Shown in pieces: positions 1-64,000 of a DNA stretch of 64,000 bases. The translations under genes and the position numbers were made by a program. The notes under the pieces were generated by a model, which was given only the letters and a program-made list of their open reading frames with translations, did not search any database and was not told where the DNA came from. The DNA lies in NCBI GenBank assembly GCA_963703285.1, contig OY969807.1:384001-448000 (forward strand), read 5' to 3'. Origin of the DNA: an uncultured Nitrososphaerota archaeon (lineage in GTDB: Archaea > Thermoproteota > Nitrososphaeria > Nitrososphaerales > Gagatemarchaeaceae). Within the stretch, counting starts at the first letter, position 1. Every line of letters starts with the position of its first letter.

Positions 1-101
1 ACGAGGTGGTTCAGCCTCAGTCTCGCGTCGTCCGTCTTCTTCTGGGTAAGCAGATCGACGATTACGTCAACTTCCTCTCTGAGCATGCTGATAGAAAGCA
101 T
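1..101 (-). CDS. Hypothetical protein, 5' part only (runs off window)
   Basis: ATG at 101 opens MLSISMLREEVDVIVDLLTQKKTDDARLRLNHL...; TTTAAA box at ~128-133. Confidence 0.4.
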   Translation of the reverse strand, partial: MLSISMLREEVDVIVDLLTQKKTDDARLRLNHL

Positions 102-323
102 TACCACAGTGGGTAGTGCAAACGAAGTTTAAATGCTTAAGGTAATCGGAACTGAGTAGTTTAACTAAATGTCAAGACTCCGCTGCGCCCATGGCCGAGG
201 TCGTGGTCTGCTGGTGCGGTCATAGACTGTCAGAGCACGTCGCAAATCCTGCTCCTGAAGCGCAGGTTCGAGACGATACCCGAGACGATACGGGTAATCC
301 TGAGCGAGTGGTATCAATCGAAG

Positions 324-1129
324 TCATGACACGACCAGCGTTATCTCATTCCACCTCTCGAATAGGACTGTTGCCTTTTTTGCGAGGGTCGTAGTACTGG
401 TATTCTTCCCTTTTGCCTGCAATTCTACTGTCGTGATGTGACCCAGCCCGAGGGGAAAACTTATGCTCCCAAACGCCTCCTCCGTAGCAAAGTAAAAGTC
501 GGAACCGTCCTTGAAGGAATACCCAACTATGAACCTGACTCCCGAACCCTTCCCTGTTAGAACAGGGACATCCTCGAATCCGTCCTTAAGCAAGACTCCC
601 GCGAATTCCTTTTCCTTGGGCAATTCGGAGTATGTTTTCAGTATCTTGTAGTCAAGCAATCTAGCGCTCTTCCGCAAAGGAAAGATGGATGAGCGCGTGG
701 TGCGAGTCCAAAAGTGGGAACCCGTGGTTCCTTTCTCAATTACCAATCGAACCTCGGGGTCGAAGGCATCATCATTACCTTGGTTGTGTAAGAACACCGT
801 TAGAAGCTGAACCTCCTTAGTTGCTTCAGCCCCTCTTGGCGTGCGAAATACGACGTCTTGCGAATTAGAAAGAACTTCTCCTAATTGGAAATCAGGTTCG
901 TTCCACCATCTGGTAAAAAAGTTAGTCCTCCCGTTGCTGAAAGTGCGGCTATGACTAACAAGATTGCGTTGCCAAGACCGACCGAATTCAGGAATGATTG
1001 GATGTCGCCGCGAAGAGCGGCCATTTCGGGCGCGGACAACTGCGAAATCTGGACCGTCAATCCCACCAGAATTCCGAGGACCGCCCCCATTGTGAAGAGT
1101 AGCAGCAGTCGCTTGTGTAGGATTCTCAA
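324..1129 (-). pseudogene. Membrane-anchored hypothetical protein split by a frameshift at the A6 run 915-920
   Basis: ORF 881-1129 (2 TM segments) and ORF 324-797 join if one base is added in the homopolymer (...GLTFF-TRWWNEPDFQLGEV...VFLHNQG). Confidence 0.5.
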
Positions 1130-1196
1130 GGCCTAACCATCTGAATCGGAACGGTTCGCAATATAAGGATAGAGTAGCCCACGCGGAGCGGAACAG

Positions 1197-1244
1197 TTTA
1201 CGGAAGGCGCGGAACGCCGAGGATTTTTACGGAACCTGCGGAAC
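1197..1244. repeat. Direct repeat TTTACGGAAnnnGCGGAAC x2 (29-bp period) inside a CGGAA cluster
   Basis: 1197-1215 tttacggaaggcgcggaac and 1226-1244 tttacggaacctgcggaac; more CGGAA at 1147 and 1189. Confidence 0.7.
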
Positions 1245-1432
1245 AGAGTCTGTTGTCGAATTCGCATCCTTATAGAGATTGATTGGAGCAATCAGGGCAC
1301 GGTGTTCTCCCAGAAGTCGTCTTCTGCACCCATCTGCTTTCTGTAGTGTGCGACGAAGTCGGCTGACAGGAAGAAAGCTCAAGAAGAGGCTAAGCTTAAC
1401 AATCTGATACGGCAAGCGGTCAGCGTTGCGTC

Positions 1433-2218
1433 TCAGATTGACCCGTGACTCGGAGCTAAGATACTGTTCAGAATTTCTCTGGCCTCCGCTGCTTCCGTAG
1501 GATTGCCACTCAGAACCGTAGTCACGATGCGTCTCCCTTCGGTCTCAATTCTGCCAGCCTGCTCCTCTGTGACAGACCCCGCAATGCTTGCGAGCGCACG
1601 GAGATCTGAGACTATCTTCTGCGCTTGACTGCCACCATAGGCATACATCATGGCTATTTTCTCGTCAATCTCTCCCGTCCGAATCTCCTGTAGGTACGTT
1701 GTCGTTCGGCGCGACGTCACCCAGTTTTCCGCCAATGCGAGCACCCCGATTCCGACAGCAAGAGAACTCAATCCAGGCTCCAAAAGGGAGTAGTCCTTTA
1801 ACGGAAGGGCGAGGAACGCAACTATCCCTCCCTCTATTGCGAGGATTGTGCCAAGAAAAGTGAATAGCCACTCCAGAGCAGTTCGACTCTCATGCATTGC
1901 CGTATACAGTTTGGGCCGAGCAGGGGCGACTGTCTTCGGGACTTGGACCGGGGTGCCAGACGCTGCTAGGCCAACTTTGTCCGGTTTGTCGGGCAGTTTC
2001 TTCTCTAACGATTCCAGCTTGAGCATGACCTGCCGGTGCCTATTCTGAGCCAATTGCTCGACAAGGCCGGCAATGACGACGACCAGAGCGGCATAGATGA
2101 CGGTAAGGTAGACTTCCAATCCGTAGGTCGGCAGGGCGATGATAGCGGCGAACGCCACAAGCGCCCCCATGACGATGATGATGACTGCTGTCGTGCTCAC
2201 CTTCGGGATGGCGCTCAT
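1433..2218 (-). CDS. Hypothetical membrane protein (~4 TM)
   Basis: 261-aa ORF with two pairs of hydrophobic helices. Confidence 0.7.
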   Translation of the reverse strand: MSAIPKVSTTAVIIIVMGALVAFAAIIALPTYGLEVYLTVIYAALVVVIAGLVEQLAQNRHRQVMLKLESLEKKLPDKPDKVGLAASGTPVQVPKTVAPARPKLYTAMHESRTALEWLFTFLGTILAIEGGIVAFLALPLKDYSLLEPGLSSLAVGIGVLALAENWVTSRRTTTYLQEIRTGEIDEKIAMMYAYGGSQAQKIVSDLRALASIAGSVTEEQAGRIETEGRRIVTTVLSGNPTEAAEAREILNSILAPSHGSI

Positions 2219-2325
2219 CTGGAGCGCCTCGATGCCTGTCGTACTGCTGTAATCTGTTCTGCTTCATAGGCAAAGTGTTCGTTCAGGAACTTGGTCTTCC
2301 CTTCATCATTCCGTATCACTGTGCT

Positions 2326-2856
2326 TTACCACCAGGACGACTCTCTACGCTTTCGACGCTTCACGGGCGCACGGGCCGGCATCTCTTTCAATTCTGTCGC
2401 AATGTCCTCTTCTTTCATCATCTTCGAAAGTGCGTTGACGAATTTTATCTTTGAAGGCGGGTGCTTTGTGTCCGAGAAGATTCCTTCTTCGACCCATCCC
2501 TTCACCTTCACGCCGTGCTTCCTCGCCAAGAATCTGAGTTGAGATGGCTTCAGAGCTTTCAGAGCATTGCGGGTCTTGTTGTTAGGCTCCTCAAGTCCGA
2601 TGCTTCTCCGGGCCTGTTTTAGGGTCTGGGTTCTCATCGAGCGATTGCAGGCAGGGTGAAGCAGGAGTGCGTTCTTGAGAGTGAGCTTCCCTCCTTTGGA
2701 ATGCGCCAAGTCGTGACCTATCTCCGCCTCATAGGGGTTGACCGGATACCCACAGAAGCGGCAGATTCCCTTGTCCCTGTCATAGACCAGTTTTCTAAGC
2801 ACTGCTTTCGGAACAGATCGCTTCTGTTCATCCTCGTCGCCCCAGAAGAAGGACAC
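2326..2856 (-). CDS. HNH endonuclease with C-terminal SAP/Rho-N-like helical domain
   Basis: RDKGICRFCG...EIGHDLAHSKGG...NALLLHPACNRS HNH motif; LKPSQLRFLARKHGV...SKIKFVNAL tail. Confidence 0.8.
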   Translation of the reverse strand: MSFFWGDEDEQKRSVPKAVLRKLVYDRDKGICRFCGYPVNPYEAEIGHDLAHSKGGKLTLKNALLLHPACNRSMRTQTLKQARRSIGLEEPNNKTRNALKALKPSQLRFLARKHGVKVKGWVEEGIFSDTKHPPSKIKFVNALSKMMKEEDIATELKEMPARAPVKRRKRRESSWW

Positions 2857-3177
2857 TCTCTGCGCCCCATCAGATGCACAACAAGGATTATGTAAGGTTG
2901 TGGGAAGGATAAGGAGGAGGGAGATGCGGCTCCAAAATCATGAGTGAAGACAAGCCAGCAAAACCTCCTACCATGGGAGTGTCATTCGAGCAGGCTCAGA
3001 GCCTTCTTTCAGAAGCCATCATGAAGCGGGATGAGTTGCCGAGGGAGCTTGCGACCTTCGGACAGATTCGCATGGAGGATGGGATTCAATGACAGTCGTT
3101 GAGATACAAAATGAACTGCGAGCTAATGAGGAGCGCATTGTCTCGGTCAGAGAATTGCATTCTCTAGTGCCTCTATC

Positions 3178-4065
3178 ATGGTAGACCTATCGAACTCGGT
3201 CTACCTCGTATACATCACAGCGGCAGCAATCTTGTCGGTGCTAGGACTAATAAACAACATTCGCAATATTCAAGTCACTACTCTCACCTCTTCGAGAAAA
3301 AAAACCCTCTACCCAATTGCCACTTGTAGTAATGAATTTCGAAGCTTCTACAGGTTTCTCAACTCACCAGACGGCCAGCTCGTTCTTACAAATCGAAGGA
3401 TGAAAATAAAGTACGGCACATACATACTGGCCGTAATCGCGGCTCCAGGTCTCGTCTTTGTCTATGCCGCTGCTTCACCACCATTGAACTATCTAACCAT
3501 ATTTTTGGCTTCCTCGATTACACTAGTAGCATTTCCCATTGTTGGCATCCTTCTCCGCTATCTAACGCAGAAGACCTTGGATGAAGAGATTACAAACCTC
3601 AGGCCATCAAACAAGCTAATCGTGCTCTTCTCAAATTTCAAATTCCTGAACCCGGCAGCTCTGATACTCTTCGCCGCATATCTGATTGGGCCTATCAGAG
3701 AGTTTGATAGTTTCATGGCGACATCCACAGCTGCTGATATAGAAGCCACTCTTGTATTGGTCTCGATAATTCTCATCACGTATGGATTCTTCTTCTTGCT
3801 TATCCGCAACATCATAAGCGGCAGTGTTTGCGACTTGGATGATAGGTTCTTCAGAGCATACTTCAGTCAGCAGGCTCCAAACCTAGAAGTCGTTGTCAGA
3901 GACGAAGGCGGGCAAGACTTGCAAACAGTTCAAGGAAGTCTCGTGGGCGTGGGCAGAGCTCTCCTTGTCCGCCGGATTGATGGGTTCATCATGCGGCTTG
4001 AATGGAGGAGCATCAGACGGGTTGGGGCCTCGCCACCCGCAAGACCGATAAACGCTATCCAATGA
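3178..4065 (+). CDS. Hypothetical polytopic membrane protein with small C-terminal beta domain
   Basis: 295 aa, ~5 TM segments, AT-rich codons. Confidence 0.7.
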   Translation: MVDLSNSVYLVYITAAAILSVLGLINNIRNIQVTTLTSSRKKTLYPIATCSNEFRSFYRFLNSPDGQLVLTNRRMKIKYGTYILAVIAAPGLVFVYAAASPPLNYLTIFLASSITLVAFPIVGILLRYLTQKTLDEEITNLRPSNKLIVLFSNFKFLNPAALILFAAYLIGPIREFDSFMATSTAADIEATLVLVSIILITYGFFFLLIRNIISGSVCDLDDRFFRAYFSQQAPNLEVVVRDEGGQDLQTVQGSLVGVGRALLVRRIDGFIMRLEWRSIRRVGASPPARPINAIQ

Positions 4066-5345
4066 AGACCTTCAAGAGGCCTTCCTCCTGCGCTGCGTGA
4101 TGGATCTGGCCTTCCTCATCCCCAATGGGGCGAGCTGAATCGAGACTGTGGACGCGGGTTGTCTCTCCTTGCAATAATGTTGCCAGGCTCCTTTTGATAA
4201 GCGCCACGGGAACATGACCGCTCTCGCGGGTTGCGACCCACCCTTGGCCGCCACGCAGGAACATTTGACTGAGAAGTTCGGTTTCATTCAAATGCCGGGT
4301 CACCAGTCAGGGGTCCGGTCGTGGTAGATTGTCCACTGATAGGCACCTGTTGATTTAACATCAATCTTGGGCTTGAACTTTGGCTTTCGGTTCTGAGCCA
4401 TTGCTCTACGCCTCTTCTGATTCTGTCTGACCGGCGAGCGAATCCAAGTAACCGGCGTTCCCGAACATGGAGTCGCCAGCGTCTTCGACGTTGACCTTCG
4501 GTTCTCGTGACCTCTTCTTCGCCATAGCCGACGAGACTGCGGACAGAGCAGAAAAACGGCACGAAGAACAACTGAATTGTTGTGGTTCTCTATGAGAATT
4601 AGTGAGAGGAGGGCTCTCGTCGCTAACTTTCGAAGACAGCTTATATAGTCCGGCCGGTCCAAAATGACCAAGGTGGCCTCGCTAACAATAGAGGCACACC
4701 TCACCATCCAATACAAAAGGAAGAAAGATCGGCGGAAATCTAAGAAGGCGGCTAACAGGCGGAAACACTTTTGGGAGGACGGAAGGCTGTATTACACAAT
4801 ATTACTGATACACGGAATTTTTACAGAGGTTCACGCACTGATATTCGGATGGTAAGTGAGATGTGCCTGAAGAAAAAGGGAAAGTTGAGGGTAGTAGTGA
4901 ACTACCCCCTCCTCCAATTTTTCTTAGAGAACTTAGCCCCAATGCACTGGGCTTATCTTATGGTCAGGGCTCAAATAGGTGCCCTTAAGGTAAGGTCAGG
5001 GGCGTTTCGAACGTTTTAGCCGAAAATACGGCTGAAACGCCCTCTTTTAATAGCTCTGTCCTGTCCTCTATCTGTATGAGTCAGATTGTAGTAAAGCCGA
5101 AGGTTCTACGGAAGGACTGCCCAGAGTGTAGAGCTTCTTCGTGTTAGCCTCCCCATAGGAGGCAATCCATTCGTCGAAAGTGTAGGCTCTCGACCCTTCG
5201 TCGTCCTGTTGCAGTTTTTGCATACCGAGGCGTCGTTACAGCAACATTTGTGGGTTTTAATTAACCAATTAGTGCAGATTTAGTAAAATGCTTAATCCGC
5301 GAAAAGGCCTCAATCGCGCCCCAGACGCGCGTTTGGCGGCATGCC

Positions 5346-6164
5346 TTACTCAAGACCACGGTCTGTGATCTTCAGCGTCACACCCGCTCGTCCCGACCCC
5401 TCGTCCGCCTCCGCCCAGATGCTCGTCCCGCGACGGCTCAGGTGGATGGCCCTCTGTACGAAGTGCCTGAGTGTCTCTCCTCCGATGTCGACCTCCCTGG
5501 ACGCTTCCCCGGTACCAGTCGAGGCCACCCGGTTGAGGAGAAGGACTGCCCTGTCGTTGGAGTAGGCGTCCCGGGCCAATCTGTTCAGGTAGGCTCCGAG
5601 AGCGGCCTGCCTCGTGGGAACGAGCCTCGCTCCGGGGAACTCGAGGGTGAAGTTCTTCGTGACCGTGTCCACGACGACCATCCTGCAGCCCTCCAGCTCT
5701 TCACCGAACCTCGGGATGGCTTCGAGCTGCTTCCGGGTGTCCTCTGCCCTGAAGCAGTACACCAACGGCAGAATCTTCTCGGGGTCGAGACCTCTGTTCA
5801 GGCACATCGACTGGATCCTCTCCGGTCTGAACTGTCCTTCCGTGTCGACGTAGGCGCTCGTGAAACCCTCTGCCGCCGCCAAGAGCGCCGACTGCAGGCC
5901 GAGCTGCGTCTTGGCCGTCGCGCTCTCCCCGTAGACCTCCACCATCTGGCCAGTCCTGAAGCCGGATTCCAGCAGCTCGTCCAGGGTGACGGAGCCCGAC
6001 GAAAGGCCGAGGCGTGAACTATCCCTGTCGAGAGCAGCCCTGAGGGTACGCGTCAATGACCGGTCACCCGAGAGGCTCGCCAACCCGCTCTTCGGCGCTC
6101 TGGTGACGTCGATGTTTGAATAAGGCTTCTGAATCCCGTCCCGCTGCCTTCTTACCTCACTCAC
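5346..6164 (-). CDS. RadA/Rad51 paralog (RecA-family ATPase)
   Basis: TLDELLESGFRTGQMVEVYGESATAKTQ, YVDTEGQFRPER, VVVDT. Confidence 0.85.
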   Translation of the reverse strand: MSEVRRQRDGIQKPYSNIDVTRAPKSGLASLSGDRSLTRTLRAALDRDSSRLGLSSGSVTLDELLESGFRTGQMVEVYGESATAKTQLGLQSALLAAAEGFTSAYVDTEGQFRPERIQSMCLNRGLDPEKILPLVYCFRAEDTRKQLEAIPRFGEELEGCRMVVVDTVTKNFTLEFPGARLVPTRQAALGAYLNRLARDAYSNDRAVLLLNRVASTGTGEASREVDIGGETLRHFVQRAIHLSRRGTSIWAEADEGSGRAGVTLKITDRGLE

Positions 6165-6249
6165 CAGATTCCCCTTGCTACTATTATCCTGCGGTTCGTC
6201 ATAATCGGCGAGGATACGTTTTTATTCGAATCAAAACGAGCACGAAAAA

Positions 6250-6501
6250 GTGAACTCCTCAACACCCCAGCCCTCCAAGAAACCGTTGAGTGTTCTTCAG
6301 AAGTCCATCAGCAAGTCCGCCTCGGTGCGGCTCAAGAACGAGATAGAATACCGGGGCAAGGTCTCCAACGTCGACCCCTACATGAACGTGATACTCACCG
6401 ACGCGGAAGAGTACGAGAACGGAAAGCTGTCCGCAAACTATGGCAAGGTCGTGATACGGGGCAACAACGTCCTGTACATCAAGCTAGAAGCTTCGCTCTG
6501 A
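6250..6501 (+). CDS. Sm-like (Lsm/SmAP) RNA-binding protein
   Basis: VRLKN..EYRGKV...DPYMNVILTDAEE...VVIRGNNVLYI Sm1/Sm2 motifs. Confidence 0.95.
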   Translation: MNSSTPQPSKKPLSVLQKSISKSASVRLKNEIEYRGKVSNVDPYMNVILTDAEEYENGKLSANYGKVVIRGNNVLYIKLEASL

Positions 6502-6513
6502 GGGAAGATACCC

Positions 6514-7722
6514 TTGCAAAGAAACCTACACGTGGAACCAATTCCAGCCTGCGTCTCGGACGCGGAGGTCGAGATAGTCGAGCGCAAGGGGATAGGGCAC
6601 CCCGACAGCATAATCGACGGGTCGTGCGAAGCCGTCTCCATAGCGCTCTCAAAGTACTACCTCGAGAACTTCGGTGTCATCTTCCACCACAACGTGGACA
6701 AAGGACTGCTGGTGGGCGGCAAGTCGGACGCTCACTTCGGAGGGGGACGGGTCATCGACCCCATCTACATCCTCGTTGCGGGGCGCGCCACCGACGTGGT
6801 GCCGTTCAAGGGGAGGGATCAGAAGATTCCGGTCGAAGAGATCTCGCGGGAGGCGATAGCCGACTACATCAGGGCGACGATGCGTTACCTCGACCCCGTG
6901 AAGCACGTCCGTCTCGAGACGATGATCAGACAGGGGTCCCCCGACCTCATCTCGGTCTTCCTGCGGAAGAAGGAGATGCCCGTGGCGAACGACACCTCGG
7001 TCGGCGTTGGTTTCGCCCCGCTCTCTCCCACGGAGAGGGCCGTCTTCGACATCGAGCAGCTCCTCAACTCCCACAAGTTCAAGAGGAAGTTTCCCGAGGT
7101 CGGCGAAGACGTCAAGGTCATGGGGCTGAGGGTGAAGGACAAGCTGACGGTCACGGTGGCGGCGGCCATGGTGAGCGGGAAGATCCCGGACGCGAGCCAC
7201 TACGAGAGCGTCATCGGAGATGTGAAGAGCCACGTCGAGGACCTCCTCGCAAAGGGGCCGCTCGATTCGAACCTCAGGCTCAACAGCGGGGACGACCCGA
7301 AGAGGGGAAGTTACTATCTCACGGTCACGGGGACGTCGGCCGAGCAGGGTGACGACGGGAACACCGGGCGGGGCAACAGGGTCAACGGCCTGATATCACC
7401 CATGCGCCAGTACTCGATGGAGGCGACCGCCGGGAAGAACCCGGTCAATCACACGGGAAAGCTCTTCAACGCCGTAGCGCTACTCGCGGCTGAGAGGATA
7501 ACCAGAGAGGTCAAGGGCGTGAGGGAGGCGTACGTGAGGATTCTCAGCAGGATCGGAAACCCGATAGACCAGCCCCTCATCGCAAGCGCTGCAGTGGTCC
7601 TCTCCGCCGGCACTTCCTTCGCCCGGGTGAAGCCCGAGGTCGAGTCGGTGCTCGACGAGTCCCTCGCAGGGATACGGAGCGTCACGGACCTGATTCTCGA
7701 GTCGAAGATCGTGCTGTTCTGA
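6514..7722 (+). CDS. mat: Archaeal methionine adenosyltransferase
   Basis: EIVERKGIGHPDS, HHNVDK, ANDTS, TGTSAEQGDDG.TGRGNR, AGKNPVNH.GK. Confidence 0.95.
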   Translation: MQRNLHVEPIPACVSDAEVEIVERKGIGHPDSIIDGSCEAVSIALSKYYLENFGVIFHHNVDKGLLVGGKSDAHFGGGRVIDPIYILVAGRATDVVPFKGRDQKIPVEEISREAIADYIRATMRYLDPVKHVRLETMIRQGSPDLISVFLRKKEMPVANDTSVGVGFAPLSPTERAVFDIEQLLNSHKFKRKFPEVGEDVKVMGLRVKDKLTVTVAAAMVSGKIPDASHYESVIGDVKSHVEDLLAKGPLDSNLRLNSGDDPKRGSYYLTVTGTSAEQGDDGNTGRGNRVNGLISPMRQYSMEATAGKNPVNHTGKLFNAVALLAAERITREVKGVREAYVRILSRIGNPIDQPLIASAAVVLSAGTSFARVKPEVESVLDESLAGIRSVTDLILESKIVLF

Positions 7723-8608
7723 TCTCTGGGAGCTCCCCCCGCCCTTCGACGTACTCGAGGGCGCTCTGCCTATCGGCCTGGAGGCCGTACGCCCTCGCGA
7801 AGAACCTCAGCACGGTGAAGACGTCCCTCCTGAGGAGCTCGGTCGCGTTCGGGTGCTCGGGCCCGACCCACTGCGGCCAGTCGATGAGCCAGGCCCTCCT
7901 GCCGTCGGTGAGTATGTTGTACTCGCTCAGGTCGCCGTTTATCATCTTCGCCGAGACGTAGGCCTCCCTCGCGGTCCCGAGGATGGATGAGAGGACGGCC
8001 ACGGAGTCCTCGAGGTCGGGCCTCTGAGAGAGCCTGACCCCCGGGAGCTCCTGCAGCAGTATCGTGTGCCTGTTCTGGTCGATGGGCATGGGGACGTTCT
8101 CTGTGAGCTTCCTCATCCTCGACAGCGCCGCGAACTCGTGTCTCGCTGCGTTGTAGTTGCTCGTCACCCAGGTGTTGGACTCGAGCTTGCTCCTCGACCT
8201 CTTCCTCTTGACGTCGCGGAAACTAGTCCTCCCGAGCCTGAAGAGCTTGAGGGCGTAGAGATCGCTCCTCGGGGAGAGCACCTCGTAGACGTCCGACTCC
8301 TTCCCCTTGGCGATCAGCTTGCCCAGCGCCAGAGCGTAATCCTCGTCGGCGTAGTGCTTTAGCGCGAGGAGGTCCAGCGCGGAGGTGTAGACGACGAAGT
8401 TCTCGCCTGCGAACCCGATCAGCTTCCTCCTGTTGAGCTCATCCAGGGCGAACCTAACCCTCTCGGCGGGCTGGCCGCTCATCCTGACGACCGCGTCGAA
8501 GTTTGTGCTCCTGCCCCCTATCATGCACTTCTCGAGCCCCCTGAGGGCGTGCCACTCCTCGTCCTTCAGTTGCTTGATTAGTCCGGCGGCGACGTCAACT
8601 GTCGACAG
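7682..8608 (-). CDS. rio2: RIO2-family serine kinase (N-terminal winged helix)
   Basis: GKESDVY, LKLFRLGRTSF, INGDLSEYNI, IDWPQ; frame stays open past ATG 8524 up to a CTG at 8608. Confidence 0.9.
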   Translation of the reverse strand: MSTVDVAAGLIKQLKDEEWHALRGLEKCMIGGRSTNFDAVVRMSGQPAERVRFALDELNRRKLIGFAGENFVVYTSALDLLALKHYADEDYALALGKLIAKGKESDVYEVLSPRSDLYALKLFRLGRTSFRDVKRKRSRSKLESNTWVTSNYNAARHEFAALSRMRKLTENVPMPIDQNRHTILLQELPGVRLSQRPDLEDSVAVLSSILGTAREAYVSAKMINGDLSEYNILTDGRRAWLIDWPQWVGPEHPNATELLRRDVFTVLRFFARAYGLQADRQSALEYVEGRGELPEIRTARSSTRESGP

Positions 8609-9209
8609 GCGAGATCAACGCTCCCGCCTTGGACTCCTTGGGTTCTTGAAGGTTTGACTTGAACCCGAGCCTTCTGAAAGCCGGCGCAGCCGCGTAGACG
8701 ATGCCGAACGCCACGGGTATCCAAACCAGGTCGATGAGTGTGCCAAAATCGAAGGCCGCGAGCCCGAGCGCGGACGAGCCGCTCGCCACCGAATACTGGA
8801 ATAGGCCGTAGGCGTAGAAGAGCCAGTCTGGGAAGAAGAACGCCAGCGTCTCGAAGGCAGTAGCAATCACCATCGAAACGGCCAGCCACTTCCTGCCCTT
8901 CCTGGCTCCCCAAATCACGATGAAGACCTCAGGTCCCCGCGCCCATACCATCCCGAACGGGTAGATGGGCGACCCCCCTGCCTTGTACGCGACATTGATT
9001 GCCTCGCCTATGAATCCGCCGATGGCCGTCGCCGAGAAGGCAGTATAGCCATCGGTGAGCACCGCCAGAGCAAGGTAGATGGCCGGCGACCAGGTTATCT
9101 CGTAGAGCGGGGGCGGGGCTGGGAAAGAGAGGAGGGTTCCGAGGGCGATGATCGACGCGAAGACACTCGTGACCGCAATCCTAACGTTGAGGGGCGGTTT
9201 CCTGTCCAT
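8595..9209 (-). CDS. ECF transporter S component, probably for a thiamine precursor
   Basis: ~6 TM S-component pattern; divergent from a ThiR-like regulator. Confidence 0.65.
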   Translation of the reverse strand: MDRKPPLNVRIAVTSVFASIIALGTLLSFPAPPPLYEITWSPAIYLALAVLTDGYTAFSATAIGGFIGEAINVAYKAGGSPIYPFGMVWARGPEVFIVIWGARKGRKWLAVSMVIATAFETLAFFFPDWLFYAYGLFQYSVASGSSALGLAAFDFGTLIDLVWIPVAFGIVYAAAPAFRRLGFKSNLQEPKESKAGALISPVDS

Positions 9210-9250
9210 CGTTTGGGCAGCGCCAGCGAGGCTTATAAACGGCTTCACAA

Positions 9251-10195
9251 GTGACTTGTGGCATGCACCCGCCCTGTGAGATGATGGTTGATTCCTTTCT
9301 GCCAGCGATGAGGGAGGCCGTAGCCGCGCGCCTCGCGGAAGAGGGGCTGTCTCAGGGTAAGATAGCGGGCCTGCTGGGCGTCACCCAGGCGTCGGTGAGC
9401 CTCTACCTCAAATCGAGGGGGAGGTCGGCGGAGCTGCTGCGCGGTTTGGGGGTCCCTGAAGAGGAGGGTCGGATGTATTCTTCTCTCCTCGCGGAGGACT
9501 TGAAGAAGAACCCGGTCTACGCTGTCAGCACTCTCTACTCTCTTTGGTCAGACATCCTAGGGAGGGGCTCCATGTGCGCTCCGCACCGCTCCCTCTACCC
9601 GGGGCTCGCGGAGTGCGACGTTTGCATCAAGGCCTTCGGTGGCAGAGAGAGTCCCTCAGGTGAGGCGGTTGAACATGTGGCACAGGCTGTCAAGATGGTT
9701 GAGAGTTCGCCGGAGTTTGTGGGGATCATGCCTGAGGTCTCGGTCAACATCGCCTACGCCCCGGAGGGAGCCTTATCGGTTCAGGACGTCGTGGCCGTCC
9801 CGGGGAGAATTGTCAAGGTCAGGGGGAGGGCCCGGTCGTTCATGCGACCCGAGTACGGCGCATCCACCCACGTCGCCAACGTGCTTCTCGCGGCGATGTC
9901 TCACGATGCATCCATCAGAGCCTCGATGAACGTCCGGTACGATGAGAAGATGCGTCGGGCCTTGACTAGGCTGAAGGTACATCCGTTGCTGCTGGAGGCG
10001 AGCGCAGCGAAGACGGACTCGGAGATGATTCGCTCTCTCAGACTTGCCCTCAGGCGCGCTGCGAAGCCGGTCGAAGCGGTCATCGATCCTGGAGGTCCAG
10101 GCCTAGAACCGGCTCTCTACCTCTTTGCGGAGGACGCGGTCGAAGTGGTCAGGCTGGGCCTCAAGGTCGCACGCGCCTGCTTCGCAGAACACTAG
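9251..10195 (+). CDS. thiR: ThiR-like regulator (XRE HTH + ThiN domain)
   Basis: LSQGKIAGLLGVTQASVSLY HTH; MPEVSVNIAY, VAVPGRIV, PEYGASTHVA ThiN motifs. Confidence 0.85.
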   Translation: MTCGMHPPCEMMVDSFLPAMREAVAARLAEEGLSQGKIAGLLGVTQASVSLYLKSRGRSAELLRGLGVPEEEGRMYSSLLAEDLKKNPVYAVSTLYSLWSDILGRGSMCAPHRSLYPGLAECDVCIKAFGGRESPSGEAVEHVAQAVKMVESSPEFVGIMPEVSVNIAYAPEGALSVQDVVAVPGRIVKVRGRARSFMRPEYGASTHVANVLLAAMSHDASIRASMNVRYDEKMRRALTRLKVHPLLLEASAAKTDSEMIRSLRLALRRAAKPVEAVIDPGGPGLEPALYLFAEDAVEVVRLGLKVARACFAEH

Positions 10196-10297
10196 GATTT
10201 CGCCTCGTGCGAACGCGTGTTCTTGTTTCTGGCTTCCTCGCGAGCCGCGCATAGCTCCTGCAAGAGGAGTGACAAGATAGAACGATTTGTTTCTCGC

Positions 10298-10921
10298 TCA
10301 ATCAGCCGTTTTCTGTCTAGCGACTCTAGCCCTGCTCTTCTTATCTCTCATGATCCTGGCCTCGATGATGCCTTCGGTGATTCTGCTGTAGGTTATTCTG
10401 TATGGATACTGTGACAACAGACCTTTGAGGAATTGCTCTGCGCATTCTGTCGCCTCAAGAGAGGGACCCGCCCCCAAGATGCGAATGGATATGACCATTT
10501 TATCGGTAGTCGCACTGACCGGCTCAAACTCAACCCTCTTGACCGGGAGATATCCCTGCAGGTCAAAAAGTCTCGGAATCAAGTCTTCGAAATCAGGAAA
10601 GCGCAGCTTCAGGTAGGAGCCAATCTTCGCACCTTCATCATACATCGCCTCCAGCAGCCACTTGCTGTCCACTGAATACATCCTCTTCACTATCTTCTCT
10701 ATCAGAACGCCTGGAACTGGCAAAGAGTCAGTGTCTTTCAGGATCCGGCCGAAGTCCCAAGATGAGTATATCTCCTTGGTGGACCCCCCATCGTCACATA
10801 TCTTCAGGACATCCGCGAGGGACTCGTTTGCGAGCCCGTACAGAGTCTTGTTCTGCTTCTCCGCTTCCCTCGCAAGGGAATCGGCGACTGCTTGATCGAC
10901 GGCGATGCTCGTCCTGGCCAT
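10298..10921 (-). CDS. Putative regulator, N-terminal ribbon-helix-helix plus ligand-binding-like domain
   Basis: MARTSIAVDQAVADSLAREAEKQNKTLYGLANESL fits an RHH pattern. Confidence 0.55.
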   Translation of the reverse strand: MARTSIAVDQAVADSLAREAEKQNKTLYGLANESLADVLKICDDGGSTKEIYSSWDFGRILKDTDSLPVPGVLIEKIVKRMYSVDSKWLLEAMYDEGAKIGSYLKLRFPDFEDLIPRLFDLQGYLPVKRVEFEPVSATTDKMVISIRILGAGPSLEATECAEQFLKGLLSQYPYRITYSRITEGIIEARIMRDKKSRARVARQKTAD

Positions 10922-11250
10922 TGTTCAGTTGTCACCGCTCCCTTAGATAAGGCTAGGAGGGGCAACACCCTTTACGCCAGCTGGGAACTCACTTAGGTGG
11001 CGCGCGCCTACCTAGTGGAGCACTAGGGCAGAACGCGAGGATTCAGCTCCTGCTTCAGCCCCTCTCCAGAAGTCAGACGACCATCGGAATCTCCGCGTCC
11101 CTGCTCTGCATCATCCCGAGCGGATAGATTGGCGACTGGCGACCCCCGAGTGTCGAGCCTGTACGCATAACGAGGTGATCGGTATCTCACAACTGAACCT
11201 GTTCGGGAGAATGTGTATATATGTCTACGAGGACAAGGTTTTGGTTACGA

Positions 11251-13230
11251 ATGTCAACAGGGCAAAACGGCAGCGTGAGCGGTAAGATTACGAGGCGAGG
11301 CTTTGTCAAGGGGGCGACCGCGATAGGAGCGGGGGCCGCGGCCCTGTCCCTGATCAGACCGACCCTGGCCGAGACTCAGACGAACGAAAAAGTGGCGAAG
11401 AGGAGGTCCAGGACCCCGGCCAAGATGCTCCCGGCGAGGACCCAACCTACGGTAATTCCAGCCGATACGGGTGCACGGGCGCTCGTCGAGGCGACGACGG
11501 CGCTGGGACTGAACTATTGGCTGCTGAATCCAGGTACCGACTGGCCAGCCCTTATCGATGCTATGGCCGGGATGATCGGATCCGGGGAATCACCAGCCCC
11601 CAGAGTGATGCCTGTACCACACGAAAATGTCGCTACCGAGATGGCTGGAGGATACGCAATCGTGAGCGGCAAGCCAGCGATCATTGGGTACCACGTGATC
11701 GTCGGTCCGGCGAACGCTCTTGCGCACATCGAGAACCTCTTCACCGCACAGATACCCGCGATCATAATCGACGGAAAGAGGTCCTGGACGGAGACGGGCT
11801 ACCTGCTCTCCGACCAGGGGCCGCAGGGCCAGGACACCTACGACCAGGGGGGCCTACTCAGACCCTTCGTGAAGTACGACTACGAGTTCAAGACCATAGA
11901 TCAGATTCCTGAGGTCTTGGCCAGGGCCACGCAGATTGCGATGACCGATCCCAAGGGACCGGTCTACCTGATGCTCCCCTGCGAACTGGGCGCGATGCCT
12001 ACCACGAGCGTGACGATTCAGCCGCAGGAGCTCTTCACTCCGTCCGCCCCGGCCGCCCCGGACCCTGTCTGCATAGGCCAGGCAGCGGAGCTTCTCGCGA
12101 ACGCCCAGAACCCGGTCATATTCACCGGAGGTGGTACGACCGGTCCAGGCATCGGAAGGATCCCCGCCGCCGTTCCTCTTCTGGTCGAGCTCGCAGAGCA
12201 GCTTGCGATTCCCGTGAGCCCCGCTCTGGGAGCGTACCTCAACTTCCCCACCAACCATCCGATGGCAACGACGATACCGCTCTCTAAGGCTGACGTCATA
12301 ATGTACATCGACGCTCCCGCACCGTGGAGCACGGCGTCAGCGGGGATAGTCCCGAACGCAAGTGCAAAGTACATCTCCGTGGCGAGCGAGCCTCTCTTCG
12401 TCGACTCGTACCCCTTCGATGCCTTCTACCCCGCAGACGTGCGCATAACAGCGCGTCCTGACCTGGCCCTCAGTGCCATCCTTCAGCAGACCACCGACAT
12501 CCTGAGCACGAGCCCCAGCCTTCAGTCCTCGATACAGGAGAGGTACGCGACGTTAGCCGCCGCTTCCGCCAAGGCCGCGCAGACCGCCATCGCAACCGCC
12601 CAGGGTTACTCGAACACGACGCCGATCAACGACAGCTGGTTCGGATACTGCGTAAGCCAAATCATCGATTCCAACACCATCTATGTGAATGAGATAGGCC
12701 CCCCGACATCGACCTTCGCGTTGACGCAACCCGGCACCTACATGGGGAACATGCCTTCCGCAACGCTGGGTGCAGGACTTGGGCAGGCCCTGGGGGCGAA
12801 GCTCGCATCGCCTCAGAGCACAGTCATCGCAGCAGTGGGCGACGGCAGCTACATGTACGGCGTTCCGGGGGTTGCCTTCTTCGCCGCAGCGAAGCACAAC
12901 CTGCCGTTCCTAGCCCTGGTTGATGCCAACACCTGCTGGCGCGCCGTGAAGTCGGCCCTCCTGAGCGCGTACCCCAAGGGCCATGCGGTCACCTATGGAT
13001 TGAGTGACCTGGGGACCGACCTCTATCTGGGTCCGCTTGGGTCGGGTGCGGCCGGCACCACAGCATCGCCCCCGCCCCACTACGAGATGGAGTGCGAGGC
13101 CTCCGGAGGCTACGGCGAGATGGTGACGGACCCCACCGTGCTTCCCGCGGCGCTCCAGAGGGGACTCACCGCAGTCAAGAACGGCCAAGCAGCGTGCCTC
13201 AACGTAGTCACGTCTCATCCTGGTCCGTAG
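11251..13230 (+). CDS. ThDP-dependent enzyme (acetolactate synthase/benzoylformate decarboxylase superfamily) with twin-arginine signal
   Basis: TRRGFVK + hydrophobic stretch; NPGTD, PHE..A..MA.GYA, GDGS...N ThDP motif. Confidence 0.85.
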   Translation: MSTGQNGSVSGKITRRGFVKGATAIGAGAAALSLIRPTLAETQTNEKVAKRRSRTPAKMLPARTQPTVIPADTGARALVEATTALGLNYWLLNPGTDWPALIDAMAGMIGSGESPAPRVMPVPHENVATEMAGGYAIVSGKPAIIGYHVIVGPANALAHIENLFTAQIPAIIIDGKRSWTETGYLLSDQGPQGQDTYDQGGLLRPFVKYDYEFKTIDQIPEVLARATQIAMTDPKGPVYLMLPCELGAMPTTSVTIQPQELFTPSAPAAPDPVCIGQAAELLANAQNPVIFTGGGTTGPGIGRIPAAVPLLVELAEQLAIPVSPALGAYLNFPTNHPMATTIPLSKADVIMYIDAPAPWSTASAGIVPNASAKYISVASEPLFVDSYPFDAFYPADVRITARPDLALSAILQQTTDILSTSPSLQSSIQERYATLAAASAKAAQTAIATAQGYSNTTPINDSWFGYCVSQIIDSNTIYVNEIGPPTSTFALTQPGTYMGNMPSATLGAGLGQALGAKLASPQSTVIAAVGDGSYMYGVPGVAFFAAAKHNLPFLALVDANTCWRAVKSALLSAYPKGHAVTYGLSDLGTDLYLGPLGSGAAGTTASPPPHYEMECEASGGYGEMVTDPTVLPAALQRGLTAVKNGQAACLNVVTSHPGP

Positions 13231-13623
13231 AGGCGTTCAAAGGAGAGCGACCGCGATACGGTCGCCTTCCTTTCCCTCCCGTGTTTTGATTCTCCTCCTA
13301 GGCTGCCATAGCAGAAATGGAGGGCGATGGCACGCACGATGTCTTCCTGCCTGCCAAGATGAGCGGCCACGCTTGGCGCTTCAAGTCTAGAGAGGCTGCT
13401 GGAGTGGCTCGCTTTCTTTGCTAGTAGTGGTGGAGGATGAGGCGTCGCGGAAGACGGAACGTCCGGCGAGACCCAACCGATATCCTCGATACAGCGCTGG
13501 TCTTTGCGCTCCTGCTTCGTCTCCGGTACTTGTCGGGTCGCTCGGAACTCGCCAGTCCCCGACCTTCGGTTGTTTGCGGGGTCGCGGCAGCGTCGAAGGC
13601 CAAGGCGGTAAGAACACCTCGCG

Positions 13624-13710
13624 CTAGTGTTCAATGGGTTCCTTAAGGTTCGACTGGAACCCGAGCCTCCTGAAGGCTGGCCCGGCGGCGTAGATGATGG
13701 CGAACGCTAC
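13624..13710 (-). pseudogene. 3' remnant of a paralog of the ECF S component at 8595-9209
   Basis: Encodes VAFAIIYAAGPAFRRLGFQSNLKEPIEH* versus VAFGIVYAAAPAFRRLGFKSNLQEPKES. Confidence 0.8.
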
Positions 13711-13712
13711 TG

Positions 13713-13918
13713 CTCTCGAGAGAGAATTCCTCAAGCGGGGTGTTTGCGAAGCCAATATTGTCGGTGGAAAGTCTGACAGCGGTGTAATTGACGCCGACGA
13801 CCAACGCCTTTGTGGTGATTCGTCTCGTATTCTTCCCCAGTCTCTTCAGCACGTCCGACAAGGTGTCCTTCAGTGACCGACGCCGTAGACAACTCCGCTT
13901 CAATCTGCCCTGGCGCAA
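13713..13918 (-). pseudogene. N-terminal fragment of a DUF364/DUF4213-like protein
   Basis: LVVGVNYTAVRLSTDNIGFANTP resembles the DUF4213 N-terminus; truncated. Confidence 0.45.
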
Positions 13919-14039
13919 ACTTGGGCCGCTTCATCCCGTCGAAGAACTTGGTCCTGCTCTCTCAGGATTCCTGACTTGAGAACGCTTCGACGACTCGGGA
14001 CTTAATTCGTTCCGTTCCGAACCGCCGCCCACGGACGCT

Positions 14040-14459
14040 CTATTGAGTCTTGGTAAGTGTCTCGCGTGTGAACCTGCCGTCCGCCCTCACCCGCGGCAGC
14101 CGCTCCAGCCTCGTAGCGTACCATCCGACCTGCTCCGCCGGCCTCGAGTCGAACTCCGGGACGTAGGGCTTGATGTCCAAAAGGGGAGTCCCCTCGACGA
14201 CGTCCAGATCCTGCACATAGAGCCGCCCACCGCGGACGCTCCTGAGCGTCACCACCGAGATGCCGATTGGGTTGGGCCTCACCGGAGCCCTGGTCGAGAA
14301 TATCCCGTACTGCTTCACGTCCAAGAAAGGCCGGTTCCTGATGGTCACTTCGGTCACACCTGCCGCCTTGGCTATGTCCCGGGCGGGGAAGTATATGCGC
14401 TCCTTCATCCTCTTGTCTGGCGCTGGAGAACGCGGCTCTGGCATCCATGGCGACTTCAC
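14040..14459 (-). pseudogene. trmO: C-terminal half of TrmO (TsaA) joined to a TFB C-terminal HTH fragment
   Basis: PFLD...GIFSTRAPVRPNPIGISVV...LDVVEGTPLLDIKPY preceded by RDIAKAAGVTEVTIRNR. Confidence 0.7.
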
Positions 14460-14530
14460 TTGTTTGCCTGCAACGACGCCAAGGTGGCGCAGTTCGGCCT
14501 GAGGGTCGCCGATGCCTGCTCTGGGGAGCC

Positions 14531-16168
14531 CTAGGCGGGCATCCTGACCTTCTCCGTCGTCTCCCGCCCTGACCGCGCTATGGCAGCCTTCATGAATGCG
14601 ACGAAGATGGGCTCGGGTGCCTCCGGCCTGCTCGTGTACTCCGGGTGGAACTGCGTCCCCATGAAGAACGGGTGGTCCTTCAACTCGAGTATCTCGGCCC
14701 TTCTTCCCCCATCGCTGAACGCTGAGAAGTGCATCCCGTTCTCCTCGAACCTCTGGGCGTAGCTCTGGTTGAGCTCGAATCTGTGCCGGTGCCTCCCCCT
14801 TATCGTCTTCTTGCCGTAGACGTCGAAGGCCATGCTCGGGCGGAGGATGGATATGTCGTGACCGCCCAGTCTCATCGTTCCGCCGAGGTCCGAGACCTGC
14901 CTCTGCTCTGGCAGGAGGTCAATCACCGGGTCGGGCGTCAGGGGGTCTATCTCCGTCGAGTTGGCCGCCCTGAGCCCCAGCACGTTCCGCGCGAACGAGA
15001 CTATCGAGAGCTGGAAACCGAAGCAGAGCCCCAGCAACGGTATATCGGCCTCCCTGGCGAAGTTCGCAGCCGCAATCTTGCCTTCTGTCCCCCGCTTTCC
15101 ATAGCCCTGCGGGAGCACCATCCCGTCCGCCGACTCGAGGACCTTCAGCCTCGAAGGTTCGTCCTCGAACTCCTCGGACTCTATCCACCGGATGTCCACT
15201 CCCACGTTCCTAGAAGCGGCGGCGTGGTGGAGCGCTTGGTTGACGCTGACGTAGCTGTCCATGAGCGTCACGTACTTGCCCACCATCGCAACCGTGACCG
15301 TATCCCGGAAGTCGACGAACCTCGACGCAGTCTGTTTCCAGCCGGCGAGGTCGGTCCTCCTGGGTCTCATTCCCAGGTGTGCGAAGACGGGCCTCAGGAC
15401 TCCCTCGTCGTACAGGATCTCGGGGACCCTGTATATCGAGTCGACGTCGGGGTCAGAGATGACGCTGTCCATGGGCACGCTCGTGAAGAGGGCTATCTTC
15501 TCCCGAGCCTCCTTGGGAAGCCTCTTCGTCCCCCTGACGAATATCAGGTCCGGCTGGATCCCGATGCGTCGCAGCTCCTGAACGCTGTGCTGGGTCGGCT
15601 TCGTCTTCATCTCGCCGACGACGTCGATTTGCGGGGCGAGCGTGACGTGGACGAAGAGCGTGTTCGCCTGGCCGTCCTCGAGCCTCATCTGCCTGAACGC
15701 CTCGATGAAGGGCTGGCTCTCTATGTCCCCTACCGTCCCCCCGCACTCGACCACGACAACCTGGGCCCCGCTCTTAGCGGCCACCTCCCGTATCCTCCGC
15801 TTGATCTCGTCCGTCACGTGGGGTATGATCTGGACGCACTTTCCAAGATACTTCCCCCTCCTCTCGTCCTCTATGACCTTCCTGTAGACCTGGCCTGTGG
15901 TAAGGTTGTTCTCCTTGCTCACGTCGACGTTGAGGAACCTCTCGTAGTTGCCGAGATCCATGTCTGCCTCGCCTCCGTCGTCTGTCACGAAGACCTCGCC
16001 GTGGGCGATGGGGTTCATCGTCCCTGCGTCGAAGTTGAGGTACGGGTCGATCTTCATGCAGGTGACCGTAAGGCCCGAGAGCTGCAGCAGCTTCGCGAGT
16101 GACGATGACGTGATACCCTTTCCGAGGCCCGACATCACCCCGCCGGTAACAAAAACGTACTTCGGCAT
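14531..16168 (-). CDS. pyrG: CTP synthase
   Basis: [37 protein letters not shown]; true start is ATG 16168. Confidence 0.97.
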
Positions 16169-16219
16169 ATAGTCACCCCAATCATCAAGTATATTGGCTT
16201 TGTTGTCGAGGAGGTTCGC

Positions 16220-17260
16220 TCTGTTATCCTGAAATTGGTTCACCCCCTTGCCATCAAGATTAGAGCGAGGTGGGTATGGAACAGGGGAAGACGCTTCTAC
16301 GTCTACATGAAGCTCGATCCCATCAAAGTAGCGTGGATCGTCAGGCAGAAGGAGGACGGGATGAGGAACTCCGCGATAGCGAGCTCGATGGGGGTCTCGG
16401 TGAGGAGGGTCCAGGAGCTCTACGCGTCCTATCGCACGACAGGTGCGATACCAGAGCTGAAGAGGCCGGGAAGGAAGCGCGTCGAGGCGACTGAACAAGA
16501 GTCGAAGGTCGTCGCAGAGGCCTACGCAAGGCACAGGGCGGGAGCGGTCGTCCTCGAGCGCGTCATCGAGGTTAACTACGCGACGCACATACCTCACAAC
16601 CGCATCCACAGGGTGATGAGGTCGATGGGACTCGCGAGGGACGAACCGAGGAAGCAGAGGAGGAGGAAGTGGGTACGATACGAGAGGAAGTACTCGAACT
16701 CGCTCTGGCACACGGACTGGACCCTCATCGAGGGTATGGGATGGCTCATCGCATACCTTGACGATGCCTCAAGGTTCATCGTCGGGTACGGGTTGTTCCC
16801 CGAGGCGACGTCGGAGCACGCCGTGGAGGTGCTGAAGGAAGCCATCAAGAAGCACGGGAAGCCCGCCTCGATCCTCACGGACAGGGGAATACAGTTCTAC
16901 GCCGTGGAGGCTGGCGACAGGCTGAGGGGGCTGACGGCGTTCGAGAAGTACCTCATCGAGAGCGAGATCAGGCAGGTCCTATCGAGGGTGTCACACCCGC
17001 AGACCAACGGGAAGGTGGAACGTTTCTTCAGGACGGTCAAGGACAAGCGCCGATTCTTCGGCAGCATCGACGAGCTGATGGAGTGGTACAACGTGACGAG
17101 ACCGCACATGTCGCTGAACCTGGACGTCATCGAGACCCCTTACCAGGCATACCTGAGGAAGATGCCCGACAAGGAAGGGATGGTGACGGACGAGGAATCG
17201 GGAGAGACATACCATGCCCAGAAGAGCTAGAAAGGGGCGAACTCATTTCGGGATAGCACA
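16220..17260 (+). mobile_element. IS481-family insertion sequence
   Basis: Imperfect ~30-bp terminal inverted repeats (TCTGTTATCCTGAAATTGGTTCACCCC / TGTGCTATCCCGAAATGAGTTCGCCCC) and a 15-bp direct repeat GTCGAGGAGGTTCGC at 16205-16219 and 17261-17275. Confidence 0.92.
16307..17230 (+). CDS. IS481-family DDE transposase
   Basis: N-terminal HTH; WHTD, LDDASR, ILTDRG.QF, HPQTNGKVERF, YN..RPHMSL. Confidence 0.93.
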   Translation: MKLDPIKVAWIVRQKEDGMRNSAIASSMGVSVRRVQELYASYRTTGAIPELKRPGRKRVEATEQESKVVAEAYARHRAGAVVLERVIEVNYATHIPHNRIHRVMRSMGLARDEPRKQRRRKWVRYERKYSNSLWHTDWTLIEGMGWLIAYLDDASRFIVGYGLFPEATSEHAVEVLKEAIKKHGKPASILTDRGIQFYAVEAGDRLRGLTAFEKYLIESEIRQVLSRVSHPQTNGKVERFFRTVKDKRRFFGSIDELMEWYNVTRPHMSLNLDVIETPYQAYLRKMPDKEGMVTDEESGETYHAQKS

Positions 17261-17440
17261 GTCGAGGAGGTTCGCGGGCCGAGCCCTCAGCTCCATTAAC
17301 CTCTCACACTTGGCTCCCTCAAGCCCTCTCCAAACACGAGCCGGCCAGGCGCAGCAATTGACCATGCGGTTCGAAGACGCATGCTGCATGCGCCGACACC
17401 GACATATCAACTGGTGCCCGGCGGTGCAGGAAAGGATAAT

Positions 17441-18517
17441 ATGATTGCGCTCATTCGCGTAGGCATGTTAATACTAAATGCGCGAAGTTTATTAACACGA
17501 CCCTGCCCGTCTACCAACGCGCGTAGACAATCCATAGTCCTAGTCGCCGTCGCTCTGGCCGTGATAATCGTGGTGGGTACGGGCGCAGGCTTCTACCTCG
17601 CGGGTAAGCCGGGAGCCTCTCCGTCAACGAGTTCGAGTGCGCCCATCCAGGTGGTCGCCGCCGAGAACTTCTGGGGCAGTCTTGTTTCGCAGCTCGGCGG
17701 TGTCCATGTCAACGTGACGAGCATCGTCTCCGATCCCAACACGGACCCGCACACGTACGAGGCAAACCCGGCGAACGGCATAGCTATCACCAACGCCCAG
17801 TTCGTGATCGTCAACGGCGCTGGCTACGACACCTGGGCGCTCGACATCCTGGCGGCCGAGAACACACCGGGTCAGGTCGTGCTGAACGTCCAGGAACTCA
17901 TCAACCAGTCGGTGGACGCGAACCCGCACTTCTGGTACAGCCCGTACTACGTGAACGACACGGTGGCGGCCATGTACAAGGACCTCGTCAAGATCGCCCC
18001 GGCGGACAAGCCCTACTTCACCCAGCAGTACGCCAGTCTAAACGCGTCGCTCTGGCAGTCTTACATGGCTCAGGAAGCATACATCAGGCAGAACTTCGGA
18101 GGCGTCACGACCCTGGCGCCAGACGGATCGCAGGACTACTGCACCGGAAAGTGCACGCCGGTGGCATCCACGGAGAGTATCTTCCTCTACATGGCAAACG
18201 CCACGGGCCTCCTCGTCGTCTCTCCGAGCGCGTTCATGTCTTCGGTGGCCGAGGGGAACGACCCTCCAGCGCAGAGCGTTGCCCAGTTCGAGAACCTCCT
18301 CGCCGGCGGGAACACAACCGTCAGGGTGCTCGTGTACAACGAGCAGACGGTCACGCCACTCACCCAGACTATCAAGGCCATGGCCGCCGAGAATCAGATT
18401 CCATTCATCGGCGTCACCGAGACGATACAGCCCGTGAACTACACCTTCCAAGCCTGGATGCAGGGCGAGCTCGCAAGCCTGACGAACGCTCTCAACGCTG
18501 AGGCTCTGGGTCAGTAG
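17441..18517 (+). CDS. znuA: Zn/Mn ABC transporter substrate-binding protein (start uncertain)
   Basis: VVAAENFWG, DPHTYE, NPHFWY, YNEQT. Confidence 0.88.
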   Translation: MIALIRVGMLILNARSLLTRPCPSTNARRQSIVLVAVALAVIIVVGTGAGFYLAGKPGASPSTSSSAPIQVVAAENFWGSLVSQLGGVHVNVTSIVSDPNTDPHTYEANPANGIAITNAQFVIVNGAGYDTWALDILAAENTPGQVVLNVQELINQSVDANPHFWYSPYYVNDTVAAMYKDLVKIAPADKPYFTQQYASLNASLWQSYMAQEAYIRQNFGGVTTLAPDGSQDYCTGKCTPVASTESIFLYMANATGLLVVSPSAFMSSVAEGNDPPAQSVAQFENLLAGGNTTVRVLVYNEQTVTPLTQTIKAMAAENQIPFIGVTETIQPVNYTFQAWMQGELASLTNALNAEALGQ

Positions 18518-18560
18518 CGGTGGCATTCACATATAACCCCCAAGGGCCGTTGCGATTTCA

Positions 18561-19355
18561 GTGTCTTCTAGCCTCATAAGCGCCCAGAACCTTGCCGCGG
18601 GCTACAGGGACAAGACCGTCTGGCGCGGCGCGAACTTCGAGTTCGGTCGCGGAGAGTTCGTCGCCGTGATAGGTCCCAACGGCGCGGGAAAGACGACGCT
18701 CTTCCGTCTGCTGCTCGGTCTGCAGCCCCCCATGGGAGGATCGCTGAGAGTCTTCGAAGGACCACCCAGGCGGGGAAGCCCACGGATAGGCTACGTGCCG
18801 CAGCGACACGTGATAGACAGCGACACGAGAATAGAAAGTTTGGAGCTCGTGCGGCTGGGGCTCTCGGGCATGAGGTGGGGTTTCAACCCGAACCCCTTCT
18901 CAGGCAGCGAGCGCGATGCGGGCTTGGGGGTCCTCGAAAGGGTAGGCGCGACGGAGCTGGCCCATCGTCCCCTGGGCGCGCTGTCCGGGGGGGAGCTGCA
19001 GCGGATATTCCTCGCCGAGGCCCTGGTGAGCAAGCCGGACATACTCCTGCTCGACGAGCCCCTTTCAAACCTCGACATGAGGCGGGAGACCGACCTGCTG
19101 CACCAGGTCAACAGCGTCGTGCGCACCCAAGGGGTGACTGCTCTGCTGATAGCCCACAACATCAACCCGCTGCTGCCCCACCTCGACAAGGTCATGTACA
19201 TAGCGAACGGGAAGGTCGCCACTGGGAAGCCCAGCGAGGTCCTGACGTCCGAGAGCCTAACGAGGCTGTACGGTATCCAGGTCGAGGTGCTCCGCGACCC
19301 GCACGGCAACGTCGCGATCGTCGGGGTCGAAGAACACCACGGTGACATGCAATGA
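18561..19355 (+). CDS. znuC: Zn/Mn ABC transporter ATPase
   Basis: GPNGAGKT, GYVPQ, LSGGE, LLLDEP. Confidence 0.9.
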   Translation: MSSSLISAQNLAAGYRDKTVWRGANFEFGRGEFVAVIGPNGAGKTTLFRLLLGLQPPMGGSLRVFEGPPRRGSPRIGYVPQRHVIDSDTRIESLELVRLGLSGMRWGFNPNPFSGSERDAGLGVLERVGATELAHRPLGALSGGELQRIFLAEALVSKPDILLLDEPLSNLDMRRETDLLHQVNSVVRTQGVTALLIAHNINPLLPHLDKVMYIANGKVATGKPSEVLTSESLTRLYGIQVEVLRDPHGNVAIVGVEEHHGDMQ

Positions 19356-20242
19356 GCGGATGCCCACTCGTTCCCTTCAGTCCAAACATCATCGCCGACC
19401 TGCTGCACATGACGTGCTTCCAGTTCATGCGAGACGAGTTCGCGGCGGGGATACTCACCTCGATCTTCGCGGGTGTCACCGGCTACTTCGTGGTCCTCCG
19501 CCGGTCGGCCTTCGTGGCGCACGCCTTCTCCGAGATAGGGTTCGCAGGAGCGGCCGGAGCGGTCCTCTACGGCATTCCACCCATCGGAGGTCTCCTCCTG
19601 GGGTCAACCCTCGGCGCGCTGGCGATAGCTGCGCTCGGCCGCCGGGCGACCAACCGCGACACCCAGATCGGGATAGTCCTCGCCTTCTCGCTCGGCTTGG
19701 GGCTCCTATTCATCAGCCTGTACACAGGCGGCTACGCCCAGGCAGCGTACTCAATCCTCTTTGGGGAGATCGAAGGGGTCAGCGCTGGCCAAGTCTACCT
19801 CACAGCCGGTGCGTGCGTGGGAATCCTCGCCGTAGTCGGCTTGCTCTACCGCCCGCTGCTCTTCGCGTCGCTGGACGAGGACGTAGCAGAGGCGAAGGGG
19901 ATGCCGATGTTCCTTCTGGGCACTGTGTTCATGCTCGTCGTTGCAGTGGCCGTTTCGTTCGCAGTCCAGGTCACCGGCGTGCTGCTCATATTCTCGCTCA
20001 TGGTCACGCCCGCGGCTACGGCGCAGTATCTCTCGCGGAAGGCGAGATGGGCAATCCTCATCTCGGTGGGAATCGCCCTCCTGGCGACGGTCGTGGGCGT
20101 CTTCGTCTCGTTCTACACCCAGCCTCCTGTGAGCTTCTACATAACGGGCATAGTGTTCGCCCTCTACATCCTTGTCAGGTTGACGAGCTGGGCAACGACA
20201 TCAAGAAAGCTCTCGGCAAGAGTGCTGCAGACTGGCTGCTGA
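19352..20242 (+). CDS. znuB: Zn/Mn ABC transporter permease
   Basis: GYFVVLRR..FVAHAFSE, ILFG, ASLDEDVAEAKG, TPAATA. Confidence 0.9.
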   Translation: MSGCPLVPFSPNIIADLLHMTCFQFMRDEFAAGILTSIFAGVTGYFVVLRRSAFVAHAFSEIGFAGAAGAVLYGIPPIGGLLLGSTLGALAIAALGRRATNRDTQIGIVLAFSLGLGLLFISLYTGGYAQAAYSILFGEIEGVSAGQVYLTAGACVGILAVVGLLYRPLLFASLDEDVAEAKGMPMFLLGTVFMLVVAVAVSFAVQVTGVLLIFSLMVTPAATAQYLSRKARWAILISVGIALLATVVGVFVSFYTQPPVSFYITGIVFALYILVRLTSWATTSRKLSARVLQTGC

Positions 20243-20368
20243 TTCGAAGAGAATGGAGCCGCGACTTTTCAGGGCCGTTCGTGCATGGCCACGGCACTAA
20301 AAAAATTGAAAACGAAAGGGTAGACGGAACGAAGTTCCGTCTAATGCTGGGAGACCGACCGTCTCGGT

Positions 20369-20635
20369 CTACATTGTTGTTGCTTCTACCTTAGTGGCGC
20401 TGGCGAACCGTGGGCCGACTTGCGTGATCTTGATCTTGGTCTTCTCACCCTGCTTGCCTCCCGCCACAAAGATGACAAAACCGTCGATCTTGGTCACTCC
20501 ATCGCCCCGTCTGCTCGTCTCGGTAATGGTGACTTCGTACTCCTTTCCGACTTCCACTGGCTTGGGTCCGTTGCTTGATGGGCCGCTGCCAAAGCGAGAT
20601 CGTCCGTAACCACCTCCGCCTTGTCCGTAACTCGT
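20369..20635 (-). CDS. Single TRAM-domain RNA-binding protein; apparent ACG start
   Basis: (M)SYGQGGGGYGRSRFG...PKPVEVGKEYEV.I...SRRGDGV.KIDGFVIFV; SD-like GGAAGTGA 7 nt before ACG; in-frame TAG upstream. Confidence 0.85.
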   Translation of the reverse strand, partial: TSYGQGGGGYGRSRFGSGPSSNGPKPVEVGKEYEVTITETSRRGDGVTKIDGFVIFVAGGKQGEKTKIKITQVGPRFASATKVEATTM

Positions 20636-20758
20636 TCTTCTTTCACTTCCTAGTGTACGACACTGCTACCCACCCTATTATGACCCGTATTAAATCTGCC
20701 GAGCCGCACTCTCGAGGCATGAGAAACACGTAATAGGGATGCTTTTTACCGACCTTTC

Positions 20759-20899
20759 ATGTCAACAAACGAGAGTTCGATTAAAACTTACACCCTATGC
20801 AACCGCCACGCGATTCGGATGGTAGAGGTGGCTCCGGGCCGTCTGGAGTGTCCCGTCTGCGCCCAGTCTGAGGGCACCCGACGCAGATACCGCAGATAG
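20759..20899 (+). CDS. 46-aa zinc-ribbon microprotein (below ORF-track cutoff)
   Basis: MSTNESSIKTYTLCNRHAIRMVEVAPGRLECPVCAQSEGTRRRYRR; CxxH...CPxC. Confidence 0.55.
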   Translation: MSTNESSIKTYTLCNRHAIRMVEVAPGRLECPVCAQSEGTRRRYRR

Positions 20900-21041
20900 T
20901 CGCGGGTACGATAGGATTCGGGTTTAAGGATCGGGGCGCGCCCGAGCCCTTCACAGGCCATTCTCCCACCCCAAAAGGTCGAAGAGTTCCGGACCGTGGA
21001 CTGCCGTCTGCCCACCGGGGGGTCGGTCGTTCCTCGCCGCT

Positions 21042-22034
21042 CTAGTCGTCGAACTTGTAGGTGGGCAGCGAGAGGTCCGAGACGTCAACGAAAGCCTTCG
21101 AGATCCTCTCGAGGAGGCCCAGAAGGTCCACCACGGCGCTCGTCGGGATCCTCCCCTCCTGTGCTATGCTCCGGAGCCGCGCCATGACGTCCTGGTGCAT
21201 CGAATCGATGAGGAGGTACCCCTTCCTGCTGCGCCCGCTCTTCCTGCCCAGGAAGCTGCCGAGGGACGTCTCCTCCATCTCCTCCAGGGTCATGAGCACT
21301 TGGGCGGTCTCTTCGACCGCCATGAATCCCGGCAACTCCCTCGCAGCCCTTGTCGAGAACTCTCCTATGGTGTCCCCAAGGCCCTCGATGAAACTGGCGA
21401 GCACCCTGTAGTCGAGGCACTCCACCGGCGTCAGGCCGTATCCTCGTGCGACCTCCGGGTCGACGGTGGCGCTCCTGATCGCCCTTACCAGCAGGAAATA
21501 GAGCCTGTCCACCTCGTCGTCCCTCTCAGAGATGAGGGTCATCATCTTGCCGTCCCCGCCTACGAGGGCCTCCCTCGCGTCCCTGAGCATCGCCTTCGTC
21601 AGGCTTGCCATCCTCCGTACCATCTTCTCGGGGTCGAGCGTGGAAGGCTCGGGTAGGAACTGGAGCGTGAGGCTCTTGGAATCTTCGTCCATAATCTCCA
21701 GCCCGACGAGGCGCCGGATGACCGCCTTGATCTTCTCCCAATCCTCCCTTGAGATGGCCTGGCTTCCCTCGATCTTTATGACGTCGTTTCCAATCAGGTA
21801 GGCTCCCGTGATGTCGTTGATGACGTACGAGAGGTTATCCCTTGGATAGGCTATCTTGGTGGTCTTGGGCGCCTGCTCTTCAGTCCCGACCGGGCTGACC
21901 ATGAGCCTGCTCGGGGACACCTCCTCGACGAGCACCGACGCGCCCCTCAGGACGTTGTTCCTCCGCGCCCACTTCTTGGGCAGGGAAATCAGTACAGTTC
22001 CTCCGCCCATCTCCAGGACCTTCCTCGTGTCCAT
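21042..22034 (-). CDS. AbrB-PhoU family transcriptional regulator
   Basis: RKVLEMGGGTVLISLPKKW AbrB domain; DDEVDRLYFL PhoU motif. Confidence 0.9.
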   Translation of the reverse strand: MDTRKVLEMGGGTVLISLPKKWARRNNVLRGASVLVEEVSPSRLMVSPVGTEEQAPKTTKIAYPRDNLSYVINDITGAYLIGNDVIKIEGSQAISREDWEKIKAVIRRLVGLEIMDEDSKSLTLQFLPEPSTLDPEKMVRRMASLTKAMLRDAREALVGGDGKMMTLISERDDEVDRLYFLLVRAIRSATVDPEVARGYGLTPVECLDYRVLASFIEGLGDTIGEFSTRAARELPGFMAVEETAQVLMTLEEMEETSLGSFLGRKSGRSRKGYLLIDSMHQDVMARLRSIAQEGRIPTSAVVDLLGLLERISKAFVDVSDLSLPTYKFDD

Positions 22035-22056
22035 AGAACTATAGAGTTCTCTATAT
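22035..22056. promoter_or_regulatory. Palindromic operator candidate AGAACT-ATAG-AGTTCT between the start codon and TATA box
   Basis: Perfect 6-bp inverted repeat directly upstream of the regulator ATG, next to a TATA-like box. Confidence 0.5.
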
Positions 22057-22210
22057 TATTTATAGGTTGTCTTGATATGCGCTCCGGTCCACGGCGCCTT
22101 GGTAGTCTAGGCCAATGGCACGCGCCGCGAGTGTCGTAAACTATGAACGCGAAGATGGCAGTGACCCTCGGGTCTCGCCCCGTGCAAAGCGACCACGGCT
22201 GACTGGAGAG

Positions 22211-23488
22211 ATGAACAAGCGGGACCCGCTCAAGGACATACAGTCGACGCGCGGCAGGGACCTGGAGGGCAAGAGGATAGTCCTCGGAGTGACCGGAAGC
22301 GTCGCCTCGGTCGAGGTACCGCAGCTGGCGCGCGAGCTAATCAGGCACGGGGCCGATGTCACCGCGGTCATGACGCCCGCGGCCGAGAGGCTGATACGCG
22401 CCGACCTCTTGGAGTGGGCGACGGGGAACCCAGTCATCCGGGAACTGACCGGGAGGGCTGAGCACGTGAGGCTGCTAAGCGAGTCTCCGGGACGGGCCGA
22501 CCTGCTGCTCGTGGCACCCTGCACGGCCAACACCATCTCGAAGATCGCCCTTGGCATAGACGATACGCCCGTCACGACGTTCGCGTCGATGGCCATAGGG
22601 AACGGAGTGCCTGTACTCGTCTGCCCGGCCGCTCACGAGCCCATGTATCGGAACATAGCCGTGTTGGAGAACACAAAGCGACTGAGGGCGATGGGGGTCG
22701 AGGTCGTCGAGCCGAGGATTGAAGAGGGAAAGGCGAAGATCGCGGACAGACAGTCGATAGTCCTGGCAGTGTTGAGGCGGCTAGCAAGGAAGGACCTGGA
22801 GGGAAGGAGGATCCTGGTCTCAGGAGGTCCCACCTTGGAGTTCATCGACCCTGTGAGGGTGATAACGAACCTCAGCTCGGGGAAGACGGGGCTGGACATC
22901 GCCATCGAGGCGTGGAGAAGGGGCGCATCGGTCTCGTACGTCTACGGCGGGAGCCTCGCCCCCCCGCCTTTCGTCACCTCGCGCAGGATAGTCACAACCG
23001 AAGAGATGTCCGAGGCGGTCCTGGGCGAGCTGAACTCCAAGCGATTCGACGTCTTCATCTCCGCCGCCGCTCCTGCGGACTTCACGCCGCTGAAGGGCGC
23101 GAGAACCAAGATACCTACCAAGCTCGGAAGCCTATCGCTCGAACTAAAGCCGACGCGCAAGATAATCCGGGAGGTGAGGACGGGGTTTCCGGAGCTCTTT
23201 GTGGTCGCCTTCAAGGCCGAGACGGTCGGTTCCCCCAAGGAACTCGAAGCTGTCGCGAAGGCATATCTCGCGGAATCGAAGGCAGACATGGTCGTCGCCA
23301 ACGACGTTTCCGGTGGAGCTGGGTTCGGCTCTGACTACAACGAGCTGGTCATCGTGACCAAGCGGAGAACGGTCCACCTCGCGAGGGACCTGAAGACCAA
23401 CCTCGTGGGGAGGCTGCTCGAAGAAGTCGCCTCGGAGATACGGAGGAAGAGAAAGGTCGCTGTGAAGGTCTCAGCGAAGGCTGGCTGA
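22211..23488 (+). CDS. coaBC: Bifunctional PPC decarboxylase/ligase
   Basis: GVTGSVA, APCTANTISKIALGIDD, GGPT.E.IDPVR.ITN.SSGK.G, VAFKAET. Confidence 0.95.
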   Translation: MNKRDPLKDIQSTRGRDLEGKRIVLGVTGSVASVEVPQLARELIRHGADVTAVMTPAAERLIRADLLEWATGNPVIRELTGRAEHVRLLSESPGRADLLLVAPCTANTISKIALGIDDTPVTTFASMAIGNGVPVLVCPAAHEPMYRNIAVLENTKRLRAMGVEVVEPRIEEGKAKIADRQSIVLAVLRRLARKDLEGRRILVSGGPTLEFIDPVRVITNLSSGKTGLDIAIEAWRRGASVSYVYGGSLAPPPFVTSRRIVTTEEMSEAVLGELNSKRFDVFISAAAPADFTPLKGARTKIPTKLGSLSLELKPTRKIIREVRTGFPELFVVAFKAETVGSPKELEAVAKAYLAESKADMVVANDVSGGAGFGSDYNELVIVTKRRTVHLARDLKTNLVGRLLEEVASEIRRKRKVAVKVSAKAG

Positions 23489-23612
23489 TCAGCCGCCCCG
23501 GCGCCGGGGTTGAGTGGTAGAAATGCAGCGCGACGTGCTAGTTCGAGCTTCACGAGCCCGCTGCCTCGGACACTTGTGCAGCAGGGGCAGGCGACCACCG
23601 AGTCGGTCTTCG

Positions 23613-24482
23613 TCAGTTAACCGGTCTTCGTGCGCTCAATAGCCTCTGAGCCTCCCCAGGGTCCATGTGGAAGGTGTGCTCTTCCCCCGGGAAGGCCCCG
23701 GAGGTGACTTCCTTCGCGTACGATTCGATTGCCCCCTGTATCTCCGCGGAGAGGTCCAGGTACTTCTTCGCGAACCTGGGCGTGAACCTATCGAACAGCC
23801 CGAGCATGTCGTGGATGACGAGTATCTGGCCGTCGCAGGCCCCGCCTGCGCCTATACCTATCGTGGGGACTTCAACGGAGTCCGTTATCAGCTTCGCAGT
23901 CTCGGATGCCGTCATCTCGAGCACTATCGCGAACACGCCCGCCTCCTCGAGCGCCCTGGCGTCCTCAACCAGCGCGGTCGCGGCCGCTGCCGTTCTGCCC
24001 TGTACCCGGTAGCCTTCGGCTGTGGGCGTCGTCTGCGGGGTGAAACCTATGTGGCCCATAACGGGGATCCCCGCTCTGGTCAGGGCGCGAACGGTAGGGG
24101 CGAAGTCGACACCCCCCTCGATCTTGACAGCGTCCATCCCTCCCTCCTTCACCATGCGCGCCGCGTTGTGCACGGCCTCTTCGATGCTCTCCTGAAACGA
24201 CATGAAAGGCATGTCGGCCACGAGGAGGGGCCTCTTGGCTCCCCTCGAGACGGCGGAAGACATGAGGATCATCTCCTCCATCTTCACCGGCCTGGTGTCG
24301 CGATATCCGAGAGTGACCATCCCTCCCGAGTCGCCCACCAGGATGATATCGACTCCCGCCCTCTCCGCCAGGGTGGCCGTGGGGTAGTCGTAGGCCGTGA
24401 TAGAGACTATCCTCTTCGCCTCTCCGTTCTTCGACGGCTTACGACCACGGATGTCCGCTATCGTGACCTTGTGCTCGGTCAT
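23613..24482 (-). CDS. panB: 3-methyl-2-oxobutanoate hydroxymethyltransferase
   Basis: TAYD, ILVGDS, VADMPFMS, VKIEGG, GHIGFTPQ, IGIGAG..CDGQILV. Confidence 0.96.
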   Translation of the reverse strand: MTEHKVTIADIRGRKPSKNGEAKRIVSITAYDYPTATLAERAGVDIILVGDSGGMVTLGYRDTRPVKMEEMILMSSAVSRGAKRPLLVADMPFMSFQESIEEAVHNAARMVKEGGMDAVKIEGGVDFAPTVRALTRAGIPVMGHIGFTPQTTPTAEGYRVQGRTAAAATALVEDARALEEAGVFAIVLEMTASETAKLITDSVEVPTIGIGAGGACDGQILVIHDMLGLFDRFTPRFAKKYLDLSAEIQGAIESYAKEVTSGAFPGEEHTFHMDPGEAQRLLSARRPVN

Positions 24483-25300
24483 CTCCCCGCACCCCTGGCT
24501 ACGGGTATCCCTTCGGCCGTGCCTCCGGTCTTGGACAGGTATGCGAGCCGCTCCGCGATTGCGGCTATCGAGGAGCCTAGCACTCTCTTGTTGTCGTACT
24601 CCCCGACCAGGGCGTTGAGCTTCGAAGGGTGCGCGCCCTTCAGTTCCTCGGCCATCGAGGTGAGGTTCGGGATTGCCCTGACGACGTTGTCCACGATTGT
24701 GACGGTCGCTCTTTGTGACGTCCGGGACAGCGGGTTGAGGTCCACGGCTATGGTCAGCTTGCCCATGCGCTGAAGCGCCTCTACCCTGTCTCCATCTTCC
24801 AGCGGGACGAGCACGACATCCGCCGCGAATATTCCCTCCGGGTCGACGATCCGCCTCATGCTGCTCAGCTCCGGTATGACAGCGCCGCGTTTCCTCCGAG
24901 GCCTTACACCGAGGACCTCTTTCGCGCCCGCCCGCCTAAGCACCGAGGCTATCGCCTTCAGGCGTCTCGGCGACCTGTAGAAGAGGTTCACCTCCAGTGC
25001 AGCTCCGGTGGCCCTCGAGAGCTTGACGAGCTCACCCGGCACCAGCGCCGCGGCGTTGCCGTTGACGGATATCACGGGCCTCTTGGCTAGAAGCAGATAT
25101 GCGGCGGCAGCTCGGGTCGCCTCCAGCGCCTGAGCCGTCGTCTCCTCGCCCAGCAGGTAGTCGAAGGCTTCCCCCCTCCCTTGAGCGATCAGGCCGGCGT
25201 CAGCTACGACCCCGAGCTTCCAGTGGTGGATGAGCTGCTCTCGCTTGCGCAGGGACTCTGCCCTCGGGTGGTCTGGGGGTATCTCGAGGCGCATCGTCAT
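24479..25300 (-). CDS. pps: 4-phosphopantoate-beta-alanine ligase (phosphopantothenate synthetase)
   Basis: IPPDHPR..SL..RE, GRGEAFDYLLGE, ISVNGN, VPLEDGDR, DLNPLSRT. Confidence 0.95.
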   Translation of the reverse strand: MTMRLEIPPDHPRAESLRKREQLIHHWKLGVVADAGLIAQGRGEAFDYLLGEETTAQALEATRAAAAYLLLAKRPVISVNGNAAALVPGELVKLSRATGAALEVNLFYRSPRRLKAIASVLRRAGAKEVLGVRPRRKRGAVIPELSSMRRIVDPEGIFAADVVLVPLEDGDRVEALQRMGKLTIAVDLNPLSRTSQRATVTIVDNVVRAIPNLTSMAEELKGAHPSKLNALVGEYDNKRVLGSSIAAIAERLAYLSKTGGTAEGIPVARGAGR

Positions 25301-26190
25301 GCGGCCAGCCTTGCGCTCTCCGTCTCTACAGAAGACACGATGACCTGGCCGTCTTTCCATTCCTTGATCATCAGCCGAGCAAGCTCCGTGGTCTCGTTCT
25401 CCCTCACGATGGTGAAGAGGGTGTGACCGAACATCGCCATCCCGAGCAGGTAGCCGTGCGACCTCGCGTTGTCCATGACGCGGAGATACTGTTCACCGAG
25501 GCCCAGCCGCATGCTAAAGTCGTGGGCGAGGCTGAGGAACGTCTTGAGGTCCCTCTTCCTGCATATCTCGTCGGAATACGCGCCACCCATGTCGTTGATC
25601 CTCTTCCTGTAGTCAGGATTGGAAAGGAACTCGCTCGTGAGCATCGGGCCATTGTGGAGGGCCACGACCGTGTGCTTTCCGGACAGCGGTATCTGGAAGA
25701 CCGTGCCGACGCCGGGGGCTCCCTCCTTCTCCCTGACCTCGAGGCCACCGCAGAATTGTCCGAGGACTGTGCCCAGTCCCGTCTTGAGCTCCACCTCGGC
25801 GGAGTGCGCCAACTGATACACTTCGAGGCTCGTGAGCCCCAGACCGAGCGCCTCCAATCCTGCCATCGCCGCGCTTATCGCGCCGGCGCCGCTGGTGCCG
25901 AATCCGCTCCCGACAGGTACCGGAATTACGTGGCGGACCACCAGACCATGCCGGCCCCCGGCGAGCGCGAGCAACCTCTCCGCCACTCTCTTCGACACTC
26001 TGGCGTCGACTTCGTGGCCGTTGATCAGTGTTCGTATGCCTGGCTCGGAGACCGTCTCCACCTCCGTCTCGACCTCTTTCATGAGGTTCACACCAGCGCC
26101 CCTAGACCCCCTCCTGAGTGGGTCAGAGGCCGAGTCCCTGATCTCGAAGAACCCGGTGATGTGAGTGGGACATAGAGAGGCCGCTTTCAA
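25297..26190 (-). CDS. poK: Pantoate kinase (GHMP family)
   Basis: P.HITGFF, GSRGAG, PVGSGFGTSGAG, AH.AEV..KTGLGTV; in an operon with pps and panB. Confidence 0.92.
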   Translation of the reverse strand: MKAASLCPTHITGFFEIRDSASDPLRRGSRGAGVNLMKEVETEVETVSEPGIRTLINGHEVDARVSKRVAERLLALAGGRHGLVVRHVIPVPVGSGFGTSGAGAISAAMAGLEALGLGLTSLEVYQLAHSAEVELKTGLGTVLGQFCGGLEVREKEGAPGVGTVFQIPLSGKHTVVALHNGPMLTSEFLSNPDYRKRINDMGGAYSDEICRKRDLKTFLSLAHDFSMRLGLGEQYLRVMDNARSHGYLLGMAMFGHTLFTIVRENETTELARLMIKEWKDGQVIVSSVETESARLAA

Positions 26191-26375
26191 GAGAGATATG
26201 AGGGTCGCCGTCGACTAAATTAATATATCCTCTAGATACTCTATATATCTATAGACATTCTGAGCGTGAATCGGTCGGAGAACGGCGATTTTTCGGGGGA
26301 CACCTCTCGACCTCCTCTGCTCGTCCGCAAAGACGAGGTCCGACTTTCCCGCCGGAGGGGCCATCGCCTCGGCCC

Positions 26376-27413
26376 TTAGAGGACCAGGAGCTCTTTGGTG
26401 TAGGTGTAGAGGTCCTTAGCGCTCGCACCGATCGACAGCGTGTCCTCTATGCGCACTCCGAACTCTCCGGGGATATAGACGCCGGGCTCGATGGTCACAA
26501 CGTCCCCCTCCTTTAGCCGGTCCTTGCTCGTGCGGCCCAGTGAAGGCGACTCGTGGACGTCGATCCCCACGCCGTGACCGGTCCCATGCGTGAAGAACTT
26601 TCCGAGCTTCCTCTCGGTGAGGACCGCCGCGACGGCTTCGTGGACTGACCTTCCAGATGCCCCCCTCGCAGCGAGCGCGACCCCCTTGAGCTGGGCCTCG
26701 AGGACAGCCTGGTAGGAATCCCTTCGGTCCTGGGCGACCCTGCCTATGGCGTAGGTCCTCGTGCAGTCCGAGCAGTAGCCCTCGTAGCGGAAGAAGATGT
26801 CGGCGACCACCAGGTCGCCCCGCCTTAGCTTCCTGTCGGTGAGGACGGCGTGGGGGAAGGCCCCGTTCTCCCCTGAGGCGATGATCACCGGATCGAGCGA
26901 GCCCTCTGCCGGCAGGGGCGTGAGCTCCTCCTCGGTCGCCAGCTTCATCACGCCGGCCGCGACCTGCCACTCGGTCATCCCTGCCCTCATCGACTTCTCC
27001 AGCATCTCGTAGACCTTCTCAATCTTCCTGCTGGCGCGCCCGATCCTCGCCAGCTCCTCGTCGTCCTTCTTCCTCCTGACCCCCAGGAACAGCTCGGCGT
27101 CGACCGTCGACTTCCCCAGATTGGTCTCGAACTCGTCGGTCACAATCCTTCCCCTCGCCATCCTGCGCGCGGCGTCGAACTGTTGCGACCTGGCGCTGGT
27201 GGGTACGACCTCGACCTCCTTGCCGCTCTGGGTCGCCCGTCTCTCCTCCATGAAGGAGGTGAGCAGGACGGTCCTGTCCTCCCTGACCACCCCTATCCCG
27301 CCTCCCCAGAAGTCGGTGAGATAGAACAGATTCTTCGGGTTCGTCACCACCACACTGTCGAAACCCTTGGCCGCTGACAGCAGCCTCCTCCTCCTTCGAG
27401 CGAACGCGTTCAA
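26376..27413 (-). CDS. Xaa-Pro peptidase (M24B)
   Basis: PH, D...RYEGYCSDCTRT, HGTGHGVGIDVHE, TIEPG.Y, RIED. Confidence 0.93.
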   Translation of the reverse strand: MNAFARRRRRLLSAAKGFDSVVVTNPKNLFYLTDFWGGGIGVVREDRTVLLTSFMEERRATQSGKEVEVVPTSARSQQFDAARRMARGRIVTDEFETNLGKSTVDAELFLGVRRKKDDEELARIGRASRKIEKVYEMLEKSMRAGMTEWQVAAGVMKLATEEELTPLPAEGSLDPVIIASGENGAFPHAVLTDRKLRRGDLVVADIFFRYEGYCSDCTRTYAIGRVAQDRRDSYQAVLEAQLKGVALAARGASGRSVHEAVAAVLTERKLGKFFTHGTGHGVGIDVHESPSLGRTSKDRLKEGDVVTIEPGVYIPGEFGVRIEDTLSIGASAKDLYTYTKELLVL

Positions 27414-27480
27414 GGACGGCAGCTTGCCGACTGCGGCGTATAATGGTGTTTGGGGCCGGAGCTCCCTGCGCGCCCGCTTC

Positions 27481-29409
27481 TCAGCTTCCTGCGGCCGGGG
27501 ACTCGGGAACCTGCCTCGAGCCGCAGTTGGCGCAGAACGCCGCGTCGGGTTCGACGGGGGCACCGCAGTTCCCGCAGAACCCAGGGGCCGGCTGCTGCTC
27601 GCCCTTCTCCTGCGGGACCGCGGGCTCGGGCCTCCTCCTCGCCGCCACGAGGACGACCGCGACTATCACGACCACCAGCACGCCGGCACCCGCGTAGGCC
27701 AGGAGGGCGAGGATGGAGGAATGGTGCGGGGTCGCCGAGGCGACGAGCGAGGCCAGCGAGGCGTTGAAGTCGTTGGTCAGGATCCCATAGTTCGGCGTGC
27801 CTGACTGGGCTATGGCGCTGCCGTTCCCGTAGCTGACGATTATGTTGTAGGCGGCCTCCGCCGAGTCGTCTCCGAACGTGTACAGGGACGGGAAGGGCAC
27901 GAGGGTGTGGCCCTGATAGAACAGCGCCAGGTTCGCGTCGAGCTTGTACGTCGCGGCCTGTCCTCCAGCGGCCCCGCCGAAGACCAGCTCCGCGTCATAG
28001 AACATCCCGTTGATCGACGAGGCTCCGGCTGGCGTGTAGGACATGCCGTCGACGACGAGGGCCGCGGCAGCCACGTTGGGATCGTGAATCGTTATCCTGT
28101 CGTACCAGGTGATCTCTTTGGGAGCGGGCCCGTCGAGCGCGCGGACCCCCATCGAGATGAGGACGCCCACGCCCTGCTCGACCGTCTCGTTCGTGTAGAG
28201 CACCCAGGACTGCGGTAGCGCGTACACGGAGGTGTAGTCAGAGCCGTTGTTGCCGTAGTATGACTGGATGACGCCGACGTTGTCGTCAAGCGAGGTCGTC
28301 CCCGCACCAGTGATCGACTGGTTCGTGAGTTGCGCCCCATCCCCCGTGATGTTGAGGACGTTGTCCCTGTAGGTCACGGTCGCCGCTCCGGTGTCGAAAG
28401 CGAGGACATTCTGCGGCCAGTAGGTGAAGCTCGAGCCGTCGGTATCGTTTACCTCTAGGACGGTGTTCTCCTGCAGCGAACACTGGTGCGACCCGGACTC
28501 GTTGTCCGTCGCCTGCAGCTCGCTCACCTGTGCGAACCCCACTATGGCGGTCGATTCGACCTCGTAGGGGACGACCGTTCCCGAGTCGTTGTAGATGCCG
28601 TAGGCAGCTATCCCGGTCGGGCTCGGCGGCCCGAAGGCGAAGAGGTATGGATTCACGTTCGTCGGCGTGATGGTATAACTGAAGTAGACGTACGCGGGAT
28701 CCGAACTCTCGTCTGTGATCCCCATGACGTACAACCCTGGCTTGAGGGTCACGTTGTAACCGACGCTGACGGTCGGAGTGACGGTGAAGTTGGTTATGGT
28801 GACGTCGGGAGACCTGAAGACCATCTCTCCCGTCGACTTGTCGAGGAGCGCGTACTGGACCACTCGGGTCGAGGCTCCGACTATGTCGACCTGAGAGCTC
28901 GAACCCAGCGTCTCGACGTGGAGGGGCAGAGCAAACACTTCTCCCGGGTCTATCGTGACCAGCTCGCCCACGCTCGTGGTTGAGTTCCTGAGGTTCACGT
29001 TCGGGTTGACGACGTAGAGCGCCGTGACGTTGGCTGCGCCGGCGTAGGCGTACTCCACGAGGTAGTACGTCCCCGGTCCCTCCAGGACCGCGTCGTACAG
29101 CCCGTCGCCCGCTTGGTAGAAGATGGAGTTCGCGATGGCGCTCGGCTGGGTGAACCCGTCGAGCTCCTGCTGGTCCATGAACGCGGTGTAGATGCTGACG
29201 TTGCTCTTCGTGGCGTATCCGATTATGGAGGGCGATTGTATCGTTATCGCGGTGGAGTTGTAGTAGCCGGCCCGGAGGGAGTTCGTGTACTCCTGCTCGT
29301 ATTCGCCGGTCCCGGTCTGAGCTCGCGCCGGGGAGAACGGCTGCGAGACCATCAAGACGGGAAGCAAGAGCAGGACTACCATGAGTGCCGCGCTCAGGCC
29401 CTTCGCCAT
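27481..29409 (-). CDS. Thermopsin-family protease with signal peptide, C-terminal TM helix and double zinc ribbon
   Basis: PTGIAAYG, SLQEN.VL, YWPQNV, DAELVFGG, FG.DSAE; FCGNCG...FCANCG. Confidence 0.85.
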   Translation of the reverse strand: MAKGLSAALMVVLLLLPVLMVSQPFSPARAQTGTGEYEQEYTNSLRAGYYNSTAITIQSPSIIGYATKSNVSIYTAFMDQQELDGFTQPSAIANSIFYQAGDGLYDAVLEGPGTYYLVEYAYAGAANVTALYVVNPNVNLRNSTTSVGELVTIDPGEVFALPLHVETLGSSSQVDIVGASTRVVQYALLDKSTGEMVFRSPDVTITNFTVTPTVSVGYNVTLKPGLYVMGITDESSDPAYVYFSYTITPTNVNPYLFAFGPPSPTGIAAYGIYNDSGTVVPYEVESTAIVGFAQVSELQATDNESGSHQCSLQENTVLEVNDTDGSSFTYWPQNVLAFDTGAATVTYRDNVLNITGDGAQLTNQSITGAGTTSLDDNVGVIQSYYGNNGSDYTSVYALPQSWVLYTNETVEQGVGVLISMGVRALDGPAPKEITWYDRITIHDPNVAAAALVVDGMSYTPAGASSINGMFYDAELVFGGAAGGQAATYKLDANLALFYQGHTLVPFPSLYTFGDDSAEAAYNIIVSYGNGSAIAQSGTPNYGILTNDFNASLASLVASATPHHSSILALLAYAGAGVLVVVIVAVVLVAARRRPEPAVPQEKGEQQPAPGFCGNCGAPVEPDAAFCANCGSRQVPESPAAGS

Positions 29410-29568
29410 GCCGGCGACGTCGCACCTGATTTGTATTAAAGAGCGAGGCTGTCACCTCCCCCTCGCGTGGCACGTCGCGCGTCTTTTCGCAGGGCCTTGG
29501 TAGCCGGGCGGAGCGGGAGGTCCGCGTCTCAAAAACAATAAATAACGTCTGATTTGAAAATTCGCACG

Positions 29569-29979
29569 ATGTCGTCCCCGAAACACTTCAGGAAGGACGA
29601 AGTCGACGGAAAGGTCGTCATTGAGACGACGGGAAAGGCATTCGGAAAGGCCAAGGACATCGCCTTCGGTCTGGACGGGACCGTTGCTCTCATCGTGCTT
29701 ACAGACGACAACACGGAGGTCGAGGTGACCATGGACAAGGTCATGGGCGTCGCAGACTACATCGTGATAAGGAAGGACACCCCGCTGCCGAAGGCTTCGC
29801 CCCCGCCCCCGTCACCGTCCCCGGTGGCGGTCCCCGCACCGGCCCCCGTCTCCATCCCCCCGCCCGTCATGGTGGCGCCGCCAGCCCCAGTACCGATGGC
29901 CCCGAGCGTCTGCAGGAACTGCGGGGCAGCCCTCAAGCAGGGAGCGAAGTTCTGCACCAGATGCGGCAGTCCTGTGTGA
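29569..29979 (+). CDS. PRC-barrel protein with Pro-rich linker and zinc ribbon
   Basis: GKVVI...GK.FG..KDI PRC pattern; CRNCG...FCTRCG. Confidence 0.75.
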   Translation: MSSPKHFRKDEVDGKVVIETTGKAFGKAKDIAFGLDGTVALIVLTDDNTEVEVTMDKVMGVADYIVIRKDTPLPKASPPPPSPSPVAVPAPAPVSIPPPVMVAPPAPVPMAPSVCRNCGAALKQGAKFCTRCGSPV

Positions 29980-30132
29980 CGCAGGCGCGCAGGCCGGCGC
30001 GGTCTCTCCTCAATCCCACGACGACCGGGAATCCTCGATGACGGTCGCGTCTTGGCACCGCGTTTTCGCTGGCGCGATTTATACGCTTATATCGCATAAT
30101 CTTCCTGCAACGTGACACCGGAGCCTCTGGGA

Positions 30133-33100
30133 ATGGGTTATATTCGAAGGCTGGAAGTCAAGGGCTTCAAGTCATTTGGTCCGAAGACCCTTGTCATCAG
30201 CTTCGAGCAGGGCCTCAACGTCGTCACGGGGCCCAACGGGTCCGGCAAGTCCAACATCGCCGACGCGATACTCTTCGCGCTCGGCGAGAACTCTCCCCGG
30301 GTGCTCCGCGCCGCCCAGGGGCGGCTCTCGGGCCTGATATACGACCCCAAGAAGGAGAGCCAGGAGACCTCCTACTCCGAGGAGCGTCCGACGAGCTGCC
30401 GGGCCACCATCCAGTTTGACAACGTCGACCGCAGGATTCCCGTGGACACGGACCTCGTGACCGTATCCAGGGAGCTGCGGAACAACGGCGAGAACATCTA
30501 CTTCCTCAACGGCAAGAGGACCACCAAGGGCGAGATCTCGGACCTGCTGGAGGTCTCGGGGCTCTCGCCGAGCGGTCTGAACATCATTCCGCAGGGCGCG
30601 GCGACCAGGGTCGCCGACCAGACCCCCGACGAGAAGAGGAGGATGATCGAGGAGGTCGTCGGCATATCGCGATTCGACGAGAAGAAGGCAGAGGCGCAGA
30701 AGCAGCTGTACCAGGCAGACACGAAGCTCCAGATAGAGCTCGCGAGGACGGGCGAGATGAAATCGCAGCTGGAGAGGCTCGAGGAGCAGAGGAACGACCT
30801 GATCCGCTACTCCCAGCTCGAGACGCAGGTCGCGTGGCTGACGGCCGTCCAGACGTCCCGCAGGATCCTCGAGCTCAGGGAGAGGCTCGGATCGACGAAG
30901 AGGCAGGAGGACGAGATGCTGCTCAAGCTCGAGGAGGTGAGGAAGAGGAGGGAAGGCTTCGAGTCGAGGATTCTTTCGGTCGGCGCGGAGCGGGAGAAGT
31001 TCATAACCGAGGTGGTCCAGGGCGGCGGCGAAGGCCCCACCCTCCTCAGGGACGAGAGGGAGTCCACCAAGCTGAAGCTGGAGCAACTCACCGCGGAGAT
31101 GCAGAAGAGGGAGGAGAGCATCCGCCGCCTCGAGGCCGAATCCGTGCCCACGCTCAGGACGCTGCTCAACGAGAAGAAGAAGACCATCACGGCTTCGACG
31201 TCTGCGGTCGAGTCGCTGGCCTCCTCCGAGGAGAAGCTCGAGGCGAGGAGGAAGGAGGTCGCGGACCAGCTCGATGAGGTGAGGGATGCAGAGGAGGTCC
31301 TCAGGGCGACCATCGAGAAGAGGAGGAAGCAGGTCGAGAGGATAGCGGAGAAGACGGCCGAGCTGAACCTGGACCTCTCGCCCCTCGAGTCGGAGGCGAA
31401 CGTGGTGAACGCGAACCTCGGCGTGGAGAAGAAGAGGCTCGAGGAGCTGGACTCGAAGATGAAGAGCTTCGGCGAGCTACTCGAGAGGCTGGAGTTGGGC
31501 GCGAAGCAGCTCTTCGAAGTTCAGGGCAGGACCGCGCAGGAGCTCGGCGAGATCGACCAGGACCTGTCCGAGCTCGAGAAGCGGCGTGGCGAGATCAGCA
31601 GGCACATCGAAGCGGCCGGCAGGGTGCTCGAGAAAGCCGCGGGAGAGGTATCGCTCACCACCGTCAAGAAGGAGCTCACCGACGAAATATCCGGGGACAG
31701 GGTCGGACACTCCCGTCTCAGGAAGCTCTGCGAGGAAGGGGGCATCGCCGGGTACGTCGGAGTTCTCAGCCAGCTAGTCGCCTACCCATCGCAGTACTCC
31801 AGGGCGTGTTCAGCCGTGATGGACAGGTGGATGAACGCCTTCGTCGTCGAGGACGTCCGAGCGATGACGGCGGTCATCAGGGCGGGGAAGAGGCTGAACG
31901 TCAAGTCCTTCGCCGTGGTGCCGCTCTCGGTCGTCGCCTCGACGCCCGAGATAGACGTCGAACCTTCGGCCGGGGTTGTCGGCCCGCTCTCCGGGGTGCT
32001 GAGGGCCGACAGACAGTATCGCGGCCTGGTCAACTTCATCGCAGGCGACACGGTGGTCGTCGAGTCGGAGGGGATCGCCTACGCGCTCGCCACCGAGGGC
32101 TTCAGGACCGTGACTGCGGGCGGCGAGATATTCGAGCTAGGAGGAAGGGCCTTCGCCTACGGCCTGCACGACGTCGTCTCGAACATCCTCCAGTCCCTGG
32201 AGGACATTGAGGACACGGGCGAGGTCGAGAGCGCGGTGGCCGCGCTGAAGGCCGCCATAGAGAAGCGCAAGCAGCTGCTCACCAACATGGAGCTCGACGG
32301 CCGAGCGCTCGGCAAGGACCGCGTGAAGAAGATCGCCTCTGTCGCGGCCACGGGGGCGGAGGCGGAGACCATCTCCCGCCTCAGCAAGAGGTACCGCGCC
32401 TTGTTCCGATCGCAGAGGCAGGAGAGGGACAACCAGCAGAAGGTTGTCGACCGGTACCTGCGCAGGCAGCAGACGCTCCAATCCAAGAGGGAGTCCATCA
32501 CCCAGGAGATCAAGACCTTCGAGGTGACGCTGAAGCAGTGGGATGAGCTCGAGCTGGACAGGATGCTCGCCGAGCTCGAGGGGTCGAGGAACGACCTCTC
32601 CCTGCAGCTGAACGAGCTGGTCTCCCGCGTCTCGGACGTCCACCTGTCGTACACGCGCGAGAGGTCGAACCTCGAGGAGATGCTCGAACCATCCTACCAG
32701 AGGGTGAGGGTGGACCTCGAGAACGCGGAGCTCAAGTACGAGGACGACAGGCTCTTCATGCAGAACGGACGGAGGGAGCTGAGCGAGCTTGGCAAGAGGT
32801 TCGCCGACCTCGACGCGCAGCTGCAGAAGGTCCTCTCCTCGTCCGCCAACAGCCAGCCGGTCATAGCCGAGTTCAACACCAAGATCAAGAGGCTCGAGGA
32901 GGAGCGGTCGGCGGCTGAGAGGTCAGCGCTGAACACCGAGAAGGAGATCTTCTCCCTCCAGCAGGCCGCGGGCTCCATCCAGGAGAAGGTCGAGCAGTTC
33001 CTCGGACAGCTGCGCGTCTACGGCTACGATGACGTCCTCGAGGTCTTCGAGGGGAGCGAGCAGATGCTCTCGCAGGTGGAGTTCGAGTTCGAGGGTTTGG

Positions 33101-33705
33101 GCAGGTTCGTGAACAAGAGCGCCGAACGCGAGTACGCCGCGATCTACGACAACTACAGGCACCTCTCGGAGAGGATCAACGAGCTCGAGCGCGAGAGGAC
33201 GTCCATCGTGCGGTTCATCGAGAACATCGACGCGGAGAAGAAGAAGGTCTTCACGTCCGCCTACGAGACCATAAACGCCGAGTTCTCGGCCACCTTCAAG
33301 CGCCTGACGAACGGGGAGGGCCGGCTCGAGCTTGAGAACAAGGAGGACGCCTTCTCGGGAGGAATATTCCTGATGGGCAACTTCCGGGGAAAGGGCGACT
33401 GGGAGTCGTCGTCGATGTCCGGGGGAGAGAAGTCGGTCACGGCGGTCGCCCTGATACTCGCCATCCAGAAGGTCCACCCTCATCCGTTCTACCTCTTCGA
33501 CGAGATCGACCAGAACCTCGACCAGGCCAACTCGAAGAACCTCGCTGAGTTCCTCAGGGAGCGGTCAAACGGGGCCCAGATCATGGTCGTGTCCCTGAAG
33601 GACACGATGGTAGCCCAGAGCAGCGTCACCTACGGCGTCTACGCCGTCGGGGGTGTCTCGAGGATAGTCCGGTCCAAGCTGGAGGTCGAGCTCAAGAGTG
33701 GTTGA
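30133..33705 (+). CDS. smc: Chromosome segregation protein SMC
   Basis: GFKSF, GPNGSGKSN, coiled coils, hinge, SGGEK, FDEID..LD. Confidence 0.97.
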   Translation: MGYIRRLEVKGFKSFGPKTLVISFEQGLNVVTGPNGSGKSNIADAILFALGENSPRVLRAAQGRLSGLIYDPKKESQETSYSEERPTSCRATIQFDNVDRRIPVDTDLVTVSRELRNNGENIYFLNGKRTTKGEISDLLEVSGLSPSGLNIIPQGAATRVADQTPDEKRRMIEEVVGISRFDEKKAEAQKQLYQADTKLQIELARTGEMKSQLERLEEQRNDLIRYSQLETQVAWLTAVQTSRRILELRERLGSTKRQEDEMLLKLEEVRKRREGFESRILSVGAEREKFITEVVQGGGEGPTLLRDERESTKLKLEQLTAEMQKREESIRRLEAESVPTLRTLLNEKKKTITASTSAVESLASSEEKLEARRKEVADQLDEVRDAEEVLRATIEKRRKQVERIAEKTAELNLDLSPLESEANVVNANLGVEKKRLEELDSKMKSFGELLERLELGAKQLFEVQGRTAQELGEIDQDLSELEKRRGEISRHIEAAGRVLEKAAGEVSLTTVKKELTDEISGDRVGHSRLRKLCEEGGIAGYVGVLSQLVAYPSQYSRACSAVMDRWMNAFVVEDVRAMTAVIRAGKRLNVKSFAVVPLSVVASTPEIDVEPSAGVVGPLSGVLRADRQYRGLVNFIAGDTVVVESEGIAYALATEGFRTVTAGGEIFELGGRAFAYGLHDVVSNILQSLEDIEDTGEVESAVAALKAAIEKRKQLLTNMELDGRALGKDRVKKIASVAATGAEAETISRLSKRYRALFRSQRQERDNQQKVVDRYLRRQQTLQSKRESITQEIKTFEVTLKQWDELELDRMLAELEGSRNDLSLQLNELVSRVSDVHLSYTRERSNLEEMLEPSYQRVRVDLENAELKYEDDRLFMQNGRRELSELGKRFADLDAQLQKVLSSSANSQPVIAEFNTKIKRLEEERSAAERSALNTEKEIFSLQQAAGSIQEKVEQFLGQLRVYGYDDVLEVFEGSEQMLSQVEFEFEGLGRFVNKSAEREYAAIYDNYRHLSERINELERERTSIVRFIENIDAEKKKVFTSAYETINAEFSATFKRLTNGEGRLELENKEDAFSGGIFLMGNFRGKGDWESSSMSGGEKSVTAVALILAIQKVHPHPFYLFDEIDQNLDQANSKNLAEFLRERSNGAQIMVVSLKDTMVAQSSVTYGVYAVGGVSRIVRSKLEVELKSG

Positions 33706-34351
33706 AGACGAGTCGCTGTCGCGGCCGCCGCTGAACCTGCTGATCGACCCCAGGGCCGCGAAGAGGCAGAGCCCCTGGGAGATACACATAACCGAGCTGC
33801 TCGACCTCTTCCTCAAGGCGATCACGCGGTCGGAGATTCTGGACCTCAGGGTAGCGGGGACCGCCGCGGTGACGTCCGCCACGATCTACCGGTTCAAGGT
33901 CGAGTCGCTCTTCCTCTTCGAGAGGCTCCAGAGGGAGAGGAGGATCGTAGACACGACGGAGCCCCCCCAGATCGTCGTGATGCCCTTCCGGTACGAGATT
34001 TACTCCACGACGGTCGACGAGCTCTTCGAGGCCCTCTCGCGGATCCTGGAGGAGATTGTCGTCCACGAGAGGGAGGAGAGCACCGTCTCCACCTCGCTGC
34101 TCGACGATTCGCCTCCACCGAACCCCGAGGAGTACCTCATAACCATCCTCTCGAACCTGCAGGCCTTCAAGGCCATCCTCCGGGACAGGATCGGGGAGCT
34201 CGGACGGATCAAGTTCTCGGACCTGGTCCGGGGGATGCCCGTGGTCGAGGCGGCGCGGACGTTCATCCTCCTCCTCTTCTCCGCCAGCGGCGGGGAGGTG
34301 GTCCTGGAGCAGGACGGCGAAGAAGACTTCCTCGTGATTCTGGTGGGCTGA
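33698..34351 (+). CDS. scpA: Kleisin ScpA
   Basis: PWEIHI..L...FL; ARTFILLLF; follows smc. Confidence 0.88.
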   Translation: MVEDESLSRPPLNLLIDPRAAKRQSPWEIHITELLDLFLKAITRSEILDLRVAGTAAVTSATIYRFKVESLFLFERLQRERRIVDTTEPPQIVVMPFRYEIYSTTVDELFEALSRILEEIVVHEREESTVSTSLLDDSPPPNPEEYLITILSNLQAFKAILRDRIGELGRIKFSDLVRGMPVVEAARTFILLLFSASGGEVVLEQDGEEDFLVILVG

Positions 34352-34352
34352 C

Positions 34353-34877
34353 TTGAGCGAAGCGGCCAGGGACGTCCGTGCGAGGATAGAGGCGGCGCTC
34401 TACTCTTCGGGCAGGGCGCTCGACGCAGAGCAGCTCGCGAACGCGGCGGGGATATCGTCGAAGAGGCGCGCCACCGAGGAGGCGAAGGCGATAGCCGCGA
34501 GCCTCAAGTCTGCCCTCTCGGCCGTCGAGATAGTCGAGTACCCGGGGCCCAGGTTCGCGATGCAGCTCAAGGCGGAGTACACGAGCGTCGCCCGCAGGTT
34601 CGCCACGAAGCCGCTCCTCTCGAAGGCCGCCCTCAGGACGCTCTCCTTCATCGCGTACTTCCAGCCGATCTCCAGCTCCGACCTCGCCGCCAGGAGGAGC
34701 TCGTCGGTCTACGAGCACGTCAAGGACCTAGAGGAGGTCGGCTTCCTGGTGTGGGAGAGGAAGGGCCGCAGTAAGCTCTACAGGACCACCCCCGAGTTCG
34801 CGGAGTACTTCGGGCTCAGCACGGACGTACCGACCCTGAAGCATCAGCTCGAGAGACGGACCATGATACTGCGGTAG
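34353..34877 (+). CDS. scpB: ScpB
   Basis: IEAALY, LSKAALRTLSFIAYFQPI, YRTT.EFAEYFG. Confidence 0.93.
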   Translation: MSEAARDVRARIEAALYSSGRALDAEQLANAAGISSKRRATEEAKAIAASLKSALSAVEIVEYPGPRFAMQLKAEYTSVARRFATKPLLSKAALRTLSFIAYFQPISSSDLAARRSSSVYEHVKDLEEVGFLVWERKGRSKLYRTTPEFAEYFGLSTDVPTLKHQLERRTMILR

Positions 34878-34976
34878 CCGTCCCCTCCAGACAGTGCGGA
34901 TGGGAGGACGCCAGGCTGATCCCTCAAGAGAAAGCCTTAACACCTCCCGCTGGGCCGCCGGTCAAGGTTTCCACAC

Positions 34977-35360
34977 ATGGTCAAGGCCGTCGAGAACCTC
35001 AGGAAGAAGAAGCTCACCGGAGGGAAGAGGAGGCCGAACCGCTCCCGAAGGGCGTTCGAGGCCGACGACTATCCCTTCGAGCCGGTGGTCGGCGAGACCG
35101 TAAGGTCCCCGAAGAGGACTAGGGGAGGCACGCTCTCCTACGGGCTCCGCTCGGCGTCGGAGGCAAACGTCTGCGACGCCTCCACCGGGAAGACGGTGAA
35201 GAGCAAGATAATCCGCGTCTCGGCCAACAAGGCAAACAGGGAGTACGAGCGGAGGGGCGTCATAACGAAGGGAGCGGTCATCGAGACGGAGCTTGGGAGC
35301 GCGAGGGTGACCTCGAGACCGAGCGACGATGGCGTCGTCAACGCGGTGCTCATCAAGTGA
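34977..35360 (+). CDS. rps8e: Ribosomal protein S8e
   Basis: KKKLTGG, RTRGG, ITKGAVIET, ARVTSRP..DGVVNAVL. Confidence 0.96.
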   Translation: MVKAVENLRKKKLTGGKRRPNRSRRAFEADDYPFEPVVGETVRSPKRTRGGTLSYGLRSASEANVCDASTGKTVKSKIIRVSANKANREYERRGVITKGAVIETELGSARVTSRPSDDGVVNAVLIK

Positions 35361-35361
35361 C

Positions 35362-35682
35362 TTGAAGTCCTACGACAGGTTCGTTGTCTGGCTGGATTAC
35401 CTCGATTCGGAGAGAAAACGGTCCGAGGGGAGGCGCGTCCCCCTCAACTCGTGCTCCCGCGCTCCCACGCTCGACGAGCTGACGCTCGCCTGCGCCAGGC
35501 TGAACCTCCACCCCGAACCCCAGGTTGCGAGGTTCCCCTCCGCGGCCTCGCGGATATCGGGTTACGTCTCGGTCGACAAGAGGTCGAGGAAGCAGCCCGA
35601 ACTCATGCAGATCTCGCGCGAGCTCTCGAAGGTCAAGGGCGAGAGGGCCGCCGGCCAAGGAAAACTTAAAGGCAAGTCCTAG
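35362..35682 (+). CDS. srp19: Signal recognition particle subunit SRP19
   Basis: VVW..YLD....RSEGRRVP, PT..EL; TTG start at 35362. Confidence 0.9.
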   Translation: MKSYDRFVVWLDYLDSERKRSEGRRVPLNSCSRAPTLDELTLACARLNLHPEPQVARFPSAASRISGYVSVDKRSRKQPELMQISRELSKVKGERAAGQGKLKGKS

Positions 35683-35697
35683 TCATTCCGCTCCTAC

Positions 35698-35919
35698 ATG
35701 CGAGAGGTAGGGGAGGTTCTTCACACTGCCCGAAGCGGGCGCATAATACTTCGCCTCGAGGGCGAGGTTCCTGCGGGGACGGTTCTCCTCGATTCGAAGG
35801 GGAGGAACGCCGCGAAGGTGATGGAACTCCTCGGTCCGGTCGCGAAGCCGTACGCGTCTGCGATACCCGGGTCCTCGAAGTTCGGGACGAAGGGACAGAA
35901 GGCCTACCTCTCAGGGTAG
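35698..35919 (+). CDS. gar1: H/ACA RNP protein Gar1
   Basis: G.VLH.A.SG, V.EL.GPV.KPY; conserved rps8e-srp19-gar1-tfb order. Confidence 0.88.
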   Translation: MREVGEVLHTARSGRIILRLEGEVPAGTVLLDSKGRNAAKVMELLGPVAKPYASAIPGSSKFGTKGQKAYLSG

Positions 35920-35930
35920 GGCAGACGCAC

Positions 35931-36875
35931 ATGTGGGAGACCAGAGCCGACGAAGGGCTTTTCCGGATTTACTGCCCCAACTGTGGCAACAGGCTCATCG
36001 GTGACTCGGAGAAGGGCGAGCAGGTCTGCCCCTCCTGCGGCTACGTGACCAGCGCTCCGGAGGACGAGGGCCCGGAGTGGAAGGCGGTGGACCTCGAAGA
36101 GAAGAGCAAGCGCGTCCGCGTCGGTTCGCCGACCACGCTCACGCTCCACGACCTGGGCCTCTCGACCGACATAAGCATGGAGATGCGCGACTCCCACGGG
36201 AAGTACCTCGACCCGACCATGCGCGCCACCGTGGAGAAGATGAAGAAGTGGCAGAGTCGGATACGGACCAGCAACAGCCAGGAGCGCGGGCTCTCGATAG
36301 TTCTGGCGAGGATCACCGAGGTCTGCGACAACCTGTCCCTTCCCAAGAACGTGGCCGAGACGGCGGCCCACATCTATCGCACCTCCGTCAGGCTGAAGGT
36401 CGCCAAGAGCAAGTCGATAATGGGGATGACCGCGGCGGTGGTACTTCTCGCGTGCAGGAAGTGCGGCGTGAGCAGGACCCTGAAGGAGGTCGCTAGGGCG
36501 GCCGGTATCGAGAAGGGCGCCGCGGCGAAGTACTTCAGGCTGATTCTGAAGGACGTGGAGAAGGACTACGTGCCCCCGCCGTCCGTCGAGAAGCACATCT
36601 CCAAGCTAGTGAACCTTGCCAAGATAGACCCCAGGGTCGAGCACCTCGCGCTGTACCTCTCCCGTTCGACCAACGACTCGAAGATCTCGAGCGGCAAGGC
36701 CCCCGCGGGGTTGGCCGCGGCGTACGTCTACATGTCGTGCGTGATGCGCGGCGAGCACCTGCCCCAGAGGGAGATAGCAGAGTTCGCCGAGGTGACCGAG
36801 GTGACCGTCAGGAACAGGTGCAGGGAGCTACTAGACAACTACATAATAAGGCAGAAACTGGGGTCGGCGGAATAG
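35931..36875 (+). CDS. tfb: Transcription initiation factor IIB
   Basis: CPNCG...CPSCG ribbon, GPEW, HDLGLST, two cyclin repeats, VTEVTVRNR. Confidence 0.96.
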   Translation: MWETRADEGLFRIYCPNCGNRLIGDSEKGEQVCPSCGYVTSAPEDEGPEWKAVDLEEKSKRVRVGSPTTLTLHDLGLSTDISMEMRDSHGKYLDPTMRATVEKMKKWQSRIRTSNSQERGLSIVLARITEVCDNLSLPKNVAETAAHIYRTSVRLKVAKSKSIMGMTAAVVLLACRKCGVSRTLKEVARAAGIEKGAAAKYFRLILKDVEKDYVPPPSVEKHISKLVNLAKIDPRVEHLALYLSRSTNDSKISSGKAPAGLAAAYVYMSCVMRGEHLPQREIAEFAEVTEVTVRNRCRELLDNYIIRQKLGSAE

Positions 36876-37370
36876 TTGGAAAGGAAGAAGAGCTCGACGC
36901 AGACGAAGACGGAGAAGCCGGCCAAGGCGGAGAAGGAGGCTAGCCAGAAGCCCCCGCGCCCCGCGGGCCTGGCCGAGAAGACTGAGGAGGAGCTCGTCGA
37001 CCTGACCTCGAGGGTCTACAAGCTCGTCGTGGAGAGAGGCAAGGACGGGGTGCTCCAGAGCGAGATATGGAAGGAGCTCGGGCTCACGAGCAGGGACGGC
37101 TCGAGGCTGGCGATAAGGCTGGAGAAGAGGGGCATGATAAAGAGGGTCAAGGTCCTCGACGACGGAAGGTGGACGTACAAGCTCACCCCGCTGCGACTGC
37201 CCGCCAACATCTCGTCGATGGAGTCGGCCCCGTGCATCGTCTGCCCGGTGGAGGGCAAGTGCTCCGTGACCACCGAGGTCAATCCGTTCACATGCCCGCT
37301 GTTGGGGCCCTGGGTTGTGAAGGAGCACAAGGACTCCCTCGTGATGGTCACCGTCGCGCAAGTCGCCTAG
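36876..37370 (+). CDS. RPC34/C39-like protein (TFE-beta homolog): winged helix plus Cys cluster
   Basis: GVLQSEIWKELGL.SR.GSR winged helix; PCIVCP....C......P..CP Fe-S motif; next to tfb. Confidence 0.8.
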   Translation: MERKKSSTQTKTEKPAKAEKEASQKPPRPAGLAEKTEEELVDLTSRVYKLVVERGKDGVLQSEIWKELGLTSRDGSRLAIRLEKRGMIKRVKVLDDGRWTYKLTPLRLPANISSMESAPCIVCPVEGKCSVTTEVNPFTCPLLGPWVVKEHKDSLVMVTVAQVA

Positions 37371-37376
37371 GGCGCC

Positions 37377-37973
37377 ATGAGGCTATCAGAGGCCCGCAGG
37401 GACTACTACCGCAGGCGGGCAAAGGAAGAGGGGTACAAGAGCAGGGCCGCCTACAAGCTCCTCGAGGCAATCAAGAAGTACGGGCTCATCAGGCCGGGCG
37501 AGAGGGTCATTGACCTCGGGGCGGCACCAGGCGGATGGCTCCAGGTCGCATCCAAGGCCGCCGGCCCGACGGGGATGGTCGTCGGGGTCGACATCTCCCC
37601 CATCAGGGTAGAGATGGAGAACGTCCGCACCCTGAGGATGGACGTCAACGACCCCGGGCTGCCGGCGGCCATCAGTGACCTCCTGAAGCGACCGGCCGAC
37701 GTCCTTCTCTCCGACATCTCCCCCCGGATCTCAGGCGTCTGGGACCTCGACCAGTACAAGCAGATCGAGCTCACGATAAGGTCCATCTCGATGGGAGACG
37801 AGCTCCTCAGGGTGGGCGGGAAGGCGATGTTCAAGGTCTTCCAGGGCGAGCGCTTCAAGGAGGCTGAGGAGGCGGCGCGAAGTCGTTTCGAGTTCGTTGC
37901 CATCATGAAGCCCCTGGCCAGCAGGACCGAGAGCTCCGAGATGTACCTCCTCTGCCTAAAGCGGCGCGCGTGA
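37377..37973 (+). CDS. rlmE: 23S rRNA 2'-O-methyltransferase RlmE/FtsJ
   Basis: GYKSRAAYKL, DLGAAPGGW, KVFQG, KP.ASR.ESSE.Y. Confidence 0.95.
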   Translation: MRLSEARRDYYRRRAKEEGYKSRAAYKLLEAIKKYGLIRPGERVIDLGAAPGGWLQVASKAAGPTGMVVGVDISPIRVEMENVRTLRMDVNDPGLPAAISDLLKRPADVLLSDISPRISGVWDLDQYKQIELTIRSISMGDELLRVGGKAMFKVFQGERFKEAEEAARSRFEFVAIMKPLASRTESSEMYLLCLKRRA

Positions 37974-39131
37974 TGCCTCGCGCAGCGCGGAGGAGAACTG
38001 TTCGTAGCTCGCGTCCGTCTTGATCCCACCCCCTTCGAAGGGCTGACCGGCCGCCGCGAAGCCCGCGTTCTCGAGGGCCTCCAGGGCCCTGCGGGCCGAG
38101 ACGGAGGGTATCCTCATCCTGGAGCACGCGCGCTCCGTGGAGTAGCTGTATGGTGGGAAGCGGTCCACGTTCCGTAGCGAGACAAGTGTGCCCGCCGCGT
38201 CCGTCCACCCCCTGCTCTCCGAGAACCCGGCAGCGCCGTCCACGACCTCGTTGTCGAGGAGGCCCCCGGTCCAGAGGGGTCCGGCCGAGTGCACTCTGGA
38301 CCCGCACCGCGGACAGCGCTGGAGCGACGTCGGGCCTTCGGAGCGGTCGCCGCAGGCGTTGCACTGCGTGACGTAGCCGATGGATCTTACCGACCCGTCC
38401 GCGGCCTTCGCGCCCCTCCTCACCCTGAAGAAGACTCGAAGGTAGTGCAGCGTGCTGTGGGCCGCGACCGGCTCAATCCCGATGTCGTTGATGCCGCCCA
38501 TCCGGGCCGCGAACCCCAGGAGTATCCTGAGTCCGGTCTCGTGCACGTATTCGCTGCGGACGGCCAGCGCACCGTACCTCCTCAGCGATACCGCGGGGTA
38601 GACGCCGCAGAGGACCGCGGCGTCTGTCGCCGTCACCGACAGCATCGCCCCGTCCGAGGCCGCCATGGTTGCGGCGAGCACCAAGGGCGCGGGCGTGCCG
38701 AACGGGTCCACGTCGACGGCGTCGAACTTCTCCTGCCTCTCGAACCTCGAGGCGAGGAACCTGGCGGACTCTCCGTGCACCACGGTGCACCTGCCGCCGA
38801 GGCGGTTCCTACGGACGCTCCTCCTCGCGACGGCGAGCGAGGGCTCGCTGAAATCTAGGAGCGTCACACGGACGTCGCGGGACGACTCCTTGGCGATACG
38901 AAGCCCCCTCGCCCCCGTGGCCGCGAGGGCGTCGAGGTATGTGGCGGGCCTCGTGACCGCGGCTACCGCCACGGAGATGTCCCTGTTCGTCCTCGCGGCG
39001 GGGTTGAAGAAGACGGGATGCGTGGGGGGCAGCCTCCCACCGAGGCTCGCGGCGGGAACGTACAGCTCAGTCTCACCCTCGGTGACGAGCTCGAGCTTCG
39101 GAAGCACGACGCCGGGCAGGCGGTGAAGCAT
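37956..39131 (-). CDS. trm1: tRNA (guanine26-N2)-dimethyltransferase
   Basis: VFFNP....NRD, ATGARGLR, DVDPFGTP, VTATD, GPLWTG. Confidence 0.93.
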   Translation of the reverse strand: MLHRLPGVVLPKLELVTEGETELYVPAASLGGRLPPTHPVFFNPAARTNRDISVAVAAVTRPATYLDALAATGARGLRIAKESSRDVRVTLLDFSEPSLAVARRSVRRNRLGGRCTVVHGESARFLASRFERQEKFDAVDVDPFGTPAPLVLAATMAASDGAMLSVTATDAAVLCGVYPAVSLRRYGALAVRSEYVHETGLRILLGFAARMGGINDIGIEPVAAHSTLHYLRVFFRVRRGAKAADGSVRSIGYVTQCNACGDRSEGPTSLQRCPRCGSRVHSAGPLWTGGLLDNEVVDGAAGFSESRGWTDAAGTLVSLRNVDRFPPYSYSTERACSRMRIPSVSARRALEALENAGFAAAGQPFEGGGIKTDASYEQFSSALREASRAPL

Positions 39132-39159
39132 TTAAGCCGAACCAGGCGCTGGACTGCCG

Positions 39160-39732
39160 TTGTCCACCCGCGTTCGAGCCTGGATCCTCTCCGGGCCACC
39201 GGGTATCGGCAAGTCCACGGTCGTCTCCAGGGTCATCTACCTCGTCCGCTCGAAGGGGTACGGGGTCGGCGGGTGCCTAACGAGGGAGAGGAGGCGGGGA
39301 AGGGAGCGGGTCGGATTCACGATAATCGACCTCATGACGGGCATCGAGGCGCCGCTCGCCTCCTCCGACAGCTCCCTGGGCCCCAGAGTAGGCCGCTACC
39401 GGGTGGACGTCAAGGGGCTCGCCGAGATCGGGGCGGGCGCTCTCCGCAGGGCCGCCGGGGGCGCCGACCTGATAGTCATCGACGAGGTAGGTCCCATGGA
39501 GCTGACGAGCCCGGAGTTCAGGAGGGCCGTCGAGAGTTGCCTAGGCTCGGGTAGGCCGATCCTCGCCGTCGTCCACGAGATGATGAAGGACCCCCTCATA
39601 GACTCGATTCGCTCGCTCCCCGAGAAGGAGACGACGGAGGTCACCCTCCACAACAGGGAGTCTCTCGCGGAGTCCCTCTCGCGGCAGATCCTGGACGCCC
39701 TCTCCCTGCGTGAGCAACGACCGGAGTCCTGA
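39160..39732 (+). CDS. Nucleoside triphosphatase (THEP1/NTPase_1)
   Basis: GPPGIGKST, RVGF, VGRY.V, VIDEVGPMEL. Confidence 0.92.
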   Translation: MSTRVRAWILSGPPGIGKSTVVSRVIYLVRSKGYGVGGCLTRERRRGRERVGFTIIDLMTGIEAPLASSDSSLGPRVGRYRVDVKGLAEIGAGALRRAAGGADLIVIDEVGPMELTSPEFRRAVESCLGSGRPILAVVHEMMKDPLIDSIRSLPEKETTEVTLHNRESLAESLSRQILDALSLREQRPES

Positions 39733-39734
39733 GG

Positions 39735-40394
39735 ATGGCGTCCCGCGACAGGGTTGGGGGGATCGACGAGGCGGGACGCGGATCCGTCGTCGGTCCGCTT
39801 GTCGTGGCCGGAGTCTCGGCGAGCGCCGGGGCCCTGGATCGTCTCCAGGAGCTGGGAGTGAAGGACTCCAAGCTGCTAACGAGGCGGAGGAGGTCGTCCC
39901 TCTACGAGGACATCAGGAGCCACTGCGACGTGGTCGTCTTCCTCCCAATCCACCCGCCCGAGATCGACAGGTACGTGATTTACGGTCGCAGGCTGCGGAA
40001 GCTCAACTTCCTCGAGGCTATACACATGGCGAGGATAATACCCCTCCTCTCGGTGGATCAGGTCTTCGTCGACGCGCCTGACACCAACCCCTCGCGGTTC
40101 GCTTCGGAGCTGTCTGCGATGCTCGACCCCTGTCCGAAGATAGTGGCGGAGCACAGGGCCGACAGGAACTACGTCGTCGTCTCGGCCGCATCCATAGTCG
40201 CGAAGGTCGAGCGGGACCGCGCCGTGGAGCTGCTCCGGGCGGAGAACGGCGAGTTCGGGTCGGGGTACCCCTCGGACGCAGAGACCATAGCCTATCTCAG
40301 GAGCTGGGTCGAGAGGGAGGGGGCCATCCCGTCCTTCGCGAGGAGGTCTTGGAAGACTTGGGACAGGATTCTTACCCTCACGCTCTCTCCCTAG
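39735..40394 (+). CDS. rnhB: Ribonuclease HII
   Basis: GIDEAGRG...GPLV, DSK.L, VSAASIVAKV.RD, GSGYPSD. Confidence 0.96.
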   Translation: MASRDRVGGIDEAGRGSVVGPLVVAGVSASAGALDRLQELGVKDSKLLTRRRRSSLYEDIRSHCDVVVFLPIHPPEIDRYVIYGRRLRKLNFLEAIHMARIIPLLSVDQVFVDAPDTNPSRFASELSAMLDPCPKIVAEHRADRNYVVVSAASIVAKVERDRAVELLRAENGEFGSGYPSDAETIAYLRSWVEREGAIPSFARRSWKTWDRILTLTLSP

Positions 40395-41053
40395 ATGCCG
40401 TATGTTGCGGAGATGAGGGCGTGGTCCCTGTCGAAGGGGCTGAGCTCTATGGTCCTGCCCACCGAGAAACCGGCTTGGGCAAGCTTCGCCGCCTCATCGC
40501 GGAAGACGTCCCTCGGCTCCCTAAGCACGTCGATGGACCTCGACTTCACGACGAGGAGCAGGGTCCCCCCGCTCTTGAGGTTCCTCCTGCAGTTTTCGAT
40601 CGCTATCCCGGTCTGGTCCTGCTGGGCGATGTCGCAGTAGACGACGTCGACCCTGCCGAACGACGAGAACCTCCCCGCGTCCCTGGCGTCGGCGATGTAG
40701 GGGACGACGTTCTTCCTCACCTTCGCAACCTTCTCGATGAATTCCCGCCCCACCCGGGGCGCGAACTCGACCCCGATGACCAGCCCCTTTGGCCCGACGA
40801 TGTCGGAGACGTGGGAGGGCGTCGTCCCGGTCGACGTTCCGAGGTAGAGCACTCTGTCGCCGACTCTGATGGTGTCGGGGGGGAGCCCCTTGAGGATGGC
40901 GCCGGCGAGCTTGGACCTGAAGGGGTCCCAGGTCCGGAACTCAGTCCCCTCTATCCTGACGAGGTCTTCTCCGTACGTCCTCGTACCCGGAACGAGGTTC
41001 CTTGTGAGGACCTCTTCCCTTCCGCCCCTTGCCGTAACGAGGACGTTTGTCAT
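40391..41053 (-). CDS. flpA: Fibrillarin
   Basis: YGE, W.PFRSKL, LYLG..TGTT.SHVSD, DIAQ.DQ, LSPF.RDH. Confidence 0.96.
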   Translation of the reverse strand: MTNVLVTARGGREEVLTRNLVPGTRTYGEDLVRIEGTEFRTWDPFRSKLAGAILKGLPPDTIRVGDRVLYLGTSTGTTPSHVSDIVGPKGLVIGVEFAPRVGREFIEKVAKVRKNVVPYIADARDAGRFSSFGRVDVVYCDIAQQDQTGIAIENCRRNLKSGGTLLLVVKSRSIDVLREPRDVFRDEAAKLAQAGFSVGRTIELSPFDRDHALISATYGI

Positions 41054-42200
41054 CTCCCTGCGATCTTTTCGGCGCGACGGTCTCCCTTGGCTCCTTATAC
41101 TTTATCCTGATCTCCTCCAGCCTCCTCTCCAGAGTCCCCGTGAGCGCGTCCTCCTTCGAGCCCCTGTAGAAGTCGATCCTCGCTGCGATGGCTATCTTGT
41201 TGGCGAGCGCGCGTGCGATCTTGCCCCGCTGCCACTTCGGCGCGCTGTGCACCGCGTCGTGCTGGAAGAGTATCCCGTGCTTCGGGGGGCGGGCGCCCGT
41301 CCTGAGCGCCCTGAAGAGCGCCTTCTCTGCTCCAAGGACCTGGATGGTGCTCGCGGGCAGCCTGGCCAGCCTTTCGAGGCCGCCAGCCCTCGCCATGAGC
41401 CTCGCCCCGATCGTCGCCCCCGCCACCGCCGTCGTGTTGGGCGCGATCCTGCCCATGGTCGACTCGACGTACTCGGCCATCTTCTCCCTCTCCGATGCTA
41501 TCCCAAGCACGACCTGCGCAAGGCCGATCATCCTGTTGAGGTCTCGTTCCGTGACCGCGCCCCCCTTCGACGCTTCCGAGGCGAGGAGGATCGCCTCCAC
41601 CTTCTTGTCGCTGAACCCCTTCCCGTCCAGCTTCTCCTCGCTGAACCCGCCCCTGGCTCCGTTCTCGACAATCAGCCTGCTGAGCGCCACGTTGTCGCCA
41701 ATTATCTGCTGGAGTTCAGGGAAGTGAAGCCCGTACCACTCGGCCACCCTCTCCGAGGTGACGTTGAGGAACCTGTCGAGCTCATCGAGCGCCTGGATGG
41801 CGTGTACGAGCTGGAGGTCCTCCCTCGACGACTCCACGCTGATCCGCTTCTCGGCGGCCTCGAGCGCCCGCAGCCTCACCATCTCGGTCGCCTCGTCTTC
41901 GTCCTTGGCGAGCCCCGCCCTGACCATGATGGCGATCCTCTGGGCGTTGAGCTCGTCGAGCTCCGCCTCCGTGAGGAGGCTCACCCTGAGGCCGAGCTTC
42001 TGGAGCTCCGGGGGCGACGCTTGGTCCGCCACCTTCACCGACTCGAACCCCTCCGACCTCGCTTTCCCGCCGATCCTGGCGATGTCCTGGGCTGGGTCGG
42101 TGGACCTCTTCACCGCGAAGACGACCCTCTCCCCTTGCAGCAGGACGAAACCCGCTTCGGTCTCGATGAGGACTGGCTCGTCTGCCAAAATCTTTCCCAC
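40941..42200 (-). CDS. nop5: C/D snoRNP protein Nop5 (Nop56/58)
   Basis: EWYGLHFPEL, APN, LPASTIQVLGAEKALF, PPKHG, RGKIAR. Confidence 0.95.
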   Translation of the reverse strand: MGKILADEPVLIETEAGFVLLQGERVVFAVKRSTDPAQDIARIGGKARSEGFESVKVADQASPPELQKLGLRVSLLTEAELDELNAQRIAIMVRAGLAKDEDEATEMVRLRALEAAEKRISVESSREDLQLVHAIQALDELDRFLNVTSERVAEWYGLHFPELQQIIGDNVALSRLIVENGARGGFSEEKLDGKGFSDKKVEAILLASEASKGGAVTERDLNRMIGLAQVVLGIASEREKMAEYVESTMGRIAPNTTAVAGATIGARLMARAGGLERLARLPASTIQVLGAEKALFRALRTGARPPKHGILFQHDAVHSAPKWQRGKIARALANKIAIAARIDFYRGSKEDALTGTLERRLEEIRIKYKEPRETVAPKRSQGDDKRPRYGKGRKGRGPHKEPRSGYEDVRRRPRQDRGD

Positions 42201-42257
42201 CCCGGCGTCTCGTCATCGGCTTAAAGGTTATCTTCGTTGCCTTTGGCCGTCGGGCCG

Positions 42258-43172
42258 ATGGTCGAGAAACCTCTCCGAGTCTCCTTCGCCGGGCTGAAGC
42301 TGGAGAACCCCCTGATGCTCGCGTCGGGGATAGCCGGGGTCACCGTGAAGACCCTCACGAGGGCCGTGGAGTCGGGCGCGGGGGCGGCGGTCTCCAAGTC
42401 GATCGGGCTCGAGCCGAGGGAGGGATACAGGAACCCGACGGTGGTAGCCACGGACAGCGGCCTCCTCAACGCGGTCGGTCTCTCCAACCCGGGCGCGCGC
42501 GTCTTCTCCGAGGAACTCTCAGAGGTCAAGGGGCGGCACCTTCCGATAATCGTCTCGATATTCGGCGGAGGACCGGTCGAGTTCGGCCGGGTCACGGAGA
42601 TACTCGACGGCAACGAGTTCTTGGCTTACGAGCTCAACCTCTCCTGCCCTCACGTCGAGGGCGTCGGCACGGAGATAGGCCACGACCCCGAGATAGTCGC
42701 CTCCGTCGTGAAGGCGGTACGGGCCAGGACGAAGAGGCCGGTCTTCGCAAAGCTCTCCGCCAACACGCACCGGATGGTGGAGGTCGCGAGGGCCGCCGTG
42801 GACTCGGGAGCAGACGGCCTGACTGCCATAAACACGATGCGGGCGATGGCCATCGAAGTGGAGACAAGGAGGCCGGTCCTAACCAACAAGTTCGGGGGCC
42901 TCTCTGGCGGCGCCATAAGGCCCATCGCCGTGGCACGCATCTTCGAGCTCCACGAGGCGCTGAAGGTCCCCATAATCGGCTGCGGAGGCGTCTCGAGCTG
43001 GGAGCACGCCGTCGAGATGATCCTCGCGGGCGCGAGTTCGGTCGAGATGGGCACCGCGCTCTACGAGGGCTATGGCGTCTTCGAGAAGGTGAACAGGGGC
43101 ATAGAACGGTACATGAAGAGGAAGAGGTACAGGAAGATCGAGGAGATGGTGGGGCTTGGACATAGGTTCTGA
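42258..43172 (+). CDS. pyrD: Dihydroorotate dehydrogenase 1B catalytic subunit
   Basis: NP.MLASG, NAVGLSNPG, ELNLSCPH, INT, GGLSG..I.P. Confidence 0.95.
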   Translation: MVEKPLRVSFAGLKLENPLMLASGIAGVTVKTLTRAVESGAGAAVSKSIGLEPREGYRNPTVVATDSGLLNAVGLSNPGARVFSEELSEVKGRHLPIIVSIFGGGPVEFGRVTEILDGNEFLAYELNLSCPHVEGVGTEIGHDPEIVASVVKAVRARTKRPVFAKLSANTHRMVEVARAAVDSGADGLTAINTMRAMAIEVETRRPVLTNKFGGLSGGAIRPIAVARIFELHEALKVPIIGCGGVSSWEHAVEMILAGASSVEMGTALYEGYGVFEKVNRGIERYMKRKRYRKIEEMVGLGHRF

Positions 43173-43968
43173 GAGGATCCGCATCCGGCGGGTCCTGAGG
43201 AACGTCAGGGAGAACCGCAGCATCAACACGGTCTACTTCAGGGACGAGGCTTGCTCGGGGGCGAAGCCGGGACAGTTCGTGATGGTCTGGGAGCCGGGGT
43301 ACGACGAGTTCCCGATGAGCCTCTCGAACTACGACGAGCGCGGGCTCTGCTCCGTGACTGCAAAGCCCTGGGGGCCCGGCAGCAACGAACTCGTGAGGTC
43401 GAAGAGGGGCGACCTCATCGGGATCAGGGGTCCCTACGGCAGGCCGTTCACCGTCGACGCATGCAGCGCGCTCCTCGTGGGAGGGGGGACGGGGCTCGCG
43501 CCCCTGCTGCCTCTCGCAAGGGCGCTCCGGAAGGCCGGGGCGAGGGTGGCCGTCGTGGTCGGAGGAAGGTCGAAGCCGGACCTCCTCTTCGAGAAGCAGC
43601 TGCAGCGGCTGCTGAAGAAGAAGAACGTCTTTCCTACGACAGACGACGGGTCCTACGGGCACGCGGGGTTCGCGACCGACATGGCCGAGGGGCTTATCAC
43701 CGAGAGGAAGGTCTCAAGGATCTACTGCTGCGGCCCGGAGATAATGATGAGGAAGCTCTACGACATCTCCGCGCGGGCCGGCCTGGAGTTCGAGGCCAGC
43801 CTGGAGAGGAGCATGAAGTGCGGGATAGGGATTTGCGGGAGCTGCGCCGTGGGCGAGAAGCTGCTCTGCAGGGACGGGGCGGTCCTTGACCTCGAGGACC
43901 TGAAGCCCTCCCTCGACGAGTTCGGCCTGCTCCAGCGGGACCCGTCGGGTCGATACATCAAGGTCTGA
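43156..43968 (+). CDS. pyrK: Dihydroorotate dehydrogenase electron transfer subunit
   Basis: PGQFVM, RGPYG, GGGTG.AP, CGPE.M, MKCGIGICGSC. Confidence 0.94.
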   Translation: MDIGSERIRIRRVLRNVRENRSINTVYFRDEACSGAKPGQFVMVWEPGYDEFPMSLSNYDERGLCSVTAKPWGPGSNELVRSKRGDLIGIRGPYGRPFTVDACSALLVGGGTGLAPLLPLARALRKAGARVAVVVGGRSKPDLLFEKQLQRLLKKKNVFPTTDDGSYGHAGFATDMAEGLITERKVSRIYCCGPEIMMRKLYDISARAGLEFEASLERSMKCGIGICGSCAVGEKLLCRDGAVLDLEDLKPSLDEFGLLQRDPSGRYIKV

Positions 43969-44016
43969 CCCGCCCCGGAAAGGCTTTTACAATCTTCGCG
44001 ATACACCGCGACCACA

Positions 44017-44682
44017 TTGAGCTTCCCGTTCAAGAGGATCGTCGACCTGGCAGTCCCGATGACCAGCATGAACACGCCGGTCTACCCCGGCTACCCCCAG
44101 CCTCTCCGGACGACCTTCTCCACCCTCAGGGACGACGGATACCAGTCTTATGTCTGGACGTTCGGGGAACACGTCTCCACCCACGTGGACGCCCCGGTCC
44201 ACATGGTCGCCGGCGGCAAACCCGTCGAGAAGATGCCCCTCTCCCACTACGTCGGGCGCGGGGTTGTCCTGGACTTCTCCAAGAAGCCGAGTCGGTTCCA
44301 GATCAGGAAGGCTGACGTCGAGAAGGCGTTGGTAAGGAGCGGCCACGCAGGTGAGGTGGGGAAGGGATGGATAGTCCTCTTCCACCTGAACTACACGTCC
44401 AAGAACAAGACCCCGGAGTGGATGGAGCATCCGGACATAACGAGGGAGGCGGCCGAGTACCTCATAGGCCTCGGGGTGGAGGCCGTGGGCGTCGACGCCC
44501 CTGGGCCGGACCACCCTCCGTTCGAGGCGCACAAGTCATTCCTCCCGAAGGAGGTGGTGATTTTCGAGAACCTGAACAACCTCGACAAGCTCGTGGGGAA
44601 GGACTTTCTCTTCGTCGGGACACCGATTGCCCTTGCGGGCGGGACCGCCGGAATCTCCCGGCCGGTCGCCTTACTCTCCTAG
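44017..44682 (+). CDS. Cyclase-family metal hydrolase (kynurenine formamidase-like)
   Basis: HVSTHVDAPVH, GVD, H..FL, ENL.NL. Confidence 0.9.
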   Translation: MSFPFKRIVDLAVPMTSMNTPVYPGYPQPLRTTFSTLRDDGYQSYVWTFGEHVSTHVDAPVHMVAGGKPVEKMPLSHYVGRGVVLDFSKKPSRFQIRKADVEKALVRSGHAGEVGKGWIVLFHLNYTSKNKTPEWMEHPDITREAAEYLIGLGVEAVGVDAPGPDHPPFEAHKSFLPKEVVIFENLNNLDKLVGKDFLFVGTPIALAGGTAGISRPVALLS

Positions 44683-44698
44683 ACCCGAGCGACCGCGG

Positions 44699-46331
44699 TT
44701 ACTCCGGCGGGATAGCCCTGAGCGCCAGGTCCAAGCTCATACCCTTGCTCTTGTGGTACTGGTCACTGACGAAGTAGATCAGGAAGCCGGCGACGATGAG
44801 CGAGACTACGAGGACCTCGCTGAACTCGTTGGCGACGCCTATTGCCGGGTTCGACAGTGCGAGGTACCCGACGTAGCCGAACCCAATCGCGGTCAGCGCG
44901 CCTATCAACGAGATGATCGGGAGGCCCCCGACCTTAGCAGCCATCCAACCACTGGCCGTCGAGAAGATGTCTCTCCTCATGTACGGGAATGCCATCAACG
45001 CGAGCCCCGGGACTGTGTACGATATCCCCCAGATGACGGTGCCCATGGTGAAGTACGTCGCATAGCCGAGCACCTCGAAGAGGTACGAGAGAACTACTCC
45101 GATCACCGCCGCGACCAAGACGGCAAGATACGGTGTGTGGAACCTCTCGCTCACGTTTGCGAACGTCGACGGGATCACCCTGTCGAACGACCAGGCGAAG
45201 AGATACTTCGTGACGATCCAGAAGTATGCGAATACGGGGCCAAGGGAACCGATGATGTACACGATGAACATGGCCGTGATGAGCGCGTTGTTAGGGTAGG
45301 CAGACACCGCAAGAAATAGGGGCTGAGTGGGCTGGAAGGGGAGCGGGAAGCTCGCCGTACTCGGGACCGATCCTCCATGAATCCAGCCATAGCCGACCTG
45401 AGTGATCCAGTTGAACCCTAGCGTGTTCACCGTAAGTTGGGACGTGACCGACCAGTAGATTATGCCGAACACGAGGGACAGGAAGAGGGCTATCGGGAGC
45501 GCCCTGCGGATGTTCTTGATTTCACCGGCGAACGCGTTGGAGTAGTTGCCGCCGAAGAGGAAGAGGAATGCAAAGGGCAGCGCGAGGAGAATCCCGGAGA
45601 ATCCCAGTTTGAAGCCGGGGAACGTCGCCGTCGACACGGCGGTGCTCTGCAGCGCCGAGTAGGAATACGAGGGACTGAGGGTGGTCATCGAGCGCGTCCC
45701 AGTTGTGTATGAACGTCGCGTTGCTCGTGGTCCCGAGTATGTACCACATCATGATCATACCTGCGATGGCGAAAATCCATGTCACGTAGAGGAATCCCTT
45801 GATGAACTTGGAGCCCAGGATTGCGAATACCGCCACCATGATGGTGAACAGCACCGACAGCTCGAAGGTCCCCGTGGCCCCTCCGAGGAAGGTTCCAAGG
45901 TTGGTCAACGAGGCAGAATTTGAGATGAGCCCGTAGGTCGAGAAGACGGACGAAAACGCGAACGAGAGAGGCCCCACGCCCGCCCCGATGTAGGCGGTCA
46001 GGAATACGACCATGACGTAGACCAACGACCACGTGAACCCGATCGACGGGTGGAAGACACGCCCGATCCACACGTAGTCGTTGCCGGTCCTGGGCATCAG
46101 TATGCCGATTATCGAGTATGTCAACATCAGCACGACGAACGGGATCGCGGCGACCAGCAGCGATTCGGTCAGGTTCGCGCCTAGCGTGTTCCCGTAGAAC
46201 CACGGGAACTGCGTTATGGTGAAGACCAGAGCGAAGACGAAGACGGAGGCCAGAAGGAGGGTATCTATTGCACCGAACTCCCTTACGAGTCCGGTTGCAT
46301 CTCGCGCAAACACCTTTGTGGGATTCTGCAA
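44699..46331 (-). pseudogene. APC-family amino acid/amine permease, frameshifted near 45689 (or assembly error)
   Basis: FARDATGLVRE, MPRTG.DYVW N-half plus GEIK...FAWSFDRV.P...AIPPE C-half; intact paralog at 59826. Confidence 0.8.
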
Positions 46332-46578
46332 ATTACCGTTATCTGGTCGACCCCGGGCTATATAACTTGTTTGCCGTATTTAAAGCGGGAAGAGTTAGGA
46401 GACTTCTGCCTAACCTTTCGGTCAGGGGTCCAGAGTCAGCAAGACTGGGCTGATGTAAGCTAGACGATCGAACCGCTCGTCAGCGCGCACCACGCTGGGC
46501 CCGATGCTCAAGGAGTCCACTCGGGCAGAAGGCAAAGGTTCACATTGTGCTCGCAAGGGATACTCGGGCACTCGCAGC

Positions 46579-48194
46579 ATGTCCTACAGACACGCTCTTT
46601 CTCGATTGGGCAAGAGTGGAGCCGTCGCCTCCGCCGACCCGCTTGCGACCGCCGCCGGGCTGAGGGTTCTGAAGAGGGGAGGGAACGCGGTCGATGCGGC
46701 CGTCGCGACCAGCCTGGCCCTCGGGGTGGTCGCCCCCGCTCTGTCCGGAATCGGCGGCGGAGGGTTCTTCCTGGTCCGCCCCAGCGGCGGCGAGACGCTC
46801 TACATCGACTACCGGGAGGTCGCTCCCAGGGCCTCGAGGCCCGACATGTTCCCCCTCGACGGGGACGGTTCCCCGCTCGGAGCCGCCAACAGCGTGGGTC
46901 ACCTCGCGGTAGGAGTCCCGGGGACGGTCGCCGGGCTGACCTTCGCCCTGGAGAGGTACGGACGCATGAAGTTCAGGGACGTCGCCTCGCCCGCGATCGA
47001 GTACGCGAGGAGGGGGTTCCCAGTCAGCCGCTTCCTCGCCCACATCATGTCGAAGGACGTGAACGGCGCGAGCGCGAAGCTGAGGAGGTTCCCGGAGAGC
47101 CGAAGGGCCTGGCTCAGGGGCGGCAGGACCTACCGCTCCGGCGCCGTCAAGCGGTCGGCGGACCTCGCCGAAACACTCGAGCTCGTGGCGACCGAGGGTC
47201 GGGACGCCTTCTACCGCGGCGTCCTTGCGCGGGCGATAGCCAAGGAGATGACCCAGAACGGAGGCAGGCTGGACGAAGCAGACCTGGGGGTCTACGACGT
47301 GAAGGTGAGGAAGCCCGTGACCGGCACCTACAGGGGCCTCGAGGTCCACTCGATGCCTCCCCCGTCCCTCGGCGGAGTCACCATCGTACAGCTCCTGAAC
47401 ATCTTCGAGCGGATGGACCTTCGGGAGAGCGGGCTCAACACTGCGGCGACCATAGCCAGCATGGCGAGGGCGATTTCGTCCGTCTGGCCGCCGCTGAGGT
47501 CGCAGATCGGAGACCCGGACTTCGTGGCCTCCGACCTCTTGAGGTTGAGCTCGAAGGACTACGCGGCCAGGCTGATGTCGGGCCGGGCAGAGCGACGCGC
47601 GCCCCCGCAGCGGGGCCGGGGAGCCAGACCACGCACCTGAGCGTGATGGACGGCGAGAGGAACGTCGCGGCCATTACCGAGTCGATCGAGTGCTACTTCG
47701 GGTCGGGTGTCACCGTCCCGGGCACAGGGGTCATCTTGAACGACACGATGCACGACTTCGATCCCAGTCCCGGCCTCCCGAACTCGATCGCGCCAGGCAA
47801 GAGGCCGCTCAGCAACATGTCACCGACCCTGCTCCTGAGAGACGGAGAGCCCTTCCTGGTGGCGGGCTCCGCAGGCAGTTCCAGGATAGTCACCTCGACA
47901 CTCCAGACGATACTCAACGTCGTCGACCACTCGCTGGACGTCGGTCCCGCGGTGGACGCGCCCCGGTTCCACTATGAGGGGTCGGGTCCGATACTGATGG
48001 AGAGCAGGATAGGGGAGGTCGTGAGGGAAGGGCTCCGCGAGGCAGGGTACGAGTGCGAGACGCCGGACTACGTCCAGCTGAGGCGCGGGTACGACGTCTA
48101 CTTCGGCGGTGTCCACGCGGTCATGGTCGGGCGCAGGGGAGAGCTCAGGGGCGCGGCGGATCCCCGAAGGTGGGGGTCTGCGGCGGCTTACTGA
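46579..48194 (+). pseudogene. ggt: Gamma-glutamyltransferase, frameshifted near 47580-47620 (or assembly error)
   Basis: GGNAVDAAVA, SGIGGGGF, DYRE.AP in one frame; TTHLSV, PGKRPLS.MSP, APRFH, ADPRR in another. Confidence 0.85.
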
Positions 48195-48230
48195 GAACCG
48201 TTAATTATTCTGACAGGGAGGAAGCGGAGC

Positions 48231-49571
48231 GTGAAGCGGAGCAGGGCGAAGGAGCTCTTCAGGAGGCTGAACGGGACCGTCGCGGCTTCCAGCAGGCTGG
48301 CCTACTACCCTCTGGTCGTGAAGGAAGCGCACGGCTCGACGGTGACCGACGTCGACGGGAGGCGCTACATCGATTTCAACGCGGGGTGGACGGTCGCCGG
48401 GGTCGGATTTTCCAACCGGGAGGTGATCGAGGCGGTCGAGGAGGAGCTCTCAAGGTCGGCGGGGCTGGCGGGAGGGACCTTCCCGAGCGAGGTCACCATA
48501 GAGTTCGCCGAGAAGCTCGTCTCCCTCGCACCGGGGCGCTTCGACAAGCGTGTCTGGTTTGGCCACTCCGGGGGTGACGCCTGCGCCGCGGCCTACAAGC
48601 TCTTTCCCATCTCCACCCAGCGGGAGAGGTCGGTCACCTTCTATGGCGGGATGCACGGAGTGGACCTTGCGGGCCTCGCTATGGGGGGCATCCTCCCGAC
48701 CTCGCGCTACCGCGTCCCGAGCCTCGTCTCAAAGGTCCCGTACGCTTACTGCTACAGGTGTCCCTACGGCCTCGAATACCCTGGCTGCGGTGTCTACTGC
48801 TCCAGCGGCTTCATCGAGGAGCAGCTCTTCAAGAACGTCTGCCCGCCCGAGGACACGGCCTTCATGCTCGTCGAGCCGATGCAGAGCGATTCTGGAGACG
48901 TGATACCGCCCAAGGAGTTCCTCCCGAACCTTCGAAAGACCGCCGACCGGTTCGGGATAGCCCTCGTGGCGGACGAGGTTAAGGTGGGTTTCGGGCGGAC
49001 GGGCGAGATGTTCGGGGTGGACCACACGGGCGTCGTCCCTGACGCGATGGCCCTGGGCAAGTCTGTGGCCTCGGGGTTGCCTGTGGGAGCACTCGTGGCG
49101 AGAGAGGCTCTCTTCCCCCGGGCCTACGCCTACTCGACTCTGGTGGGTAACGCCGTGGGCGCCGCCGCCGGGCTGGCGACCATAAGGATAATCGAGAGGG
49201 ACAGGCTTCCCGAGAGGGCGGCGAAGCTCGGCCGCAGGCTCAAGAAGAGGCTGGAGGAAGCCATGGGGAGCCACCCCCTCATCGGAGATGTGAGGGGGCA
49301 GGGGTTGCTCGTGGGGGTGGAGCTCGTGAAGGACAGGAGGACGAAGGAACCAGCACGGGCCGAGACGGCGAAGGCCGTCTACCGCGCCTGGGAGCTCGGG
49401 CTTCTCTCGGTTTTCGTCGGAGCGGACGGCAACGTCATAGAGCTCACGCCCCCTCTCGTCGTGGGAGAGGACGAACTCGAGAAAGGCACTGAGATCCTCC
49501 TTAGGGCGATCGGCGACGTAGAGAAGGGGAGGGTCCCGGACTCTGTGACCCGGGGATACACCGGGATGTAG
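48231..49571 (+). CDS. Class III (omega) aminotransferase
   Basis: DVDG..YIDF, VEP, ADEV..GFGRTG, LGK PLP lysine, VRG.GL. Confidence 0.92.
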   Translation: MKRSRAKELFRRLNGTVAASSRLAYYPLVVKEAHGSTVTDVDGRRYIDFNAGWTVAGVGFSNREVIEAVEEELSRSAGLAGGTFPSEVTIEFAEKLVSLAPGRFDKRVWFGHSGGDACAAAYKLFPISTQRERSVTFYGGMHGVDLAGLAMGGILPTSRYRVPSLVSKVPYAYCYRCPYGLEYPGCGVYCSSGFIEEQLFKNVCPPEDTAFMLVEPMQSDSGDVIPPKEFLPNLRKTADRFGIALVADEVKVGFGRTGEMFGVDHTGVVPDAMALGKSVASGLPVGALVAREALFPRAYAYSTLVGNAVGAAAGLATIRIIERDRLPERAAKLGRRLKKRLEEAMGSHPLIGDVRGQGLLVGVELVKDRRTKEPARAETAKAVYRAWELGLLSVFVGADGNVIELTPPLVVGEDELEKGTEILLRAIGDVEKGRVPDSVTRGYTGM

Positions 49572-49575
49572 CGCG

Positions 49576-50745
49576 CTACCAGGGCTTGTAGACCCGCCTT
49601 GCGTTCTCGGCGAGTATCATCTTTGCAGCCGCGTGCGCCTCCTCCTCGTCGTAGACCCCGGTCGCCACGAAGGCGGAGAGCGACTCCTCGAGAACCCTTC
49701 TCCCTATCTTCGCACCGGCCCAGTGGATCTCTGGTATGACCACACCGTCGGAGCCGTAGACTACCCTGGCGGGCGGCGCCATGTCGAGTATCTGCGTCGT
49801 CTTCTCGATCTCTCCGGGCACGCTGGCGAAGGGTATCATTTCAGAGAGGTCGACGTAGACGTTCTTGAGGGCGTTCGCGTAGAACGCCGCCTCCTGCGAG
49901 AACGGGTACCCACCGTGGATGAGGAAGATCTTCGTCTTGCGGCTTACGGGGTCCTTGAGGAACTCGTAGAGCTGCGTCGGATTGGTCTTGTCGAAGACGA
50001 CGTCGATGTCCCCCATGCCGGAGTGGATGTGGAATGTCGCACCCAGCTCGGGGCACATGGATGCGACGCGCCTGACGTACCAGTCCCTGATGTGCTTGAC
50101 GTCCCTCGCCCTCGTCGCCTTGGACCTCTCGTAGTCGGCCTTCACCTCTTCGTCCGTCGGTTCCTCGATGTGGAGGCCTGTTCTGTAGGCGATGACCGAC
50201 TTGAACGCGATGGCATGCTGCTTCGTGACGGCGTCCTTCAGGGACTGGTCGAACCTCGCCACGAAGTCGTCGAAGCTGCTGGACTCGTCCACCGCCGCCT
50301 GGAATCTCGGCTCGATGCGTGCCACCCTCCTCATGGGCACCGGCATGAGGTCCTCGAACTCCGTCAGGTCGATCCTCGCGAGGCCGCTCCCCACGGTGAC
50401 CTCGGAGTACCCGTCGTCCACGAAGAGGCCCTCAATCCCGGCGTCGTAGAATAGCTCGCCGCAGTACGCCCAGTAGTCCTTCGCAGCCCTCTTGTTCCTC
50501 GCCTCGATCACCTCGGAGAGGGTGGGCTTGCATCCCAGGAATCCCGCTAGGAGGTGCGTTATCTGCCTCCCCATCGGGGTGAACTCCGAGTGCAGGAGGT
50601 TCTCCGGGTCCGCCGCCTCCTGCGCCGAGAGCCCGCCCATGTTCATAAGGCTGAGATAGAGCTCCTTCGATATCGCACGCGTGGACTCCGACCACGGGTG
50701 GCTGTGGTGGTCTATGGCAGGGTATGCTGAGAAGTCCAGCTTCAA
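49576..50745 (-). CDS. Amidohydrolase (like the FluG N-terminal domain)
   Basis: IDHHSH, FKSVIAYRTGL, HIHSG.GD, H..YP, YGSDG...PE. Confidence 0.88.
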   Translation of the reverse strand: MKLDFSAYPAIDHHSHPWSESTRAISKELYLSLMNMGGLSAQEAADPENLLHSEFTPMGRQITHLLAGFLGCKPTLSEVIEARNKRAAKDYWAYCGELFYDAGIEGLFVDDGYSEVTVGSGLARIDLTEFEDLMPVPMRRVARIEPRFQAAVDESSSFDDFVARFDQSLKDAVTKQHAIAFKSVIAYRTGLHIEEPTDEEVKADYERSKATRARDVKHIRDWYVRRVASMCPELGATFHIHSGMGDIDVVFDKTNPTQLYEFLKDPVSRKTKIFLIHGGYPFSQEAAFYANALKNVYVDLSEMIPFASVPGEIEKTTQILDMAPPARVVYGSDGVVIPEIHWAGAKIGRRVLEESLSAFVATGVYDEEEAHAAAKMILAENARRVYKPW

Positions 50746-50788
50746 GGGCTCCAGCGGTGGGGCCGCGGTCTATTATGCCTTCGGGGGC

Positions 50789-52129
50789 CTAGAATAGGTC
50801 GAGCTGGTTGTCCACTTCGTACTGTGTTACCTTGTCCGCCATCTGAGCGACCTCCTGCTCCTTGTTCCTGATGTACTCCGTGAAAAGCGGCTCGCCCATG
50901 GACTTCCTGAGGACCTCGTCCTTCTCGAGCGCCGCAAGAGCCTCGCTCAGTGAGCGCGGCATCAGTCTGAAACCCGCCTCCCTGATCTCCCTGTCGCTCA
51001 TGAAGGAGAGGTCGACGGTCAGGGGATCCCCGGGGTCCAGCCTCCTCTCGATGCCGTCAAGCCCCGCAGCGAGTATCGCGCCGAGCGCGAGGTAGGGGTT
51101 CATCGTCCCGTCGGGGAACCTGCACTCCAGCCTCGCCGCCTTCCCCCTCTCGTCGGGTATCCTGACCGCCGCCCCCCTAGCCCCGGCGCCGTAGACGGCG
51201 GCGTCGGCGTTCCACTTCCCGGGGAGCATCCGCCTGTACGAGTTCGGCATCGGGGCCGCGACGGCCGAGAGGCCGGGGAGGTGCTCGATGATCCCGCCTA
51301 TGAAGTGGTACGCCGTTGGGCTAAGCCCCATCTTCTTGTCCCCGGGTCTGTCGAAGAGGTTCCTCCCCGAGGAGCTCTGGAGGCTCATGTGAAGGTGCAT
51401 CCCGCTCCCCCACCAGTCGTGACCTATCTTGGGCATGAACGAGGCGATGAAGCCGTGCCTGCGCGCGACGGCCTTCGTCGCATCTTTGAAGTAGACGATG
51501 TCGTCGGCGGGCTTGATCCCCTCGCTGTGCTCTATGTCGAACTCCAGCTGACCTCGGCCTCCCTCGACATGGCCCTTGATGACCTGGACGTTCACCGAGC
51601 GGAGCGCCGCCACGAGATCTGTGATCAGCTCGTGGTGGACGTTGAAACCCTCCTGGCTGTGCGTGTAGAAGTTGTCGACGCGTAAGACCCGTCCCTCCTC
51701 CCTCCTCACCAGGTGAAACTCGCCCTCGAACCCGACGAAGAACCGGTACCCCCGGGCGGCCGCGCGCCCGAGGACGCGCCTGTAGTACGACCGCGCGCAC
51801 AGCTCGGAGACCCGTCCGTCCTTCTCGTGGACATCGCCGAGGAACCGCCCTATCCCGCTCAGGTAGCTGGGGATTGCGAACGTTTCTGGGTCCGCCACCA
51901 CCGCAAGGTCGCCCTGAGAGATGTTCATCGACGCTCCCCGCACCGGGTTGTCGTTGTGGCTGAACGCGAAGTTCCCCCGGGAGGTCTTTATCCCCTCGTC
52001 GAGGATCCTGTCGAGTTCCCCGATCGTCGCGGGTTTCATCCGCGCGATGCCCGTGAAGTCGACATAACCGACCCCCAACATGCTGAGCCCGTTCTCCTTG
52101 ATCGCCCGCCTGATCTCCGAGCGCTGCAA
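50789..52129 (-). CDS. Glutamine synthetase-like gamma-glutamyl ligase
   Basis: GFEGEF, E...GQLE, FMPK, GSGMHLHMS, NSYRR, RLECR..D..NPYL. Confidence 0.88.
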   Translation of the reverse strand: MQRSEIRRAIKENGLSMLGVGYVDFTGIARMKPATIGELDRILDEGIKTSRGNFAFSHNDNPVRGASMNISQGDLAVVADPETFAIPSYLSGIGRFLGDVHEKDGRVSELCARSYYRRVLGRAAARGYRFFVGFEGEFHLVRREEGRVLRVDNFYTHSQEGFNVHHELITDLVAALRSVNVQVIKGHVEGGRGQLEFDIEHSEGIKPADDIVYFKDATKAVARRHGFIASFMPKIGHDWWGSGMHLHMSLQSSSGRNLFDRPGDKKMGLSPTAYHFIGGIIEHLPGLSAVAAPMPNSYRRMLPGKWNADAAVYGAGARGAAVRIPDERGKAARLECRFPDGTMNPYLALGAILAAGLDGIERRLDPGDPLTVDLSFMSDREIREAGFRLMPRSLSEALAALEKDEVLRKSMGEPLFTEYIRNKEQEVAQMADKVTQYEVDNQLDLF

Positions 52130-52217
52130 AACGCCACGAGGCGCTGTCGTTCCGCTTTAAAAAGGGGCTTTGCGCCCTCTCCGCAGGACGCGACCTCCCT
52201 CCAGGCGGCCTGGCGCC

Positions 52218-54665
52218 TCAGTCTTTTCGCTGCTTACCCGCCGTCATGGCCGCGAAGACCGAATGTGCGGTCGTGGGAGCGCTGTCGGCCTCGGCGCCCG
52301 GCCTCACTCGCGCCAGCGCGTCGTTCAGGGCGTTGATGACGGCTGCGTACGACCCTATGGTGCCGCTCTCGCCCACACCCTTCACGCCGTTCAGCGTCAC
52401 CGTCGACGGGGTGACCCTGTGAAAGACCTCTATCTCCGGGCTCTCCACGGACGTCAGGAGCGAGTAGTCTCCTAGGTTGCACGTGAGGAGGTTGCCGCCC
52501 TCGTCATATGCGAGCTCCTCGAGGAGGCTTCCGCCTATGCCGTGGACGATGCCCCCGCGTATCTGGCCGTCGACTATGGTCTCGTTTATCATCCGTCCGC
52601 AGTCCTCCACGACGACGTACCTCGAGATCTTCTCCACCCTCCCCGAATCGGCGTCCAGGGTCAGCGCGCACAGGTGCACCCCGCTCGAGTAGCTCATCGA
52701 ACTGAGGGCGAACTTCGACTCGGCGGAGATGTCCATCCCTCCGGAGTCCTCGAGCACCTTCTCCAGCGTGGCAATCTGGGACCGTGGTTCGGTAGCCGTC
52801 ACGATGAATCCTCCCGCGAGGGAGAGGGACTTCGGCTCGACTCCCAGGGTCCTGGAGGCCCTCTCGAGGAGCTGGGCCCGCACTTTGCGTGCGGCGTCGA
52901 CGACCGCGCTTCCCCCCGTGGCCGCCGACCTGCTGCCGAAGGTCCCGATGCCGAAGGGGACGAGGTCGGTGTCCCCCCAGACCACCCTGACCCGCTCGAG
53001 GGGGACCCCTAGCTCCTCGGACGCCAGCTGTGCGAAGGCGGTCTCGTGCCCCTGCCCGTGGGGAGAAGAGCCCGTGAAGACGGTCACGTTGCCGGCGCTG
53101 TGCAGGACCACTCTGCCATACTCCGACAAGAAGGACAGGCCGCCTTCCCACGCGGAACCACCCTCCTCGCCCGTCCCGCCTCCCTCGCCAGAGGAATTCC
53201 AGGCCGACCCTCCTTCCTCTTTTGCGTCCGAGTCCTCCGATTCCTGCCACTGTCCAGAGTCCGAATCTCCACCGGCCTCCTGCTCTTCGCTGCTCCCGCG
53301 TAGGGAGATCCCTATCCCGGCTACGAGGGCATGGCCTGAACCCGCTCCCCGCCGGAAGAGAGAGTTGACCGTCTCACGCCACGTCAGGAGTTCATCGTAT
53401 CCGGACGACTTCACGAGGGTGTCCATGAGGGCCTGGTAGTCGACCCCGTCAGACCTCTCCGTCCCCACGACGTTCCTCCGCCTGAGTTCTATCGGGTCGA
53501 TACCGACCTTCTTGGCCATTATGTCCATCGCCCTCTCGATGAAGTAGCAGCCCTCCGGCAAGCCCGCGCCCCTCATCGGACCGATGGGCATCTTGTTCGT
53601 CACGTACGCCGTCACCGACAGGTCGAGGTTCGGGATGTCGTACGGCCCCGCCATGGTCTCCATCGACGCCGATGGCATGTGGACCTGCGTACCCGAGACC
53701 CCGACGTCGCACTCTATCGTTCCCTTCAGCGCGACGATCCTGCCGTCCCTGTCGCAGGCTAGGGTCACGTCGCAGTACTCGTCCCTCCCCGCCGCGCCTT
53801 CGAGGAACTCCTCCGTCCTCGTGGCGGTCCACTTGACCGTGCGCCCGGTCGACTTTGCGAACAGGCAAGCGAGGAGGGGCCACGGATAGGAGGGCCCTCC
53901 CTTGCTCCCGAAGCCCCCTCCCACGTCCACGACCCTGACGTGGAACTTCTTCTGCGGGAGACCCAGCTCTCCCGCAAGAACCCTCTGCAGTCCGTGCACT
54001 GACTGGAGCGTCGCACAGACCTCGAAGCGGTCGAGTCCCTTGTCGTAGCTCACTAGGACGCTGTGGGGCTCCATCGGCGCGGCTGCCTGGCGCCTGATGC
54101 CGAGCCTTCGGCTGATGACGTGGAGGGCTCTCGCGATCGCCTCTTCGGCGCGGCCACGCCGCTGCTGGTCGCTCTGCGAGACGTTGTCCTTCCAGTCGGA
54201 ATAAACCAGCATCCTCCCGCGTTTCGACTCCTCTATGGTAGAGACGGCGGGGAGCGCCTCGTACTCTACCTCGACCCGCTCGACGAGGTCCTCGACCGAG
54301 TACCTTTCTCTCGCCAGTATCGCGGCCACCGGCTCGCCCACGAACCTCACCTCCCCCACTGCCAGGTGGTAGCGCCTCGCCGGCCTCTGCTGGGGCCACG
54401 GATTCTGGATTACGGGGCGCACCTTCGCCTTCACGAGGTCCTCGCCGGTCAGGGATGCGATGAAGTCGGGGGAGGAACGAGCCCGGGAAAAGTCGATGCG
54501 CTTGATCCTGGCGTGCGGGTGGGGACTCAGAACCAGGCCCATGTATGCCTGGCCCTCAACGTTGACGTCGTCGAGGAAGCGAGCGGCTCCGGTGAAAAAC
54601 CTCGGGTCCTCGACCCTTCGTGGTACCTCCTCCCTCTTCTGCTCCGTGACGGCCCGTGTGATCAT
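52218..54665 (-). CDS. Xanthine dehydrogenase/CoxL-like molybdopterin large subunit
   Basis: R.ED.RF.TG, VGGGFGSK, RGAG, HGQGHET, GTFGSRS, KGVGE. Confidence 0.9.
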   Translation of the reverse strand: MITRAVTEQKREEVPRRVEDPRFFTGAARFLDDVNVEGQAYMGLVLSPHPHARIKRIDFSRARSSPDFIASLTGEDLVKAKVRPVIQNPWPQQRPARRYHLAVGEVRFVGEPVAAILARERYSVEDLVERVEVEYEALPAVSTIEESKRGRMLVYSDWKDNVSQSDQQRRGRAEEAIARALHVISRRLGIRRQAAAPMEPHSVLVSYDKGLDRFEVCATLQSVHGLQRVLAGELGLPQKKFHVRVVDVGGGFGSKGGPSYPWPLLACLFAKSTGRTVKWTATRTEEFLEGAAGRDEYCDVTLACDRDGRIVALKGTIECDVGVSGTQVHMPSASMETMAGPYDIPNLDLSVTAYVTNKMPIGPMRGAGLPEGCYFIERAMDIMAKKVGIDPIELRRRNVVGTERSDGVDYQALMDTLVKSSGYDELLTWRETVNSLFRRGAGSGHALVAGIGISLRGSSEEQEAGGDSDSGQWQESEDSDAKEEGGSAWNSSGEGGGTGEEGGSAWEGGLSFLSEYGRVVLHSAGNVTVFTGSSPHGQGHETAFAQLASEELGVPLERVRVVWGDTDLVPFGIGTFGSRSAATGGSAVVDAARKVRAQLLERASRTLGVEPKSLSLAGGFIVTATEPRSQIATLEKVLEDSGGMDISAESKFALSSMSYSSGVHLCALTLDADSGRVEKISRYVVVEDCGRMINETIVDGQIRGGIVHGIGGSLLEELAYDEGGNLLTCNLGDYSLLTSVESPEIEVFHRVTPSTVTLNGVKGVGESGTIGSYAAVINALNDALARVRPGAEADSAPTTAHSVFAAMTAGKQRKD

Positions 54666-54743
54666 CTTCAGTCAGCCGCTGCGTCGAGCGCGTCCCAGAA
54701 TAGGCTTTCGGCGCTCCCCGTCGTGACGCCGATCCCATCGGCC

Positions 54744-55304
54744 CTAGAGCTTCGCGCCGCAGCCGCCGCAGAACTTCGCGCCAGGGGAGTTCTCTGCCCC
54801 ACACGCGGAGCACTTCGACGGCCCGAGGGGCGCTCCGCAGTTGTTGCAGAACTTCCCGCCCCCGCTTTGCTGGCCGCACTGCGGGCAGATACCCGCACCC
54901 GCCTGGGCGCCCGTGACCGCTTTGGGCTCCGCCAGGGCCGCCGCGTCGGTCGAGCAGAGCGAGACGTCTGCCTTCCAGTCGTTGTCACACACGTACTTGC
55001 TGCACTTCGGGCACTGGTGGAGGTGCGCCGCAGACTCGGCGGTCGCCTTCTTCAGTGCGGCGTCGTGTTCCTTCGTCCATTCGGGCGTCTGGTAGGCCTG
55101 CCCCCCGAGCGCGCCGGCGAGGCTCGCCCTGCTCGAGAACATCGACCCGAACCTCGAGACGTCGTTGAAGACCGCCTTCTTCCTAGCTTCCTGGGAGGCG
55201 ACGAACGCCGACTCGAATCCCTTTCCGCAGGCTTCGCACTTGAAAATGAACTGAAAACCCTGTTCCGTGCTCTTGTCCTCCACGTTCGACCCTAGGGATT
55301 GCAC
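54744..55304 (-). CDS. Multi zinc-ribbon (double zinc ribbon) protein
   Basis: GFQF.F.CEAC plus several CxxC pairs. Confidence 0.8.
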   Translation of the reverse strand: MQSLGSNVEDKSTEQGFQFIFKCEACGKGFESAFVASQEARKKAVFNDVSRFGSMFSSRASLAGALGGQAYQTPEWTKEHDAALKKATAESAAHLHQCPKCSKYVCDNDWKADVSLCSTDAAALAEPKAVTGAQAGAGICPQCGQQSGGGKFCNNCGAPLGPSKCSACGAENSPGAKFCGGCGAKL

Positions 55305-55429
55305 GGGCCGAAGCGAGGTCGGCGGACTTTTAAGGCTTGGGACGGGCGCGGGTAACCACGACCTAGTGACGACCGGGTCCCAAACAATTGCGCGTGACGC
55401 TTAACTGCCAGAGTTTTCCAAGCAGAGCC

Positions 55430-55783
55430 ATGGCAAGCTTCGGGTTCCTGCTGACGGGCGGCCCGTATCAAACCGAGCGCTGGGAGACCGCGTGCAAGAT
55501 TGCTGACGCGGCTCTGGACCGGTCCGACAAGGTCACGTTCTTCCTCTTCCTCGACGGGGTCTACAACTGCCTCGGCACCCAGGTCTTCGCGATGATGGAG
55601 AAGCTCCCCATGGACTACTTCAAGGCGCTGCTGGCGAAGGGCGCCGTCATCTATGCCTGCGAGACGTGCTGCTACAACCGCGGGCTCGGCGAGGGGTCGA
55701 ACTTCTATCCGGGGGTCAAGATCGCAGGCGTGCCGACGGTAGCCGCGATGGCCAAGGACTGCGACAGGCTTCTGACCCTTTAG
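55430..55783 (+). CDS. dsrE: DsrE/TusD-like sulfur relay protein
   Basis: GPY, FLFLDGVY, ACETCC..RG. Confidence 0.85.
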   Translation: MASFGFLLTGGPYQTERWETACKIADAALDRSDKVTFFLFLDGVYNCLGTQVFAMMEKLPMDYFKALLAKGAVIYACETCCYNRGLGEGSNFYPGVKIAGVPTVAAMAKDCDRLLTL

Positions 55784-55795
55784 GAGAGATGAGCC

Positions 55796-56056
55796 TTGAC
55801 AGTGTACCTGATAGACGAACCCTTCGCCAAGACGGGCCTCGCGTACGCCGCGAACGACGCCGGGGCGCGCATCGTGCTCTTGCAGGACGCCGTGCACATG
55901 GCCCGGAGCGGCGCCATCCCGGGAAGCGTCTTCGCCCTCGCGGACGACGTCGCGAGGAGGGGGCTCACGGGCTCCATCAGCCCGAGCGTTCAGGTGATCG
56001 GGTACGACAAGCTCGTTGAGATGATGGAGGGCGACCGCGTGGTCTGCTTCCTCTAG
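55796..56056 (+). CDS. dsrH: DsrH/TusB-like protein
   Basis: LLQDAV, AL.DDV.RRG, IGY...VE. Confidence 0.85.
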   Translation: MTVYLIDEPFAKTGLAYAANDAGARIVLLQDAVHMARSGAIPGSVFALADDVARRGLTGSISPSVQVIGYDKLVEMMEGDRVVCFL

Positions 56057-56067
56057 CGGTGAGATGA

Positions 56068-56418
56068 TTGCCCAAGAACATCTTCGTCTCGTTCCTGCGC
56101 CCGCCCGTCGGCAGCATCTTCTTCGTCGAGGGATTGAGGGTGGCGGGCAGCCTCGTGAAGAGCGATGACCACAACAAGGTGGTCGTCGCGTTCCTGGGAA
56201 AGGGCGCGAGGTGCGCCCTCCGCGGCGTGGAGAGGTCGTACGCCGTCAAGTTCCAGGACCTTTTCCCAGCCGAAGCTGGCAAGAGGTTCTACGTCGAGGA
56301 GGAGTCTCTGAAGGAGGAAGGCATCGACCCAGGTCAGCTGGCGGATGACTTCGCCGTCGCCTCGAGGAGGGCACTGCAGGAGATGATGCTGAAGGCGGAC
56401 CAGTGCATAAGCTTCTAG
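56068..56418 (+). CDS. dsrF: DsrF/TusC-like protein
   Basis: PP.GS....EGLR.A, YVEEESL.E.G, AD..I.F. Confidence 0.8.
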   Translation: MPKNIFVSFLRPPVGSIFFVEGLRVAGSLVKSDDHNKVVVAFLGKGARCALRGVERSYAVKFQDLFPAEAGKRFYVEEESLKEEGIDPGQLADDFAVASRRALQEMMLKADQCISF

Positions 56419-56571
56419 AGTCGAGCCACAACTTCAGAGACCTGTTCCGGCTGATTCTCAACCCTCTCACCACCGAACTGCTTCATGACTTGAACTGCCG
56501 TCTAGACGAATGAAACAGACGTCCTTGCTGGGGGGTTATATCCGTCCTTGGTCTTACTCTAGGAACAAAAC

Positions 56572-57207
56572 GTGCAAGCGTCGAGGGAGAACCCCGGGAC
56601 GTTCGATTGTAGCATCTGTGGGGCGAAGTTCCTTCGTTCACGTCAGCTATGCGGTCACAGAGTCGGTAAACACAGCGGTCGTGTCCGTGCCAAGAATTCG
56701 TCGATTGTCCTAGATGAACTCTCGGAGATTCAAATCGGGTACCTTGCGACATTCCTAGATGGTGAGGGAGGAGTCCAGATCACTCGTTCGGAGAGGAAAG
56801 ACCGCGCATACAAAATCGCTCTCCACCCTACTGTCTACTTCACGAACACCTTTAGGCCCTCAATCGACGCATTGCACAACTGGATTAGATCAGGCACTCA
56901 GGTTGTCTCACGCACCCGTGATGGCCGCAAGGACACTCACGTCCTTCACGTGACTGGTATGAGAAACATCTTGCTCTTGCTGGAGGTGCTCGCTCCTTAC
57001 TTAATCATCAAATCTCGACAGGCAAGCGTGATGATGGAGTTTTGTCACAGCCGACTAGGCCACTACAGGGGCCAGGATCGACATTACACAGAAAGGGAGT
57101 TAGAACTATATAGCTGCCTGCATCGACTGAACGAAAGAGGTGTAACAAAGAACGCCAACGCACGGAAGTCTTACCAAGGCGGGGAAATGCGATACCGCAC
57201 CCTTTAG
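56572..57207 (+). CDS. Free-standing single-motif LAGLIDADG endonuclease with N-terminal C2H2-like zinc finger
   Basis: FDCSICGAKF.....LCGH...KH; GYLATFLDGEG; F.NT; PYLIIK..QA; TTATAT box at ~56536; lower GC than flanks. Confidence 0.88.
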   Translation: MQASRENPGTFDCSICGAKFLRSRQLCGHRVGKHSGRVRAKNSSIVLDELSEIQIGYLATFLDGEGGVQITRSERKDRAYKIALHPTVYFTNTFRPSIDALHNWIRSGTQVVSRTRDGRKDTHVLHVTGMRNILLLLEVLAPYLIIKSRQASVMMEFCHSRLGHYRGQDRHYTERELELYSCLHRLNERGVTKNANARKSYQGGEMRYRTL

Positions 57208-57338
57208 TCCGAGGTCAGACTCCAAAGATAGAAGGCAAGCCTAGGAAGGGAGCAATCCCCAAGGTAAGGAACCGCAAGACCTACATCAAGAGATTCACAC
57301 TCAAGCGAAAGCCAGGCCAGAATTGGCAGCGCACCTAG
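57152..57338 (+). CDS. rps30e: Ribosomal protein S30e, two exons (57152-57186 + 57206-57338), apparent ACG start
   Basis: Spliced product (M)[54 protein letters not shown] (55 aa) has the S30e signature HGSLxKAGKVRxQTPK; GAGGTG SD at 57137-57142. Confidence 0.93.
57187..57205 (+). other. 19-nt archaeal bulge-helix-bulge (BHB) intron in rps30e mRNA
   Basis: GGC|GGGG|AA^A|UGCG-AUAC-CGCA|CCCU|UU^A|GUC: 4-bp central helix, two 3-nt bulges, flanking helices; cutting after nt 2 of each bulge restores K-V-R in frame. Confidence 0.9.
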
Positions 57339-58927
57339 ATCGGGAGTTCACGGACCCCGAGAGGGCGGCGGTAAAGGACGTAGCATCCCAGGTCCTCCAG
57401 GGGAGGATACGGGGGAGGCCCCAGCTCGAGCGCGCGAAGCGGGAGGCCGCCGTCAACCACCACCTCTCGATGTACCTGTCCAACTCCTCGATCCTCCTCG
57501 CCCTCCCTGAAGCCGAGCGCTCCAGGTGGAGCGAGCTCCTCCGCATCCACCCCAGGAGGAGCGCCTCGGGGATAATCATCGTGACCGTCTTCTCCGCTCC
57601 CTTCGGCTGCCCTCACGGCACGTGCGTCTTCTGCCCCGGCGGGCCGCGGCTCGGCACCCCGCAGAGCTACATGCCGGATGGCCCGAGCCAGAGGATAGCG
57701 AAGGGCCTGAACTACGACCCCTATCTGCAGACCAGGCGCTCCCTGAAGAAGTACGCCGAGAAGGGGCACGAGACATCGAAGGCAGAGGCGATCATCGAGG
57801 GGGGAACGTTCATCGCCCTGCCGCAGGACTACCAGCTCCCCTTCGTCAAGAGCGTCTACGAGGGCCTCAACGGCGTCAGGTCCACCTCGCTCGAGGAGGC
57901 ACAGCGCAAGAACGAGTCTGCCTCGAGCAGGTGCGTCGGCCTGACCGTAGAGTCGAAGCCTGACTGGTGCAGGAGGGAGCACATCGACCAGATGCTCTCA
58001 TACGGCGTAACCCGCCTCGAGATCGGCGTCCAGAGCCTCCACGACGGTCCCCTCAGGGCGAGCAACCGCGGCCACACCGTGCAGGACTCCGCGGACGCCT
58101 TCCAGGTCGCCAGGGACGCGGGCCTGAAGATATGCGCGCACATGATGCCCGGGCTCCCGGAGTCGAACCCGAGCGATGACCTCCAGGACATGAGACGGCT
58201 GTTCGATGACGAGGCGTTCCGACCGGACATGTCAAAGCTCTACCCGACCCTCGTCGTGAGGGAGACGGCGCTCGCCAGGCTGGCCGAGTCGGGGCTCTAC
58301 CGACCGTACGACCTCGAGGAGGTTGTCGACCTTCTCGCCGAGATGAAGAGGTACGTCCCGAGGTGGCACAGGATCATGAGGATAATGAGGGAGATACCCG
58401 AGAAGGACATACGCGCCGGCCCCGACGCCGGAAACCTGCGGGAGCTCGTACTTCGTCGGGTCGAGGAACTCGGCTTCAGGTGCAACTGCATCAGATGCAG
58501 GGAGGTCGCCCTGGCCACCCCGCTCGACGCAGGCCCATCCGACCCCCAGTTAGTGACAACGGAGTACTCTGCCTCGGGAGGGGTGGAGACGTTTGCGTCC
58601 TTCGAGTATCCGGAGACGGGCGCCGTAGCCGCTTTCATCAGGATGAGGTCGCCCTCCGACCTGGCGCACAGGACCGAGGTGGACGGGTCGTGCATCGTCC
58701 GGGAGCTCAAGGTCTACGGAAGGGTCGTCTCGGTCGGCGAGAGGAACCAGGACGCCTGGCAGCACAGGGGGCTTGGGAAGGCCCTCTTGGGAGAGATGGA
58801 GAAGGTGGCCCGTGAACGCTTCGGCGCCAAGCGCATTCTTGTGATGAGCGCCGTCGGGACGAGAAACTACTACAGGAAGTTCGGCTACGAGAGGTGCGGC
58901 CCGTACATGAGCAAGCCGCTTCGTTAA
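57323..58927 (+). CDS. elp3: Elp3 radical SAM/GNAT tRNA U34 carboxymethyltransferase
   Basis: R..SG, CPHG.C.FCPGG, PQSY, GGTF, E.KPD, RELKVYG, QH.G.G. Confidence 0.96.
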   Translation: MAAHLDREFTDPERAAVKDVASQVLQGRIRGRPQLERAKREAAVNHHLSMYLSNSSILLALPEAERSRWSELLRIHPRRSASGIIIVTVFSAPFGCPHGTCVFCPGGPRLGTPQSYMPDGPSQRIAKGLNYDPYLQTRRSLKKYAEKGHETSKAEAIIEGGTFIALPQDYQLPFVKSVYEGLNGVRSTSLEEAQRKNESASSRCVGLTVESKPDWCRREHIDQMLSYGVTRLEIGVQSLHDGPLRASNRGHTVQDSADAFQVARDAGLKICAHMMPGLPESNPSDDLQDMRRLFDDEAFRPDMSKLYPTLVVRETALARLAESGLYRPYDLEEVVDLLAEMKRYVPRWHRIMRIMREIPEKDIRAGPDAGNLRELVLRRVEELGFRCNCIRCREVALATPLDAGPSDPQLVTTEYSASGGVETFASFEYPETGAVAAFIRMRSPSDLAHRTEVDGSCIVRELKVYGRVVSVGERNQDAWQHRGLGKALLGEMEKVARERFGAKRILVMSAVGTRNYYRKFGYERCGPYMSKPLR

Positions 58928-58952
58928 AAGCGCACGGATCCGACGGGTCCAC

Positions 58953-59618
58953 GTGCAGAAGATAGGGGACTGCCCCTTCGCGGACGACGTCCTCTTCGAC
59001 GTCGAGCGAGGCGTCTGGGCCAGGATGTCCGGGGGGCTGGTCACCGTGGGGATAGACACCATACAGGCCTGGATCAGCGGCCCCTTCACGGCCGTCACGT
59101 TCAAGGAGCTGGGCGCGGTCGTCGACCGCTGGAAGAGCCTCGGGTCGGTCGAGGGACCCCGCCACTTCGACGTCGTGAGGTCGCCGCTGAGCGGGCGCGT
59201 CGTCGCGGTCAACGGGTCGCTCCTCGCCGACCCCGGGCTACTCAACCACGATCCGTACGGGGAGGGGTGGTTCGCGAAGCTGGCACCGCTGAAGCTCGAG
59301 GACGAGAAGGGCGGCTTGCTCTCCCTTGGTGCCGCGAGACCCGCCCTCGAGCGGAAGATCGGGGAGCTCAAGGTCAGGTGCTTCGCCGACTTCCCCGACT
59401 ATGAGATGTTCGAGATAGGCTCGGAGTGCGCGGGCATCCTCGTCAAGCTCGACGAGCTAATCTCGCGCTCCCCCATAGGCGCGGTTGTGCACCTCGTCTC
59501 GGACGACCCGACGGCCGAGGTCGAACTCGTAGCCTGGGGCGAGCGGACGGGTCAGGAGGTTCTAGAGAGCAGGAAGGAGGGGAACCTGTATCACTTCATC
59601 ATAAAGAAGACCCACTAG
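58953..59618 (+). CDS. GcvH-like domain fused to a TusA/SirA-like domain
   Basis: W...VTVGI, GSVEGPRH..V.SPLSG.V..VN..L...P..LN.DPYGEGW; then G.EC....VK...V..VSDDP.A..EL..W...G.EV. Confidence 0.85.
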   Translation: MQKIGDCPFADDVLFDVERGVWARMSGGLVTVGIDTIQAWISGPFTAVTFKELGAVVDRWKSLGSVEGPRHFDVVRSPLSGRVVAVNGSLLADPGLLNHDPYGEGWFAKLAPLKLEDEKGGLLSLGAARPALERKIGELKVRCFADFPDYEMFEIGSECAGILVKLDELISRSPIGAVVHLVSDDPTAEVELVAWGERTGQEVLESRKEGNLYHFIIKKTH

Positions 59619-59825
59619 GGGATGGTTTGGCGCGCCTAGTCTTCAAGGGACGGCGGCGAAGGGCCCGAGGAGCTGGGCACTCGCGTCCACGCTGCTTTGG
59701 CTGTTCTCTTTGGGGCGTCTCGGCAGTCGCCTCGCAGTTCGTGTTCGACGCCTACTCATCCCCTCCGCTGGCGGATTCACGAAGAAATAAATAACATACG
59801 ATGTAATGCGAAAGCTGCCAAAAGA

Positions 59826-61421
59826 TTGACGAGTCCCGAAAGGGGAGCTTTCGTACGCGAGGCGACGGGCCTCACGCGGCAGATCAGCGGTTTCGACGCA
59901 TTCCTCGGAAACATCCTCGCCATGGGGATCGCCTACTTCTTCGTATTCGAGTTCTTCGCGACGCTCCTCTTCCCGGGCGTAGACCTGCCCATCACGATCC
60001 TGGTGACGCTGATACCGGGGCTCGTGGTCGCTCTCCTCTACTACCTCTTCACGGTCGCGATGCCCAGGACTGGCGGGGACTACGTTTGGACCAGCAGGGC
60101 TATCGGCGCCCCCCTCGGCTTCATGACCAACTTCGTCCTGACGTTCACCTGGTTGGCGAGCCTCGCGACGGCCGTCGCCTGGGGGATCAGCTACGGGGTC
60201 ATCCCGAGCCTGGCGGCGGTCGGAATGGTACAGAGCAACTCGGGACTGATCAGCCTGGCGAGCTCACTGGCGAAACCTGACACCGCGTTCGGGATATCCT
60301 GCGTCCTGATAATCGTCTTCATCCTTCCGATAATGTTCGGCACGAGGGTGGCGTTCCGCGTCATGCTCGCCATGTTCCTGATTTCGCTGGCCGGAGCCCT
60401 GGTGACGGTGGCGGCCTACTTCTCGGCCCCGAACGCCACCTTCATCGCGAACTTCAACCACTACTCGGGGATGAACTATGCGAACGCGATAACGACCGCA
60501 GCGCTCCCTCTGGGCTTCGTGGCGTCGGCCACGGTGGTCGGCTCGATATTCACCATGACCAACTTCCTGGGCTTCTTCAGCTCGGCGTACTTCTCGGGCG
60601 AGGTGAAGAGGGTCCAGCGCTCGCAGGTCTACGCGATGTTCGGCTCGCTCCTCTTCCTGATGGTGATCGCGTTCCTAATCTACGGCTCGGCGTACTACTC
60701 GGCGGGCTCTAGCTTCCTCAACGCCATCTCGCTCCTCTACGTAACCGGGAAGACCTACACGCTCCCGGCGGTCCCGACGCTGAACTTCCTGGTCGCCTTC
60801 GCGAGCCCCAACCCGGTGGTGATAATGCTCTCCGGGATAGCGCTCCTTGCGACCGGCCTCGGCGGCGCGACGCTGTTCGCCTTCGTGTGCGTCAGGAACC
60901 TGTTCTCGTGGTCCTTCGACAGGGTGATGCCGACCGCGCTCACGCGCCTCGACTCGAAGAGGGGGAGCCCGAACTACGCCGTGGCGGTCATCCTCGTCGT
61001 GGCCATAGTCCTGGAGGCGGTCTACTACTTCAGCTCGTTCTTCACCTACTACGTCTTCGCGACGCTGAACCTGTTCATCGTCTTCACGATGGTCTCGATA
61101 GCGGCGATAGTCTTCCCGTACAAGCTGAAGAACGTCTTCGAGAACTCTCCGGCGATAGTGAAGAAGAAGATCGGGTCCGTCCCCGCGATAACCGTCCTCG
61201 GCGTCGTCGGGGTGGTGGTCAACGTCTTCTTCGGGTACGAGACCACCAACCCATTGATCAGCACGCCCCCGAGCGGGACCATACTCGTCCAGTACCTCTC
61301 GTACGCGACGGTGCCCCTGACGATAGTCGCCGGCCTGGTCATCTACGCGATCGCGTACTACGTCCGCCGCGGTCAGGGGATACAGCTCGGGGCCGCCTTC
61401 AAGGAGATTCCGCCGGAGTAA
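59826..61421 (+). CDS. APC-family amino acid/amine permease
   Basis: FVREATGLTR, MPRTGGDYVW, GEVK, FSWSFDR, EIPPE; ~12 TM. Confidence 0.9.
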   Translation: MTSPERGAFVREATGLTRQISGFDAFLGNILAMGIAYFFVFEFFATLLFPGVDLPITILVTLIPGLVVALLYYLFTVAMPRTGGDYVWTSRAIGAPLGFMTNFVLTFTWLASLATAVAWGISYGVIPSLAAVGMVQSNSGLISLASSLAKPDTAFGISCVLIIVFILPIMFGTRVAFRVMLAMFLISLAGALVTVAAYFSAPNATFIANFNHYSGMNYANAITTAALPLGFVASATVVGSIFTMTNFLGFFSSAYFSGEVKRVQRSQVYAMFGSLLFLMVIAFLIYGSAYYSAGSSFLNAISLLYVTGKTYTLPAVPTLNFLVAFASPNPVVIMLSGIALLATGLGGATLFAFVCVRNLFSWSFDRVMPTALTRLDSKRGSPNYAVAVILVVAIVLEAVYYFSSFFTYYVFATLNLFIVFTMVSIAAIVFPYKLKNVFENSPAIVKKKIGSVPAITVLGVVGVVVNVFFGYETTNPLISTPPSGTILVQYLSYATVPLTIVAGLVIYAIAYYVRRGQGIQLGAAFKEIPPE

Positions 61422-61425
61422 TGGG

Positions 61426-62328
61426 TTGGCCGGCTCGAGACCCGGGCGCATCAAGAAGACCGAAGGGAAGGTCAAGGTCCTCGGGTTCGGCCTCTACTAC
61501 AAGGTCTTCACGCCTCCCTCGCCGAGGGGGACCGTCGTCTGCCTCCACGGAAGGCCCGGCGCGACCCACGACTACCTCCTCCCGCTCAGGGACCTGGCCC
61601 GGTCGGGGTGGAGGGTCGTCTTCTACGACCAGCTGGGCTGCGGGATGTCGGAGCTCCCACGGGACCACGCCCTCTTCACGATCGAGCGCGCGGTAGAGGA
61701 CCTCGAGGAGTTCAGGAAGACGATGGGCCTCGGCAGGGTCCACCTCATGGGTTCGAGCTACGGGGGGATGCTCGCCCTGGCGTACGCGCTGAAGTATCAG
61801 AGGAACCTGAAGAGCCTGATCACCACGGGGGGCATCGCGAGCATACCGCTCGCCATCGAGGAGATGCAGCGTCTCAAGCATGAGCTCCCGCCGGCGGTCC
61901 TCCGCACCATGGCCAGGTATGAGGCGCAGGGCGCCTACGAGGACCCGAACTACGAGAGGGCTGTGATGGTCTTCTACAAGAGGCACCTTCTCCGGAGGAA
62001 GCACTGGCCCAAGGAGCAGGAGTACACGATGTCTCACATGAGCAAGCCGGTCTATGGGACGATGAACGGCCCGAACGAGTTCACGATAATCGGGAACATA
62101 CGCTACTGGGACGTCACCGAGAGGCTACACGAGGTCAGGGTCGCCACCCTCGTCACCGGCGGGCGCTACGACGAGGTGACCCCCAGGGTGGCGAGGGGCA
62201 TCCACGACCACATCAGGGGCTCCAAGCTGGTCATCTTCGAGAAGAGCTCGCACCTCGCCATGTGGGAGGAGCGCCGGCGCTACATGCGGACGCTGGATCG
62301 ATTCATGGGCTCGGCTTCGCGGCGTTAG
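61426..62328 (+). CDS. Proline iminopeptidase family (tricorn F1-like) alpha/beta hydrolase
   Basis: HG.PG, YDQLGCG.S, GSSYGG, MNGPNEF, G.YDE, SSH. Confidence 0.9.
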   Translation: MAGSRPGRIKKTEGKVKVLGFGLYYKVFTPPSPRGTVVCLHGRPGATHDYLLPLRDLARSGWRVVFYDQLGCGMSELPRDHALFTIERAVEDLEEFRKTMGLGRVHLMGSSYGGMLALAYALKYQRNLKSLITTGGIASIPLAIEEMQRLKHELPPAVLRTMARYEAQGAYEDPNYERAVMVFYKRHLLRRKHWPKEQEYTMSHMSKPVYGTMNGPNEFTIIGNIRYWDVTERLHEVRVATLVTGGRYDEVTPRVARGIHDHIRGSKLVIFEKSSHLAMWEERRRYMRTLDRFMGSASRR

Positions 62329-63130
62329 GGGGTTCCATCGCGTCGTGGTTCTTGAGCCACCAGCGCGCTATCTCCTCGGCCGTCGCGACCCAGACTCCCT
62401 CGTGGGACTTCACGTGCGCTATGATCTTCTCGAGGGCCCTGCTCGCCGCCGGCCTCCCGGTCACCAGAGGGTGCATGGTGAGGCAGTAGAACTTCCCCTC
62501 CTCGTAAAGGACGTCGAACTCGTCCCTCCAGAGCTCGAAGACCTCCTGCGGGGAGTACCCCCTCTCCACGTAGTTGTCGAAGTCGTCCAGGGTGACCGCG
62601 CTCGGGAGCTCGACTATGCCGGAGTCCTTGAAGCTGTGGACGTATGGCAGGTCGTTGTCGAGCGCGTCGCCCCTCCAGATGAACCCTCCGAGTTCGTGCA
62701 GCAGCCTCACCGTGTCTTTGCTGGGGTTCCAGTCGGGAGTCCTGTGCCCCACCGGCTTCCTCCCCGTTATCCTCTGTACTATCTCGACGGTCTTCCTGAT
62801 GTCCTCCTTCTCGTCCTCGGCCTTCATGTTGTAGTAGGGCCGGTGGTCCCATCCGTGGACGGCCAGCTCGTGCCCCTCCGACTGGATGAGCTTCACGACA
62901 TCGGGTCGCTTCTCCGCGGTCTTGCCCACCATGCAGAAGGTGGCCTTGACCTGGTGCCTCGCCAGGACCCGCAAGACCCTCTGCGTGCCCGCGTTCATGT
63001 CGTAGTAGCCCTGGCTCAGGTAGAACATCTTCTCCGCGCCGTAAGCGTCTATTATGCCCGACTCGTCGTCGTTGTCGAACGTGAAGACAGCCGCGCATCT
63101 CACGCCGGGTGGCCAGACGGTCTCGTTCAA
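62303..63130 (-). CDS. Polysaccharide deacetylase (CE4, PuuE/PgdA-like)
   Basis: TFD.D, ATF, GHE.A.HG..H, G.R.P, MHP...GRP. Confidence 0.88.
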   Translation of the reverse strand: MNETVWPPGVRCAAVFTFDNDDESGIIDAYGAEKMFYLSQGYYDMNAGTQRVLRVLARHQVKATFCMVGKTAEKRPDVVKLIQSEGHELAVHGWDHRPYYNMKAEDEKEDIRKTVEIVQRITGRKPVGHRTPDWNPSKDTVRLLHELGGFIWRGDALDNDLPYVHSFKDSGIVELPSAVTLDDFDNYVERGYSPQEVFELWRDEFDVLYEEGKFYCLTMHPLVTGRPAASRALEKIIAHVKSHEGVWVATAEEIARWWLKNHDAMEPPNAAKPSP

Positions 63131-63212
63131 GGCTGCGTCCTTCGACCGCCGACCCCGGATTTGAGCTTTTGCCTCCCCGGCAGCGATGCGGGGAGGACGG
63201 AGGCGAGGTGCC

Positions 63213-64000
63213 TTACCTCTCGATGGGCGTACCGACCGAGTTCCCCCACTCCGTCCAAGAACCGTCGTAGTTCCTGACGTTGGGGTATCCCAGCAGGTAG
63301 GTGAGCACGAACCAGCTGTGGGACGACCTCTCGCCGATCCTGCAGTAGGTTATGACCTCCTTCTCGGGGGCGACACCCTTCGCGGCGTACAGGGCCAATA
63401 TCTCTTCCCTTGTCTTGAAGGTGCCGTCGGCGTCGTTGACGGTCTGCACCCACGGGACGTTCTTGGCGCCGGGGATGTGCCCGCCCCGCTGGGCGTGCTC
63501 CGTCGGATACTCCGGGGGCGCGAGTATCTCTCCGCTGAACTCCTTGGGGCCCCTGACGTCTACGAATACCTTGTCGCCCCTGCCGATCGCCTTCAGCACC
63601 TCGTCCTTGTAGGCCCTCAGCCTCTGGTTGGCGCCGGCGGCCCTGAAGTCGGTCTTTGGATACGAGGGCACGTCCTTCGTCACCGGCCTGTCCTCGAGGA
63701 GCCACTTCTTCCTTCCGCCGTTGATTATCTTGACCTTCTCCACTCCGTAGTACTTGAAGACCCAGAAGGCGAAGGCCGCGAACCAGTTGTTGAAATCGCC
63801 GTAGAGGACGACCCACGTGTCCTTGGTTATGCCAGCGCCGCTGAAGAGCTCATCGAGTTGCTCTCTGCTCAGTATGTCCCTCCTCAGAGGGTCATTGATG
63901 TCCTTCTTCCAGTCGAAGAGGACCGCGCCCGGTATGTGCCCTATGGCGTAGTTCGCCGCGGGGTCGTAGTCGACCTCGGCGACCCGCACGTCGGCGTCCT
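63213..64000 (-). CDS. Two-domain rhodanese/thiosulfate sulfurtransferase (5' end outside window)
   Basis: GHIPGA twice, YCRIGERSS, NYDGSWTEWGN. Confidence 0.94.
   Translation of the reverse strand, partial: DADVRVAEVDYDPAANYAIGHIPGAVLFDWKKDINDPLRRDILSREQLDELFSGAGITKDTWVVLYGDFNNWFAAFAFWVFKYYGVEKVKIINGGRKKWLLEDRPVTKDVPSYPKTDFRAAGANQRLRAYKDEVLKAIGRGDKVFVDVRGPKEFSGEILAPPEYPTEHAQRGGHIPGAKNVPWVQTVNDADGTFKTREEILALYAAKGVAPEKEVITYCRIGERSSHSWFVLTYLLGYPNVRNYDGSWTEWGNSVGTPIER

Follow-up and report, generated by a model that had tools for sequence, protein, structure and literature searches.

A ribosomal protein S30e gene split by a predicted 19-nt bulge-helix-bulge intron in a Nitrososphaerales archaeon

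In the 2.25-Mb, single-contig genome of an uncultured, soil-type archaeon of the Nitrososphaerales, the gene for ribosomal protein S30e lies in two reading frames set apart by a short insert, just ahead of elp3 and behind an open reading frame (ORF) for a predicted homing endonuclease (Table 1; coordinates refer to the window, i.e. the whole stretch of 64,000 nt under analysis). A preliminary description of this DNA had already claimed an S30e gene split by 19 nt before elp3, and all its coordinates proved exact. Exon 2 alone matches Pfam Ribosomal_S30 over positions 12-58 of 58 with 21.5 bits (E = 2.7e-4; cut-off 27 bits). Read from the ACG at the start-codon position, the unspliced frame stops after 30 residues, the premature stop that had been foreseen, and in silico removal of the insert leaves a single frame for a 55-residue S30e. 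An HMM made from 13 outgroup S30e sequences that lack introns gives 108.1 bits for the spliced product, 25.4 for the unspliced reading and 73.9 for exon 2 by itself. The intron-less ortholog L004 of the same genus, which scores 46.4 bits against PF04758 over positions 2-58, differs from the spliced product of the window at 1 of 55 residues. A separate intact copy elsewhere, for which a check had been proposed, was not found: no second PF04758 locus occurs in the 2.25-Mb single-contig genome, and the locus in the window is the sole copy. Exon 2 is under purifying selection, with a dN/dS of about 0.08 (0.082 in intron-B-bearing genes vs. 0.096 in intron-less genes).

Table 1. Features at and around the S30e locus (window coordinates).
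Feature	Coordinates	Strand	Remarks
LAGLIDADG ORF	56572..57207	+	211 aa; predicted single-motif LAGLIDADG homing endonuclease; N-terminal C2H2-like zinc finger
BRE/TATA-like promoter element (putative)	57097..57112	+	GAGTTAGAACTATATA; about 40 nt upstream of start position
Shine-Dalgarno-like motif	57137..57142	+	GAGGTG; 9 nt upstream of ACG
S30e locus (PF04758)	57152-57338	+	both exons and insert
ACG at start-codon position	57152..57154	+	putative non-canonical initiation codon
S30e exon 1	57152..57186	+	11 codons and first two bases of Lys-12 codon
BHB motif, whole	57178..57209	+	fold; covariation
BHB outer helix	57178-80 / 57207-09		GGC / GUC
BHB central helix	57181-84 / 57200-03		GGGG / CCCU
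BHB bulges	57185-87 and 57204-06		AAA and UUA
Intron B	57187..57205	+	19-nt BHB intron; predicted EndA excision and RtcB joining
BHB inner hairpin	57188-99		UGCG-AUAC-CGCA
S30e exon 2	57206..57338	+	third base of Lys-12, 43 codons, TAG stop at 57336-57338
elp3	57323..58927	+	Radical_SAM, Radical_SAM_C, ELP3_N and GNAT domains

Regarding its structure, the insert with its flanks forms a 4-bp central helix carrying a 3-nt bulge on each opposite strand, bordered by an outer helix of 3 bp and an inner one of 4 bp. The central helix with opposed 3-nt bulges corresponds to what PMC4090602 defines as a bulge-helix-bulge motif (BHB) and, with a flanking helix on either side (h and h'), to the strict hBHBh' form; every helix, bulge and hairpin is as the preliminary description had it. 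The outer helix comprises 3 bp only, one of them a G-U pair. The minimum-free-energy fold of 57170-57218 (ViennaRNA, -13.5 kcal/mol) recovers the central helix, both bulges and the inner hairpin, with the outer helix one register off. This fold energy lies within chance (z = -0.90; 33 of 200 shuffles equally stable), so that the significance of the motif comes from comparison with relatives, not from thermodynamics. The cleavage rule applied, which places each cut behind the second bulge base, is that of the description in PMC4090602 and gives, in silico, an in-frame product near-identical to that of L004. The same rule, adopted from the outset, restores the Lys codon in the window and is the only one to fit the loci L080, L082 and L083, where the 5' bulge reads AAU and Lys-12 is regained only by cutting after the second bulge base. 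Allowing up to 7 mismatches, the 32-nt BHB core occurs nowhere else in the genome, and the region 56300-57500 has no Rfam match at E up to 1.

The survey of relatives covered 97 genomes of the same GTDB family, all metagenome-assembled, in which 73 S30e loci were classified. An insert of 19-20 nt at the identical site, designated intron B, is present at 32 of these 73 loci, i.e. in 32 species-level genomes. The 4-bp central helix and the pair of 3-nt bulges are retained in all 32 inserts, where compensatory changes occur; bulge lengths and 4-bp spacing are invariant, the 19/20-nt length variation being confined to the inner hairpin and loop, and removal of the insert restores the Lys codon in every case. 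In intron-less orthologs of the same genus, the codons run uninterrupted and the insert is precisely absent. Covariation was assessed on a MAFFT alignment blind to structure (32 sequences, 28 of them distinct; 308 pair cells). Standard pairs fill 99.0% of the cells vs. 80.0 +/- 1.4% after shuffling, with none of 500 shuffles reaching the observed value, and the covariation score is 0.568 vs. 0.173 in shuffled data; since the sequences are related, these shuffle statistics overstate independence, which is answered in part by a control with the 3' partner displaced by 1-3 columns (only 31.5-57.1% paired) and by the double changes. The latter affect 7 of 11 pairs, in 59 cells, so that the search for a same-codon insert with compensatory changes, proposed beforehand, has a positive outcome. 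Pairing reaches 97.6% of cells in the outer helix and 100% in the inner helix (4-5 bp), all four pairs of which show double changes. Moreover, intron bases track the synonymous wobble changes of the Ala and Gly codons: GU, AU, GC, UA and CG pairings are found at column 12 (Ala wobble), and GC, CG, UG and AU at column 15 (Gly wobble).

Besides intron B, a second BHB intron of 31-32 nt, overlooked in the preliminary description and named here intron A, interrupts 41 of the 73 family loci at codon 7. It has the BHB geometry of intron B and lies, in relatives, 17 nt upstream of it, so that S30e can hold up to two introns inside its first 36 coding bases; at least one of the two is present at 60 of 73 loci. 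Intron presence or absence flips between close relatives, and in the Elp3 tree the sister genomes L028 and L030 (support 100/99) differ in their S30e 5' end. The idea that such introns hide S30e from detection is borne out, as the Pfam cut-off is reached in only 40 of the 74 family genomes having a detectable S30e match. Five family genomes without a Pfam match were queried with exon 2, giving one match at a contig end, one weak match (E = 0.372) and none in the other three, a result that fits fragmented assemblies. In a sample of the phylum, 290 of 301 genomes lie above the Pfam cut-off, match ranges being those among the matches listed (a further 155 stand outside the listing); among five low-scoring genomes followed up, four are merely divergent and one (G264) has an intron of its own.

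The host encodes both an endonuclease and an RNA ligase suited to such introns, with EndA (PF01974) at two loci (94.5 and 81.3 bits; genome positions around 481885-482124 and 2143633-2143887; closest solved relative a tRNA-splicing endonuclease, E = 6.7e-41) and RtcB (PF01139) at 565.6 bits. Introns appear in 23 of 36 tRNA predictions made by ARAGORN at permissive settings, which implies that the splicing machinery is in heavy use. The cbf5 gene is an uninterrupted open frame of 351 aa in this genome. A genome-wide scan with a strict BHB pattern gave 6,526 matches, hence 11,293 match-and-frame combinations, 130 of which passed a frame and stop filter; no convincing further mRNA intron was recognised by eye among the best 40 of these 130, where the few identifiable candidates are adjacent-gene junctions or natural C-termini, and since the codon score put even the S30e intron in 5,534th place, the scan is insensitive and proves no absence.

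The S30e frame in the window contains no ATG, GTG or TTG, and a TAA stands two codons upstream of the ACG. The full 55-residue S30e claimed earlier has ACG (Thr) as its first codon, the missing start codon having been overlooked. Among the 32 intron-A-less loci, codon 1 is ACG in 29 and ATG, GTT and TCG in one each; for the Thr at codon 3, these genes use all four ACN forms (ACG 8, ACA 12, ACC 8, ACT 4). A GGAGGT or AGGTG-like motif lies within the 22 nt before codon 1 in nearly all of these 32 loci, a few being weak (L005), and the BRE/TATA-like element recurs at the same distance, with slight variation, in many of them; to judge from the archaeal promoter consensus, it would act as the promoter. 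An upstream exon supplying an AUG, through a third intron perhaps holding the endonuclease gene, was considered and rejected: in L007 the ACG follows the stop of the DsrE-like gene upstream after only 69 nt, in which the promoter-like element also lies, and in L040 inspection by eye found no ATG, GTG or TTG in any frame from the TATA-like element to codon 2. A manual search turned up no BHB pairing by which an upstream exon would finish in AU or AUG. As no canonical start codon is available, expression of S30e needs a second, unproven step, and the literature searched held nothing relevant on ACG start codons in archaea.

Taken together, the S30e messenger is very probably a pre-mRNA with a 19-nt BHB intron in Lys-12, cut by EndA and joined by RtcB, which restores the 55-residue frame; splicing itself is what we infer from the motif, its conservation and the enzymes. 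S30e would be transcribed with the intron inside the Lys-12 codon, and EndA, whose two paralogs are consistent with the hetero-oligomeric, broad-specificity type, would cut between 57186/57187 and 57205/57206, two bases into each 3-nt bulge. RtcB would then join the exons into one frame, translated apparently from ACG into the 55-residue S30e, and unspliced RNA would yield a 30-residue dead-end peptide.

A first alternative holds that EndA cuts the BHB and leaves the exons mostly unjoined, the element serving to destroy or down-regulate the mRNA with a minority spliced. It could invoke HVO_1309 of Haloferax, where EndA cleavage of a 5' UTR BHB affects expression (PMC7714728, in the part dealing with this gene), as well as the low expression suggested by the weak ACG start, but it is made very improbable by a sole S30e copy that is under purifying selection and readable only after joining, and by the presence of RtcB. 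Translational bypassing, in which the ribosome would hop over the hairpin and the RNA would keep its insert, would account for a short stable hairpin within a coding region and for a premature stop in the zero frame; it is nevertheless extremely improbable, as there are no matching take-off and landing codons, the pre-gap codon being AAA or AAG-like and the three bases before exon 2 varying (UUA, UAA, UGA, CGA, ACA, GGA and others), as covariation keeps not just a hairpin but the exact geometry by which EndA substrates are defined (two bulges of 3 nt with 4 bp between them), and as relatives have a second intron of identical geometry 17 nt upstream. Next to no credence is due to the view that the gene is a pseudogene in decay, or an artefact of assembly or sequencing, with a 19-nt insertion that killed a dispensable S30e: the canonical start codon is missing, a mobile homing-endonuclease gene abuts the locus and S30e, being absent from Euryarchaeota (PMC3082918), is dispensable in some archaea, but the same insert is found with compensatory changes in 32 species-level genomes, at a constant 19-20 nt and with the Lys codon always restored, and the gene is the sole S30e copy in the genome with a dN/dS (0.082) the same as in intron-less genes.

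Splicing by EndA and RtcB would bring S30e close to several known systems. The cbf5 pre-mRNA intron of Crenarchaeota (Desulfurococcales, Sulfolobales) is likewise short, BHB-like, EndA-recognised, set within a protein-coding frame and subject to lineage-specific losses (PMC2738675, in part); unlike cbf5, S30e encodes a ribosomal protein and not a pseudouridine synthase, belongs here to another lineage (Nitrososphaerales), has up to two introns near its 5' end and sees them come and go between close relatives. The HVO_1309 mRNA of Haloferax volcanii, with a BHB intron in its 5' UTR, is a splicing-endonuclease substrate in vivo and in vitro (PMC7714728, in part), as S30e mRNA is predicted to be; the intron there sits in an untranslated leader, whereas in S30e it interrupts a codon, which makes splicing obligatory for any product. 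Motif, size range and predicted enzymes are also those of archaeal pre-tRNA and pre-rRNA BHB introns, tRNA introns measuring 11-129 nt with medians mostly of 12-25 nt (PMC4090602), except that the host RNA is a messenger, in which codons constrain the central helix on its exon strand, their synonymous changes being followed by the intron strand. EndA is the enzyme proposed for S30e, unlike HAC1/XBP1 splicing, which relies on IRE1 and has stress regulation as its own feature. In that eukaryotic splicing, the protein endonuclease IRE1 cuts paired mRNA stem-loops, a tRNA ligase or RtcB joins the exons, and the reading frame is altered when a short intron is taken out. The system is touched on in PMC13149111.

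The ORF upstream, the 3' end of which overlaps the S30e promoter, exon 1 and intron, has no match in Pfam or NCBIfam. In a PDB sequence search, its residues 48-172 match I-MsoI (E = 8.1e-11 and 1.7e-4), I-CvuI (E = 0.0089) and 3e54, an endonuclease encoded in an rRNA intron (E = 0.003), a similarity across the single-motif LAGLIDADG core of the I-CreI/I-MsoI type; the ORF further matches PHROG 5046 (E = 7.6e-15), whose label 'HNH endonuclease' disagrees with the solved relatives. Both this ORF and the lack of a canonical start codon at S30e had gone unmentioned in the preliminary description. On the other side, elp3, if it starts at the first TTG, reaches into the 3' end of S30e; it follows S30e in most 3-kb loci of the same genus and in several other families of the order (e.g. 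L009, L014, L015, L018).

Endonuclease homologs stand directly upstream of S30e at 13 of 32 intron-A-less loci and at none of the 41 intron-A loci; the LAGLIDADG gene travels with the intron-A-less allele. In a wider and unlikely reading, with a small but real chance, the S30e 5' end would be a battleground of selfish elements, where two BHB mini-introns are spread or erased along with an adjacent free-standing LAGLIDADG endonuclease and the endonuclease-linked allele is expressed from the conserved ACG. The introns may then move at the DNA level, in what may be an archaeal counterpart of 'collaborative homing', and the ACG may be used as such or be converted to AUG in RNA. Free-standing homing endonucleases paired with an endonuclease-less intron are described for F-CphI/psbA in cyanophage and mobE/I-TevIII in T4, where mobilisation takes in both the endonuclease and flanking DNA (PMC6083498 and PMC2790892, each in part). 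The endonuclease gene lies there, as here, beside and not inside the intron-bearing gene, but those introns are group I introns of phages, and the present ones are BHB mini-introns of an archaeal chromosome.

As supposed at the outset, archaeal mRNA introns are known mainly from cbf5: no report of an S30e intron was found in the literature searched (main texts), in which cbf5 was the only published case in an archaeal coding region. A 2020 text calls it explicitly the only one (PMC7714728, in the part concerned), and in the reference list of a 2025 paper the cbf5 papers alone stand for mRNA introns (PMC12397907). S30e would add a second gene to this rare kind, found in a different major lineage, carrying two introns and showing unusually clean covariation. 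Its substrate measures about 50 nt, and alleles with and without the intron occur naturally in one genus, which suits it to tests of EndA and RtcB on a messenger. As so few family genomes reach the Pfam cut-off, gene callers and marker-based completeness estimates will call S30e missing. Dependence on EndA and RtcB could, speculatively, tie ribosome biogenesis to tRNA and rRNA processing and, were the selfish-element account true, one ribosomal protein would depend on tRNA-splicing enzymes as well as on non-AUG initiation. Beyond splicing, two more questions can be put to the test, one on non-AUG initiation in archaea, prompted by the ACG start, the other on how BHB introns move, prompted by the adjoining homing endonuclease.

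The ribosomal protein S30e gene of the window (57152-57338, forward strand) lies in two pieces that are read in differing frames and stand 19 nt apart, as stated in a preliminary description made from the sequence alone, and every element of the bulge-helix-bulge (BHB) structure it proposed for this insert (57187-57205, hereafter intron B) and its flanks is present as described. Exon 2 on its own matches Pfam Ribosomal_S30 over positions 12-58 of 58 (21.5 bits, E = 2.7e-4), and neither an intact rps30e nor any other S30e-like locus was found elsewhere in the 2.25-Mb single-contig genome. The minimum-free-energy fold gives the central helix, the hairpin and both bulges; its thermodynamics are unremarkable (z = -0.90, with equally good folds in 33 of 200 shuffles). 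At the downstream end, elp3 would share the last 16 nt of S30e (57323-57338) if it starts at its first TTG.

Features of the S30e region in the window and of related intron-bearing loci
Feature	Position or locus	Strand	Remarks
DsrE/DsrF-like gene	56068-56418	+	upstream of S30e
Single-motif LAGLIDADG homing endonuclease ORF	56572-57207	+	I-MsoI, E = 8.1e-11; rRNA-intron-encoded endonuclease, E = 0.003
S30e exon 1	57152-57186	+	11 codons plus the two leading bases of a Lys codon
S30e exon 2	57206-57338	+	third base of the Lys codon, 43 more codons, TAG
BHB outer helix	57178-80/57207-09	+	
BHB central helix	57181-84/57200-03	+	4 bp
BHB bulges	57185-87 and 57204-06	+	3 nt each
BHB inner hairpin	57188-99	+	
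Intron A, example locus	L020:1452-1513		
Intron A, example locus	L030:1648-1709	-	
Intron A, example locus	L033:1006-1067	-	
Intron in another family	L096 (genome G264)		
Intron in another family	L117 (genome G412)		

Reading the insert as a BHB intron is strongly supported by comparative sequence data. In 41 related genomes, Pfam matches to S30e are of three kinds, namely full length, beginning at profile position 6-7, or beginning at position 11-12, the window gene being of the last kind. Widening the search to 97 genomes of the GTDB family gave a match in 74, above the Pfam cut-off in just 40, and 73 of these 74 loci could be classified by script (L091 was left unplaced): 13 have neither intron, 19 intron B only, 28 only intron A (another BHB insert, which the window gene lacks) and 13 both. 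An insert of 19-20 nt thereby occupies the exact site of the window gene in 32 of the 73 loci, and the compensatory changes sought at that site are found. Elsewhere in the same order, both introns are absent from 14 loci, each representing a different family, and every one of these genes opens with ATG or GTG. When the 32 intron-B regions, 28 of them distinct, are aligned with MAFFT, standard pairs fill 99.0% of the 308 cells of the BHB, against 80.0 +/- 1.4% in shuffled controls (observed value reached in 0 of 500) and 31.5-57.1% when the 3' partners are slid by 1-3 columns; both sides have changed in 7 of the 11 pairs, with a covariation score of 0.568 vs. 0.173 for the shuffles. The wobble base of an Ala codon and all three bases of a Gly codon form the 5' side of the central helix, and the opposite intron base tracks synonymous wobble variation in these codons; the pairs seen are GU, AU, GC, UA and CG at column 12, and GC, CG, UG and AU at column 15. 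The 4-bp spacing and the bulge lengths are invariant, the variation between 19 and 20 nt being confined to the inner hairpin and its loop. The BHB definition, taken together with the location of tRNA positions 34-35 in the central helix (PMC4090602), predicts for the present orientation that each bulge is cut behind its second base, and in three loci with a 5' bulge AAU the conserved Lys codon is restored only by cutting there.

Intron A splits codon 7 behind its first base in 41 of the 73 family loci and measures 31-32 nt, save in one locus (L087:242-318, reverse strand), where it reaches 46 nt and a GTC/ATC triplet run enlarges the hairpin loop. In the alignment of the 40 other regions, the proposed central helix pairs GGAG or GAAG with CUCC or CUUC beside a 5' bulge UCA, and the inner helix GCAG/CUGC runs on into a variable hairpin. 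Of the 532 cells of this structure, 96.4% are paired, compared with 89.1 +/- 0.6% after shuffling (0 of 500) and 26.5-50.7% in the slid control; both partners have changed in 7 of the 14 pairs, and RNAalifold independently gives the same helices. A synonymous G-to-A change at a Gly wobble base has its counterpart in a C-to-U change of the intron (GC in 27 rows, AU in 11). As its outer helix comprises just one G-C pair, intron A corresponds to a relaxed BHB form; applying the BHB cleavage rule yields Leu at codon 7 in 41/41 loci, the residue that intron-less family members likewise encode.

Regarding the product, an HMM trained on 13 outgroup proteins from intron-less genes scores the spliced window protein at 108.1 bits, exon 2 alone at 73.9 and the unspliced reading at 25.4. 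A single residue separates the spliced product from that of the intron-less ortholog L004, itself scoring 46.4 bits on Pfam, and dN/dS over the 41 codons of exon 2 within the family is 0.082 for intron-B genes, 0.069 for intron-A genes and 0.096 for intron-less ones. On the strength of these dN/dS values, the HMM scores and the near-identity to L004, the window S30e gene is considered functional, and we infer that its transcript is spliced and translated.

Translation would have to begin in an unusual manner, since the window gene carries ACG (57152-57154) where relatives carry ATG, with no ATG, GTG or TTG in frame and a TAA two codons upstream. Codon 1 is ATG in 34 and TTG in 7 of the 41 intron-A loci, and ACG in 29 of the 32 that lack this intron (ATG, GTT and TCG once each). 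The third position of codon 1 is fixed as G; at codon 3, a true Thr codon in these genes, all four ACN triplets occur. Within the 22 nt upstream, a Shine-Dalgarno-like motif is present at nearly all of the 32 loci. The intron-less set, in which 12 of 13 genes have no canonical start, is under purifying selection. At locus L007 the preceding gene ends just 69 nt before ACG, too close for an exon to fit in between. S30e genes of this type are probably translated either from ACG itself or from an AUG that arises at the RNA level. We know of no established archaeal precedent, and a search of the literature on ACG starts found none.

The window genome encodes the RNA ligase RtcB (565.6 bits) and two genes with a tRNA-splicing endonuclease (EndA) domain (94.5 and 81.3 bits). 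Among solved structures, the first matches chains of tRNA-splicing endonucleases (E = 6.7e-41) and, by eye, keeps the catalytic Tyr, His and Lys; the second matches at E = 6e-23 and, also by eye, lacks the His, so that the pair of paralogs fits a hetero-oligomeric enzyme, the type tied to a broad substrate range. The same relationship is also suggested in the abstract of PMC5829648. ARAGORN, run with permissive intron settings, predicts an intron in 23 of 36 tRNA genes, in several cases at an unusual place; at least one isotype call, Cys GCA at 134587-134678 of this genome, seems to stem from a mis-placed intron, and with a canonical 37/38 intron this tRNA would be Arg GCG.

The LAGLIDADG ORF, whose N-terminus is zinc-finger-like (weak Pfam hit), overlaps at its 3' end both a promoter-like element of S30e and exon 1. 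In own-genus relatives without the endonuclease, the gap between the DsrE/DsrF-like gene and the start of S30e measures 69 to about 140 nt, which places the endonuclease gene of the window between these two genes. Of the 32 loci that lack intron A, 13 have a homolog immediately ahead of S30e, compared with 0 of the 41 intron-A loci, an absence that is less certain at many loci since their upstream sequence spans only about 250 nt; within the genus homologs occur at 7/7 loci with intron B only and at 0/8 intron-less loci. They accompany only the ACG-type allele without intron A, an association that close linkage alone could produce. In a tree of the adjacent gene product Elp3 (22 rows), L028 and L030 are sisters on short branches (support 100/99), and yet the former combines ACG with intron B and the endonuclease, whereas the latter starts with ATG, carries both introns and lacks the endonuclease; their S30e promoter types differ too. 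All S30e states are intermingled among close relatives within the genus's second subclade. Such differences indicate that the 5' end of S30e is often exchanged or remodelled and point to allele replacement, and frequent exchange there would be the effect expected of a homing element.

Beyond the family, at least 290 of 301 genomes sampled across the phylum exceed the Pfam S30e cut-off, and both genomes (2/2) of another family of the phylum carry their own 31-nt BHB-like intron directly after S30e codon 7, offset by two bases from the site of intron A. The gene cbf5 (TruB_N), the classic archaeal example of one bearing an intron, is uninterrupted in the window genome (single 351-aa open frame, G000:C1:28829-29170, L097). 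Two papers give crenarchaeal cbf5 as the sole case of a BHB intron in a coding region (PMC2738675; PMC7714728), together with one 5'-UTR intron in Haloferax (PMC7714728), and for mRNA introns a 2025 paper refers to the cbf5 papers alone (PMC12397907). No report of an S30e/eS30 intron in archaea was found in the open-access literature searched. The S30e case is made more interesting by its two extras, an ACG at the start position and a linked homing endonuclease.
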